NCBI GenBank assembly: GCA_951406725.2
Contig: OX597822.1
Coordinates: 101,432,001-101,496,000 of the forward strand
Source: Octopus vulgaris
Taxonomy: Eukaryota
Length of the DNA stretch: 64,000 nt
Direction: 5' to 3'
The notes beneath the pieces are model-generated. The model was given only the letters and a program-made list of their open reading frames with translations, was not told the origin of the DNA and did no database searches. The position numbers and the translations under genes were made by a program. Position 1 is the stretch's first letter; the number at the start of each line of letters is the position of its first letter. Positions 1 to 64,000 of the stretch are shown here, piece after piece.

Positions 1-59
1 TAATCGACCCCGAAAGGATGAAAGTCGAAGTTGACCTCGGCGGAGTAAGACATGATATT

Positions 60-237
60 GGTTTTAAATTTTGTCGGAAGGTCAACAACTCCTGGGGAAG
101 GGTTATGTCGATAGCCTCGACCTCAGTGTTTAACTGATACGTAATTTATCAACCTCGAAAGGATGAAAGGAAAGTCGACCGCCACAGAATTTGAACTCAA
201 AACGAACAGGCCGCTGAAAAGCCGCTATGCATTTTGT
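60..237 (-). mobile_element. Degenerate SINE, family N (Nin/Deu-like core)
   Basis: Contains the reverse complement of CTTTCATCCTTTCGAGGTTGATAAATT, matching the family N copy at 4084. A further fragment lies at 1-47. Confidence 0.65.
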
Positions 238-256
238 CCCGTTTGCAGTATATATA

Positions 257-638
257 GGAGCACTCCGTCGGTTGCGACGATGAGGGTCCCAGCTGATACG
301 ATCAACGGAACAGCTTGCTCGTGATATTAACGTGCAAGTGGCTGAGCACCCCACTGACACGTGTACCCTTAACGTAGTTCTCGAGGAGATTCAGCGTGAC
401 ACAGAGTGTGACAAGGCTGGCCCCTTTGAAATACAGGTACAAGAGAAACAGGAAGTAAGAGTGAGAGAAAGTTGTGGTGAAAGAGTACAGCAGGGTTCAG
501 CACCACCCCCTGCTGGAGCCTCGTGGAGCTTTAGGTTTTTTCGCTCAATAAACACTCACAACGCCCGGTCTGGGAATCGAAACCGCGATCCTCCGACCGC
601 GAGTCCGCTGCCCTAACCACTGGGCCATTGCGCCTCCA
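257..638 (-). mobile_element. tRNA-derived SINE, head A + tail X
   Basis: Minus strand starts GGAGGCGCAATGGCCCAGTGGTTAGG (A box) and has GGTTTCGATTCC (B box). TSD CCCGTTTGCAGTA on both sides. Near-identical to the copies at 5164 and 14044. Confidence 0.9.
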
Positions 639-1039
639 CCCCGTTTGCAGTAAGAATACTATTACGCGATAAATGTGGAACGTGTCGTCTATTCTGAAGT
701 GGCAAGATTGAACTCGATTCTTGGTTAGACATGTTTCGCTTGAATCCTTTCGTTAACAATTTACAAGATAAAGTCATTACCTTTTGTCCTCTGTGGCAAG
801 AAATAACTTTTCCAGGTTTGGTAAAATAGCCTAAAATTATTTAAAACAAAACGAAGTTATTAAAGACATTGAGTCGAGACACATCCTCTGTGGCCAAAAT
901 CTAGCACATCGTATCTTTGTCGCCGAAGGCTACATTTGATAAACATTACGTGAATCTAATAATGTATGTGAGGCTTTTGCCGGACTTAGTTGATATTAGT
1001 AAGTGATAAAATCATTTTCAATGTATGTGTTTGTGGGCG

Positions 1040-1040
<1 letters not shown>

Positions 1041-1098
<58 letters not shown>

Positions 1099-1184
1099 CA
1101 TACATGCATACATGCATACATACATACATACATACATACATACATACATACATACAAACATATATACATACATACATACATACA
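1041..1184. repeat. (TA)n/(CATA)n compound microsatellite
   Basis: Direct sequence; source of the YI/HT ORFs. Confidence 0.95.
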
Positions 1185-1579
1185 CGGCTTTGTGAGCTAC
1201 GGATCTATTACTGAAGATCGGAATGGACAAATAAATATCAAATAAACAGAAATCCTCTCATAAGCCATGGGGACCAAAATCAGAATAGTGTCGATACTCG
1301 ATACTTTTAAAATTCAAGAATCATATTTGTTATGTCGCACGTTCGGATGCCTCTACTCCTCTGCTCTAATGAGCTCTTACGTCTAGACCTCTCCCTCTAT
1401 ATCTACGTATTGGGCTAGCCTACTTCATCGTCTGGGGGCGTCCACACAACAATATTATTGCTCTCTTTCGACCAGTGATACTGAATATCACTGAAGTGGT
1501 GGATATACAAAGACAAAATGCAGAGGACAACACAGAAATGAAATGGAAATGTGCAACAATCACAGTAGCTGAGATACAT

Positions 1580-2320
1580 ACAATGGCCTACGATGATTTT
1601 TAGCCACCCAAAATTTTTGAGACTTCATAATTAGTAAAAATATTTCCTGCATTCTATATTGAATTTTCTCTTATCTTGAGCAGATTAATGGATTTTTCAA
1701 ATGATATTTCATACTGAAAGTTAAAGAAAGCGCAGAAATTAGCGAGTTCAAAGAGGGCAAATAATAAGCTGAACAGAGAAATAGCAAAGTTTTTAAAATA
1801 AATCATCAGACCGTTAATAGTATTGTCAAACGGTTTTAGATAGAGAAAAGAGGGACCTGAAGAGGGAAAATCCAGAAACCGCTGTCTTCCTTCTCGAGCC
1901 ACGCCTGGTTTCCTTGGCGTATAGGTTCCCCACCTGGACGGGACGCCGGTCCGTCGCAGGTGAGCTGCAAGATTCAGGAGGAAAGAATGAGAGAAAGTTA
2001 TGGGCAAAAGAGTCAGCAGAAGTTCGCCATTACCTTCTGCCGGAGCCGCGTGGAGCTTAGGTGTTTCACTCATAAACACACACATTGCCCGGTCTGAGAT
2101 TCGAACCCGCGATCCCTCGACCGCGAGTCCACTGCTCTAACCACTAGGCCATGTGTCTCCACAAACCGCTGTCTTAGTATCAGAGAAGTCGCAAACAACG
2201 TGGAAATGTTGCTATACTCTGTAAGAAAAGTTTTAAAAGAACTAGGATATGGAAGAGGTATTTCAAGAAGGAAACCGTTGATTTCAGATATCAACGAAGG
2301 GTTAAAGTATGACTGGCCGA
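1580..2320 (+). mobile_element. Tc1-family transposase 5' relic interrupted by a SINE
   Basis: Degenerate translation resembles the Tc1 paired HTH region: EIAKFLK..HQTVNSIVKRF, then SIREVANNV...VRKVLKELGYGRGISRRKPLIS. A TIR-like sequence begins near 1580. Confidence 0.55.
1889..2162 (-). mobile_element. tRNA-derived SINE, head A + tail Y
   Basis: A box TGGCCTAGTGG and B box GGTTCGAATC. Tail CTGCGACGGACCGGCGTCCCGTCCAGG. Perfect 13-bp TSD AAACCGCTGTCTT at 1876-1888 and 2163-2175. Confidence 0.9.
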
Positions 2321-2855
2321 GGAAAATATATATATATTTACATTCATAAATATGTGAATGTGGTAGTTATTCGACAAGGCTCAGAAAAAACAACACTTAA
2401 CGAGTAATAGTGCGAAAAGGAGGAAAAAAACCTTCATCTCAAACTGAGAGAAAAAACATGAAGAACGTCTCCCTCTCTGTCTTGTCTATCCGTCTGTCCG
2501 TCTCTCTGTCTATATACATACAGACAGACATACGTACATGCGTACATGTATGTATGTATGTATGTATATATGTATGTATGTATATATGTATGTATATATG
2601 TATGGGTAGAACAAGGTAGACATCTTACAAGATAGTAATCAATAGTTATTATGTGAAATAAGTGTAGACTTTTTATATCTAAGTCCATCTAGTTTATACA
2701 AACGTAATAAATGAAAAAATAAACGGAGAATGTAAAAGACATAGCAAAAACAAAACAAAAAAAAGACGTAAACGACAAGCGACAAAATAGAACATTGCAA
2801 TAGCTATATGAATACACGTATGTGTGTGTGTGTATGCAAATATGTCTCTGTGTGC

Positions 2856-2857
<2 letters not shown>

Positions 2858-2910
<53 letters not shown>

Positions 2911-2969
2911 AAGAAGAAGAAGAAGAAGAAGAAGAAGAAGAAGAAGAAGAAGAAGAAGAAGAAGAAGAA
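2858..2969. repeat. (GA)n-(GACA)n-(GAA)n microsatellite
   Basis: Direct sequence. Confidence 0.95.
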
Positions 2970-3784
2970 AATAATCTATCCTATTTTGGGACAAGTACTT
3001 TATTTATCGACCCCGGAAGGATATAATAAAAAGGTGACATCATTGGAACTCGATCCCAGGAACACGACCCGCAAGGAACTTGATCCGCAAATTCTTCGAA
3101 TTATATTACCTAAACTACGGTAGACTAAAAGAAACAATTGAGCCAGAGTGCCAAACTAAATGTATTCCGTTTTTTTATAATCGCAGCTATGTACGTTCTG
3201 AGTTTAAATAGTGCTGGAATAAACTATAATTTTCATCCACCAGGTCAATAACTTAATTATCAGAAATATACTTCTTTTCTCTTCAAATGATTATAGATGC
3301 ACTTTATTCTTTGCTCGTATTGCTACGAATAAAGGCATCATGCACGCTAAATAATCGAACTTTTCACTCTATAAATGCATAGAATTTTTATGCTGATATA
3401 AACTTATTTTCCCAAACGATGTTTTGGCAAAATCATTAGATCTTTAGAGACAATATTTTACTGTATTTATTCAGTCTGTTTGAACCCTAAATCCAAACCT
3501 TGCAGAAGTCATCTTTAAAATTTATCTCTCCCAAAAGTGTAATTGGTTGGATGATATCGACTAACACCTCTCTCATATTTCCAGACTTGTGTCTAAGCTT
3601 GGAACAGTTACCTTCTCTGTCCGTGACATTGACAATGAATGAGGCCAAGAACAAACACTGCATCGCAAAAGGCAATGATTTCAAGCCTGTTTTTGTTTCT
3701 GGGTTCTATATTTCCTTTTCCCGCTTTTTCCCTATTTTCACCTGTGTATGTCTGTCTGTGTGTGTGTGTCTGCGTTCGTACGTG

Positions 3785-4050
3785 CGCGTGTATAATTTCT
3801 ACGATTTCACTAGTCCCAATTCCTGGCCCCCTAATCTCCCTGATTGCGATTACTTTGTGTGAGAATCGGTTTAGAAAGACACCAACCGCCGTGTCTGAAA
3901 AACCAACCGCCGTGTCTGAAAAACCAACGCCGAACTGGTTATCAAGATCAAGGAAGCGATCGGAGATCTTCCCAGGGACAAAATGCGGAACGTGTGCGCC
4001 AGTTTCCGCAGCCGTCTCGAAGCCGTGGCGGAAGTTGAGGGCGGATACTA
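3785..4050 (+). mobile_element. Tc1/mariner-superfamily transposase C-terminal relic (DD37D/maT-like)
   Basis: NFYDFTSPNSWPPNLPDCDYFV resembles WPPNSPDLNPLDYxVW. It is followed by ELVIKIKEAIGDLPRDKMRNVCASFRSRLEAVAEVEGGY. Confidence 0.7.
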
Positions 4051-4083
4051 GTCATAATCTAGTTAATACTTTTTGAGATCTTA

Positions 4084-4490
4084 AGGCGGCGAGCTGGCAG
4101 AAACGTTAGCACGCCGGGTGAAATGCTTAGCGACATTTCGTCTGTCTTAACGTTCTGAGTTCAAATTCCGCCGAGGTCAACTTTACCTTTCATCCTTTCG
4201 GGGTCGATAAATTAAGTACCAGTTACGCACTGGGGTCGATGTAATCGACTTAATCCATTTGTCTGTCCTCGTTTGTCCTTTCTTTGTTTAGCCTCTTGTG
4301 GGCAATAAAGAAACAGATATTTCGTCTGTCTTTACGTTCTGAGTTCAAATTCCGCCGAGGTCAACTTTACCTTTCATCCTTTCCGGGTCGATAAATTAAG
4401 TACCAGTTGCGTACTGGAGTCGATCTAATCGACTGGCTCCCCCCTCCCCCAAACTTTCTGGCCTTGTGCCTATAGTAGAAAAGAATATTT
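4084..4490 (+). mobile_element. SINE family N, full copy plus tandem partial copy with a different tail
   Basis: GGCGGCGAGCTGGCAGAAACGTTAG ... GAGTTCAAATTCC (B box) ... CTTTCATCCTTTCGGGGTCGATAAATTAAGTACCAG core. The first tail ends GCAATAAAGAAA and the second ends GGCCTTGTGCCTATAGTAGAAAAG. Confidence 0.85.
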
Positions 4491-5163
4491 AGAATATTTG
4501 TTATGCCTGGTCAGTGAATGACCATTAGTTTCGCACTAACAAGGTGATTCACCAGACCCAAACCTAACGAGTCGCCTATACAGCTAAGTGCCTTATAGGT
4601 GTAAAATCAATGGGCACTCTCCGACCAGTCATTACAAAACCTTCCAAATATATTTATATATATATATGGTGTGTGTGTGTATCATGTCTCGAGATATGTA
4701 TGTGTGTGTGTGTATTTGTGGTTGTTGTTGCTTTGTTGTCGATTTTTATATCCGGAGCAAACTTCGACTCGTATAATACTGTAACCTCTCAAACTTTTCT
4801 GTTGACACTACAGTGGTCTCTGTTCCTCGTGGTTGGCTGGTCTTGAACCATCTTCACCCAAGTACTCTCGCCTCATCCCTTCTCTCCTCGACACCCATAA
4901 ACTGTCCATCCTATAACCTCATTCACTTCACTAATCACTGCACCCAACCCTTTTTTCCCCAGAGTTTTTCTCGCATGAAGATATTTTTCGTACCCGTGTT
5001 TTCCTTGCGGCTGTTGATTTGCAACTATTCAAAAAAAAAAAAAAATCATTAATTACATCCAAAACCTTGACCTCAGATTCCTGCGACGGCTGTGGGCATA
5101 ATCATCTGCTTCAGATCAAAACCAATAAGAATAAACAAATAAATCAATAATACGTGGATATCT

Positions 5164-5547
5164 GGAAGCACTCCGTCGGTTACGACGACGAGGGTTCCGG
5201 TTGATCCGAATCAACGGAACAGCCTGCTCGTGAAATTAACGTGTAAGTGGCTGAGCACTTCACAGACACGTGTACCCTTAACGTAGTTCTCGGGGATATT
5301 CAGCGTGACACAGAGAGTGACAAGGCTGGCCCTTTGAAATACAAGGTACAACAGAAACAGGAAGTAAGAGTGAGAGAAAGTTGTGGTGAAAGAGTACAGC
5401 AGGGATCACCACCATCCCCTGCCGGAGCCTCGTGGAGCTTTTAGGTGTTTTCGCTCAATAAACACTCACAACGCCCGGTCTGGGAATCGAAACCGCGATC
5501 CTATGACCGCGAGTCCGCTGCCCTAACCACTGGGTCATTGCGCCTCC
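5164..5547 (-). mobile_element. tRNA-derived SINE, head A + tail X
   Basis: Same sequence family as 257-638; TSD ACGTGGATATCT. Confidence 0.9.
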
Positions 5548-7334
5548 ACGTGGATATCTACAATTGTAAGAAATCGTTTTTATCAGTCCCTTGGAACGTG
5601 ATGATCTGTAGAACCGAAACCTAAATGCTTTAGTTTGTATGTCGCGACTCGTTGACTTCAAATAAAGTCGTGTTTGGTTTCACGTTTGAAGTTTGACTAG
5701 TCATAATCATCATCTGGATTTAAACCAATCAATTAGCTGTGCAAAAAGAATTCATTAGAATTGTCTCCTGCATCCCTACCTCTTTCTCACTCACACCCCC
5801 CCCGCTCTCTCTCTCGCTTGCATGCGCTCGACTTCTCGTGGATATAGCTAATTACTTTACCTCTAATTATTATAATTGTTGCCTTAGTCGATTCGTTTGT
5901 TTTCATTACAGTCAATCTATGAAGTCGTATAATGGTGGTGAATGCTCTACAAAACGTACTCCTACAGTGTTGCATTACATTAAGTGCGTTGTTTTGTTGT
6001 AATATCCCTTTACTTTCTCAGTTCAAATCCCAGTGGGCTCAACCTTTCAACTGCCTCAGGTTCATTGAAATTTGTATTACTTCAGTATTAAGGCTTGATT
6101 TGTACATTATAGAAATATTACTAACAAAAACAATAGAAGAAAAGTGAACTTGTACGATATTAACAAAAGAACTGTAACAGCAACTGCTTTTGTTAATATT
6201 TCAAGTCAAATGGAATGTCAGAAGTCAACGATCAGGAGTCCCTGCCACTGCGCAGACGGTGAAAGAAGGTTAGTGGTAGCAAGGTGTAGGAGTGATGTAC
6301 AGAACAAGGAGAACTAACCTGTCTGACCTCTGTTCTGTTAGATGAAGCTTTGAAATGTCTTATTTTCTAGAATATGCTCTTTTATGTCATGTTGCTCATT
6401 TTCCTCCTCCTGACCTGTAATAGGTTTTGTGAGTTATGGACTGCAACTTTTAAATTGGGGTTGCTGCCACGATAAACAATTCACATGCAGATTGGTGTAC
6501 GTTTTGAACTGTCTTTTATTCGTTGCCACTCCAGATTATGAGCCTTATAAATGTTCTTTGCCTAATTTCAATAGGATTGCTTGTGGCAAAGCAGTGAATA
6601 AAGTGAAAAAATTATTTGTTATTATTGATTTTGTTGTCCTTTTATTGCTACAGATTATAGTTTGTTACCGTTACTGTTGCATTTTCGACCACAGACCCAT
6701 TAGATATTTTTTATCACTACATGCGAATAATATCCTCGTTCTTCTCACCGCTGTGAGCATTGAATTCTTCGACCATAGATATCTTGTGGTGAAGGTATTT
6801 AGAATTAATACCCTTCCTGCAGACAACCTCGTCTCAATATTCTCGAACTGCAGTTTCATCTTCAGAAAACTGTTGCATTGCCCGAGCAATTATTCACCAC
6901 TTTTTCCAAATCTTTTATAACGATAGCAACAAACAAAGACCCTACTGTTTTCAAAAGGCGCGTACAGCGTAGCGACTTTTCCTAAAAGTACATTTGTGGC
7001 CGAATTTTTTAATATCGCTGAAATCTCGTCTAAGCGAGATTATAAATCGTTTTGTGTGCGAGGCATCTGGAAATGTGGAACATAATCATTTGTTCTTTGT
7101 TTCGCTACAGATCTTTTCTGTTGGGAATAATTTTCATTGTTTCATGCTAGTTTATAGCCGTTCCTTTTGCATTTACGGCTTTTTTGTTACTGTCGGAATG
7201 CATGTGTGTATTTAATCGTAGATAAAATGCTTGTCATCATTACCTCTCTATTTTGTTGCTATTTTTACTGTTTATTTTGGCGCCTGAATACTCTCCTCTC
7301 CTTACTACAATCATTATTGTAGTAGTTGTTGCTT

Positions 7335-7530
7335 CGCCTAAAGTCAGCCATGATTGAATAGAGATAGATTCAAAGGCATTCCGCCATGACCAATCCACCT
7401 TTTCTGTTTCAAACGTGATGCATTATGCAATGTATCCTATCTTTTAAAAGATATTAAGGAGTAACTTACGAATAGTTTGGTTACTATTACAAGCAGTTCA
7501 TTCGACCACGTAAATGTCCCCTAGTTCCTC
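7335..7530 (-). repeat. Degenerate interspersed repeat (SINE-like)
   Basis: GTCAGCCATGATTGA...CAAAGGCATTCC motif beside a (GTT/GTA) tail. Recalled as a cephalopod repeat; only one copy in the window. Confidence 0.3.
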
Positions 7531-8200
7531 TTATTCCTGTACTTGTTATTGTTATTCATGCTTGACGAGAACAACATTCAAAGATAGGGGTGATAATTTC
7601 AAGAAATTTCATATTCATTTCTACTGGTTAATTTACATATTCAAGGTAAGATTAGTCTGACCTTTCAAAGGAACGGGAAATTTTGGACAGGGTAGATCTG
7701 CATTCAGGATTTACATGTAGAAAGTATAATTTTACCAGGGCAAAAGTTGATTTTATTTCATAAGAACTTTAAAATATGATGTGCAGTGGCCATGCTTAGC
7801 ATTATTATATAACGGTCGTTAGTGGAGAGAAATAAGCGTCAGAAGGGATTTGAACCAGGAACTTGTCTCTTGCTCTGCAGCACCCGTGATTATAATGATT
7901 TCTGTGTGGAAAAAATCTCCAAAACTTGAAGAAATCTACTTTCGTCGATTAAGTCGATCTCAAGAAATATGTGGGTACTTCTATAATTGTGCTATAGCAT
8001 GGACGTGTGACAGCGAGCTGCCGGGAAGATAGATCAAATCTGAAACCATCAAGAAGTAGGAATTAAGAATCCTCAAAAACAATGAGAGAAAACTATGTCT
8101 TATTGTAAGCCATCTGAGGAAACTTAAGGAGTTTTCTTATATGGAGTATATAGATGCAAAAAAATAGACTCCCCCTGATCCAACGCCACAGTAACATATT

Positions 8201-8614
8201 CTTTTTTCTTTTTCTTTTACTTGTTTCAGTCATTTGACTGCGGCCATGCCGGAGCACCGCCTTTAATCGAGCAACTCGACCCCAGGACTTATTCTTTTGT
8301 AAGCCCAGTACTTATTCTATCGGTCTCTTTTGCCGAACCGCTAAGTAACGGGGACGTAAACACACCAGCATCGGTTGTCAAGCAATGCTAGGGGGACAAA
8401 CACAGACACACAAACACACACACACACACACATATATATATACATATATACGATGGGCTTCTTTCAGTTTCCGTCTACCAAATCCACTCACAAGGCTTTG
8501 GTCGGCCCGAGGCTATAGTAGAAGACACTTGCCCAAGGTGCCACGCAGTGGGACTGAACCCGGAACCATGTGGTTGGTAAACAAGCTACTTACCACAAAG
8601 CCACTCCTACGCCT
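8201..8614 (-). mobile_element. tRNA-derived SINE family C (CR1-type tail, internal microsatellite)
   Basis: Head AGGCGTAGGAGTGGCTTTGTGGTAAG...GGTTCAGTCC, a central (TA)(TG) tract, and tail ...GCCGCAGTCAAATGACTGAAACAAGTAAAAG. About 10 copies in the window. Confidence 0.9.
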
Positions 8615-8889
8615 GTGTGTAAAAATGTAAACACATGGACTGAAATTTTTCTATACGAAAACTGCAAACCTGTGAGTAAAATTTTAATTTTTAATTCCAT
8701 CTACATCCATACTTATACAAGACCTCTCTCTATATGCACATTGCTGTTTCTTCTCCGTCTCTCGCTGATACATCAATAATAATTATAACTACGAAAGAAA
8801 CATCAACACGCGTTTATGGGCGGTTTTCAGTCAAAAAGTAAACGTGCTAACTATTCTACCAGCTTGCCGCCTTCATAATATTAATAATA

Positions 8890-9051
8890 ATCATTTCTAC
8901 TCGAGGCACAAAGCCTCAAATTCGAAGGGAGGGGACCAATCGAATATATTGACCTCAGTGTTTCACTGGTATTTAACTTATCGAACCCGAAAGTATGAAA
9001 GACAATGTCGACATAGGCGGAATTTTAATTCAGATCGTAGCGGCAGACGAA
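8890..9051 (-). mobile_element. Degenerate SINE family N
   Basis: Diverged match to the family N core. Confidence 0.55.
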
Positions 9052-11625
9052 ATAGGAAAGTAGATCCTGTTATCAGTAGGACAGATACTAAAAATATAGG
9101 AAACGCTAACTTATTGATCTATGCAGGAGGATCTGTAGTCACTAGAAGATTAGATATCTCACAGGAAAAGATTTAAAAAGAGCAAATGTGGAAAAGGAGG
9201 CTACAAAATAATGTGAAGACTTTAAGACAAGATCTGAGTAGAAACCTGGACACTGAACAAATTAGGAAACACAAGATGCAAATCTTCCCTTGAAAAAAGA
9301 TACTTAGTCAAAGAAATAGGACTTGGGTCAGTAACAGAAGAGTTGAAACAGCGTATCATAGCAGTACAGGCAAGCTCTCCATATATCAGAAAAGAATAAA
9401 TCAGTATCAACAGAGTACATTATTTGTGACATACTAGAGGAGATTTTGTGATCAAATAAATAGTGGAGAAATAAGTACTGAAGATGAGAAACCTAATGCA
9501 GAAGTAATATTGTGGAGTAATATTTGAGATTAGCCGGTCAATCATAATGGAGATGCAGTATGGTAACAGAAAGTGAGGGTAGGAATAGTGAGTGAGAAGC
9601 AGCCAGATCTTAGACTAGCTAGTGCATTAGTGAGTAAAATGTTAAGAAAAATGCCGAATTGGAAGGGCCCAGGACCAAATTGAGTTCAAGAGTACTGTCT
9701 AAAGAAATTCTGTAGTTTACATGAGAGGCTGAAGGGAAAAATTCAGGATTGCCTTAATGAAGGAATAATACCAGATTGAATGACTTGACGGTGGACAATA
9801 TTCGTTATGAAAGATAAGAGCAAGGGCAATACAGCTAGCAACTATAGACCAATCACTTACTTACCATTAGTTTGGAAACTGTTAAGAGAAATGCTTTCAG
9901 GAAGTATTTAAAGACTCCGCCGGTTACGACGACGAGGGTCCCAGCTGATACGATCAACGGAACAGCTTGCTCGTGAAATTAACGTGCAAATGGCTGAGCA
10001 TTCCACAGACACGTGTACCCTTAACGTAGTTCTCGGGGATAATCAGCGTGACACAGAGAGTGACAAGGCTGACCCTTTGAAATACAAGTACAACTCATTT
10101 TTGCCAGCTGAGTGGACTGGAGCAACGTGAAATAAAGTGTCTTGCTCAAGGACACAACGCGTCGCCGGGAATCGAACTCACAACCTTACGATCATGAGCC
10201 GAATGCCCTAACCACTAAGCCACGCGCCCTCACAGAAAGTATTTACGAGCACCTTGACAACCAAAATTTACTGCCAGAAGAACAGAAAGCTTGCAAGAAG
10301 AAGGTTACAGGAACGCATAGTCTATTATATATAGACAAAACAGTTCTAAATGAAGTAAAAGCTAGAAAGAAAAATCTAACTTTAGCATGGATAGATTATA
10401 GGAAAGCCTATGACATGATCCCACACTCATGGATAAGTGACTGTTTCAGTATAACAAACAACATAAGAGAATCAATTAGCTTTAGCATGAAGAAATGGAA
10501 AGTAGACCTCAATCTATGTGACACACTATTAGAATTTTCCGAGAGGACTCGCTGTACCCTTTGGTATTTGTCTTATGTTTGATCCCCTTCAATTTAGTAT
10601 TAAGGAAAGCAAAGGCAACGTATCAGTTCAGATATAGTAAGGGAAAAATTAACCATTTAATCCACATGTATGAACTGAAGCTTGTTAATAAGAATGAAAA
10701 AGAGATAGATTCCTTAATACAGAAAGTTTATTAAAAGCTGCTAGTCACAGCAAGACATAGGAAAACCAAAAACCCGAACGAAGTTAAAAACTAGAAAAAG
10801 GAACAGAAATTAGCTGAGTATTAGGAGAAGACGTTGCATGGTAGATTTCCAAAGATAATTGCAGCAATTAGTATTTGTGAGACATGGTCAATTGTTGCAG
10901 AAGGGAAAGCTGGAAAGGGAGTCAAACAGTTTGTTAGTAGCAACACAGAATCAAGCATTAAAGGTTAATTGGATAAAAGTCAAGACTGACAAAAACCAAG
11001 AGATTCCCAATGCAGGCTAACAAATCAAAACAGGAAAGGGTCACTCATATTAAGTGAATGCCACATACTGGAAAGAATACAAGAAAAGACATGACAACCT
11101 AGGGAGAACAATCCACTGGGAGTTAAGTAGAAAGTTATGATTTGAACATATTGATAAATGGTATGAACATGAACCAATTAAAATACTAGAAAATAAGAAA
11201 TATAAGATGTTGTGGAACTTTCACATTCAGATTGACAGAGTAATAGAAGCTAGAAGGCCTGATTTAGCAGTAGTAGATAAAGAAAATAGAAAGTGCCAGA
11301 TAACTGATTTTACAGTCCTAAACGATGAAGTATCAATATGAGAGGTAGAGAAAAAATAGCAAAGTAACCAGGACCTAGCCATTGAATTGAAGAGACTATG
11401 GAAAGTGCAGGTAAAATGTATCCATGTAGTTATAGGTGCATTGGGAACTATCCCTAAAGATTTGAACAGATAGAGGAAATGGGCATAAAAGCCAGTTTAG
11501 TTACAGCTCCAGAAAACTGTTGGGATACTTCGGAGGGTTCTTGGCATCTAAGGTTATTTTTTGTAGTCCGATGTTAGGATTTGTATTTCTTTTCCAACAG
11601 TTTATTCTGTTGTGTGTATATGAAT
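9052..11625 (+). mobile_element. R4/Dong-clade non-LTR retrotransposon (RT + RLE endonuclease), decayed, 5'-truncated
   Basis: Motifs across broken frames: NLLIYAGGSVV, NWKGPGP, NYRPIT, AWIDYRKAYDMIPHSW, EYKKRHDNLG, ARRPDLAVVDK. Many stops and frameshifts. Ends in a (TAC)n/(TAA)n array, consistent with known Dong targeting of (TAA)n. Confidence 0.85.
9911..10233 (-). mobile_element. tRNA-derived SINE, head B + tail X, nested in the R4 element
   Basis: A box TGGCTTAGTGG and B box AGTTCGATTCC. TSD AG(G/A)AAGTATTTA. Appears identical to 34668-34990. Confidence 0.9.
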
Positions 11626-11638
11626 ATACTACTACTAC

Positions 11639-11677
<39 letters not shown>

Positions 11678-11724
11678 CACCACCACCACCACCACCACAA
11701 CCACTACTACTACTACTACTGCTG

Positions 11725-11780
<56 letters not shown>

Positions 11781-11790
11781 GATGATGATG

Positions 11791-11835
<45 letters not shown>
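11625..11835. repeat. (TAC)n/(CAC)n/(GAT)n/(TAA)n trinucleotide array
   Basis: Direct sequence. Confidence 0.95.
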
Positions 11836-11836
<1 letters not shown>

Positions 11837-12053
11837 GTTTTAAATTTTGCCATGAAGGCAGCGATTTTTGGTGGGGAGGAGACGAGTCAATTACATCGAC
11901 CTCAGTATTTTACTGGTACTTAATTTATCGACTGTGAAAGGATGAAAGGCAAGGTTGACCTCGGCGGAATTAGAGCTCAGAACGTAGCGACGGGCGAAAT
12001 TTCACAAAGTATTCCATCCAGCGAGCTAACGATTCTGCCAGCTCGTCTCCTTA
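11836..12053 (-). mobile_element. SINE family N with (ATT)n-type tail
   Basis: GAAAGGATGAAAGGCAAGGTTGACCTCGGCGGAAT core; the head ends CTGCCAGCTCG on the + strand. Confidence 0.75.
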
Positions 12054-12809
12054 ACAATAGCGACGCTCATTTGAAGAGAGTGGTACGCTATAAAATTTAA
12101 ATTTCCTGCATTAAATGTCTGTGGAATAGTAAATAATTTGCAAATATCTTAACAGCAGCATTCAATCAAATACCTGAACGAGGAAGAATACTGCCAATTT
12201 AATTGTATAGCCAAGTAAGTAATGAAATTCTATGCTTGGTGTTAATATCGTTATCAACTACAGAGAATGTAAGTCAATGTCGCCTTCGCTGAGACTTCTA
12301 TTCAAAAATGTAGATAAATGCATAATATAAATAAACATTAAGAGGTAAATGTTTGCATTATAAGAAATAAGAAATTTTGAATGATTTTAGATATTTTTTA
12401 CGGTGGAATTCGATGTAGATTCAGTCATAAATACTAGGATGTAGAACGTCGATATATTAAAAAAAAACCTCTTTAATAGAAAATTCGAAGGGTGAGTGTG
12501 GGACATTTCTCGTTGAAGCGGGTGAGATTTTTTTTCAAAATGTAGAAAGACGAATAATATAAATACTGTAAATTTAGATAATCACATCATAAGAATTTAG
12601 AAACTTCGAGATATATGAAGTAAATTTTTTGATGATGGAACCCGAAGAAGATACTGCCTTAAATAATAGCGTGCAGACTATTGGGATTTTAAAAAAGAAA
12701 CTTGTATAGAAAAGAAAATGTCACGTCGAAGGCTGTGGGACTTTTATTTCTCAGCGTTCTGCACAATATCATTTATCTACTCTGAGTTCTACTGAAAAAA
12801 AGTAATCTC

Positions 12810-13275
12810 GGATCTTTTCGCTTTGAACGGCAGTTTTTTAAAATAATTTCCACGTAACTAAACACTTTTAAACTGCGTATACTGGTAGAATGTGTTTATA
12901 AAACATCTTTTTCTCTTGGCTTTATTGAGAAAATTCTATAGTTTGTAAGATATTTGTTGTTTTTTTCTTCAATTTCTGCAATTTCAACCAATCAATGACG
13001 TCTATTGAGGTGAAAACATTCTGTGCCGTATGAATATGTCCCTCGTTTAAGAAACAGATTGGGTTTATTTACATTTGTGAAGAAAAAAAGATACCCTTCC
13101 CCCCACGCCTAACTCTAACCCTAACCCTAACCCTAACTAACCCTAACTAACCCTAACTATAACCCTAACCCTAAAACAGATTGAAATGCAATAGATCGAT
13201 ACTCGGGTCATAATCATGGGTGACAGTTTCATATGACACCGCTAGAAAAAACTGCCGTTCAAACCGAAAAGATCC
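12810..13275. mobile_element. MITE with ~30-bp TIRs and internal (CCCTAA)n
   Basis: TIR GGATCTTTTCG(C/G)TTTGAACGGCAGTTTTT at both ends. Flanks AAAAG(T)AATCTC. A second copy lies in the opposite orientation at 55806-56251. Confidence 0.9.
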
Positions 13276-14043
13276 AAAAGAATCTCTAAAGTAGATTTAA
13301 AATATCAATCTATCGTTTTTGTCTTTACTGTATTTTAGCATTAAACATATTTAGAGAGTAAAGAAATATATATGAAGCAGAAAGAAAAAAGAAAAAAAAA
13401 ACAAAAACAAAGGAAGAGATATATTTCGAAAAAAATTTAATGTAGCATGAATCATACAGTATTGAATTCAATGATTTACATCAAAGTAAATATAAAATTA
13501 ATGAGATGAAGCCTGTAACACGGACAATTGCTTATTTAAAAGTAGCGATTCGAACGAAAGGCAAATATAAATAAAGCGAAACGAAGGAAGCTAAAGTATA
13601 CCGTTATGGCTGGCGGAAAGCCAAGCCAAGTCATCGCTTATTTTGACATCTATCAAGGCGTATGATTCGGCATCGGAGCAAGGACTTAATTAATTTGGAC
13701 TGCTTAACGGTAAGTACTACTAATTAGAACGTTATTAATTCAATAATTATTTAAATAGGCACTAAGCTTTCAATACATTGTGTTAAATGTCCAGTTGTGT
13801 TAGAGCGTAATTACCACGATCAGAATGCTTAACTATCTTCCACCTAATCTACCCACCTACCTAACTCCCCCATACTTCCATACATGTATGTATATATACA
13901 TCAGTACATGAACACACTTATACATACATGCATGCGTACGTAAACCATACAAATATACACAAATCAAAGTAAAGGCCTATTCACATGGTATTTCATGTTT
14001 AGGCTGTTTTAGCACCAGTATATGCATACATATACACACACAT

Positions 14044-14425
14044 GGAAGCACTCCGTCGGTTACGACGACGAGGGTTCCGGTTGATCCGATCAACGGAACA
14101 GCCTGCTCGTGAAATTAACGTGTAAGTGGCTCAGCATTCCACAGACACGTGTACCCTTAACGTAGTTCTCGGGGATATTCAGCGTGACACAGAGAGTGAC
14201 AAGGCCGGCCCTTTGAAATACAGATACAACAGAAACAGGAAGTAAGAGTGAGAGAAAGTTGTGGTGAAAGAGTACAGCAGGGATCACCACCATCCCCTGC
14301 CGGAGCCTCGTGGAGCTTTAAGTCTTTTCGCTCAATAAACACTCACAACGCCCGGTCTGGGAATCGAAACCACGATCCTACGACCGCGAGTCCGCTGCCC
14401 TAACCACTGGGCCATTGCGCCTCCA
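14044..14425 (-). mobile_element. tRNA-derived SINE, head A + tail X
   Basis: Near-identical to 5164-5547. Confidence 0.9.
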
Positions 14426-14474
14426 CACACACACATACATACATGCTTACATACATGCATACACACCTAATAAA

Positions 14475-15770
14475 CAAAAAAGACGGAGAAGCACTTGGAG
14501 TTTCAAGATGCAACTGAAAATATAGATTATCATATTTCTGTGGAAGATATCACACATGTGATTAGCAGCTGCCCATAAATGTCATCATGGTACTACCCCC
14601 GTATGCGACAGGAGGTTGTTGCAAAATCGATGTACAATGAAAACCGGAAAAAGAGTGTCCTGGAAAAAATATAGGAAATCACCCTGTTATTGAATATCAA
14701 CACAAGGAGTGTAGGTGGAACATTCCCATCGAAACATCTATCAAGTGTAAGCATAACAGAGAAGATTGAAGCAATCCAGAGAAGATTCACAAAGAAGATC
14801 GTCTCTTTGCAACAGCTCAGCTACTGGGAAAGTTTGAAACAGCTAAGACTCTACTCCCTGGAGAGAAGACGGGAGAGGTATGCAGTAATATATGTATGGA
14901 AGATCCTGGAAGGAATTGTGCCAAATTTTGGCATTGTAAGCAACACCAATGCTAGAACGGGACGACACTGCATAGTGCCAAAGATCCCAGCAATGCCATC
15001 ACGCTTCAGGACCAGCTTCTGCAACAGCCTGGGTTTCAGGGGCCCATAGCTTTTTAATATTCTCCCAAAGAGTCTGAGGAACTTGCACAAAGTAGATGTA
15101 GTGGTTTTTAAATCAAAGCTGGACATCTTCCTGTCAGGAGTCCCAGATGAACCTACCTCACGGCAAGAGGTGCAAATGAGAGTAGCTGTATCAAACTCCA
15201 TTCTTCACCAAGTGCCACATATTAGACGAGGTTCGTCGCAATAACAGTGTAGCACAAAACGGCGGTGCATCAGCATGGCTGCAGCTCTGAGCTGAAACTA
15301 GAAAAAAAAAATGAATAACAGGCTGGATAGTATTGCTTTGGACAGGCAAGAAAATGCATGTGAAATCATAGACATCAGCTGTCCCGCTGATGTGAATATT
15401 TCTTTGAAAATTAAAGAGACTGAAGATAACTCTTGATAACTGCTTCGAAATATGTCCACCTATATCCAGATTACAAATTTACATTTACACTAATTATTGG
15501 AAATCTTGGTTTTGTAGGTAAATGCTCAACTGACAGTCTTAATAAGCTTGAATATTCAGAAAAAGAATTCAACCAACTCGTACATTAAAAACACAGTCTA
15601 TAAGTAGAACAGGCTACAAGTTAAAATGCGAAAGATTTTTCTCAAGTTTAAAATGTGACATTGTTTTCGTTATCTACTTTCCAAAGACGGAGCATTGTAT
15701 CTTTGTTAGAAAACAGTTACTTCCTCAGAGGACGAATTTAAATAATAAAAAAACTGAAGTGAACATTCTA
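14475..15770 (+). mobile_element. Second R4/Dong-like element, 3' relic (zinc knuckle + RLE), split by a CR1 fragment
   Basis: EDITHVISSCP..YY..MR.EVVAKSMYNE, then KCKHN|RLD...EIIDISCPADVNISLKIKE resuming across the CR1 insert. Confidence 0.65.
14760..15314 (+). mobile_element. CR1-clade LINE, 3' fragment with poly(A)
   Basis: EAIQRRFTK...YSLERRRERY..WKILEG. Same family as 28639-30368. TSD ATAACAG at 14753-14759 and 15315-15321. Confidence 0.9.
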
Positions 15771-16224
15771 CATACGTAAATATATACGAATGATTATTAG
15801 GGTACTTTACTATGTTAGTAAATGTATGATGGACAATACAATATGGAAAAATTTAAGATTTTTCCACAAATAAAGAGGTCGGCTAACCTGCTCTTTCCGT
15901 AATAACAGTACAATGTGTAAGGATTTTCTAAAAGTTCAACAGGGAACGATTATTCTTGTTGCTATGAAAATTCCAGCGGAGGCGCTTTTGTCTCCTTGTT
16001 AGAAACTTGCTTCTTCATTATAGGAAGAATTCACTTTTACACACACATACATATGTCCATATATACATTACACACACACACACACATATATATAGGTATT
16101 CATATATATGTATATATACATACATATATATAAATATATATATGTACGTATATGTGTGTGTATATATGAATCTTTATATATGTGTTTGTACATATATATG
16201 TAGGTATACACACACACACACATG

Positions 16225-16800
16225 TATGAAATTTACAGAAAAACAAAAGACGAAGATAGGTGTATAAACAAGTCGGTGTATTAGTTTGACGCTCGGGAAG
16301 GTGAGAAAGTCTTTTACGTTTCGAGCCTGTGTTCTTCAAAAGAAAGGAACTCGAGGAACTAAACAGAGAGAGAAAAAAAATCTTGTGGATTTAGCGGTCA
16401 ATCATGGCGACTGGTCGGACAAAGGCAGTTGGCCAGAAGAGCTAGGAAGAAGGGGAGATAATAAAGTACTGTTGATCCCAAAACTAAGGTGCACGTGCGT
16501 GTGTGGTTAGGGGTTGTTGACTTGTGGATGTGTGCGTATGTAAGTGTATGCATCTGTGATGTGCGGATGTGTGGGTGCTGGGAAGTGGTTGGTGCTAGTG
16601 TGTGTGGAATGATGTGGTGATGTGTGGTGGTTTTGGGGTGTTGGGATGCGAAAGTGAGGGTGTAGGTTTGGGTGAGCATGTGGGGATGGATGTGTGGGGC
16701 TGGGGTGAGGTATGTGGGAGTGGGATGTGTAGAGGTGGAGTATGGATGGAGGAGGTATCAATGAAAGGCGAAGGTGGGTAGGAGTGAAGGATGTAAATTG
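16225..16800 (-). mobile_element. Probable Penelope-like 3' remnant with degenerate hammerhead
   Basis: Minus strand TTGAAGA..CAGGCTC GAAA CGTA AAAGA near 16305-16345, next to a long C/A-rich tract. No protein motif recognised. Confidence 0.35.
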
Positions 16801-17160
16801 ATATTACTCAGCATGGTGATGGTGTGAGTATATGAACTTTAAAGATGGTTTTGCAAAAACATCAAACCTATATTTTTTAGGCTGTTCTGCTGACAACTTG
16901 GGCTACATTCTCTGTGTATTACTGCACAGACGTCAACGAAACAAGTCAATTGGTTTTTCACCCCAAGCTGCTGAAAATATCCTCATGGAATAAATTTTAA
17001 ATCCGGAGTGACATTAAATACATCTGAAAATATATCTCTACATTTATTAATTGATAACTCAAACTATATCAATATTTTAGAAATTTAATATGTTCTACAT
17101 AAACTTTTATTAAAATCGTTAATGCACAATGCATTAAAATGTTAACTAGAAATACATATC

Positions 17161-17570
17161 TCTTTTACTCTTTTACTCTTTTACTTGTTTCAGTCATTTG
17201 ACTGCGGCCATGCTGGAGCACCGCCTTTAATCGAGCAACTCGACACCGGGACTTATTCTTTTGTAAGCCCAGTACTTATTCTATCGGTCTCTTTTGCCGA
17301 ACCGCTAGGTAACGGAGACATAAACACACCAGCATCGGTTGTCAAGCAATGCTAGGGGGACAAACACACAAATACACACACACACATATATATATATACA
17401 TATATACAACGGGCTTCTTTTAGTTTCCGTCTACCAAACCCACTCACAAGGCTTTGGTCGGCCCGAGGCTATAGAAGAAGACACTTGACCAAGATGCCAC
17501 GCAGTGGGATTGAACCCGGAACCATGTGGTTGGTAAACAAGCTACTTACCACACAGCTACTCCTGCGCCT
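17161..17570 (-). mobile_element. SINE family C
   Basis: Full copy, as 8201. Confidence 0.9.
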
Positions 17571-17829
17571 TTCATATATCGTGAAAAAAATTACAATGTT
17601 AGTCAATTATGTTTAGTTTTCTAATTATTTCGGAGAAAACTCTGCATCGGAGAAAACTCTGCATATGTTTCGGTCTCATAATGGTTTATCAGCAGATCAC
17701 AGGTTTCGTTGTACTGTGCGTAGCAAAGATGGGAGAACCATGCAGTAAAAATACAAGACAGGACACTGGATACCATGAGAAAAATAAAATTGGTTGTAAG
17801 ATATGTAATTCAGTAACCGGAATAAGTTA

Positions 17830-17981
17830 TCTATTTCTTTACTGCCCACAAGGGGTTAAACACAGAGGGGACAAACAAGGACAGACAAACGGATTAAGTC
17901 GATTACATTGACCCCAGTGCGTAACTGGTACTTATTTAATCGACCCCGAAAGGATGAAAGGCAAAGTCGACCTCGGCGGAA
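17830..17981 (-). mobile_element. SINE family N, 3' half (Tx1-like tail)
   Basis: Matches 4180-4316 and 49770. Confidence 0.85.
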
Positions 17982-18114
17982 TAAGTTATCATTGATTGTT
18001 CCTCATTGCATATCTTTTAATGTCCCTCCCTGCTGTAAATATGTTAGAACTTGTTGTTGCTATCCGTGCATATGGCACATCGCAGTTATCTATTCACAGA
18101 CGAACTGCATTCTT

Positions 18115-18330
18115 TTTTCTTCTTCACTTGTTTCATTCGTTAGACTCCGACCATGCTGGGGCACCACCGTGAAAAACTTTTAGTTACATGAATAGACCCC
18201 GTTGTTTTTTAAAAAATTTTTTATGCCTCGTACTTATTCTATCGGGCTGTTTTGACGGACAACAAAGTCACGGGGACGTAAATACATCAGCACGGTTGTC
18301 AAGCGGTCTTGCTGGACAAACACAGACATA
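18115..18330 (-). mobile_element. Older SINE family C, 3' half
   Basis: CCATGCTGGGGCACCACC and GTACTTATTCTATCGG motifs. Confidence 0.65.
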
Positions 18331-18357
18331 GAACACACTGACACACACGCACACACA

Positions 18358-18415
<58 letters not shown>

Positions 18416-19060
18416 TACATAGACACACACACAAACACACACTCACATATACATATATAGGGTTATAAAGAAAATGGAAAGGATACAAAAATGACATACA
18501 TCACCTGGTAGACATTCTTGTATGTCTGTTTATTCCAAAGTATTAGAAATTATGAGAAGAATACATACACATGTAATAACTATGTGTTACGCACATATGT
18601 ACTAATATTACAGAAAAGAGCAGAAAAGAGCAAAAGATGAGATTGTCAGAAGGTTTTAAGTTCCTTACGGCCGTTTCTGCAAAGAGGCAACGAAATCCTC
18701 CATGCCATCTCCACCTCCTCAGTGTTGTGCAGGGATGGTCAGATAAAATTTGGATGATGAATGTGCCTCTAGGCTTCTTTAGTGGTTGGGAGGGTTAATA
18801 CATATAAGAAACAGTTAACAATAGGCACAATGTGTTTGACTTTTTAAACGGGCAGAAAAGGAATAAGAGCAAACATGAGGATGTTAGTGAAGCACAACTT
18901 AGTAAAATTATTTGGGTATAGGAAGTGAAATAAGCTAGATACTTCCCGGGATGTATTCCAAGATCCATGTTATTTCGTTCAATTCTCGATAGGTGAATAT
19001 AGTAGCTCGCATTATGTTTCCACAGAAATACAGTAGTGGATTTGAATATATATACATATA

Positions 19061-19168
<108 letters not shown>

Positions 19169-19189
19169 CTATATCAATCTGTGTGTGTC

Positions 19190-19800
19190 TTTGTGTTTGT
19201 CCCCTACTTGACAACGGTGTCGGTGTGCTTCCGTCCCCGTAACTTAACACCTCGGCGAAAGAGATTAATAGATTTAGTACCGGGTATGAAAAATAATAAG
19301 TACTAGGGTCAATCTCTTTACTCTTTTACTCTTTTACTTGTTTCAGTCATTTGACTGCGGCCATGCTGGAGCACCGCCTTTTAATCGAGCAAATCGGCCC
19401 CGGGACTTATTCTTTTGTAAGCCCAGTACTTATTCTATCGGTCTCTTTTGCTGAACCGCTAAGTAACGGGGACATAAACACAGCAGCATCGGTTGTCAAG
19501 CAATGCTAGGAGGACAAACACAGACACACAAACACACGCACGCATATATATATATATATATATATACATATACGACGGGCTTCTTTCAGTTTCCGTCTAC
19601 CAAATCCACTCACAAGGCTTTGGTCGGCCCGAGGCTATAGTAGAAGACACTTGCCCAAGGTACCACGCAGTGGGACTGAACCCGAAACCATGTGGCTGGT
19701 AAACAAGCTACTTACCACACAGCCACTCCTGTTCAACTAAAATGTTTTTAAGACAGTGTCCCAGCATGACCGCAGTCAAAATGACTGAAACAAATGAAAC
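19190..19800. mobile_element. SINE family C (minus, 19314-19731) inserted into an older plus-strand family C copy
   Basis: The older copy resumes after 19731 with CCAGCATGACCGCAGTCAAAATGACTGAAAC. Confidence 0.8.
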
Positions 19801-20511
19801 CGCAGTTCAAGTTGTGTTGTAAGAAAGCACAGTAACTAGGAATTATTCTGTGCTCCTTTTCAATTGACTCCTGTTTGTTCATTTTCTGCGTGTTATAACG
19901 AAAAGAATTTTCCGATTTTTCTTCCTTCGATTTTCGAGTTTACTGGCGGTTAATACCTCAAGCAGTAAATCAGAATACAGAATTGTATTTTCTAATGAAA
20001 CGTTTATTATTATGCGTTCATTTATCACTTAATTAGGATACCGATGTTCTCTGATCGATCAGTATCGAGTAAATACATGTTAAAACACGCGTAAACAACT
20101 TAAATCCATTCAATCTAATGTGGCAGGTGAAAGCAACTGATAAAAATCAACAAATTAAAAAAACCACATTCACAATGTAGTCCAACGATCATTATATCGT
20201 ATCAGTAACTTTCATCTAAATTTAGGCCATAGTTATATTTTTGCTACGGTTTTTCAACAAGACTAACTACGTTTTGTCAGAATCTTTATTTTCTAACGGA
20301 ATTGAAAATTTGTAGAGAGAAAACATTATGGAACTTTAAGAGTTAAATGAAATTGGCATCTGTTCCTCTGGATTAATTTCACATGCATTTATCAATGTTC
20401 TCAATAAAACATACTTATTTCAAAACACTGTACCATAACTGTTCTGAATGAAACGCTCGGCAATTGTTATGTATATAGGTTAAAGAAGCAACTATTGAAA
20501 ATGACTAAGAT

Positions 20512-20588
<77 letters not shown>

Positions 20589-20684
20589 GGAATATTATTC
20601 CAAACTTACAGGGAAAAATTCAATTCAGAAATACTAAATCAAATTTCACATTATTGAATTGGTAAGATGTGGGTTTTTTCTAAT

Positions 20685-20779
<95 letters not shown>

Positions 20780-21243
20780 GAGAGAGAGAGAGAGAGAGCT
20801 ACAGTTGTTTCTCATAACCATTTTGGGTGCGTTCATTGTTCTGTTTGGTCAGTCAGTCGCTGAATCAAACTGAAAATAGTGAAGGACCGTTAAAAATGCT
20901 ATCGTCTTCGAAGTCAACACACAGATACACATACACACACGCATGTATATATATATATATATGCTCAAATCTGCGATGAACGAATTTGGGATTTCCGAAC
21001 GACAATGTAACCATCATATAATCAAGTATCCTTGACCAGATGAATAGGTTAGCTGAGTACCCCTTTTTGAGTAGTTATTACATCAGAGGATCAGCTAGCT
21101 AAGAAACATATGTAGCCTGGATTTTACCCGTTCCACTCCCTCAATTTGGATCTTTATTCGCATTCATAACAACTCTAGTTGCTAACGGTGAGCTATAAAG
21201 TACCTGAACTGCTTGGATCCCAGGATCTTACCCTTACATATCG

Positions 21244-21643
21244 ATGGCTGTGTGGTAAGTAGCTTGCTAACTAATCACATGGTTCCGGATTCAGTCCCAC
21301 TGCGTGGCACCTTGGGCAAGTGTCTTCTGCTATAGCTCCGGGCCGACCAAAGCCTTGTGAGTGGATTTGGTAGACGGAAACTGAAAGAAGCCTGTCGTAA
21401 TATATGTATATATATATAAGTGTGTGTGTGTATATGTTTGTGTGTCTGTGTTTGTCCCCCTAGCATTGCTTGACAATCGATGCTGGTGTGTTTACGTCCC
21501 CGTCACTTAGCGCTTCGGCAAAAAGACCGATAGAATAAGTACTGGGCTTACAAAGAATAAGTCTCGGAGTCGATTTGCTTGACTAAAGGCGGTGCTCCAG
21601 CATGGCCGCAGTCAAATGACTGAAACAAGTAAAAGGGTAAAGA

Positions 21644-21644
<1 letters not shown>
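21244..21644 (+). mobile_element. SINE family C
   Basis: TGGCTGTGTGGTAAG...GCAGTCAAATGACTGAAACAAGTAAAAG. Confidence 0.9.
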
Positions 21645-21712
<68 letters not shown>

Positions 21713-21919
21713 GTGAAATAGAAAGATGAATAATCTTGTAGCAGATTAATCAAAAGTTTAACCGATACCTTGGTAGCAAAAATCACAGCAGTAGACAGCA
21801 CGGTTGGAGGTACAACCATATGGTGTTGCAACCGTGCGTTGGTGCGGATAATTGAATTTTAATATTACTGGTGAATTGAAGAAATGGAGCTGAACGAAGA
21901 TTGAACAGAAATCGTTTTA

Positions 21920-22009
21920 TTTCATTCTACACGTGTTTCGAAAGGCACAATTTACCAAAATCCGATTGAATAATGAGACCATATTGTGTCTTTCTCTTCA
22001 GGAAGAAAT
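21920..22009 (-). ncRNA. Type I hammerhead ribozyme in the PLE 3' region
   Basis: CTGAAGA, stem II GAAAGACACAAT/ATTGTGCCTTTC (11 of 12 pairs), GAAA, palindromic CACGTG stem III, and a GUA cleavage triplet. Stem I is TTTCTTC/GAATGAAA. Confidence 0.85.
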
Positions 22010-22681
22010 AGGAAATCCGTTGGGAAAAAACAAAAACAGAACAGAGGCGGAGCAAAACAAATCGAACTAGGCCCCTAAGAGCCCATGGTCAAACTGTTTA
22101 TCAGTGTATGTTGAGAACCGGTGGTGGGTGCGTTGAAGATTTTAACGGGTCAGTCAACGGTTATTCCTGTGGGTGAGGGTGTGTAGATGTTCTTTGTGAC
22201 CGAGAATAAAGTTCTGACTACTTAAAGAATATTGGATGTATTATATGGGGCGAGAAAAAATCTACTTAGAGACATGTGTGTGTTTACTGTTCTATATATG
22301 TGTGCTGGCGCCAGTTGGTAAGAAGCGCTATTTTCTGGTCACTGCTGAGAACTCCGTCAAGGGGTAGAAAACATTTTTTGTGTACGTGTGTGCGTTTGAT
22401 TGCTCGGCTGTCAGTTGTTAAACAGCTCTACACCATGGTCACTGCAGTAAAAACCGTCGGGCGGCAGAAAAATAATTTATGTTTTATGTGTGCGTGTGTT
22501 CGTCTAATCATGCCTTGTCAAAGAAACCCCCGTCGTCAAAAACAAAGCCCCATTCATCTCACAGGAGTAATTCCCCTTGCAGTGGTTAATCGTAATTATC
22601 TTAAAGGCTTTTTCAGAATTTATTACCAAGGGCTATTTTCATATAAGTAGTGTAACCGGGTGCAGGTATTATTTATAAGCG

Positions 22682-24880
22682 TTATTTATAAGCCAGATAA
22701 GTATAACGCCGCCAATGGGGGCATCGATAAGCCGACTGTAAAAGTCCGTTTACCATCCGGTCTCTGGCGAACAATATATGGAAGAGTTCGGAGACACAAA
22801 GGTTGCACTTCCTTCTGCCCCTATCAAATGGGAGGGCCACCGACAAAATTGACCATTCCAGCCTGTAGCTTGAGTTCGTATTCTTCAATCGCCATATTAG
22901 CTTGCTGAGTCCCGTGGTCTGGCGTTTATTCAAGTCTCGAAAAGTTGCGTAATGATTGGAAATTCGCAAAGCCAATCTTGACGATGAGGCCCCTACATAA
23001 GTGTAGACTTCTGAGTCCGTGTAAACCTTGCATTGGTAGACGGCGTTTCTGATCTTGGAGTTCGCCGACGTGAATCTTATTCTGCTAGGATTAGTTTCTG
23101 AAATTAGAACTGCGTTACTGTCACTATATTTGTTACGAGAACTACAGCCGCTTACTACTTTATGTTCCACTACTTCACTATTAACTAACGGAATAACCCC
23201 TGATTCTCCACTATCAATCAGAGTGCTGTCATTGCTAGTGCCCGTGGTGCTGCTATTGCCGGAAACGATACTGGGGTTGCTATTGGGACTCTCTACCCTA
23301 ACGAGCCGAGCTGCGCCCACCTCACTACTGCCATTGTTACCGTCAACTACAACACCTCTATTTATAACTATACCCCTAGTATATAATCCCTGGCTGGAGC
23401 TGAGATTATGAGTCACTGTACTGGCTCTCGTATCATTATTACTACTATAATTATTCCTACTGAGCATTAAACCGGGAGCGGAAGAAGCTGTGCCTCCGGA
23501 AAAAGGTGATAGGGTCTTAGCAAGCAGCCTATTATTATGGGAGGCGATTATCTGGGCGAGGTTTTTAGTGTTGGAGAAAGCTATCCTAACTTTATGCGAG
23601 TTAACTGTGGAGTAATATTTGGAATTTCTGGGGAAGTTATTGTCGATGGCTTGTCGAAACATGAGGGGGAGGTTAGTTCTAATCTGCTTACCAAAGGGAA
23701 TTACAAACCATATATGCTTATTCCTATCTATGTGATGGGTCGGGACGCCAGCTCTCGCATTCGGGTGGGTGATTCTCGGATGACTAACGGGTTTTGGGTT
23801 AGTGTGAGATCCCCCGGACCGATAATTATCCTTGTTCTCTAAATTAAATGCGGGAGCGACTGCCCGAGCACCCGCCGCGCTCCCGTCACTACTTAAATTG
23901 TCTATGTTATTATAGACGGCCCTATCCTGATGACCGAATGATGGCATCGGAAGGGCCGGATCAATATAAATTACCTTCTGCCTATAACCGGCCTTGGATA
24001 GTGCGGCGTTATAAAATTCCGCTTTCTGCATAAAAATATCGGCACTGGCGGACAAGCCAGACAATCTTAGAGAGATGTTTTTAACCAAATTGTCTGTTAC
24101 GGTTTTGGCATGATTTGAGAAGACACTGACATACTTCAAATTAGTGGAAGGCTTATGGTAAGGGCAGTATGAGTCGCTATTAAGGTTAAGTGTAACGTCT
24201 AGGAAATTAGCCTTGGTGAGTTCATTATCAAAAACTATACTCATGCCCATTCTATTAAAAAACCTAGCTAACCTGCTCTTAGTTTTCTGCACTATTCTGT
24301 TCGTGGTGTTTTGCAGGTAAAACAGACAATCGTCACGATACAGGCCGCCCGCGATCTCCGGGAATTGGTCGGACAATTCGTAGAGAATATATATTCCGAC
24401 CAAATCGGCTATCTGCGCACTATCCGAACTACCCATAGGCACATCAAATTCATTGGGAGTATCTTTACGGATCCACAACTTATTATCAAACTTAATAAAC
24501 GATTTCCTGGCAACTAAAATGATATCTATTTCTTCTCTGGTGAGGCCAGCCTTGTTGTGAGCATGCCAAAGGGCCTTATTTAGTACACTAGGGTTAATCG
24601 AGGGGTAGAAGCTAGCGATATCAAACTGAATGAACCTAGTACGGTTCTTATTGGGGATGGAAGAGAACCACTTCACTACCTGCGAGGAGTTGCCCCAGAG
24701 GCTGAGCTTCAGCTTGTTTACTTAACTAGGGATATATTTATCTAAAATGTACTTACTGATTATCCCGATATCAGAGCTAGCAGGGCATATGAGTCTTAGC
24801 GCTGGGTTGGTGTGGAAGTTCGGTTTATGGTCCTTCACTATAAATCTGGGTTGCTTAGGGCTAAGCGGCTGCGTTCTCAT
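22682..24880 (-). CDS. PLE reverse transcriptase + GIY-YIG endonuclease (one in-frame TAA at 24722-24724)
   Basis: KDHKPNF..RLICPASSDIG, FIQFDIASFYPSI, VPMGSSDSAQIADLVG, GLYRDD, NFLDVTL; endonuclease AVY..YVG..R..H..CNLCVSE..N..CPH. ORFs 24722-24925 and 22682-24676 are in the same frame. Confidence 0.9.
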
Positions 24881-25149
24881 TGAATATATATATATACATA
24901 TATATAAATATATATATACATGCATACATACATATATACATACATATATGTATGTGTCATGTATTCTACGCTTGTATAATATATCAATTCATATTTCTTA
25001 TATATTATTCATATTTTATAGATATCAAGAAGTCCTGCCATCCCAGGTTATTTTAGCAAACAATCCTAACAAATGTAAAGCCTGTCAGACGAAGTATTTT
25101 TTCGTATGCCCAGAAACTGAATAATTAGGAACTTTACTATTTGATAGAA

Positions 25150-25390
25150 ATGTATGTATGTATTGATATGTATGTATTTATATGTATGTATGTATTTATG
25201 TATGTATGTATGTATGTATGTATGTATGTATGTATGTATGTATGTATGTATGTATGTATGCATATATGCATGTATGTATGTATGTATGCATATATGCATG
25301 TATGTATGTATGTATGCATATATGTGTGTATGTATGTATATATGCGTGTATACATGTATGTGTGTATGTATGGATTATGTATGTATATGT
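25150..25390. repeat. (TATG)n microsatellite
   Basis: Direct sequence. Confidence 0.95.
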
Positions 25391-25635
25391 GTTTACTGAT
25401 TACTATATTTTTACTGTTTTGACATATACATATCTAATTAAAATTTTAGCACATTAAATTAGCCTCATTTTTGATATTTTCAGTGTCATTAATCATGACA
25501 CTACATCTATCATAACTATATTTTTATCGTAACTTTTAATTGTTTTGATAAGAATGAGTATCCTACGTGTTTTCTTTTTTGATAACGGTATACCTACTTT
25601 TGCACACCCTGTATATGTATATGTATATGTATATG

Positions 25636-25773
<138 letters not shown>

Positions 25774-25790
25774 TATATATGTGTGTGTGT

Positions 25791-26076
25791 GTGGAGGGCA
25801 GCGGACTCGCTCTCGGAGGATCGCGGTTTCGATTCCCAGACCGGGTGTTGTGTGTGTTTATTGAGCGAAAATAGCTAAAAGCTCAACGAAGCTCTGGCAG
25901 GGTGGGGAGTGATTCCTGTTGTACTCTTTCGTCACAACTTTCTCTCACTCTTTCTTCCTGTTTCTTGAGTAACGCTGCGATGTACTGGCGACCCGTCCAG
26001 CTGGGGGGAACACATACGCCACAGAAACCGGATACCGGGCCCATGAGCCTGGCTAGGCCAGAAAAGGGGGACGTTT
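25791..26076 (+). mobile_element. tRNA-derived SINE, head A + tail Y
   Basis: GGTTTCGATTCCCAGACCGGG...CCTGTTTCTTGAGTAACGCTGCGATG...CATGAGCCTGGCTAGG. Confidence 0.8.
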
Positions 26077-26171
26077 ATCGTATATATATATTTCTGACTC
26101 TAGTTTTCAAATCACTTTAATTTGATTTTTTTTTTGTCACGCGTATTTTAATACCCATGATTTAATGATTT

Positions 26172-26770
26172 TAAGGCGGTGAGCAAGCAGAATCGGTCGC
26201 GGCTTCGACAAAATGCTCGTCAGTATTTCTTTCGACTCTCTGCGGTTTGGGTTCTATTTCCACCAAGGTCCATTTTGTCTTTTCATCATTCTGGGGTCGA
26301 GAAAATAAGTACCAAATACTGTAGCCGATGTAATCGACAAACCCCTCCCCTACAATTCATGTTCTTTTGCCAAAATTTGAAACTGTTAGGCAGAATCGTT
26401 AGCGCATCGCACAAAGTGTTTTGCGGCATTTCTCTCAGTTTTACTCTCTGTGTTCAAATTTCTCTGAGGTGTACTTGATTTTTCAGCATTTCCGGAACAG
26501 TAAAATAAAGAATCGAATAAAAACTAGGATCAACGTAATTGACTAACCCCTGCCTCTAAAACCGCTGACCTTATGCCAAAATTTGAATGAAGCTAGCAGA
26601 ATCGTTAGCACGTCGGGACAAAATTCCGAGTGGAATTTCTTGTGGCTTTTTGTGTTGTGAGTTTGAATTCTATCGAAGTGGGCTTTCATTCTTTCGTGGT
26701 CGATAAAATACATATCAGGCGTACACCTTCCCCTAAAATTGATGGCGTTGTACCAAAATTTGAAACACTC
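26172..26770 (+). mobile_element. Tandem cluster of three degenerate family N SINEs
   Basis: Repeated GCAGAATCGTTAGC...TTTCA...AAAATA...CCAAAATTTGAA units of about 200 bp. Confidence 0.7.
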
Positions 26771-27446
26771 CTTCAATGATCTTTCATTTAATTTTTTATT
26801 GTTAATAAAAGGCAACAAATTTATTCACTCCGATGCTAATATTGCAATTATTTTCTCATTGAACAGAATTAAAATATAATGACTTAAAACTACTTAGTTT
26901 TTTTTTTCTGTAGTAACCTGTATTATTAATATAATTTACTGTATTTTGGCTTGTCGCCATTCACACAAAGCGGTGAAACCATTTTCTTTTTCAATCATTT
27001 GGAAGTGAATAATGAAGCAAAATATTTCATTATTCAGTCCTTTCGTTTTTCATCTATACGCACGTCCATTGTTCTTAGTGTTGCAACAGAAGAATCAAAT
27101 TTACATATTTTAACTGGTAGTTTAAATGCGGAGAAAAACGAAGCCTATTTCAATGGCTTTCAGCATGTGGCAACTAAGCGAACAGAATAAATAAATAAAT
27201 AAATAAATAAAAAGTAAAAACAAAAACAAATTTCTTTTTTTTATCGTTAATCAAAGTTGGCGCATTTCTTACTCTGCGAAGTTAATATTTTGAGACATTT
27301 ATTCTGTAATCGAGCATCAGATTCATGGCTGTCTGATAATCAGTTTAGTGCTAGTTTGTGAAGTTTTTGAGCTTCAATAAAACATTAATTCTACCTTCGA
27401 ATTCAAGTACTATGTTCACCACATTCTTTTTCTTCCGTGTGCTTGT

Positions 27447-27467
27447 ATATCTATCTATCTATCTATG

Positions 27468-27524
<57 letters not shown>

Positions 27525-27565
27525 GTGTTTCTGTCTGTGTGTCTGTCTGTGTGTCCCTCTGTCTG

Positions 27566-27648
<83 letters not shown>

Positions 27649-27705
27649 GTCTGTCTATCTATCTGTGTGTCTGTCTGTGTGTCTGTCTGTGTGTCCCTCT
27701 GTCTG

Positions 27706-27747
<42 letters not shown>

Positions 27748-27751
27748 ATTC

Positions 27752-27815
<64 letters not shown>
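27447..27815. repeat. (TATC)n/(TGTC)n/(TC)n/(TA)n compound microsatellite with an internal duplication
   Basis: The block TGTGTGTCCCTCTGTCTGTC occurs twice. Confidence 0.95.
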
Positions 27816-27819
<4 letters not shown>

Positions 27820-28100
27820 TATATATTATTCAAAGAAATTCCAACTCTGTTTTTTATGTTTTATTTATATTCTTTATAATATTAATGTAGAATATAGAAT
27901 ATATAGTATAAATAGTATATATAGTATAAAAAGTATATATAGTAGTAGTATAATGGAATGAAGTATTGATTGTCTTATTGAATTGATGAAATTTTGAATA
28001 TCAAATATTAAGGGACTAGTATACTTTCTTGCATTAAAGCAGTCTTCAAGGTCCCAGGTTGTGACAGGAGTGCTTCAACTGTATATATACATATATACAT

Positions 28101-28160
<60 letters not shown>

Positions 28161-28622
28161 ATTATATAGATATAGATAGAATGGGAGACATTAGTATTTT
28201 TATAATATAAGAGTGTATAAAAATCTAGACACGGAGAGAAGAATACCATATGGACTTCTTACATGCTAAAAAAGACAGCCAAACTCTAAGCCGCGAAAAA
28301 ATTATAACGAATAAAAGTCTCAGTTAACCCTATACCATTAATGAGCAAATAAACCAATTAATTAGCCAATCAATTAATTAACCATCTGTGGCTCGTCAGC
28401 CAAGTGAGTGGTTTAACTAAGATTTTTATTTATTTAAGTGTCCTGCTCGCTTACAAGCAATGTGCTATTAATAAGAATGTTTTTCATGGTTTAGGATTTG
28501 ACTGTCCTTTTTAGCATCTAACTACACATGGTGGTCTTCTCTCAGGTGTATACATTTTTGTACACTCATATATATGTGTGTGTGTATTTACACACACATA
28601 TATCATATATATATATATTATA

Positions 28623-28638
<16 letters not shown>

Positions 28639-28656
<18 letters not shown>

Positions 28657-30368
28657 TTCCTAGTTTCAGCTCAGAGCTGCGGCCATGCTGATGCACCGCC
28701 GTCTTGTGCTACACTGTTATTACGACGAACCTCGTCTAATATGTGGCACTTGGTGAAGAATGGAGTTTGATATAGCTACTCTCATTTGCACCTCCTGCCG
28801 TGAGGTAGGTTCTTCTGGGACTCTTGACAGGAAGATGTCCAGCTTTGATTTAAAAACCGCTACATCTACTTTGTGCAAGTTCCTCAGACTCTTTGGGAGA
28901 ATATTAAAAAGCTGTGGGCCCTTGAAACCCAGGCTGTTGCAGAAGCTGGTCCTTAAGCCTGATGGCATTGCTGGGATCTTTGGCACTATGCAGTGTCGTC
29001 CCGTTCTAGCATTGGTGTAGCTTACAATGCCAAAATTTGGCACAATTCCTTCCAGGATCTTCCAGACATATATTACTGCATACCTCTCCCTTCTTCTCTC
29101 CAGGGAGTAGAGTCTTAGCTGTTTCAACCTTTCCCAGTAGCTGAGCTGTTGCAAAGAGATGATCTTCTTTGTGAATCTTCTCTGGATTGCTTCAAGGTCC
29201 GCTGTTAATTTTACACTGGTGGGTGACCATAGCTGTGAGCAGTAATCCAGGCGACTGAGGACGAATGTCCGCCAGAGTACCAACATGGTTTCCTTATCCC
29301 TGGTTCTGAATGTTCTTAGGATCCACCCGGCCAGTCGTCTGCACTTTGTCGCCATCCTGGTAATGTGCACTTGGAAAGAGGTATCATCACTCATGTCGAT
29401 ACCCAGGTCTCTCACAGACTTAGGCTCTGGGATTGAAATTCCCTGTGGACCGGTGTATCCTGTAAGTTTAATATTCAGTTTTGGATGCTGGTAGCGCAGC
29501 GCCTGGAATTTTTCAGCATTAAACTGCATATTATTATCCTCAGCCCATCTGTAGATTGAGTCCAACTCCTGCTGCAGGTGTGCAACATCGCTGGGGTTCT
29601 GTATTTTCTGCGAGACTTTCGTATCGTCTGCATAGCTGGCCAGAGTGGCTATCCGGGCACTTGAGGGCATATCTAAGAGGGCCACTATAAAAAGCAGTGG
29701 TCTCAAGACAGTGCCCTGTGGAACACCGCTCACTATTTGTGTGTTCATAGAGGTGGCTCCATTAACCACTACTGCCTGACTCCTATCTTTCAGGAAGTCA
29801 TGCAACCACACTCCAAGTTTTCCAGCTATGCCGAGGTCACGTAGTTTGTGGCATATCATACCATGATCCACCTTGTCAAAAGCTTTTGCAAAATCAAGGT
29901 AGATTACGTTCACATTTGATTTGTTGAGTAACTGCCTCAACACCCAGTCATAATGCTGTAAGAGCTGGGTCAGGCAGCTCCTACCTGGTCGGAAACCATG
30001 CTGGGTATTACTCAGCAAGTTATTTTCCTCAAGGAATGCGATTAGTTTCTTTCTGACTATCCGTTCCATGACTTTGCTGATGTGTGAAGTCAGAGAGATA
30101 GGCCTATAGTTTTTTGCATCTGCTCTACTTCCCCCTTTATGTATTGGGCATATTATTCCCTCCTTCAGCTTGCTTGGCAGTTTGCCATTCGCAAGAAAGC
30201 TCTGGAAGAGAATCTTGAGGGGTTTTGCCAGGGTATGCTTACACGCTTTGAGGAGGATGGCTGGGAAACCGTCTGGACCAGCAGCTGAGTTTGTGTGCAC
30301 TTCATCTATGGCTAGTAGGACATCTTTTTCGCTAATGTCAATACATTCTATTGTAACCGCCTCGCTGG
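28639..30368 (-). mobile_element. CR1-clade LINE, 5'-truncated, with poly(A) tail
   Basis: T-run at 28639-28659, a short 3' UTR and an open RT ORF. Confidence 0.92.
28720..30300 (-). CDS. CR1-type reverse transcriptase (ORF2 3' part, open for 526 aa)
   Basis: AGPDG, NYRPISLTS, QHGFRPGRSC, YLDFAKAFDKV, SGVPQGTVL, YADDTK, RDLGI, SLERRR. Confidence 0.92.
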   Translation of the reverse strand: MHTNSAAGPDGFPAILLKACKHTLAKPLKILFQSFLANGKLPSKLKEGIICPIHKGGSRADAKNYRPISLTSHISKVMERIVRKKLIAFLEENNLLSNTQHGFRPGRSCLTQLLQHYDWVLRQLLNKSNVNVIYLDFAKAFDKVDHGMICHKLRDLGIAGKLGVWLHDFLKDRSQAVVVNGATSMNTQIVSGVPQGTVLRPLLFIVALLDMPSSARIATLASYADDTKVSQKIQNPSDVAHLQQELDSIYRWAEDNNMQFNAEKFQALRYQHPKLNIKLTGYTGPQGISIPEPKSVRDLGIDMSDDTSFQVHITRMATKCRRLAGWILRTFRTRDKETMLVLWRTFVLSRLDYCSQLWSPTSVKLTADLEAIQRRFTKKIISLQQLSYWERLKQLRLYSLERRRERYAVIYVWKILEGIVPNFGIVSYTNARTGRHCIVPKIPAMPSGLRTSFCNSLGFKGPQLFNILPKSLRNLHKVDVAVFKSKLDIFLSRVPEEPTSRQEVQMRVAISNSILHQVPHIRRGSS

Positions 30369-30463
30369 TTATAGGTGGTTATATAATTTATTTAAAGCAG
30401 CAAAAAATTCAACAAAACCTGTTACTCTGAGTTTCCCGTTGCCGTTCATCATGTGTTCACTCC

Positions 30464-30501
<38 letters not shown>

Positions 30502-30520
30502 TAGATAGATATATAGATAT

Positions 30521-30766
30521 GTTGTGGCGCATGGCTTAGTAGTGTTAGGGTGTCAGCATCATCGATCGTAAGATTGTGGTTTTGATTCCTAGACGCGTTG
30601 TGTTCTATAGCAAAAAACTTCATTTCAGGTTATCCAGTCCATTCAGCTGTCAAAAATGAGTAACGCTGCGATGGCCTGGCGTCCCGTCCTGCAGGGGAAC
30701 ACATACGCCATTGAAACCGGGAAACCGGACACATGAGCCTGGCTAGGCTTTAAAAGAGCGCATTTA
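30521..30766 (+). mobile_element. tRNA-derived SINE, head B + tail Y
   Basis: TGGCTTAGTAG...CCAGTCCATTCAGCTGTCAAAAATGAGT|AACGCTGCGATGGCCTGGCGTCCCGTCC. Confidence 0.8.
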
Positions 30767-30816
<50 letters not shown>

Positions 30817-31476
30817 GTGTGTAAAGGACATACCATCTCTATGCACAGGGCAATGAAAAACAATATATGTTGCCCGTCATGAAGATGACCAACAAGTTAA
30901 ATACAAACATACCTTCTGCATATGCTCTACCTGAAATTCGTCCTTTTCTGCTCCTGTATTTTAGCTTTGACTCTGGTGAAACATCGTAAACTAAATCAAG
31001 TAGATAATATTTCATAAAGATGGCTAAATATCTGATTTGTAGAACCGAATCTTATGTAGTAAACCTGCATGAACACACGCACGCACGCGCGCACACACAC
31101 ACACACAGTAGGGCCAAAAATATGTAATCTAGTGTACATGTAAATGTATCGATTCCCTCGCCGAAATAATGTCATTATGGTGCTATATTTCGATAGTTAA
31201 CTCGACATATATAGTAACCATATCATCGCTAATAACATGGAAAGCGCGAAGCAAGATTTAAAACTGCTCGGTATCCTCGACTCACTGAAGAGATTCAATT
31301 AGCAATCGAAACACAGCGCTATGTTTCACGTAACTCGATAGTCTTTCATTATTACTATTCGTATTTTTTACTGAAAATAGTGTGTATATGTTTTCGTGAT
31401 TATAACATTTCATTGCTTTAGTTCGACTGGAGTGTACAAGTGTTTGCATTAAGAGACATATCATTGTTGTATAATA

Positions 31477-31876
31477 CTCTTTTACTGGTTGCAGTCATTT
31501 GACTGTGGCCATGCTGGAGCACCGCCTTTGGTCGAGCAAATCGGTCCCAGGACTTATTCTTTGTAAGCCTAGTACTTATTCTATCGGTCTCTTTTGCCGA
31601 ACCGCTAATATACGGGGACGCAAACACACCACCATCGGTTGTCAAGCGTTGTTGGGAGACAGATACACACACACAAACATACACACACACAAACATACAC
31701 ACACACATATATATATATATGACGGGCTTCTTTCAGTTTCCGTCTACCAAATCCACTCACAAGGCTTTGGTCGGCCCGAGGCTATAGTAGAAGACACTTG
31801 CCCAAGGTGCCACGCAGTTGGACTGAACCTGGAACCATGCGGTTGGTAAGCAAGCTACTTACCACACAGCCACTCT
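31477..31876 (-). mobile_element. SINE family C
   Basis: Full copy. Confidence 0.88.
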
Positions 31877-31958
31877 AACAACAACAACAACAACAACAAC
31901 AACTACAATAATAATAATAATAATAATAATATTCGTGGATAACAATAATATTCGCGAG

Positions 31959-32002
<44 letters not shown>

Positions 32003-32003
<1 letters not shown>

Positions 32004-32645
32004 TAGGTGGTGAGCTGGTAGAATCGTTGGCACCCTTAACTCTTTTTATGTTCTCAGTTCGAATTCCTCCGAGGCCAACTTTGTCTTTCATACTTTAGTG
32101 GTGGTGGTGGTGGGGGGGCCATAAAAACATGTACCAGACAAGTAAGGGAATAGATGTAATCAACTAGACCCATCAAAAATCTGTTAGCCCTGTACTAAAA
32201 TTTCGAACCATTATTATCTGGGTGGTGGATTCCCAGAAACATTAAAGTGTCAGACAAATTACTTTGCAATATTTATTTCGGCTCTTTACACTCTGAATTG
32301 AAACACACCCAAAATCAGCTTTGCATTATTTCGCATTGATAAAATAAAGTACTATTCTATTTCTAAGATATTGGTCTCGACTAAACCAGCCACCTCAAAT
32401 TTATTCTCCTTGAGACTAAATCAGAAATCATTTGGGCGACAGTCTGCAAGAATCCTTAGAGCCTTGACAAAATGCTTCGTGGCATTTGTTCCAGCCTTTT
32501 ATATCTTGAGCTCAAATATCGCCAAGATCAACTATGCCTTTGGTCCTTTAGGGGTTGATAAAATAAGTCCAAGTCAAGTATTGGAATCGACTCACCTCTC
32601 CCCAAAATTGCAGGCCTTGTACCTTTAATAGAAAGAATTATTATT
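32003..32645 (+). mobile_element. Tandem cluster of degenerate family N SINEs after an (ATT)n tract
   Basis: GGTGGTGAGCTGGTAGAATCGTT head; repeated core remnants; GGCCTTGTACC tail. Confidence 0.6.
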
Positions 32646-32942
32646 AGTACTGATGTTGTTATTGTAATTAGTAATAGCAATTATGATGTGTAAATGCAAC
32701 AACCTTTATTTGTGCACATTGATATATCTTTAACAGTTATTAAGCATAAGTGCTATAACTTTTAATTAAGTCTATTTCGTAACACATATACTGCAGCAGG
32801 ATAATTAACGTTGCGTGTGATATATAAGTTGTATTGCATACACGATAGACTCCTGGGGCGTGTTTATTCCTTTGTATACACACACACACACACACAAACA
32901 CACACGCACAGACACAGACACAGACACACACAGACACACACA

Positions 32943-32995
<53 letters not shown>

Positions 32996-33735
32996 GTACT
33001 TCATGACAGGTTCTAGAGTGAACAAGTTCAGATTGTCTCAGGAGGAAATTGCACTATGTGAAATCGTTAAATTGGTAAATTTATTTGTTACTAACAAAGA
33101 ATTTGTTCAATACTATAATTGAACTACATCTCAGCATATCTGATTTCCTCTCATATTAATCAATACCTACAGTAGCAACAACAAGCTCCATAGATAGGTG
33201 GCTAAATGTTACTCGCGAATCGAGACTACCTTTATTGTCTCTCGACATATGTTTCCTCGTATATTCTGCCAGCTTCGTTTATATATTTTTCTTGAAAAAT
33301 ATTGACAGCACAGTAAGTAATTTTAAGGCTTACTTTGCAAGAAAGAACATTTGTAGCAAGTCAAAAGAAACCCAATATTTTTAGAACAGCTAGGTTCTAA
33401 CAGCTAGGTTCTAAAAACAGCTAGGTTCAGGAACCAATTGGTCCAGGAAACTAGATGGTAAAAGTTTTTATTTTTCATTTCGTTCCTTTCAGAATTCTAT
33501 CCCTAATTTTGTGGTTTTAGAACCTAGCTGTTCTTTCTAGCGTGATGAATCGCATGAGTGGATTCTTCTTACATGTATAAATGTACACTGTATTTTATGA
33601 GTAATACATAGTCTTTGGACTAAATTTTTACACGCTAGGCTACTGGAAGTGAACATTTCTATTAATTTCAATTTCCCTTCGATATGATTAAGTATATAGA
33701 TAGATAGATAGATAGATATATACACGTGTATATAC

Positions 33736-33777
<42 letters not shown>

Positions 33778-33834
33778 ACTGACTTCATGTTACTACCAAC
33801 CCATAAAACTCCATTATACGAGCATATATAGCAG

Positions 33835-33872
<38 letters not shown>

Positions 33873-34667
33873 TTGTGTGTGTATGGGAGGACGTGTGTGT
33901 GTATAAGAGCTTGTATAATGAAGTTTTATGAGTTGTTGGTTACCTGTAGTCAGTATCACAGGATTCCAGCTTCAGCTGCCCTTTAGAAACACTACTAATT
34001 ACAAATAGATTATTTAAACATGTAATTCTTCGTTACATGCATACGCCAACGTAGATTATAAAGAGCAAAGAAATAAGAAGCTGTGACGTTAATACCTTCA
34101 GAAATAATACAAAAGGCATACGTTTAAACCTTGATTACCATCACGAGCATTTTAAGTAACTCACAGATACTTCCATCATTAACGCTCTCTCTAATCTAAG
34201 ATATGTAAAAACGCTGGTTTAGGGAATAAGATAACGACAGATCATCAGAAACTTCACTTGCAAACGTCTTTGAAATATGACAATTAAGGAACTGAGAAAC
34301 ACCTATTACTCTCTGTTAATGCATTTAGTTAAAAGATAAAACATCTCATTGGTCTTTCAACTGTGATGTAAAGATCTACGTTTGAAAGTCTACAGAGACT
34401 CCACAACGCTGATTTGCATGCCAACTATATGTTTCTATATACACGTACATACATATATACATACATACACACAGGCATACACACGTATATAAAAACACTC
34501 GCACAATCACATACATACATGCATGCATACACCTATGTATGTATACATACATATCCCTATGTATTTATATGTATATATATGATATATATATATTGCATAT
34601 ATATTATATATACATATGTGTCGTGTGTGTGTGTGAATGTATATATGCTCATACATACATAAAAAAA

Positions 34668-34990
34668 AAGACTCCGCCGGTTACGACGACGAGGGTCCCA
34701 GCTGATACGATCAACGGAACAGCTTGCTCGTGAAATTAACGTGCAAATGGCTGAGCATTCCACAGACACGTGTACCCTTAACGTAGTTCTCGGGGATAAT
34801 CAGCGTGACACAGAGAGTGACAAGGCTGACCCTTTGAAATACAAGTACAACTCATTTTTGCCAGCTGAGTGGACTGGAGCAACGTGAAATAAAGTGTCTT
34901 GCTCAAGGACACAACGCGTCGCCGGGAATCGAACTCACAACCTTACGATCATGAGCCGAATGCCCTAACCACTAAGCCACGCGCCCTCAC
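34668..34990 (-). mobile_element. tRNA-derived SINE, head B + tail X
   Basis: Appears identical to 9911-10233. TSD TACATACATA; oligo-T at the 3' end. Confidence 0.92.
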
Positions 34991-36160
34991 TACATACATA
35001 AACACACATACAGACACACTTACACACACATAATATCTACATCTATATCTATATCTATATCTATCTATTTATCTATCTATCTATATATTTATCTATTTAT
35101 ATATCTATCTATATATATGTATGCATCGGTGAGTGTACCGCAAAGAACTCTTCCATGCCGCTGCAGTTTACCTGTAAGCACCTATTGTGCTGAGGTGTAA
35201 TTCACTACAATAAAGAAATGAGGTTATTAAATTGGAGAATGTTTTGTTAGCTAGCAAGTTTAAACTCAGACAGTTGCGAGGGAAATACCGTTATAGCATA
35301 AAATATCTTCGTTGTACATTCATCCTAACCCGCTAAACATCGGAATATAAAAAAAACAATGAACACAATTTAAAATAACACTTCTCTTATGTATTTACCG
35401 AAAACACAATACATTTGTCACTAAGCTGTAGCTTGAGGGACTAAAAAAAAACATTCTTACACTATTGAAATGAAGTTGAATATAGAATAGCATTGTTTTA
35501 GCTTGAATCACTGTATTTTCAACTAACAACAAATTAATTTAAGACGATTCTGTATAGCAATATCACTTGAGGTGAAAACGTTTGCAAACTTTCATCTTAG
35601 CTAATCACATGTAACCAATTATTTGTTTTTCATTAATATATTCTTCAAATACGATAAAACGTTTCATCAGTTACCCTAATTATTCTTCGCTATCCCTATT
35701 TTAAATTTAAATTTAATGTAGAGGAAAATAAGTTCGTAACAAACTTAAATTGAAACTACAAACTTTATTGGAAGAAAAAGCATAAATGTTACTACATTTC
35801 GTTTATATTTCACTTTAGTCTTCAGGTATGGTTACGTTAGAAATTTAAAATGCTTCAATTTCAACTTTCACTTACGTTCACAGTTCTTGTGCCATCCTCA
35901 GCTCGTTTGCAACAAAAGGAAATATTTTATTTGCTGCGAAGAAAGCGAAAATGAACTTACAGAATCATCTAAAGTCTATAAATTCCATTTAAAATGTCCA
36001 CTGATGTAGAAAGCACACAGTAGATTAAAATAAGTATAAATAATAATAAAAAAAAAAGCCAGGTGAAATGTCTAGAATACAAGAGAAAAAGATATAAAGA
36101 CAACGTTCTTTGATTTATTACCAAAACCAAGACTGGTTGACTTCCGTAATCCAACCAACC

Positions 36161-36227
<67 letters not shown>

Positions 36228-36804
36228 ACACACACACACATACACACACATATACACACACATGCACGCGTACACGCACACAGGCAAACTATATTTAATC
36301 TGATCATTAAAATTCTCGTTCGTAACGTTTAATTAGTAACATAAAAAGTATATTTCTAATCAGTTTAGGAAACATTCAGGTTTCAAGTAATTTAGTAAAT
36401 TAAAATTAACTAAAATTGATTGGGTGGAGAATAAATACAATCATTTCGTGTTTGATTTTTGTTTTTTTACCTTTTCGTGTGATAGTCTTTGTAACAGAAT
36501 CTGTCTTCTTTTTATTAGGAAATTATTCCTTATTTGATTATATTCAGCTGTAGTCTACTATATTAAACCCAAAAAAAATTACAGCATTAATTCCATGAAA
36601 TCTTTAAATAATCGGCGCTTAAATGTAATAGCAGTATAAAGAGGGAGAAAGAAACGCTTAAAGTTTTACGTAAATGATGTAAATCTATTTGATTGATAGT
36701 AAATAAAGGAACAAATAATGTTTTTAAATAAAATGTAAGGATAGACATGAGTTAACAAATATAAAGAAAAATGACCAGTGAGCGAGAAAGTGAGAGAGAG
36801 TGAC

Positions 36805-36839
<35 letters not shown>

Positions 36840-36849
36840 GACAGAGACA

Positions 36850-37004
36850 GAGAGAAATGAAGAAGAGATAGCGTGAGAGAAAGGTAGAGAAACAGAAGAG
36901 GTAGTAAGAGAGAAAGGAGAGAGTAATAGGATAGATAGTGAGAGAGAAAGAAGAGTGTGACAGACAAGAGGTAGTGAGAGAAGGGAGAGAGACAGACGGA
37001 GAGA

Positions 37005-37035
<31 letters not shown>

Positions 37036-37583
37036 TAATGAAGAAGAGATAGTGTGAGAGAAAGGTAGAGAAACAGAAGAGGTAGTAAGAGAGAAAGGAG
37101 AGAGTAATAGGATAGATAGTGAGAGAGAAAGAAGAGTGTGACAGACAAGAGGTAGTGAGAGAAGGGAGAGAGACAGACGGAGAGATAATGAGAGAGAGAG
37201 AGAGTAATGAAGAAGAGATAGCGTGAGAGAAAGGTAGAGAAACAGAAGAGGTAGTAAGGGAGAAAGGAGAGAGTAATAGGATAGATAGTGAGAGAGAAAG
37301 AAGAGTGTGACAGACAAGAGGTAGTGAGAGAGGGGAGAGAGACAGACGGAGAGATAATGAGAGAGAGAGAGTAATGAGAGAGAGAGAGACAGACAGACAG
37401 ATGAGAGGTAGTGTGTGTGTATGAAAGAGAGAGAGATGAAAGAGATAGCGTGAGAGAAAGGTAGAGAAACGGAAGAGGTAGTAAGAGAGAAAGGAGAGAG
37501 TAATAGGATAGATAGTGAGAGAGAAAGAAGAGTGTGACAGACAAGCGGTAGTGAGAGAAGGGAGAGACAGACGGAGAGATAAT

Positions 37584-37615
<32 letters not shown>

Positions 37616-37860
37616 GAAGAAGAGATAGCGTGAGAAAAAGGTAGAGAAACAGAAGAGGTAGTAAGAGAGAAAGGAGAGAGTAATAGGATAGATAGTGAGC
37701 GAGAAAGAAGAGTGTGACAGACACGAGGTAGTGAGAGAAGGGAGAGACAGACGGAGAGATAATGAGAGAGAGAGAGAGAGAGTAATGAGAGAGAGAGAGA
37801 CAGAGACAGACAGACAGATGAGAGGTAGTGTGTGTGTATGAAAGAGAGAGAGAGAGAGAA
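36850..37860. repeat. Purine-rich minisatellite, ~170-180-bp unit, about 5 copies
   Basis: Unit GAAGAAGAGATAG(C/T)GTGAGAGAAAGGTAGAGAAACAGAAGAGGTAG... starts near 36858, 37038, 37207, 37436 and 37615. Confidence 0.92.
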
Positions 37861-38264
37861 AGAGAAAGCTAGATGAGGATACTGAGAGAGAGAGAGAGAA
37901 AAGCGTCAGAAAGAGAATTAATGTTAGAAAAAGGAGAGAGATTCAGAAGGAGGGGGGGAGAGAAAGAGGAAAGAAAGAGATAGATGAAGAGATAATGAGA
38001 AAGAAAGAGTGGAGAAAAACAGAAAAAGAGAAAGTGCGATAGAGATAGTAAAAGAGAGATATTGAAAGAGAGAGGTGATATAGAAGAAGAGAAAGTGAGA
38101 GAGAAAGGGGAGAGACTATGTCGGACAAATAGTGAGAAAGAAAGTGAAAAAAGAGAAATGAGGAGAGAGAGTGAAGAAATGGAAAGAATGGTTGAAGTAA
38201 AAGAGATGAATAAGGAGAGAGAGAGAATCCTCTAGGTGACAGAGAAGAATCGAGAAGAGAAACG

Positions 38265-39185
<921 letters not shown>

Positions 39186-42070
39186 TGTTTCTTTATTAGC
39201 CACACAGGGCTGCACACAGATAGAACAAATTACAAGGTAGAGCTTTTCTTTTGAAGGTTTAAAAAAAATAAAAAAAAAAAAAAAGGAAGGGGGAGTTTCG
39301 ATCAAAAGGGATCGTAAAAGGAGAGAAAGAGGACAAAAAAAAGGGGGGTTAAAAAAAAAGGGGGAGAGGAAAAAAAAAAAATTTGATCAATAGGGATCGT
39401 TATCACAGAAATGTCAATATGAAGTGTAAAGGGGAGGACAGGTGAGGTTTACCCGTGGAAAGAAAAGCCTACGGAAAAGACCACGGTAACCTCGGTCAAT
39501 GGAGTCACATGTTATATTTCTTTTTTTTTTTTTGCTAATAAGCAACTCTCTGTTTTCAATTTCTGGGTTCATAGGATTATGCTCAAGGTGGCTTCGTCAT
39601 TCATACGTGCCATTCTTGCTACATTCACCCATCTTTTTTTAAAACATTCGCTAGACAAAACTTGCCTCTCTACTCTCACCTTCCTTTTCAAGTGGTACTT
39701 GAAGAAGTTGATGAGAGATTGACCAGAGAGGAAAGTGTTTGTCTCCAATCCTTTCAGACGCGTCCACCAGATACATTCTTTCGCCATAGCCACAAGGATG
39801 ATGAAAATAGCTCTTCCTTCCCGTTTGAAGGAGGGAGGCGTGACAATATTGACGATAGACTCAGCTGATAAACCGACTCGTCCCACACGTGACAGCAGTT
39901 GTTCGACACAAGCCCACAGGTCGGAAATTGTTGGACACTGCACGAGTGCGTGCAGAACGGTTTCGTCGCTCTGACCGCATCTCGGGCAGGTCGGCCCCGT
40001 GTTTCTCGAGCCGTGTCTGTAGAGCTTATCCCGAACGGGTAGCGCTTCTCGGTAGCACTGCCAGGCCAGGGATCTCTGGAAGTTGTCCATGGGCCCTGGC
40101 CCGAAAGTCGTCCTGAACAGGCGGGTCAGGTACTCCTCGTCGACGTCCAGGTTCGCCCCGAGCTCGTCGTCGTACCTCCCCTCCACTAAACCCCTATAGA
40201 ATGCTTTGGTTGTGTTGAAGTCACTCAAGGTCGACCCAGGACGGCAGAGTTGCTTGAGAGCAACGCGACACTGCGGTGCCATTCGCCCTTCTTCGGCCTC
40301 TTTTTGATCCACGACTGCAGTTCGGTCATGCAGACGAGCTGCGGGAAAGCGTGCCTCACAAACGGCGACCACACATGTTCACCGTCGTCTACATAGAGCC
40401 AGAGATGTCGCAGTCTCAGCGCGTGTCTGCGCATCATCAACCACGGCATGCCCAGCCCTCCTTTTAACGGGTGTTGACAGCAAATGGATCGCCTGACCAT
40501 CGGGACGCATCCTTTCCACAAGAAGCGAAAGAGAATGCGTTGTAGTTTGGTGATGGTAGGGTCGGGACAAGGTACGACGGTCAGGCGGTAGTAGATGACG
40601 GACGCGATGTACGTGTTCGCCACCTCCGCCCGACCTTTTAGGGACAGTTTCCTCTCGGCCCATTGCCGGGTGAGAGTGACCACCCTACTCGTTATCTCGT
40701 TCCAGTTCTTCTCCACTTGGAGGTCCGGACCAAACCAGACCCCAAGCAACTCAACCGGGCCGTCGGTCCAGCGTCCCACGACGGAGGCGCTGGTGGACGG
40801 CATGGGCTTGCTTCTCCAGGTGCCTAGTCGCAAGCCCACTGACTTTTCCCGGTTGATTTTCGCTCCTGTCACCGCTTCGTAGTTTTTCAGTGTCTCGCCG
40901 ACCTGCTCGATGTGCTCGTGGCTAGACACTATGACAGTGACGTCGTCCGCGTATGCAGACACGCTCGTCCCGCATCCCAGTTCTCGCGGGATGCCTCTCA
41001 AGGTTGCCAGCTTCCGCAATAATGGCTCGAGAGTCAATACGTATAGAAGCGACGAGAGGGGGCATCCCTGACGGACCGAACGTGCGATGTCGAAGGGTCC
41101 CGATAGATGTCCATTCACGCGAATTACCGAACGGATGCCTCTGTACAAAGCGGCTATCCAGCCGCGGAAGACGGGACCGAAGCCAGCCGCTCCGAGGACC
41201 GCCTCCAAGTATCGATGGTCCACCCTATCGAAAGCTTTCGATTGTTCCAAATTGATCAGCGCCCCACCCATGCCAGGTTCGTTAACTACCCTGTCTATGA
41301 TGTAGCGCATCAGGTCGAGGTTGTCATGGATGGTCCGGCCTGGCACGGCGCATGTTTGCGCCCTGTCGACCAGTTTCTCGATGACAAGCGCCAACCTCTT
41401 GGCTAGCACCTTGGCCAAAATTTTCAAGTCTGCATTAAGCAGAGTGATGGGCCTAAAGTTATCTATTACATTTCCCTTGTTTAGATCTTTCTTCAGCAGT
41501 GTTTCGGCTCCTCGGCTCACAAAACCAGGAATGCTCCCGTTTTGCTGCCAGTTGCAGTACACCACCGCCAAGAGATCTCCAAACAAGTCTGGCATACAAT
41601 TGTAAAGCTCGTAGGGTAGACCATCCAAACCCGGTGATTTGTCCCTCGAGCATTCTGCCATCGCTTCCTGCACTTCCGCCGCCGTGATGGCACCTTCGCA
41701 GCACCCTGCCTTTCTTGTCGAGAGTCGTGGCAGGCTATGTAGGTAGGCACTGAAGTCCACCCTACGTTTTTGCCCTCCACTCGTTCCGAACAGTCGGGCA
41801 AAATGCTGCTGAAAGGCCTCACACATTTTACTTGGCTCGAGCAATTCGCGCCCCTGTTCATCTACCAGGGACCGAATGGTGGCTTTGTTGCCCTGTTGCG
41901 CCTCTGCCACCCGGGCCTCTCTCGCGGCTCCAACACCTTTGTTCCTTAGAGCACGCATCCTAGCTCTGACAGCACATCCTTCGTGTTTGGCGTTGAAGTG
42001 TTGGTCGAGGGCCAACCTCGCCGCCAAAACGTCGGATGCGATGCCGCTTCTAATTGCCTCTTCTAGCTTC
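39186..42070 (-). mobile_element. L1/Tx1-clade LINE, 5'-truncated, inserted in (GATA)n
   Basis: GC-rich ORF2; the 3' end AATAAAGAAACAT runs straight into (ATCT)n. GATA arrays on both sides. Confidence 0.92.
39569..42070 (-). pseudogene. Tx1-type ORF2 (RT + C-terminal zinc finger), one frameshift near 40270
   Basis: KSPGLDGLPYELY, NFRPITLLNADLKILAK, KAFDRVDH, VRQGCPLS, SAYADDV, KLSLKGR; C-terminal CPRCGQSDETVLHALVQC. Confidence 0.9.
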
Positions 42071-42138
<68 letters not shown>

Positions 42139-42181
42139 TGATTGATAGATAGACAGACATATAGCTAGCTAGCTAGCTAGC

Positions 42182-42233
<52 letters not shown>

Positions 42234-42285
42234 CATATAGCTAGCTAGCTAGCTAGCTAGCTAGCTAGCTAGCTAGCTAGCTAGC

Positions 42286-42326
<41 letters not shown>

Positions 42327-42365
42327 TGATAGATAGATAGACAGACATATAGCTAGCTAGATAGG

Positions 42366-42457
<92 letters not shown>

Positions 42458-42480
42458 CATACATATAGCTAGATAGATTG
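42071..42480. repeat. (GATA)n/(TAGC)n compound array
   Basis: Shares the unit GATTGATAGATAGA..GACAGACATATAGCTAGCTAG with the array at 38941. Confidence 0.95.
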
Positions 42481-43304
42481 AGAGAGAGGGATGAGGGAGA
42501 GAGAGTGAGACAGAGAGGCAGACAAAGAGACAACAGGAAAGACAGAGAAGTAGTTAATGAAAGTAGGATAAGTGGGAGATGTTTTATAAGATAAATGTAA
42601 ACAGAATAATTACATCATTAGATTGAAGTAGTGTAGACATATTCTTAGGATTAAATTCTACATTTCCTGTCGATAGCTAATGTAGACTATTACGAGACAA
42701 ATATATACCATGTGCCAACTGGGCACGTCGAAAACAAATCCCGAGGGATCTTTCTAAATTATATATACCTATAGCATTTTTACTTACTTGCACACATATA
42801 ATCACAAGTGCGCGTACAGAAAGGCAAAAGCGCGAATCTACGTGCTCCCACACGGCGTCGGAACAACATCTCCTTCCTCCAGTGCATTTTAGCATTAATT
42901 GTAAAAACATCGTATTTCATGCTGGTAGGAAGAATTTGAATCTTGGCATGTCTACTGTCTAATTGGTTAATTGTTCGACCGACGACATTTTCTAGAAAGA
43001 TGTAAGGAATGCTAGTGGGGAAGTCGCTACAGCGTTATTTACAGATAATTGCATTTTCTCTCCATCAAAAGTATAATCTGAAAGTTTTAGCAAAATACTG
43101 GAGTTACAGAAAGTTTAGCAAATTACTGCAGTTAAATCTACATATCTTTTGAAATCAGGAAAATTTTTCCTTTCTCGACCAATTGATTTCAGGGATCTCC
43201 AATCGCCAATTCGAAGCAATCTAAACAAAGAATTAGGAACCATGAAGAAAGCCAACCACCAAGGAAAGGACAGCCGCAATTGTTCTTTTAAGTAACACTA
43301 TGGT

Positions 43305-44004
43305 CACATTTTGGGCTGTACCTCAATGTCAAGAAAACGAAGATCATGTCAATAGCAGCCACAACAAACATCAGCATCAAGATCGATAATGAAGAGATCG
43401 AAGTGGTTGATGATTTCATCTTCCTTGGCTCCAAAATAAATCGAGATGGTAACTGCACTCCAGAAATAAGACGGCGGATAGTACTAGGCAGAGAGGCAAT
43501 GGTCAGCATAAGCAAGGTCTGGAAGAGTAGAGACATCACCCTCGCTACCAAATGCAGATGGTGAATGCAATCGTCTTCCCAATAGCAACATATGGATGTG
43601 AGACCTGTACATTAAAGAAAGCTGACCAGAAGAGAATTAATGCATTCGAGCTTTGGTGTTGGAGAAGACTTTTACGGATTCCATGGACAGCGAAGCTCAT
43701 CAATGGAGAAGTCCTTAACCAGATCAAGCCGAAACTGTCGCTAGAAGCTATGATCACCAAGCATAGATTGGCATATTTTGGTCATATTATGCGGAGAAAA
43801 TCCCTGGAGAAGGACATCATGCTCGGAATGGTCAGTGGCAAGAGAGGAAGAGGCAGACCAAGAAACCGCTGGCTTGACACCATCAAGAGTGACACGGGAA
43901 TGGCCATAGCCAATCTGAAAGAAGCGACCCGGGATAGAACTGGCTGGAGGACACTGATCCATCGAGTAACCGAGAGTCGACTTCGACTGAGCGGATAGAG
44001 AGAT
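43305..44004 (+). mobile_element. RTE-clade LINE 3' fragment (BovB-like), one frameshift
   Basis: GLYLNVKKTKIM, EVVDDFIFLGS, EIRRRI, YGCET.T, INAFELWCWRRLLRIPW, YFGHIMR, RGRGRPR.RWLD. Confidence 0.92.
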
Positions 44005-44727
44005 GGCCACATCTTAATCAAGCTGAAAAGTACAATATTGCATTAGTTCTGTACTGTAAGACTGTAAATGCCGACTATAGACAAACAATTGAAATATTTA
44101 GATACACAATATCTGTAATTAGTCATGACGTTGCACTTGTAGGAAAATATCAACAACCGAGATAATTATCTACACTGACAGACATTTAAGTAAGGTACAC
44201 CAAGTTCGTTTGCAAGAAAATGTGCTTCATGTAACTAAATAGAAAATTAATTGTAAAGTCACTTTATGAATAGTAATCTAAATCATTCTGATTCATCAGA
44301 GATGAGGTTCAAAGATAACTACTAATTGAACATCAAGCAAATGGCTTTTGAATTTGTAATTGTTATCAACTTGTTGCAGACAGAATAACTGACTCGGCAC
44401 TGAATACGGCAACACGTAAGAAAACTTAGCTGAGAACACGTAGCATTACAATTGAAATATTTAAATGCTGCTTCTCCACCATACCTGTCTTTTAACGTTA
44501 CCCGTCCCATTTACTTTTGGTCATGTACCTGGACTCTAATAGCTATTATTTAACCCTTTTCGCAACTTGTGACTCAACACAGATGATGAATTACAAGTTC
44601 TGTAATTCCACTAAACACTGTATAGTTTTTATATTTAAAAACAAATATAGACATAGCTATATTATTAGTTTTAGCGCTGCAAAAGTTGGTCACATGGAGT
44701 CCTGCTGACAAGAGATATATATTATTT

Positions 44728-44797
<70 letters not shown>

Positions 44798-44915
44798 TAA
44801 ATTAGAGACAAAACCAATTTGTCTCTAATTTAATATAATATAATATTTTACTATAAACTTGGATTCAATCCTAAATCTGATTTTTCCCTGTAAATTTGGA
44901 TTTATTCCCTAATAT

Positions 44916-44981
<66 letters not shown>

Positions 44982-44987
44982 GTATAT

Positions 44988-45399
44988 ACTCTTTTACTCT
45001 TTTACTCTTTTATTTGTTTCAGTCATTTGACTGCGGCCATGCTGGATCACCACCTTTAATCGAGCAACTCGACCCCGGGACTTATTCTTTGTAAGCCCGG
45101 TACTCATTCTATCGGTCTCTTTTTGCCGAACCGCTAAGTGACGGGGACATAAACACACCAGCATCGGTTGTCAAGCAATGCTAGGGGGACAAACACAGAC
45201 ACACAAACACACACACATACATATATACATATATACGACGGGCTTCTTTCAGTTTCCGTCTACCAAATCCACTCACAAGGCTTTGTTCGGCTCGAGGCTA
45301 TAGTAGAAGAAACTTGCCCAAGGTGCCACGCAGTGGAACTGAACCCGGAACCATGTGGTTGGTAAACAAGCTACTTACCACACAGCCACTCCTGCGCCT
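44988..45399 (-). mobile_element. SINE family C
   Basis: Full copy with (GAGTAAAA)n tail. Confidence 0.9.
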
Positions 45400-46081
45400 A
45401 TATATATATTACATAGTTTACTGTTCTGTTATTGTAGGATCAAGAGAAATAAAGGGATTCCATCTGGTGAAAGATAAATATCAATTCATATACAGAGTAT
45501 TTAATTAAATACTACAAGCTGCTACCATCATTTTCATGCTGTGAGAAAAAGGAATTGTCATATTTATTGTGCTTTCAGAGAATGAAAATGATAGTAGGGG
45601 GTGTTTAAATGCTGTACATACATACATGCATACATATATGCATACATACACACACACACACATACACATACATACATACATACATACATACATACATACA
45701 TGCATGTATGTATGTATGTATGTATGTATGTATGTATGTATGTGTATGTGTATGTGTGTGTGTGTATGTGTGTGTTTGTATATGTATAATTATTTGATTG
45801 TCTGTCTGAAGAAATTCTAACAGACAATTTCTTTCGAGTTTATCTAAGACATACAACTTTGTGATACCTATTAGAAAGTGAAACATATGTAACGCTGAAT
45901 AAATAATAGCAAAATAATTTTGCAGCTTCCTGCTTTGATGACAATGTTCCCAGAATTTCCAACTCTAATGTGTGTCCCACATCAATACAATAATCACAAT
46001 AACCACATACTAGATTGCAGTATTGGAAAAAGATGTACTTCAAAATGACAAAGCTTGAATTTATCTCTAACTAGACACTAT

Positions 46082-46173
<92 letters not shown>

Positions 46174-46317
46174 ACACATACATACACATACATACACACT
46201 ATATGTATGTATACATATATATATATATATATATACACACACATAAATGCATGCATGTAGATATAAAATATTTGAAGAAAAGAAGGGTATAGATAACGCT
46301 TGCTAAAAATCAAAGCG

Positions 46318-46408
<91 letters not shown>

Positions 46409-46416
46409 CATATATA

Positions 46417-46577
46417 CGACGACGGGCTTCTTTCAGTTTCCGTCTACCAAATCCACTCACAAGGCTTTGGTTGGCCCGAGGCTATAGAAGAAGACACTTG
46501 CCCAAGGTGCCACGCAGTGGGACTGAACCCGGTACCATGTGGTTGGTAAGCAAGCTGCTTACCACACAGTCACCCCT
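46417..46577 (-). mobile_element. SINE family C, 5' half ending in an expanded microsatellite
   Basis: Head and core present; the 3' half is absent beyond (TA)(CA)n. Confidence 0.85.
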
Positions 46578-47186
46578 CATTCGTATCTGAAATAAGGTTT
46601 ATTTAATACAGCTTGTCAGTAGGCTTGTGGAGACACACATGTGAAATACTGAGAAAACTTGTATGTTAGTTACTTAATGTCATATGATTTTTTGAGATTC
46701 ACTTCGTGACTGTTTGTTGTAATAGGAAATTCTTGGTGAATACTCGTAAAAACACAACAATCACTTCGTTAATTGTATGAAAGAACTGAATACTGCCATA
46801 TTTTATCAGATATCTAACAACAAGATATCAGTAAAGAAATATTTTTAGATGACAATACAACAAAGTGAAAAGACTTACAAAGTCATACGTTCCAATTACC
46901 CATTTATTTATAATTTCAATATTACATACACTCTATGTATTCGTTTGATATCCCAAATAGTAATATTAACTCATTCACGTATATTTGTGAAGAGATGAAA
47001 GTCAGATTTTTGCTTCATTTATTTGTTTATTAAAATTTATTTTATTTGCTGAAGATGTTTTTTTTCGGTACGCTCTGTCCTAAAACACACACAAGCACGC
47101 GAGCGCAAACGCACGCGCACACACACATACGCACTTATCCATACGTACAAGTATGTGTGTATTTCTGTCGAATGTGTGTATGCATG

Positions 47187-47226
<40 letters not shown>

Positions 47227-47264
47227 ATATATGTGTGTATATATATGTGTGTATAATATATGTG

Positions 47265-47299
<35 letters not shown>

Positions 47300-47320
47300 G
47301 TGTGTATATATATATATATA

Positions 47321-47434
<114 letters not shown>

Positions 47435-47879
47435 TCATGCATACACACATTCGACAGAGATACACACATATGAGAGAAAGAAAGAATTCACGAGACTATT
47501 ATTAACTACATAGTTTTTCTTACCCATCGTATACCGGTGCCTTGCGGGTGAGATGTTGTATAAACAATTGCGGTGCATCATAGCTGTTGATGTGTTACGT
47601 CAGGTGACTCGTCAAAAGGTACCCCGTTGTTTAATTTCCGTTTCGCTTATTTCGATTAGAATACATTTTTGTAGTTTTCGTTCGCTACACGTATACACGA
47701 GAAACTTGGGTTATAATGAAGTACACTTCTCATGTAAGTTATAAAGTGACTTACAAAGCATAGTATAAATTTAAAAATAAACATGTAGATCCAATAATAT
47801 GCTTTTCACTGACAACGAGACACGTTAAATAATACTATAAAACAACCATGGATGTAGCGAAACACAAAATACAATCGGA

Positions 47880-48300
47880 CGTTCAGCCTGACCCTTGACT
47901 AACCGAGTTGGCATAGAACTTTCCATTGTTAGTATGTCCTTTTTGAAGATAGTCAATAAACACAATGCATTCTGAATCCTCAAAAACTGAGGCCATAACC
48001 TTCCTTGAAAATAAAATGTCTTTGGCCTTTTTCGTAGCAGGTAATGAGCGGTATTTCCATTGCATGGATTATTTCTTTGTCCCTGGCTCAAATTGGGGGA
48101 CTCCAAACTGATACTGGGTTAGGAAACATTCAAGGAAACTAGCTGAGTCTGCCTCAGGCAATGTCAGATCTTCCTATGATGTGATCAGCCTGGTGCACTT
48201 TTGATCATGATCAGAGGATGTGGCACCCACCGAGTATAACACTTCATGCAGCTGGTGTACAATGATATAATGGAAAGGACACCAAAATCGATGAGATAGT
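47880..48300 (-). mobile_element. mariner transposase relic (irritans/Himar-like)
   Basis: MQWK....P.KKAK....RKVMASVFEDSECIVFIDYLQKGHTNNGKFYA; a WVP-like motif lies upstream. Confidence 0.7.
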
Positions 48301-49266
48301 TACTCAATCCAGTAAGTGTAACGTCCTCCAATTCGACAATAGAAATTTGTCCATGTACTTGCATTTGCTAAGCATTTCGGTACGTATTGAGCCCCAAAGA
48401 TTGCCAGGACGCACGTTATGTAACCTTCCAAAATTATTGTAACTCTACAGGAGGAAACCACGGATCTCTGTGTATGTTAAATGATGTTTATCTCTTACTG
48501 GATGGAGCGCTATCTTCGTTGGTCATACCTGTAACGAAACAGTAAACTGTTATATGCATGTATGTATGAATGTATAAATGTATGTATGTATATATAGTTA
48601 TATAAGATTCGTGTAAATACCTTGTAAAAGCAGAGTGCTATTTTCAGCAATTTGCAGACTAAACTAAACCTATATATATAATGGCAGACAAAATACAATT
48701 ATAATCAAAATACAAAATACAGAAATAAAGAAGCAGACAAAAGGTGGCCAGGTTGACTATAAATTACAATTCTATCTTAATAGTCAAATTATAAAGGAAA
48801 ACAATATAAAAAAAAATAGAGAATAAAATTAAGCTTTTAGAGATAATGATGTGATAAAGTGATGAAGATTGACCTACTCTGTACTTAAATGTTTCCTTGA
48901 AAGAAACCTACCTTTCTCAATAAAACAGCTGGTTTTATTCTTCACCAGAATTAGTCTTTATATAAAGTTAATTTACAGCATTCTGACTTTTGTATCATTT
49001 TTTGAAACAAATATAAAAATAAGTTTGTAGGTATATCGTTCCCCGTTCGCATACATGTTCTTTGATATACCCATATACAAGGCGGTATATAAAGTTTTAT
49101 TACATACACATATATATCTTTTTGTATATGAGCACGTATACGCTTCCTACATTTATTTTTACTGTGTTTAATTTTTGTATCAGTATACGTTGTGTTGAAA
49201 GTCTAAGCCACATACAAGGTGGTGTATATATTTTTATATGTACACATATTTATCTATCTACATGTG

Positions 49267-49301
<35 letters not shown>

Positions 49302-49769
49302 TTCATACATTTTTGCTACGTATTCGAAATGTATTATGGAACCAGCAATAAAGAAAGTTTAATAAAGTAAATTGAAATATACTTACATATATTTAAGTAC
49401 ATACACGTATACACTTCTTACATTCCTACTTTGGTAATACAGAAACATATTAATACAATAATAAGAGAAAGTAAAATAAAAATGTACATTTTATATACGC
49501 AAATACATACATTTCTTACATACATCCTTACACATTTTAAAAACAGAAATAGATAACACAAAAAATAAGTTAGATAAAATAAAATATACAAACATACGAG
49601 CAAAATAAAATACACCCACATATATCTATTTATATATGCAAACACGCTTCTAACATACATTCTTGCAATTTTTACTATTCGTAAAATTAATACAGGTAAG
49701 TTCTAATTCACATACACGGTAGTGTATACATACATACATTCATACATACATACATACATACATACATAC

Positions 49770-49997
49770 CTATTTCTTTATTACCCATAAGGGGCTAAAC
49801 ATAGAGGGGACAAACAAGGACAGACAAAGGTATTAAGTCGATTATATCGACCCCAGTGCGTAACTGGTACTTATTTAATCGACCCCGAAAGGATGAAAGG
49901 CAAAGTCGACCTCGGCGGAATTTGAACTCAGAACGTAACGGCAGACGAAATACGGCTACACATTTCGCCCGGCGTGCTAACGTTTCTGCCAGCTCAC
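49770..49997 (-). mobile_element. SINE family N (Tx1-like tail) beside (CATA)n
   Basis: Well-preserved copy of the 4084 family. Confidence 0.9.
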
Positions 49998-50159
49998 CTA
50001 CAGATATATATTGTGTATGTGTGCATATTTGTATACACACACAAACACACATAACTATGTATATTTATATACACGCATACACATACGTCTTACATTTAAC
50101 TATTTTTAAAACAGAGATAAATAAGTGCAGTGTAATAAAGAAAGATTAAAGCGAAATAA

Positions 50160-51314
50160 ACAGATTTCTTCAATAGAGTTTTAAATATTAGTTGTTTTCA
50201 CCAAACTGCCAAAAATGAGTATTTTACCATCGAATAACAATTTCCGAGTTCCTTTTCACATTTTTATCAGTACACATTAAAATGCAAAGCATCTAATTAG
50301 CTGAAAGTCGAGATATTCTAATTGGTATATTGTTTACAATTCCTTTTATGATAGAATACTCTTTTACTATTTACTCTTTTACTCTTTTACTTGTTTCAGT
50401 CATTTGACTGAGGCCATGCTGGAGCACCGCCTTTAGTCGAGCAAATCGACCCCGGGACTTATTCTTTGTAAGCCCAGTACTTATTCTATCGATCTCTTTT
50501 GCCGAACCGCTAAGTGACGGGGACGTAAACACACCAGCATCGGTTGTCAAGCAATGCTAGGGGGACAAACACAGACACACAAACACACACATACATACAC
50601 ATATATATATATACATATATATATAAACATATATACGACAGGCTTCTTTTCAGTTTCCGTCTACCAAATCCACTCACAAGGCATTGGTCGGCCCGGGGCT
50701 ATAGCAGAAGACACTTGCCCAAGATGCCACGCAGTGGAACTAAACCCGGAACCATGTGGTTGGTTAGCAAGCTACTTACCACACTGCCACTCCTGCGCCT
50801 ATGTAGACGATTTTATGTAGACGATTTTATTATTTTATTGACATACCTTAGATTTTTGTTCCGTTTATGATATATTTCAAATAATCATGTATTCAAATAA
50901 AACGTTAGATCAAGAAAATTAACCTTACGGTAATTATTTTCTATAATCTCAGATAGTCCGATATTGTTGAAGAATTTGAATAGTAGTTTCTTACAGCTCT
51001 CTTTTTCTACTTTACTATGATTATCTAATATTAAGAGAGCGTCATTCCCATATAGATCGCTCCCTCCAACTTAGGAAACTAGGATTCCATTTAGAATACG
51101 ATATATATTTGGACAAGATCAGTAACTTGCGCTGAGTTGTTGCACCACATAGTTATGTCGGAACAGTCAGCCTTATGAGACCTTATCCATTGTTTATTAT
51201 CGAAATGTATAAGAGAGCAACGTGCAGCTAATGTTCAATATCCGGCCTAGATAAATTAGAATTGCGCATAGCAAAAATAAGAGCCTTATTATATAGTGCT
51301 GAATCAATAGTAGA
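50160..51314 (-). mobile_element. Older Hydra-type PLE, RT core (continues from 56731-57560)
   Basis: STIDSALYNKAL..AARCSLIHFDNKQWIR..DITM..NSAQVTDLV.IYI, NFLDLTFYL..YHK.NKNLRYV, IRISRLSA. Colinear with the ORF at 22682. Confidence 0.8.
50359..50800 (-). mobile_element. SINE family C nested in the PLE
   Basis: Full copy. Confidence 0.9.
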
Positions 51315-51349
51315 ACAAGAGCACTCAGTGAGTTCAAACACCACCGTCC

Positions 51350-53148
51350 TGACTTCTTTTATTAGGTACAAGGCCTCTTATAAACATGGGACAATACAAA
51401 GACAGAATAAACAATATAGTGGGATACACAAAACATATAAATGATGAAATTATGAATAAATGATGAGATGAAATGGCTTACCTGCCACCCCAAGCAGGCA
51501 GTTCCATTTTAGTGTTTATGTATCACACAGTTCATTAGTTTTTCCATCATTTTTATAAAACATCCTTATTTCAAAATTTTGAATATCTCACTTAATTTCC
51601 TTTGTATTAGATATTCCATTATGTCCTCAAATGACACCACCGGTGGCAACTCATTGGATCGAAACTGTAACTGTGATATCTCTATCATTTCCCCGAATAG
51701 TTCCTTCAACTTCTCACCTTTCTCTTTTACAAGCAAGCTTGCTTTAAATGCATCTTTGCACGGTTTAGGCGCTAACTTCACCCTAATTACATTTTTTCAT
51801 TTTAGTGATTCTTTTTCAATCTCCACATTTTTTTCTGTATTGAATCATAGTTCTTAATTGTTTTCCTTTCAGTGTTACTTTCTTATTTCCATCACTACTC
51901 TCTTCTGCTGTTGCTGGTGTTTCCCTCTCTTTCTTCTCTGCTTGTCTCTCACTCCATGCTGTCTTCCTTTTTTTATCCTGACCTTTTCCTGTTTCCTCCG
52001 TGCTAGTTGCTGGCATCGCTCTCTGTTTTCTCTCTTCTTCTTTCTCGTTTAATTTTGCCGACATCTCGTTTCTTTTCTGCTCGTTCGCTTTTCCTCCTTT
52101 TGGTAACACTTGTCTCTCCTCTACACATCCTTTTCTTTTCTTCATGGGGCTCTTTGGTGGTGAGGTCTCGTTTTCTTGTCTTTTCTTCCTCTTCACCGCT
52201 TTGTATCTTTCTTCTATATTTTCCTCTGGCCTCCGCTCTTCTACGCCTTGCACCTCTACCTCTCCTTCGTATTTCTGGGGACACTTAGCTTTGATGTGTC
52301 CCCGTACTCCACACTGAAAACATTTCGGAGGTCTTCCCTCCACTAGAACTCTTAGCTTCATCTCGTCCGGTAACGCTAAATTCTCTGCAATTTTGTGGAG
52401 GTCTGGTAAACTGATGTGGACCGTCACCTCACAGTTGTATCTCCAGCAGTTTACCGCCGTAATTCTTGTGATTTTAAGTATTTTACATTCCTCTTCAATT
52501 TCTGGGGACACTCTACCAATCCTCACTCTGGCCGCACGTTTGCCACAGTATGTTGGTAGCAGTACCCACTCGGTGGATCTCAAAGGCACAGTGGAGTGTT
52601 TTATCGCTGCTTGTACACTCGCGAAGCGTACCTCCACTGTGGCATATTTCTTCCCTATGGTGTAATACGTGGTTAGGTTTTTGATTTCTTTCAAGCATTC
52701 TTCGACTGCCTCTGCTGCAGCTATTTCAACTCTTTTTGTAGAGATAGACAGTATTCTGTATATTACTTCTCATTTTTCTGGGGTTTTTTTCCATAATTTC
52801 CTTGGGCGGCGTCAGCTTCAGACTGTCTCCCTCCTTTCGTAACAATTCATTACATTTCTTCAAATTTGTGTCGCTCAGTCGAATTTCTCTTACTTGCAAG
52901 ATATCTGCCATTAGATTATTTCCTGTTACTGCAGTGTAACTGCCTGCTGGAACTGGTTGACTTTCCATAATGTTGTTATTCACAACTTCACCCATAAATG
53001 AGGAAGAAAATAAAAATTCACAGGTAACAATAAATTAAACATTTCAGTGATACAACAATTAGGTGCGGCAGACCTTCAACAATTTAAAGAAGACTCACTT
53101 GAAGCGAACACACATCAAATGCAGCAGGGAATCAAATGACTCGATTAC
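51350..53148 (-). mobile_element. ORF1-only (half-LINE, HAL1-like) Tx1-type element, copy 1, about 1.8 kb
   Basis: ORF1 in three frames (52995-52726, 52694-51816, 51781-51566) with SYTAV and CFQCGVRGHIKAKC. AATAAA at 51358-51363; no ORF2. 13-bp flanking direct repeat AACACCACCGTCC. Confidence 0.8.
51566..52995 (-). pseudogene. LINE ORF1 (gag-like, CCHC zinc knuckle, K/E-rich region), frameshifted
   Basis: RVRIGRVSPEI, RVLVEGRPPKCFQCGVRGHIKAKCP (CX2CX4HX4C). Confidence 0.8.
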
Positions 53149-53450
53149 AACACCACCGTCCATATTTCTTTTATTGAGCACATGCTTCTTATAGAGAGGG
53201 GACAATAAAATGACATACAAAACAATACAATGGGGTTCATAAAAGCACATATCGTATGAAATTAAGGATACAATGAAAAATTAGGATGGGGCGACTTAAC
53301 CTGCGCCCCCCCCCCCATAAGCAGGTAGTTTCATTTTCCTGTTTTTATATAACCTTTTACTAACAGTTCAATATTCTGTTTTGTACGAGCAGGTTTTCCC
53401 TTTTCTTAAAAAATTACTCTCACTAATTATTCAGTTTTTATCACACAGTT

Positions 53451-53871
53451 ACTCTTTTACTCTTTACTCTTTACTCTTTTACTTGTTTCAGTCATTTGAC
53501 TGCGGCCATGCTGGAGCACCGCCTTTAATCGAGCAACTCGACTCCGGGACTTATTCTTTTGTAAGCCCAGTACTTATTCTATCGGTCTCTTTTGCCGAAC
53601 CGCTAAGTGACGGGGACGTAAACACATCAGCATCGGTTGTCAAGCAATGCTAGGGGGACAAACACAGACACACAAACATGCACACACACATACATATATA
53701 TATACATATACGACGAGCTTCTTTCAGTTTCCGTCTACCAAATCCACTCACAAGGCATTGGTCGGCCCGAGGCTATAGTAAAAGACACTTGCCCAAGGTG
53801 CCACGCAGTGGGACTGAACCCGGAACCATGTGGTTCACAAGCAAGCTACTTACCACACAGCCACTCCTGCG
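53451..53871 (-). mobile_element. SINE family C nested in ORF1-only copy 2
   Basis: Full copy; CAGTT repeated at the flanks. Confidence 0.9.
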
Positions 53872-54495
53872 CAGTTCATAATTTTTTTCCATCATTTTTA
53901 TAAAACATCCTTATTTCAAAATTTTGAATATCTCACTTAATTTCCTTTGTATTAGACATTCCATTATGTCCTCAAATGACACACCACCGGTGGCAACTCA
54001 TTGGATCGAAACTGTAACTGGGATATCTCTATCATTTCCCCCGAATAGTTCCTTCAACTTCTCACCTTTCTCTTTTACAAGCAAGCTTGCTTTAAATGCA
54101 TCTTTGCACGGTTTAGGCGCTAACTTCACACTCATTTACACCAAATACTCCGTTAAATGTTCGAATGCCACCACCGGCGGCAATTCATCAAAGCGATGTA
54201 CACCGATGTCACTTCTAACATTTCAAACTTTCTCTTCTCCCTCTCTTTCCAGCAGATCACCTTTCAAACCTACATTGTTCTCGTTGGGTGACAATTAAAT
54301 TCTATTTACGTTCTTCTTTTTCGCAATCTCTTTTTGTATCATATTTCTTAATTGTTTTCCTTTCGGTGTCTCTCTCTGTTTTTCTTCACCAATCTCTTCT
54401 ACTGTTGCTGGTATTCTTATCTCTGTATGTCTGTCATTATTTGTTGCTATCGTTTCTCTTTCATTTTCCTTTTTCTTCTGTACTTTCTCCACCGT

Positions 54496-55206
54496 ACATT
54501 ATTTACATTATTTACAATTGACAGATATTTGTCCTCATTTTGTTTGTTGTTAACACAACGTTTCTGCTGATATACCCTCCAGCCTTCATTAGGTGTCTTG
54601 GGTAAATTTCGTACATGGGTTCTCATTCCTAAGGTATTTTTCGATGTTGTTGTTGTTATTATTACTATTGAGTGAGAGAGCAGTGCATGCCATCAAAGTG
54701 ACACTGGGGTAAAATATACGAAGCCCAGTATACCCATCATGACTACCCGTCTGATAAGGGTACACTAGGCACATGCATCACAACCATATGTGTGCGACAT
54801 GGTGATCTCATATCAAAATAAACAGCACATGACCTTGCAGGTGGGGCCCAGTTAGAATTTTCATCAGGTCGAGTAACCCATCCCACTCGAAAGGTCCCTG
54901 AATAAGGGTTGTTTAAGGATGTTGAACGAAACACCCATGTTTCCAGAGGTGAATTATTCAAACCCCAAAGAATCCCTCTCAACACGTGGCTATGATGCTC
55001 CCCCACTAATTTTGCTCGTGATCAGAGATGCACATATCGTCAGCCACTAAGGGACATGCTCAACTGGTTAAAGTCAAACAACTGACAAGCAAATCTGTGG
55101 TATTGAGCAGAATATTTGCTGTAGCCCATCTTTTATACCAAGACAAAACAATGTACATGATAACACTTCCAATCAGTTAAGATCAGAAGCCATGAGAGCC
55201 ACTGCC

Positions 55207-55269
<63 letters not shown>

Positions 55270-55360
55270 CATTATGATTATTATTCAGATCACTGCCTGG
55301 AATCGAACTCGAAATCTTGGGGTTAGGAGCCCGCGCTCTTAACCACTACGCCATATGCCC
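54496..55360 (-). mobile_element. tRNA-head + hammerhead SINE, left arm of the inverted dimer
   Basis: Head GGGCATATGGCGTAGTGGTTAAG...GAGTTCGATTCC, then (AAT)n and a mutated hammerhead CTAATGA...GAAACGTT at 54553-54596. Confidence 0.85.
54669..55208 (-). mobile_element. ~540-bp non-coding retro-like insert in the (AAT)n tract of the left arm
   Basis: Absent from the right arm and flanked by (ATT)n on both sides. On the minus strand it ends ...CTCTCACTCAATAGTAATAAT. R4/Dong-dependent mobility is inferred only. Confidence 0.65.
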
Positions 55361-55362
55361 GG

Positions 55363-55643
55363 GGGCATATGGCGTAGTAGCATATGGCTACTAACCCCAA
55401 GATTCCGAGTTCGATTCCAGGCAATGACCTGAATAATAATAATTATAACAATAATAACAACATCGAAAAATACCTTAGGAATGAGAACCAAGGTTCAAAA
55501 TATCCCCAAGACACCTGATGAAGGCTGGAGGGTATACCAGCCGAAACGTTGTGTTAACAACAAACAAGATGAGGACAAATATCCGTCAATCGTAAATAAT
55601 GTAAATAATGCACGTAATTCCACACCTCGTAAATATAGAACTG
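55363..55643 (+). mobile_element. tRNA-head + hammerhead SINE, right arm (about 280 bp)
   Basis: GGGCATATGGCGTAG..GAGTTCGATTCC..(AAT)n..hammerhead..AAATATAGAACTG. Confidence 0.85.
55510..55555 (+). ncRNA. Minimal type I hammerhead ribozyme (PLE-type)
   Basis: GACAC-CTGATGA-A-GGCTGG(agggtata)CCAGCC-GAAA-CG-TT-GTGTT. Palindromic AACGTT replaces stem III. Confidence 0.8.
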
Positions 55644-55805
55644 TTTCTCCTCCGTGGTAGTTGTTGGTAACGGTCTCTGTTTTCTTTCTTCGACTTTGTC
55701 ACTTTTGTTGGCCTTTCATTCTTTTCTCTGCTCGTCCCCTTTTCCTTGTTTCACGCTCTGCGTCTCCTCTCCATTTCCTTTTCTTTTCTTCCTAGGACTT
55801 TTTGG

Positions 55806-56251
55806 GGATCTTTTCGGTTTGAACGGCAGTTTTTTTCTAGCGGTGTCATATGAAATTGTCACCCATAATTATGACCCTAGTATCGATCTATTGCATTTCA
55901 ATCTGTTTTAGGGTTAGGGTTAGTTAGGGTTAGGGTTAGGGTTAGGGGTGGGGGGAAGGGTATCTTTTTTTCTTCAGAAATGTAAATAAACCCAATCTGT
56001 TTCTTAAACGAAGGACATTTTCATACGGCACAGAATGCTTTTTTTTTTTACCTCAATAGATGTCATTGATTGGTTGAAATTGCAGAAATTGAAGAAAAAA
56101 ACAACAAATATCTTACAAACTATAGAATTTTCTCAATAAAGCCAAGAGAAAAAGATGTTTTATAAACACATTCTACCAGTATACGAAGTTTAAAAGTGTT
56201 TAGTTACGTGGAAATTATTTTAAAAAACTGCCGTTCAAACCGAAAAGATCC
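55806..56251. mobile_element. MITE with internal (TTAGGG)n, second copy
   Basis: Perfect 30-bp TIRs; 8-bp TSD CTTTTTGG at 55798-55805 and 56252-56259. Confidence 0.92.
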
Positions 56252-56730
56252 CTTTTTGGTGGTGAGTTCACGTTACTCTTCTTCATCTTCACCACTGTGT
56301 ACTGTGTACTTCCATACTTTGATCCTCTACGGTTGAAACCTCTTCTTCTTGTTATTTCTCTATCTCCTCGTCTTCATGTTTCTCGGGACACTTCGCTTTC
56401 ATGTGCCCCCGTACTCCACACTGAAAGCAAATAGGAGGTCTTCCTTCCACCATGACTCTTAACTTCGCTTCGTCAGGCAAAACTAGTTTTTCTGTGATTT
56501 TATGAAGGTCTGGCAAACTAATGTGGACCGTCACCTCAAAGCCGTACCCCAGCAGTTTACCTCCGTAGTTCTTGTGATTTTAAGTATTTTAGTTTCCTCT
56601 TCTGTATTATAGAGGGTGGCTGCCACCAGCCACACCCCGTCAATTATCTTAAGATATCTTGTCCACGGATAAACAAGCAAACAAAGAAAACGACTGAAAA
56701 CAACACCTCCGCTTTAGCGAAGGCGGACGT

Positions 56731-57560
56731 AATAATAATTCCATATATCAAGTTGCAAAAATTTGCCCCCATTTTTCTTTGATCTAATGAACCATCCAAC
56801 GTCCTCTAGTGTGCTTGACAGCAGTGCAAGTCCAATCTTAGGTCTAAGAGTCGGTAGTATTCTACCAATAATATTTTTACTAATCCTACACATATCCGAG
56901 AAAGGCATGTTAGTCTAACGGTTGGATCGCTATCAAAATATATTTTGTGGTCCTTTGAATTAATTCCAAGTTTTTTTTTTGGGGGGGGGGGGGCACATGG
57001 CTAGGTTCTATTATTTCTAGTCCAGTAACTAATTCAAATCGCTCACTATTTAAACTGATTAATGTATCATTAGGTACACGTTTATATTTACTACAAAGTT
57101 CTTCCGTAATTAGTTTTTACAGCGTGTGGTAAGAGCAATGCACAAATTCCCAGTTTTATCCTCCGTCGCTAAGATCTCTGGAGCCTTTTCAAATTCCAGT
57201 AATTTTCTCTGTTTTTTTTTTCTGGTATTGTTATGCCTTCTAGGATATTTCCTAAATTTTATATCTTTAATGATTTTATATTGTTCCACATCAAAGGATG
57301 ATTTTATATTGTTCCACATCAAAGGGCGCCAGGTGTCGATCGTATGGTGAATTGCTCAGGGATTTAAATTCACGATTTAGTGCATCTTCGAATTCTTGAG
57401 AACTTCTACATTTCTTGTCGAAGAAGAACGCTTTCCAGCGCTTCGAGTAAAGGAAGCTGAATTCTCCAACAGTTGCCCTACGTATTCCATTTGCTAGGTA
57501 TAGGTATATTCCCTTAAGTAAAACGTCAAGTGCGATCTTTTCCGTTTTTCAAGCGCGCTT
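56731..57560 (-). mobile_element. Older Hydra-type PLE, N-terminal part
   Basis: KRWKAFFF, EFKS..SP...LAPFD, IKDIKFRK, EDKTGNL, SDMCRISKNII, GWF..KFLQLDIWNYY. Confidence 0.8.
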
Positions 57561-57635
57561 TAGTTACCAAAACACACACACACACACATATTTAAATATA
57601 TATGCATATATACGTATGCGGTAATATTTTTAAAT

Positions 57636-57961
57636 GTGAAGGCACGTAGCTTAGTGGTTATGGCATTCGGCTCACGATTATAAGGTCGTGATTTCGATTC
57701 CCGGCGACGCGTTGTGGCCTTGAGCAAGACACTTTATTTCACATTGCTCCAGTCCACTCAGCTGGCAAAAATGAGTAGTACCTATATTTCAAAGGGCCGG
57801 CCTTGTCACATTCTGTGTCACGCTGAATCTCCCTTAGAACTACGTTAGGGGTACGCGTGTCTGTGGATTTCTCAGTCACTTGCACGTTAATTTCATGAGC
57901 AGGCTGTTCCGTTGATCGTATCAGCTGGGACCCTCGTCGTCGTAAAGGACGGAGTGATCCT
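57636..57961 (+). mobile_element. tRNA-derived SINE, head B + tail X (older)
   Basis: Matches the 34668 family; TSD TAATAT(T/C)TTTAAAT. Confidence 0.88.
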
Positions 57962-59449
57962 TAATATCTTTAAATATATATACATTTGTGTGTATCTATA
58001 TATCCATGTATTTAATTTACTTCATATATTGACCTGTCTCACTTGCTTATCTCTATATTTACTACTCTGCCCGCTCAAGTTTAAATCTTTTGACCACTGC
58101 CAAGTGTATTCTATAGAAGAATATCTGATTTTCTGCCGTGAATTATGTATTCACACACACACACATGGGCTAATGGCAATCCTTCTGTAAATTTCCCGTC
58201 TGCCTATATTCTAGTAACAGTGTGTATCTGTTTATGGATGTGGCTGTGTGCCCGTTTGTGTGTATTAGTCAATTAGCGATCGCAACAATGTTGTGATAAA
58301 TCTTTACCTTTGAGAGTTTATATATTAATGCAAATGAGTGATGAACTGATTTTAACTCGGATCATATTAGAGTATACGAATGTGGAACACACGAACATTA
58401 AAAGTGTAAAAATTCTTGAATGTAATCTTTAAAATATACAGCGTAAAAGGATTAAATAAACGAATTATTTTGCAGACATTTATTTAATTAATATAGTTCT
58501 TCGAATAAATAGTTTTCCTTTTACCATTGTGTGAGAATTTGGCTGCTATCGCTTGCATAGCAGAAGGCAAATGAAGCAGGTTTAAATACGAGGATCTATG
58601 AACGTCGGAGTTTAATATAGGACGACAATCCCATGTTTGTAAACAACTCTCAGTTCGGAAGTATACAAGTATAGTTAAGTGGAAGCTGAGGTAAAAGGAG
58701 TTTAGCCAATTCTTCTTCATGTGGAGTTTAGAACTTCATCATACTTGGACTATTGAACTTTCAACCAGTCGCATATTTTTTTTTAAAATTTCGTTTCTGT
58801 TCGTTTTTCTTTTCTGACGTAATAAACGCTTCATATTCGTACATATGTGCACACGCCTATCACTTTCCTCTTGCTTTTCCACGTACCTCACCTAATCTTC
58901 CTTTACCAGTTCGCTACCGTACTCGGTAAATTCCTTCCAACATATCCGGATTTTTCACCAGTGTTCTGTAATTTTTATATAACCTTTTCACAGATTTTCC
59001 TTTTTAATTTATCACTTATTCCTTTATTCTTAATTATGTTACCACTGTTTCGAATTGTAATTAGTTTTTCTATAATTGAAAACAAAAATTCTCTGACCTA
59101 TTTTTTCTCTTTGAATTCTCAACTTTTCTCCAACTTTCGCTTCTTTTGTTCATACCTGAGTTTGACTAAGCTCCACATGACAGAAAATTTTTGTGGGCCT
59201 GTAGAACATGTCCATCCCTTCAGATGCTTGGAATCTAAATATCTAACGAGGTGGAAGCGTCATACACCGTCACGAAAACTTGAGTCATGTAGAGCAGTTA
59301 GACTCATATTAAATGTATGTTACTACAAACAGATGCTTTGAGTGCTACTTTCCTTATTATGTTCACTTACTCGTAGAGTGTGTATGTATGTGTATTGATA
59401 GAGACATACAAACATTGAATTACAACAACTACGTTACCAAGTAAAAAGT

Positions 59450-59615
59450 TGGTTTCAAATTTTGGTACATTAGTTTTAGGGGAGGGGCAAGTCGATTACA
59501 TCGACTAAAGGTACTTATTTTACAGAACCCGGAATTCAAAACAAAACGTTAAGACGAACAAAATGCCGCTAAATATTTAACAGATGTCCAAACAATTGCG
59601 CCCACCCGCCGCCTT
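59450..59615 (-). mobile_element. Degenerate SINE family N
   Basis: TTTCAAATTTTGG..GTCGATTACATCGAC..GGTACTTATTT..CGCCGCCTT. Confidence 0.6.
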
Positions 59616-60024
59616 ATTACCAAGTAAAATATTAATGCAAGTGACACCTACACACATAGTACTTTATTCAATAACATTGCTCTAATTGTAAGAATGTTTT
59701 ATACGAATAATTCTTGTATTTTTCAAACACACAATTTGTAGCGATGGTATCGCAAGAAATGTCAGTAGTTTCCTTTAAGGGTAATTAGATTAATTTCTTG
59801 GCAGATATAAATTCCTGAAATGACGTGTTCAAGAATCAGAAAGTATCTGAAGCTATATTTAAGAAAGTAATCTTCTAGAAGTACTCATAACGAAATTATT
59901 CGTGTAATAAATATAGTGCCTTAACACACACCAAAAATATATTTTTTTGCTACTCAAATTTGATGGTAATACAATATGTTTTCAAGGAGTTAGCCAATAA
60001 ATGAATAAAGAAAGAGAATTTAAA

Positions 60025-60203
60025 CAGTTCTATATTTAAGAGATGAGGAATTATGTACATTATTTACATTATTTTCAATTGACGGATATTTGTCCTCATC
60101 TTGTTTGTTGTTAACACAACGTTTCGGCTGATATAACCTCCAGCCTTCTTCAGGTGTCTTGGGGAAATACCATAGGAATGAGAACCCAAGACCGAAATTT
60201 CCC
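60025..60203 (-). mobile_element. Third copy of the hammerhead SINE 3' part, with an inverted 5' segment
   Basis: Intact GACAC CTGAAGA A GGCTGG..TCAGCC GAAACGTT GTGTT on the minus strand at 60113-60158. The segment 60168-60203 is the adjacent upstream sequence in opposite orientation. Confidence 0.85.
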
Positions 60204-60362
60204 ACTTTTACCAATCAGTTTCAAACTGACTATGAAGTAATAGGATATTAAATAAGAGTGCGTGGTATTATGTAACCATGTTCTTATCTAATATCCGGTT
60301 ATCAGCCAGTGCGAAACCGTTTGGTAAGATCGGCTGAAGTACATCTATAATACTAACTTTGA

Positions 60363-60430
<68 letters not shown>

Positions 60431-60433
<3 letters not shown>

Positions 60434-60742
60434 GATGAATGTATTTTTACCTTGCTAACAATTAACACGGAAAAAATAAATAAATAGTTACCAGGGTAGC
60501 AAAAATCTCACAAGTAAAGATGTTGTAACTCCTTGTTTATAAAGGTAGAAACTTCCTGTTTACGTTCAATATTTTGAATATTATATGAATAAATAAATGG
60601 AGTTTAACGCAGGTGTAATAAAATATTTTTACTTTCGACACATGTTTCGAAAATTCCACTGATACTATTCAAAAGAATAAATGGTATAAACAATGCAATC
60701 TTCTCCTCAGGAAAGTGAAAATATCTAAACTCGTCAATAAGT

Positions 60743-60747
<5 letters not shown>
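60431..60747 (-). mobile_element. PLE 3'-terminal fragment inside (TA)n
   Basis: Shares AGATGAAT and TACC..GGTAGCAAAAATC with the PLE end at 21709-21790, and contains a hammerhead. Confidence 0.75.
60631..60716 (-). ncRNA. Type I hammerhead ribozyme
   Basis: ACTTTC-CTGAGGA-GAAGATTGCATTG...CAGTGGAATTTTC-GAAA-CATGTG-TC-GAAAGT. GUC triplet and a perfect 6-bp stem I. Confidence 0.85.
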
Positions 60748-60797
<50 letters not shown>

Positions 60798-61461
60798 TAA
60801 TCAAAATAAAAACATGATGCCAAGGATTCATTTTGATTAATTTACTCCACCACCTACACCACCAAACGGTATATACAGGTGCTTACAATTATCAAGTACT
60901 CACCCTGAATTTCTAGATATATATATATATATTTGTGTGTATGTGTTTGTGTAAAAAGTATACTACCAAAAGTACCCATCTCATGACGGGTATATACTCT
61001 AGTATAAATACATTTTATTGTTATGTCTTACGTAAAAAAATCACGTAAAAATGGCTGACAATTGATAGTAATTGAGAAACAGATGTTTGCAAATTCCAAT
61101 TACCTCTTCCAATATAAATGTATACATATTTTTAAGAAAGAAAATATGCTTATATTTCTTATAAATAAATAAATAAGATATTACATTCAGTTTTTCAAAA
61201 ATACGAACGATTTATATGTATATATTATGAATATTTTAAATTGTAGTTTAAAAACAGAATTTAGATATCTCAACAAAATTAACGTCTGGTTTCTATTATG
61301 GGTATCAAGATAGTTTTTTTATATTTATAATAGTGTGTTGTGCGAAGCAAAATACAGGATTGGGAACCATTGTAATTTACTTCTGGTTGAGAAGTTCGCA
61401 TCGCTGCTGCATGGTTTCAGGTTCGGTCTCATAGCAGGCATCTTAGACAGGTGTGTGCGTG

Positions 61462-62071
<610 letters not shown>

Positions 62072-62615
62072 CCCGAGATTGTATGACTGTGTATAGAACA
62101 ATAAATTAATCAATGAAATGCAAACCTTTTCAATTTTACAATATTGAAATAAACTAATATTTTCATGCGTTACGCAATCATCAGGTTTATGTAGCGACAA
62201 TTGTGTTTCACAATTGACAACTATATCGTTGCTATTATGTTAAACTGTCGTATGTCCAAATTTGACTAAATGCCGTTTTTTTTTTTTTTTCAAAATTTAA
62301 TTTTGCTTGCAACAGCCGGTTCTTTTGTTCAAACTATCATATCTCCAGCTGTTTCAGATGAAAATTGTCAAAGTGTTAATACAACGGTTTAGCATTTTTC
62401 AAAAGTGTAGTAAATCCCACATACCACAGCTTTGCAAAGATATTTCTGACTGAAAATATCATACATGCAAGGAGTTACGATCTTATGCGCCCAACAAAGT
62501 ATTATTGTTAAGCTGAAACTCTTGCTAATGCACAAAGAAATGGAACGGTGAAACTATTTTTTCATTTTCTGAAGAAGCAACGTTTTGGACTTACGACACT
62601 TTTGCATAATAACAA

Positions 62616-62671
<56 letters not shown>

Positions 62672-62679
62672 GTATATAT

Positions 62680-63965
62680 CAGGTCATTAAGAATGAAATG
62701 TCCGATTTTGTCATTCACCAAGTTTCACAGTCGATATCGCTAATGTTTTATCCTGACAATTCTTTGTTTTACAACATTAAATAGGTACATTATCACTTTT
62801 CGAAATGCAATTTATGGCGTCTGATTATATTGTGAATTTTCTCTTGTAAATCTATTTTTGTGAAGCCGTGGACAGATAAAAAATTCGTGTTGTTTATGAA
62901 TATGAGTGCTGTCGTGGAACCAATGCATCTCAGAGAGCTCGAAACATCAACGAGGTGTTTGGTGAAAATGTGACGAATGGGCGCTCTGTACGTCGATGGT
63001 TTGAGAAATTCCGATCTGATAACTTTACACTTGAAAATCAGTCCCTTGGTAGACCTGAGACCAAGTTGGATGATGATGAGCTGATAACTGCGGTGGAAGC
63101 GGATACATCTCAAACTACGCGTGAGTTAGCAGCAAGGTTTGATCTTTCGATTCTAACTGTATTGGATTATCTGAAACAAATCGGCATGGTAAAGAAGCTG
63201 GACAAGTGGGTACAACACGGACTGGACGAGCATCGAATGACACGTCGTCTTAGAACTTGCTGTTCTTTGCTGTCACGACATCAAAGCGAACCCTTTTTTG
63301 CATCGTATTGTTACGGGAGATGAAAAATGGATTCTTTTCAAAATAAGCAAGCGTTCTGTAAAGTGGTTGGATAGAGACGAAGCGCCAAAACACAATCCCA
63401 AAATGAATATTCACCAAAAAACACCTAATGGTGTCTGTTGGGTGGCCAAGCGCTGGCGTCATCCACTACAGCATCATGAGACCTGGTAAGTCAATTACAG
63501 CGGATGTATACATCAACCACCTGTATGAAATGATGAGTGAACTTGCAATTAAACAACCGAGATTGGTCAATAGAGACAGGTCAATTCTCTTGCAAGACAA
63601 TGCTCGACCATATGTTGCACAAAAAACCCTATTCAAGTAACAGGAACTGCACTTGGAAGTACTCTATCATCGACCATATTCACCAGACCTTGCACCAACT
63701 AACTATCACGTTTTCCATGCACGTTTTCAAGGAAAAACACTTCAAATTTGAAAATGATAAAAAAAAACAAAAACATTTCGTGATTTCGCCACCTCTTGCT
63801 ATCCAGAATTCTTGAATTCTTCGCTGCGAGCATAAATAAGGTACCGATAAAATGGCAAAATTGTATTGATAATTTAGGTGCATACTTTGATTAACTGCAT
63901 TGCATTTTGTTGAGATAAAATAAATTTTCAATTCAAAATCCGACATCTCATTCTTTATTTTACTG
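62680..63965 (+). mobile_element. Near full-length decayed mariner (DD34D, cecropia/Hsmar1-like)
   Basis: Imperfect TIRs AAGAATGA(A/G)ATGTC(C/G)GATTTTG. RRWFEKFRS, KWVQH (WVPHEL-like), IVTGDEKW, LLQDNARP, HRPYSPDLAP; stops and frameshifts present. Confidence 0.92.
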
Positions 63966-64000
63966 CATTATATTTTACTGTTTTTCAGTCACTCGATTGG

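Follow-up and report, generated by a model that had tools for sequence, protein, structure and literature searches.

A 64,000-nt stretch of the Octopus vulgaris genome (the window: contig OX597822.1, 101,432,001-101,496,000, forward strand, whose internal positions are used as coordinates below) raises the question of how protein-coding LINE derivatives lacking an endonuclease and a reverse transcriptase (RT) come to be stacked at one 13-bp site within another transposon. The first of these, copy 1, is a full-length, ORF1-only "half-LINE" of subfamily A1, occupying 1799 bp on the minus strand (51350..53148). It comprises a 153-nt 5' UTR (52996..53148), an ORF1 with its ATG at 52995 (51566..52995), and a 216-nt 3' UTR (51350..51565) that contains AATAAA at 51358-51363, carries no poly(A), and shares the tail form of complete L1/Tx1-type LINEs of the same genome. 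Frameshifts near 52760-52790, together with a stop at 51816 and an internal deletion, disrupt the reading frame, whose predicted parts are two RRM-like domains, a CCHC knuckle (approximately 52281-52322; Pfam zf-CCHC E 0.0012, narrowly below the cut-off) and a basic tail, the fold having been modelled on the ORF1 of a relative. Neither copy 1 nor its neighbor, copy 2, contains a match to an endonuclease or RT, and a search of copy 1 for marks of RNA editing revealed none (A>G 15, T>C 10, G>A 18). Exact matches to the 13-mer AACACCACCGTCC occupy 51337-51349 and 53149-53161; shuffled sequence gave a mean of 0.56 matches with two mismatches tolerated. The outer of these minus-strand target-site copies (51337..51349) borders copy 1 on its 3' side and reads GGACGGTGGTGTT, the usual form being GGACGTTGGTGTT, while the inner one (53149..53161) serves both elements, copy 2 at its 3' end and copy 1 at its 5' end. 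Both share one private variant and, within the window, are therefore both derived from the target. An ORF1-only element between two 13-bp motifs is thus a confirmed observation, with the layout given in an earlier note on this DNA: 1.8 kb, a 5' UTR, a CCHC ORF1, a 3' UTR of about 215 nt with AATAAA, no endonuclease or RT, and an identical 13-mer on each side.

Copy 2 (53162..56645, minus strand) is likewise ORF1-only, belongs to a different subfamily, and has lost its 5' third. Its own pieces (approximately 53162-53449, 54141-54493, 55644-55805 and 56252-56645) are interrupted by three insertions to which no strand is assigned: a common interspersed repeat of about 420 bp (53450..53871), of which the window contains at least seven others, a composite element bearing a nested repeat and inverted ends of 177 bp (54494..55643), and a MITE-like element with 30-bp terminal inverted repeats (55806..56251). 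A single deletion (56645/56647) removed the 5' third, the motif on that side and some 250 bp of the host. The description of copy 2 as a diverged relative with its 3' end at the same 13-bp motif stands, except that the junction near the host end, formerly ascribed to it, belongs to copy 1. One might suppose that a single complete LINE lost its ORF2 here, was duplicated locally and decayed, and a 265-bp patch of copy 2 (53872..54140, minus strand), 96% identical to copy 1 (51528-51791), would favor that account; to judge from its sequence, this patch is a later local transfer. Elsewhere the two copies are 70-76% identical in three shared pieces (83% in a short fourth), each is closer to copies at other loci (81-89%; for copy 2 the nearest are L013, L017 and L024, at 84-89%), and the join of ORF1 to tail recurs genome-wide. 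Because the copies belong to different subfamilies the pair is no local duplication, the patch excepted, and with the genome matches this comparison refutes an origin to which we assign a negligible probability.

The surrounding host is a common repeat of about 385 bp, resembling DINE-1/HINE elements, with 677 exact empty sites in the genome. Its 3' end in the window (51314..51336, minus strand; ending ...GTGCTCTTGTT) is 85% identical by blastn to a natural host copy (L134) and, by comparison with 12 empty sites, lacks 15 nt next to copy 1, including the 3' subterminal inverted repeat. Its 5' part (56647..56735, minus strand; blastn 76-86% to host copies) comprises a terminal hairpin with the 5' subterminal repeat, followed by (GTTT)n. 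By the DINE-1 convention the host reads on the minus strand, so that the 13-mer site lies 38 nt from the host 3' end, and not about 35 bp from its 5' end as had been proposed. Non-autonomous Helentrons of the DINE-1/HINE type are described as having subterminal inverted repeats, a 5' inverted repeat, a microsatellite, T-rich ends and tandem copies (PMC4067079). The octopus host resembles them in these features: subterminal inverted repeats ACCTCCGCC at both ends, a nearby 5' inverted repeat whose hairpin folds with z -5.1 in host copy L134 and -1.9 in the window copy, the (GTTT)n microsatellite, T-rich ends in the 12 empty copies, and tandem copies. It departs from them in that the common core of the subterminal repeats is 9 bp and the 3' hairpin is weak, being a 6-bp stem found by eye that, in the one copy folded, was no better than shuffles (z -0.1).

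Searches of the genome supported the existence of a multi-copy, protein-coding, ORF1-only family at a fixed site in this HINE-like host. Among the 30 best matches, 23 were bordered by host and motif on at least one side, in line with the expectation that most copies would adjoin the motif in the same host without ORF2; six occupied other fixed sites, so that the family extends beyond this host. Exact 3' junctions numbered 21, versus none for the reversed pattern. The 13-mer serves five old ORF1-only lineages, designated A to E, whose copies form mixed stacks, exemplified by A-A-B (L190), A-A then D (L164), A-A-A (L189) and B-B-B (L166). Neither random flanks, nor ORF2-bearing copies, nor local tandem duplication, which the earlier note had named as the outcomes contrary to its view, describes these elements. 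Apparent specificity could in principle arise by hitchhiking, a few insertions being multiplied through rolling-circle transposition of the host: many insertions still have undamaged host ends on either side (both junctions at 22 loci), and at seven loci that carry one and the same motif variant the host sequence is slightly more alike (0.88 vs 0.85). Yet lineages, tails and stack orders differ between loci, subfamily A contains no near-identical ORF1 pairs (terminal branches at least 0.06), and the same families are found at other targets, so that this explanation is disfavored and, in our estimation, highly improbable.

The ORF1 product is 28-39% identical to ORF1 of complete, two-ORF L1/Tx1-type LINEs (best E 3e-47) whose ORF2 bears Exo_endo_phos, RVT_1 and zf-RVT domains, and the fold predicted for the ORF1 of a relative (pLDDT 77) resembles those of RNA-binding proteins with tandem RRMs (best E 4e-5). 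Between subfamilies ORF1 is under purifying selection, as the dN/dS analysis proposed at the outset bore out: net values are 0.07-0.40, mostly 0.1-0.2, although values within subfamilies (0.4-0.6 for old copies) fall below the expectation for pure decay, so that alignment bias may depress all of them somewhat. An ORF1 homologous to that of LINEs, full-length copies with no ORF2, target duplications and selection on ORF1 place these elements in a HAL1-like class; HAL1 proper, derived from mammalian L1, was rejected, since the octopus ORF1 contains a CCHC knuckle and all of its database relatives carry the label Octopus. The parent LINEs combine an APE-type endonuclease, RT and a C-terminal zinc-binding region in two ORFs, an arrangement common to the wider L1 group and not diagnostic of Tx1, and they prefer multi-copy target sequences, as does the Tx1 clade, to which they may belong. 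L1-Tx1 elements are reported to have expanded in coleoids (PMC8967140).

A complete LINE able to supply the missing functions was sought at the 13-mer site by junction patterns, by a zf-RVT family search (150 of 25,803 candidates scored, 3' ends read in the best 30) and by an ORF1 search (148 scored, 40 loci examined), and none of these revealed one there. No same-strand Tx1-type ORF2 lay within 3.5 kb upstream of 49 3' junctions, or within 1.5 kb upstream of two further ones, three more listed junctions being left out; the autonomous Tx1 element that had been expected to share the target was accordingly seen at 0 of 51 junctions. ORF2 was absent from 39 of the 40 ORF1 loci, and the remaining one (L209), the sole copy with ORF2 sequence behind ORF1, proved to be a chimera with a young unrelated family. 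Four other candidates (L176, L145, L149 and L160) were set aside as having ORF1 or ORF2 pieces far upstream and unrelated to the junction. Two loci labelled automatically as complete (L154_3507 and L294_282) are both ORF1-only copies preceding another element and, once L154_3507 is correctly read, the main ORF1-only clade contains no complete element. At other sites, subfamily-A copies lie directly before ORF2-bearing LINEs, with the target duplication in common (L154 and L332); tail form and such sites are shared with ORF2-bearing LINEs, none of which is at the 13-mer site. The helper for this site is probably extinct or of relaxed specificity.

Taken together, the many copies, fixed site, duplicated 13-mer, absence of ORF2, several lineages, mixed stacks, selection on ORF1 and LINE-like tail lead us to regard these as ORF1-only derivatives of L1/Tx1-type LINEs, inserted at one 13-bp site of a HINE-like repeat, probably by target-primed reverse transcription with the endonuclease and RT of a complete LINE acting in trans. 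The element RNA would encode its own ORF1 protein, which would bind that RNA in cis, and the helper ORF2 protein would recognize the tail form common to half-LINEs and complete LINEs. A first nick at the start of the 13-mer and a second one 13 nt further would duplicate the site; every insertion would thereby rebuild it, allowing later copies to stack.

As to what fixes the position, several features direct attention to a promoter. A TATA-like box in the host (TTTAAAA, one mismatch from consensus) precedes the 13-mer by about 31 nt, and half-LINEs may therefore also borrow the host promoter. Across 22 target types, a TATAWAW motif with no more than one mismatch begins 27-36 nt ahead of the duplication in 16 (background 0.17) and the exact motif in six (background 0.04), in a window picked after inspecting the data and with 44 junctions picked by eye; automatic TSD calls included false ones, the reverse-complement control, at 0.39, was well over background, and the box was present in 0/5 SINE-head junctions, which were excluded from the count. 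A fresh test fixed in advance gave two of six called duplications and one more borderline, which is not significant, with 20 of 26 loci uncalled. The 5' copies of the 13-mer deviate from the usual form in 15.9% of letters (32 junctions), compared with 6.3% in 3' and internal copies (27 junctions; p 3e-5). One motif variant is common to five of ten A3 copies, A3 copies start with a second, decayed motif copy, and in another family the 5' end bears the head of the target SINE, at four unrelated sites. The 5' motif copies thus look partly RNA-derived, which suggests promoter borrowing. Among RNA reads labelled as from a related species, starts did not pile up within the host repeat, and only 88 reads fell on the half-LINE, none of them 95% alike; none of the listed sequence records of the host repeat is typed as RNA. 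The sequence CTGATGA...GAAAC, a candidate hammerhead ribozyme, is visible at 'PLE' targets; a search of nine such loci with Rfam for hammerhead ribozymes returned microsatellite noise only.

These features are consistent with the site being the transcription start of a TATA-type host promoter, from which the element is transcribed as an RNA beginning with the host 13-mer; this, the least certain step, we hold at close to an even chance. It is a rather unlikely extension that, in a long-lived radiation of such elements, ORF1 tethers the borrowed endonuclease and RT to TATA-bound transcription complexes of other repeats, so that the nick falls at the transcription start and sites are chosen by promoter position rather than by sequence. 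In subfamily A, a TATA box may be re-created by the tail, 32-33 nt ahead of the next site, and each copy would then promote its successor, a serial promotion as in HeT-A arrays but at internal sites. It is a credible if tentative alternative that the same elements owe their site to a strictly sequence-specific helper endonuclease of the Tx1L type, since extinct, the TATA-like box being there by chance and transcription proceeding from a promoter of their own. One enzyme would simply explain five lineages at the same base, the weak result of the fresh TATA test (2/6) and the lack of a start peak among RNA reads accord with it, and Kojima (2015) attributes target choice mainly to the endonuclease (PMC4494074). 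It leaves the extra divergence of the 5' motif copies unexplained, and members of one subfamily reside at unrelated sequences (the 6/30 above), while one young complete family has differing targets, a TATA-like box standing at -30 to -32 in three (L084, L278 and L295).

An RNA memory of the target is an improbable third account, whereby transcripts reaching a few bases into the 3' duplication would pair with the nicked target and prime synthesis, the site being kept despite a loosely specific helper. The elements lack poly(A), and AATAAA stands only 8-14 nt before the 3' junction; accurate reverse transcription by R1Bm is reported to depend on target sequence further downstream (PMC7265360). 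Five lineages would nevertheless each have to arrive independently at one base.

Whichever agent sets the site, ORF1-only elements have precedents. HAL1, HeT-A and Ag-Sponge are ORF1-present non-autonomous LINEs of the L1, Jockey and CR1 clades (PMC5786205, PMC5753468), and the octopus elements resemble them in having a 5' UTR, an ORF1, a 3' tail and no ORF2, and in their several independent origins, as stated for HAL1; they differ in occupying a fixed site within another transposon, without poly(A), and no Tx1-derived member is listed for the class in the cited sections. HeT-A of Drosophila also forms ORF1-only, head-to-tail arrays in which the 3' end helps promote the next copy and ORF1 is under negative selection (PMC5537684). 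The octopus elements, similarly arrayed and selected, insert internally with a 13-bp duplication and not at chromosome ends, and may possess a 3' promoter. In Dictyostelium, TRE5-A.1 and TRE5-A.2 include an ORF1-keeping derivative that is moved in trans, ORF1 binds TFIIIB subunits in vitro, and TRE5-A inserts about 50 bp upstream of tRNA genes, placed relative to the promoter complex (PMC3159450). An ORF1-keeping derivative, likely moved in trans, and a position relative to a promoter are parallels, but insertion in the octopus host falls on one fixed base, some 31 nt beyond a TATA-like box. The arrangement of host, dependent element and helper was thought undescribed in the earlier note; its general form is already published as Mariner-N4_AMi, Tx1-Mar and SINEU-3, with tandem copies sandwiching the TSD, and the same source lists Tx1L in Tx1D and Tx1-9_AMi in Harbinger and proposes transcription of SINEU from the host (PMC4494074). 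That system likewise has a host transposon, a dependent element and tandem copies around the TSD, with the distinctions that its helper LINE is known, its dependent element, a SINEU, is non-coding, and the SINEU and Tx1 hosts are cut-and-paste transposons, whereas the octopus element encodes protein in a HINE-like host. The literature as searched yielded no ORF1-only Tx1 element, Tx1 insertion in a Helentron or TATA-spaced LINE insertion; Repbase, Bao and Jurka (2010) and supplements may contain some.

With these elements, the few protein-coding non-autonomous LINEs on record are joined by one of Tx1 type, and the known targets of LINEs by a HINE-like repeat. Since ORF1 has been selected without an ORF2, and sister subfamilies reside at different fixed sites, they offer a direct test of whether ORF1, the ends of the RNA or the endonuclease sets the target. 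If the TATA spacing reflects real targeting, they would be the LINE equivalent of retrotransposons that target promoters, at starts of the polymerase II type.

Two ORF1-only half-LINEs occupy a single DINE-1/HINE-like host repeat, whose ends lie at 51314-51336 and 56647-56735 of the window. The exact 13-bp target sequence occurs twice, at 51337-51349 and 53149-53161, and so flanks copy 1 on both sides, as the earlier note had described. The 1799 bp between these motifs read, on the minus strand, as a 5' UTR of 153 nt, an ORF1 (52995 to about 51566) disrupted by frameshifts, a deletion and a stop, and a 3' UTR of 216 nt with AATAAA 8 nt from the element end. Copy 2 (53162-56645) consists of four pieces of its own separated by three insertions, and a single deletion took its 5' third together with the 5' motif and ~250 bp of the host repeat. 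Neither copy contains a match to ORF2, in agreement, for copy 1, with the reported lack of endonuclease and reverse transcriptase. Local tandem duplication, named in the earlier note as a competing explanation, applies only to a 265-bp patch in which the copies are 96% identical, and which is a later local transfer; elsewhere each copy is closer to copies at other loci (81-89%) than to its neighbor. A contig under a second species label covers 51250-51450, comprising left flank, host end, motif and tail, and the insertion therefore probably predates that split. Elsewhere in the window, a 575-nt inverted repeat pair (14744-15318 and 28643-29217; 95% complementary) is spaced 13.3 kb apart.

A genome DNA search returned 73 pieces (40 of 512 candidates scored). 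Among the 30 best loci, 23 carried the host and motif at one or both ends, six lay at other fixed sites and one was unclear; the proposed preference for the site inside the host (HINE site) was thus borne out in most of these 30, while exclusive use of one site was not. The exact 3' junction pattern had 21 genome matches, versus none for a reversed control. True insertions accounted for seven of 23 matches to the 5' junction pattern, the others being mutated empty sites. The exact empty site occurs 677 times against few true junctions, so insertions occupy no more than a few percent of host copies. The ~385-bp host carries ACCTCCGCC close to each end; one end also has a strong hairpin, and the repeat further contains (GTTT)n and is bordered by T-rich sequence. 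Read on the element's strand, it fits the published description of DINE-1/HINE (PMC4067079). In this orientation 38 nt separate the target from the 3' end of the host; the target had earlier been placed near the 5' end. At one locus (L125:1150-1200) two host repeats are joined head to tail, the expected outcome of rolling-circle copying. Anatomy and population pattern are direct observations, and ORF1-only elements at the HINE site are real and well supported.

The 13-mer is the end point not only of the window's lineage A but of four further ORF1-only lineages, B, C, D and E, with differing 5' ends, tails and ORF1s; stacks at the site mix lineages. Among 174 copies placed in an ORF1 tree, each with at least 150 aligned codons, A, D and E share a clade that includes no complete elements after correction of one mislabel, and B and C fall outside it; ORF1-only elements therefore had more than one origin. 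Database relatives of ORF1 bear only the Octopus bimaculoides label. Lineage D begins with ~17 nt of host sequence from downstream of the site (L164:6242-6582, L222, L334, L335), as though acquired from an older insertion a little farther downstream. A far younger ORF1-only subfamily (L218, L219, L223, L264, L269, L274; within-group dS 0.06) lies at another site.

ORF1 is 28-39% identical to the ORF1 of complete LINEs in the same genome, whose ORF2 has endonuclease, RT and zf-RVT domains and whose 3' ends are identical in form to the half-element tails. A predicted model of a relative's ORF1 (pLDDT 77) matched tandem-RRM proteins, with a CCHC knuckle at its end. The dN/dS measurement suggested earlier gave net values between subfamilies of 0.07-0.40, mostly 0.1-0.2, and 0.4-0.6 within old subfamilies. 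The anticipated autonomous Tx1 with the same target did not appear: no complete LINE stood at the HINE site in 49 junctions, nor in two more. A locus with ORF2 sequence behind ORF1 (L209) was rejected as such an element, being a chimera. The best evidence for borrowing comes from L154 and L332, at other sites, where subfamily-A copies directly precede ORF2-bearing LINEs and share a target duplication with them.

A TATA box ~31 nt before many sites was first spotted by eye. With each target type entered once, a TATAWAW match allowing one mismatch begins within -36 to -27, an interval fixed only after looking, in 16 of 22 types (background 0.17; reverse-complement control 0.39), comprising 9/10 half-element and 8/13 complete-LINE types, one type being in both; exact matches number 6/22 (background 0.04). 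Loci collected after the by-eye observation supplied seven of the 22 types, five of these types being positive; with criteria set in advance, two of six were positive and one further borderline. The host's TTTAAAA lies at -31 in all seven junctions listed (at -32 in one). The 13-mer has diverged by 15.9% in 5' copies versus 6.3% in 3' and internal copies (p 3e-5), the 3' set being partly chosen with a mismatch limit; copies of subfamily A3 have one motif variant in common (5/10) and a second, decayed motif at the 5' start. These features fit transcripts starting at the motif. TATAAG or similar precedes the next site by 32-35 nt in many A tails and is absent from most B and C tails; RNA reads gave no peak of transcript starts. 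Promoter borrowing is a possibility that we rate slightly short of even.

At 39590-42147 of the window (minus strand), a 5'-truncated L1/Tx1-type ORF2 (76% to that of L092), with 3' UTR and tail, has (CTAT)n on either side and belongs to a microsatellite-targeting lineage. Fragments at 29494-30351 and 61613-61999, 25% identical to Tx1-type ORF2, represent other LINE clades and include a presumably RTE-like C-terminus. A young complete family (L297-L316) targets GTATTTCGTC in a SINE head; four copies inserted at unrelated sites have the same SINE head as their own 5' start, within the duplication, as a captured leader. Near-identical complete LINEs with intact ORFs form 5.36-kb head-to-tail arrays at GGAAGCGACACCTACTG (L082, L083, L280-L284), and were likely active recently. 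Half elements and complete LINEs have common sites (L202, L230, L232, L233, L227, L267, L097, L075) just before a CTGATGA...GAAAC motif in Penelope-like repeats, with lineages 4-7 nt apart; we take this motif to be hammerhead-like, a reading that Rfam did not confirm.

Non-autonomous LINEs keeping ORF1 are described in the L1, Jockey and CR1 clades (PMC5786205, PMC5753468) and as TRE5-A.2 (PMC3159450). The three-tier system that the earlier note thought undescribed has a precedent, with stacking, in PMC4494074, and HeT-A is the nearest likeness for arrays and 3' promoters (PMC5537684). Leaving aside Repbase, supplements, and Bao and Jurka 2010, we found in the literature neither a Tx1-derived ORF1-only element nor a LINE target inside a Helentron. 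We infer, rather than observe, trans-mobilization, nick positions and promoter use. Most likely, element RNA would yield an ORF1 protein acting in cis, and the ORF2 protein of a helper, a complete LINE, would bind the shared tail, nick at the start of the 13-mer and copy the RNA; closure 13 nt further on would rebuild the site for the next copy.
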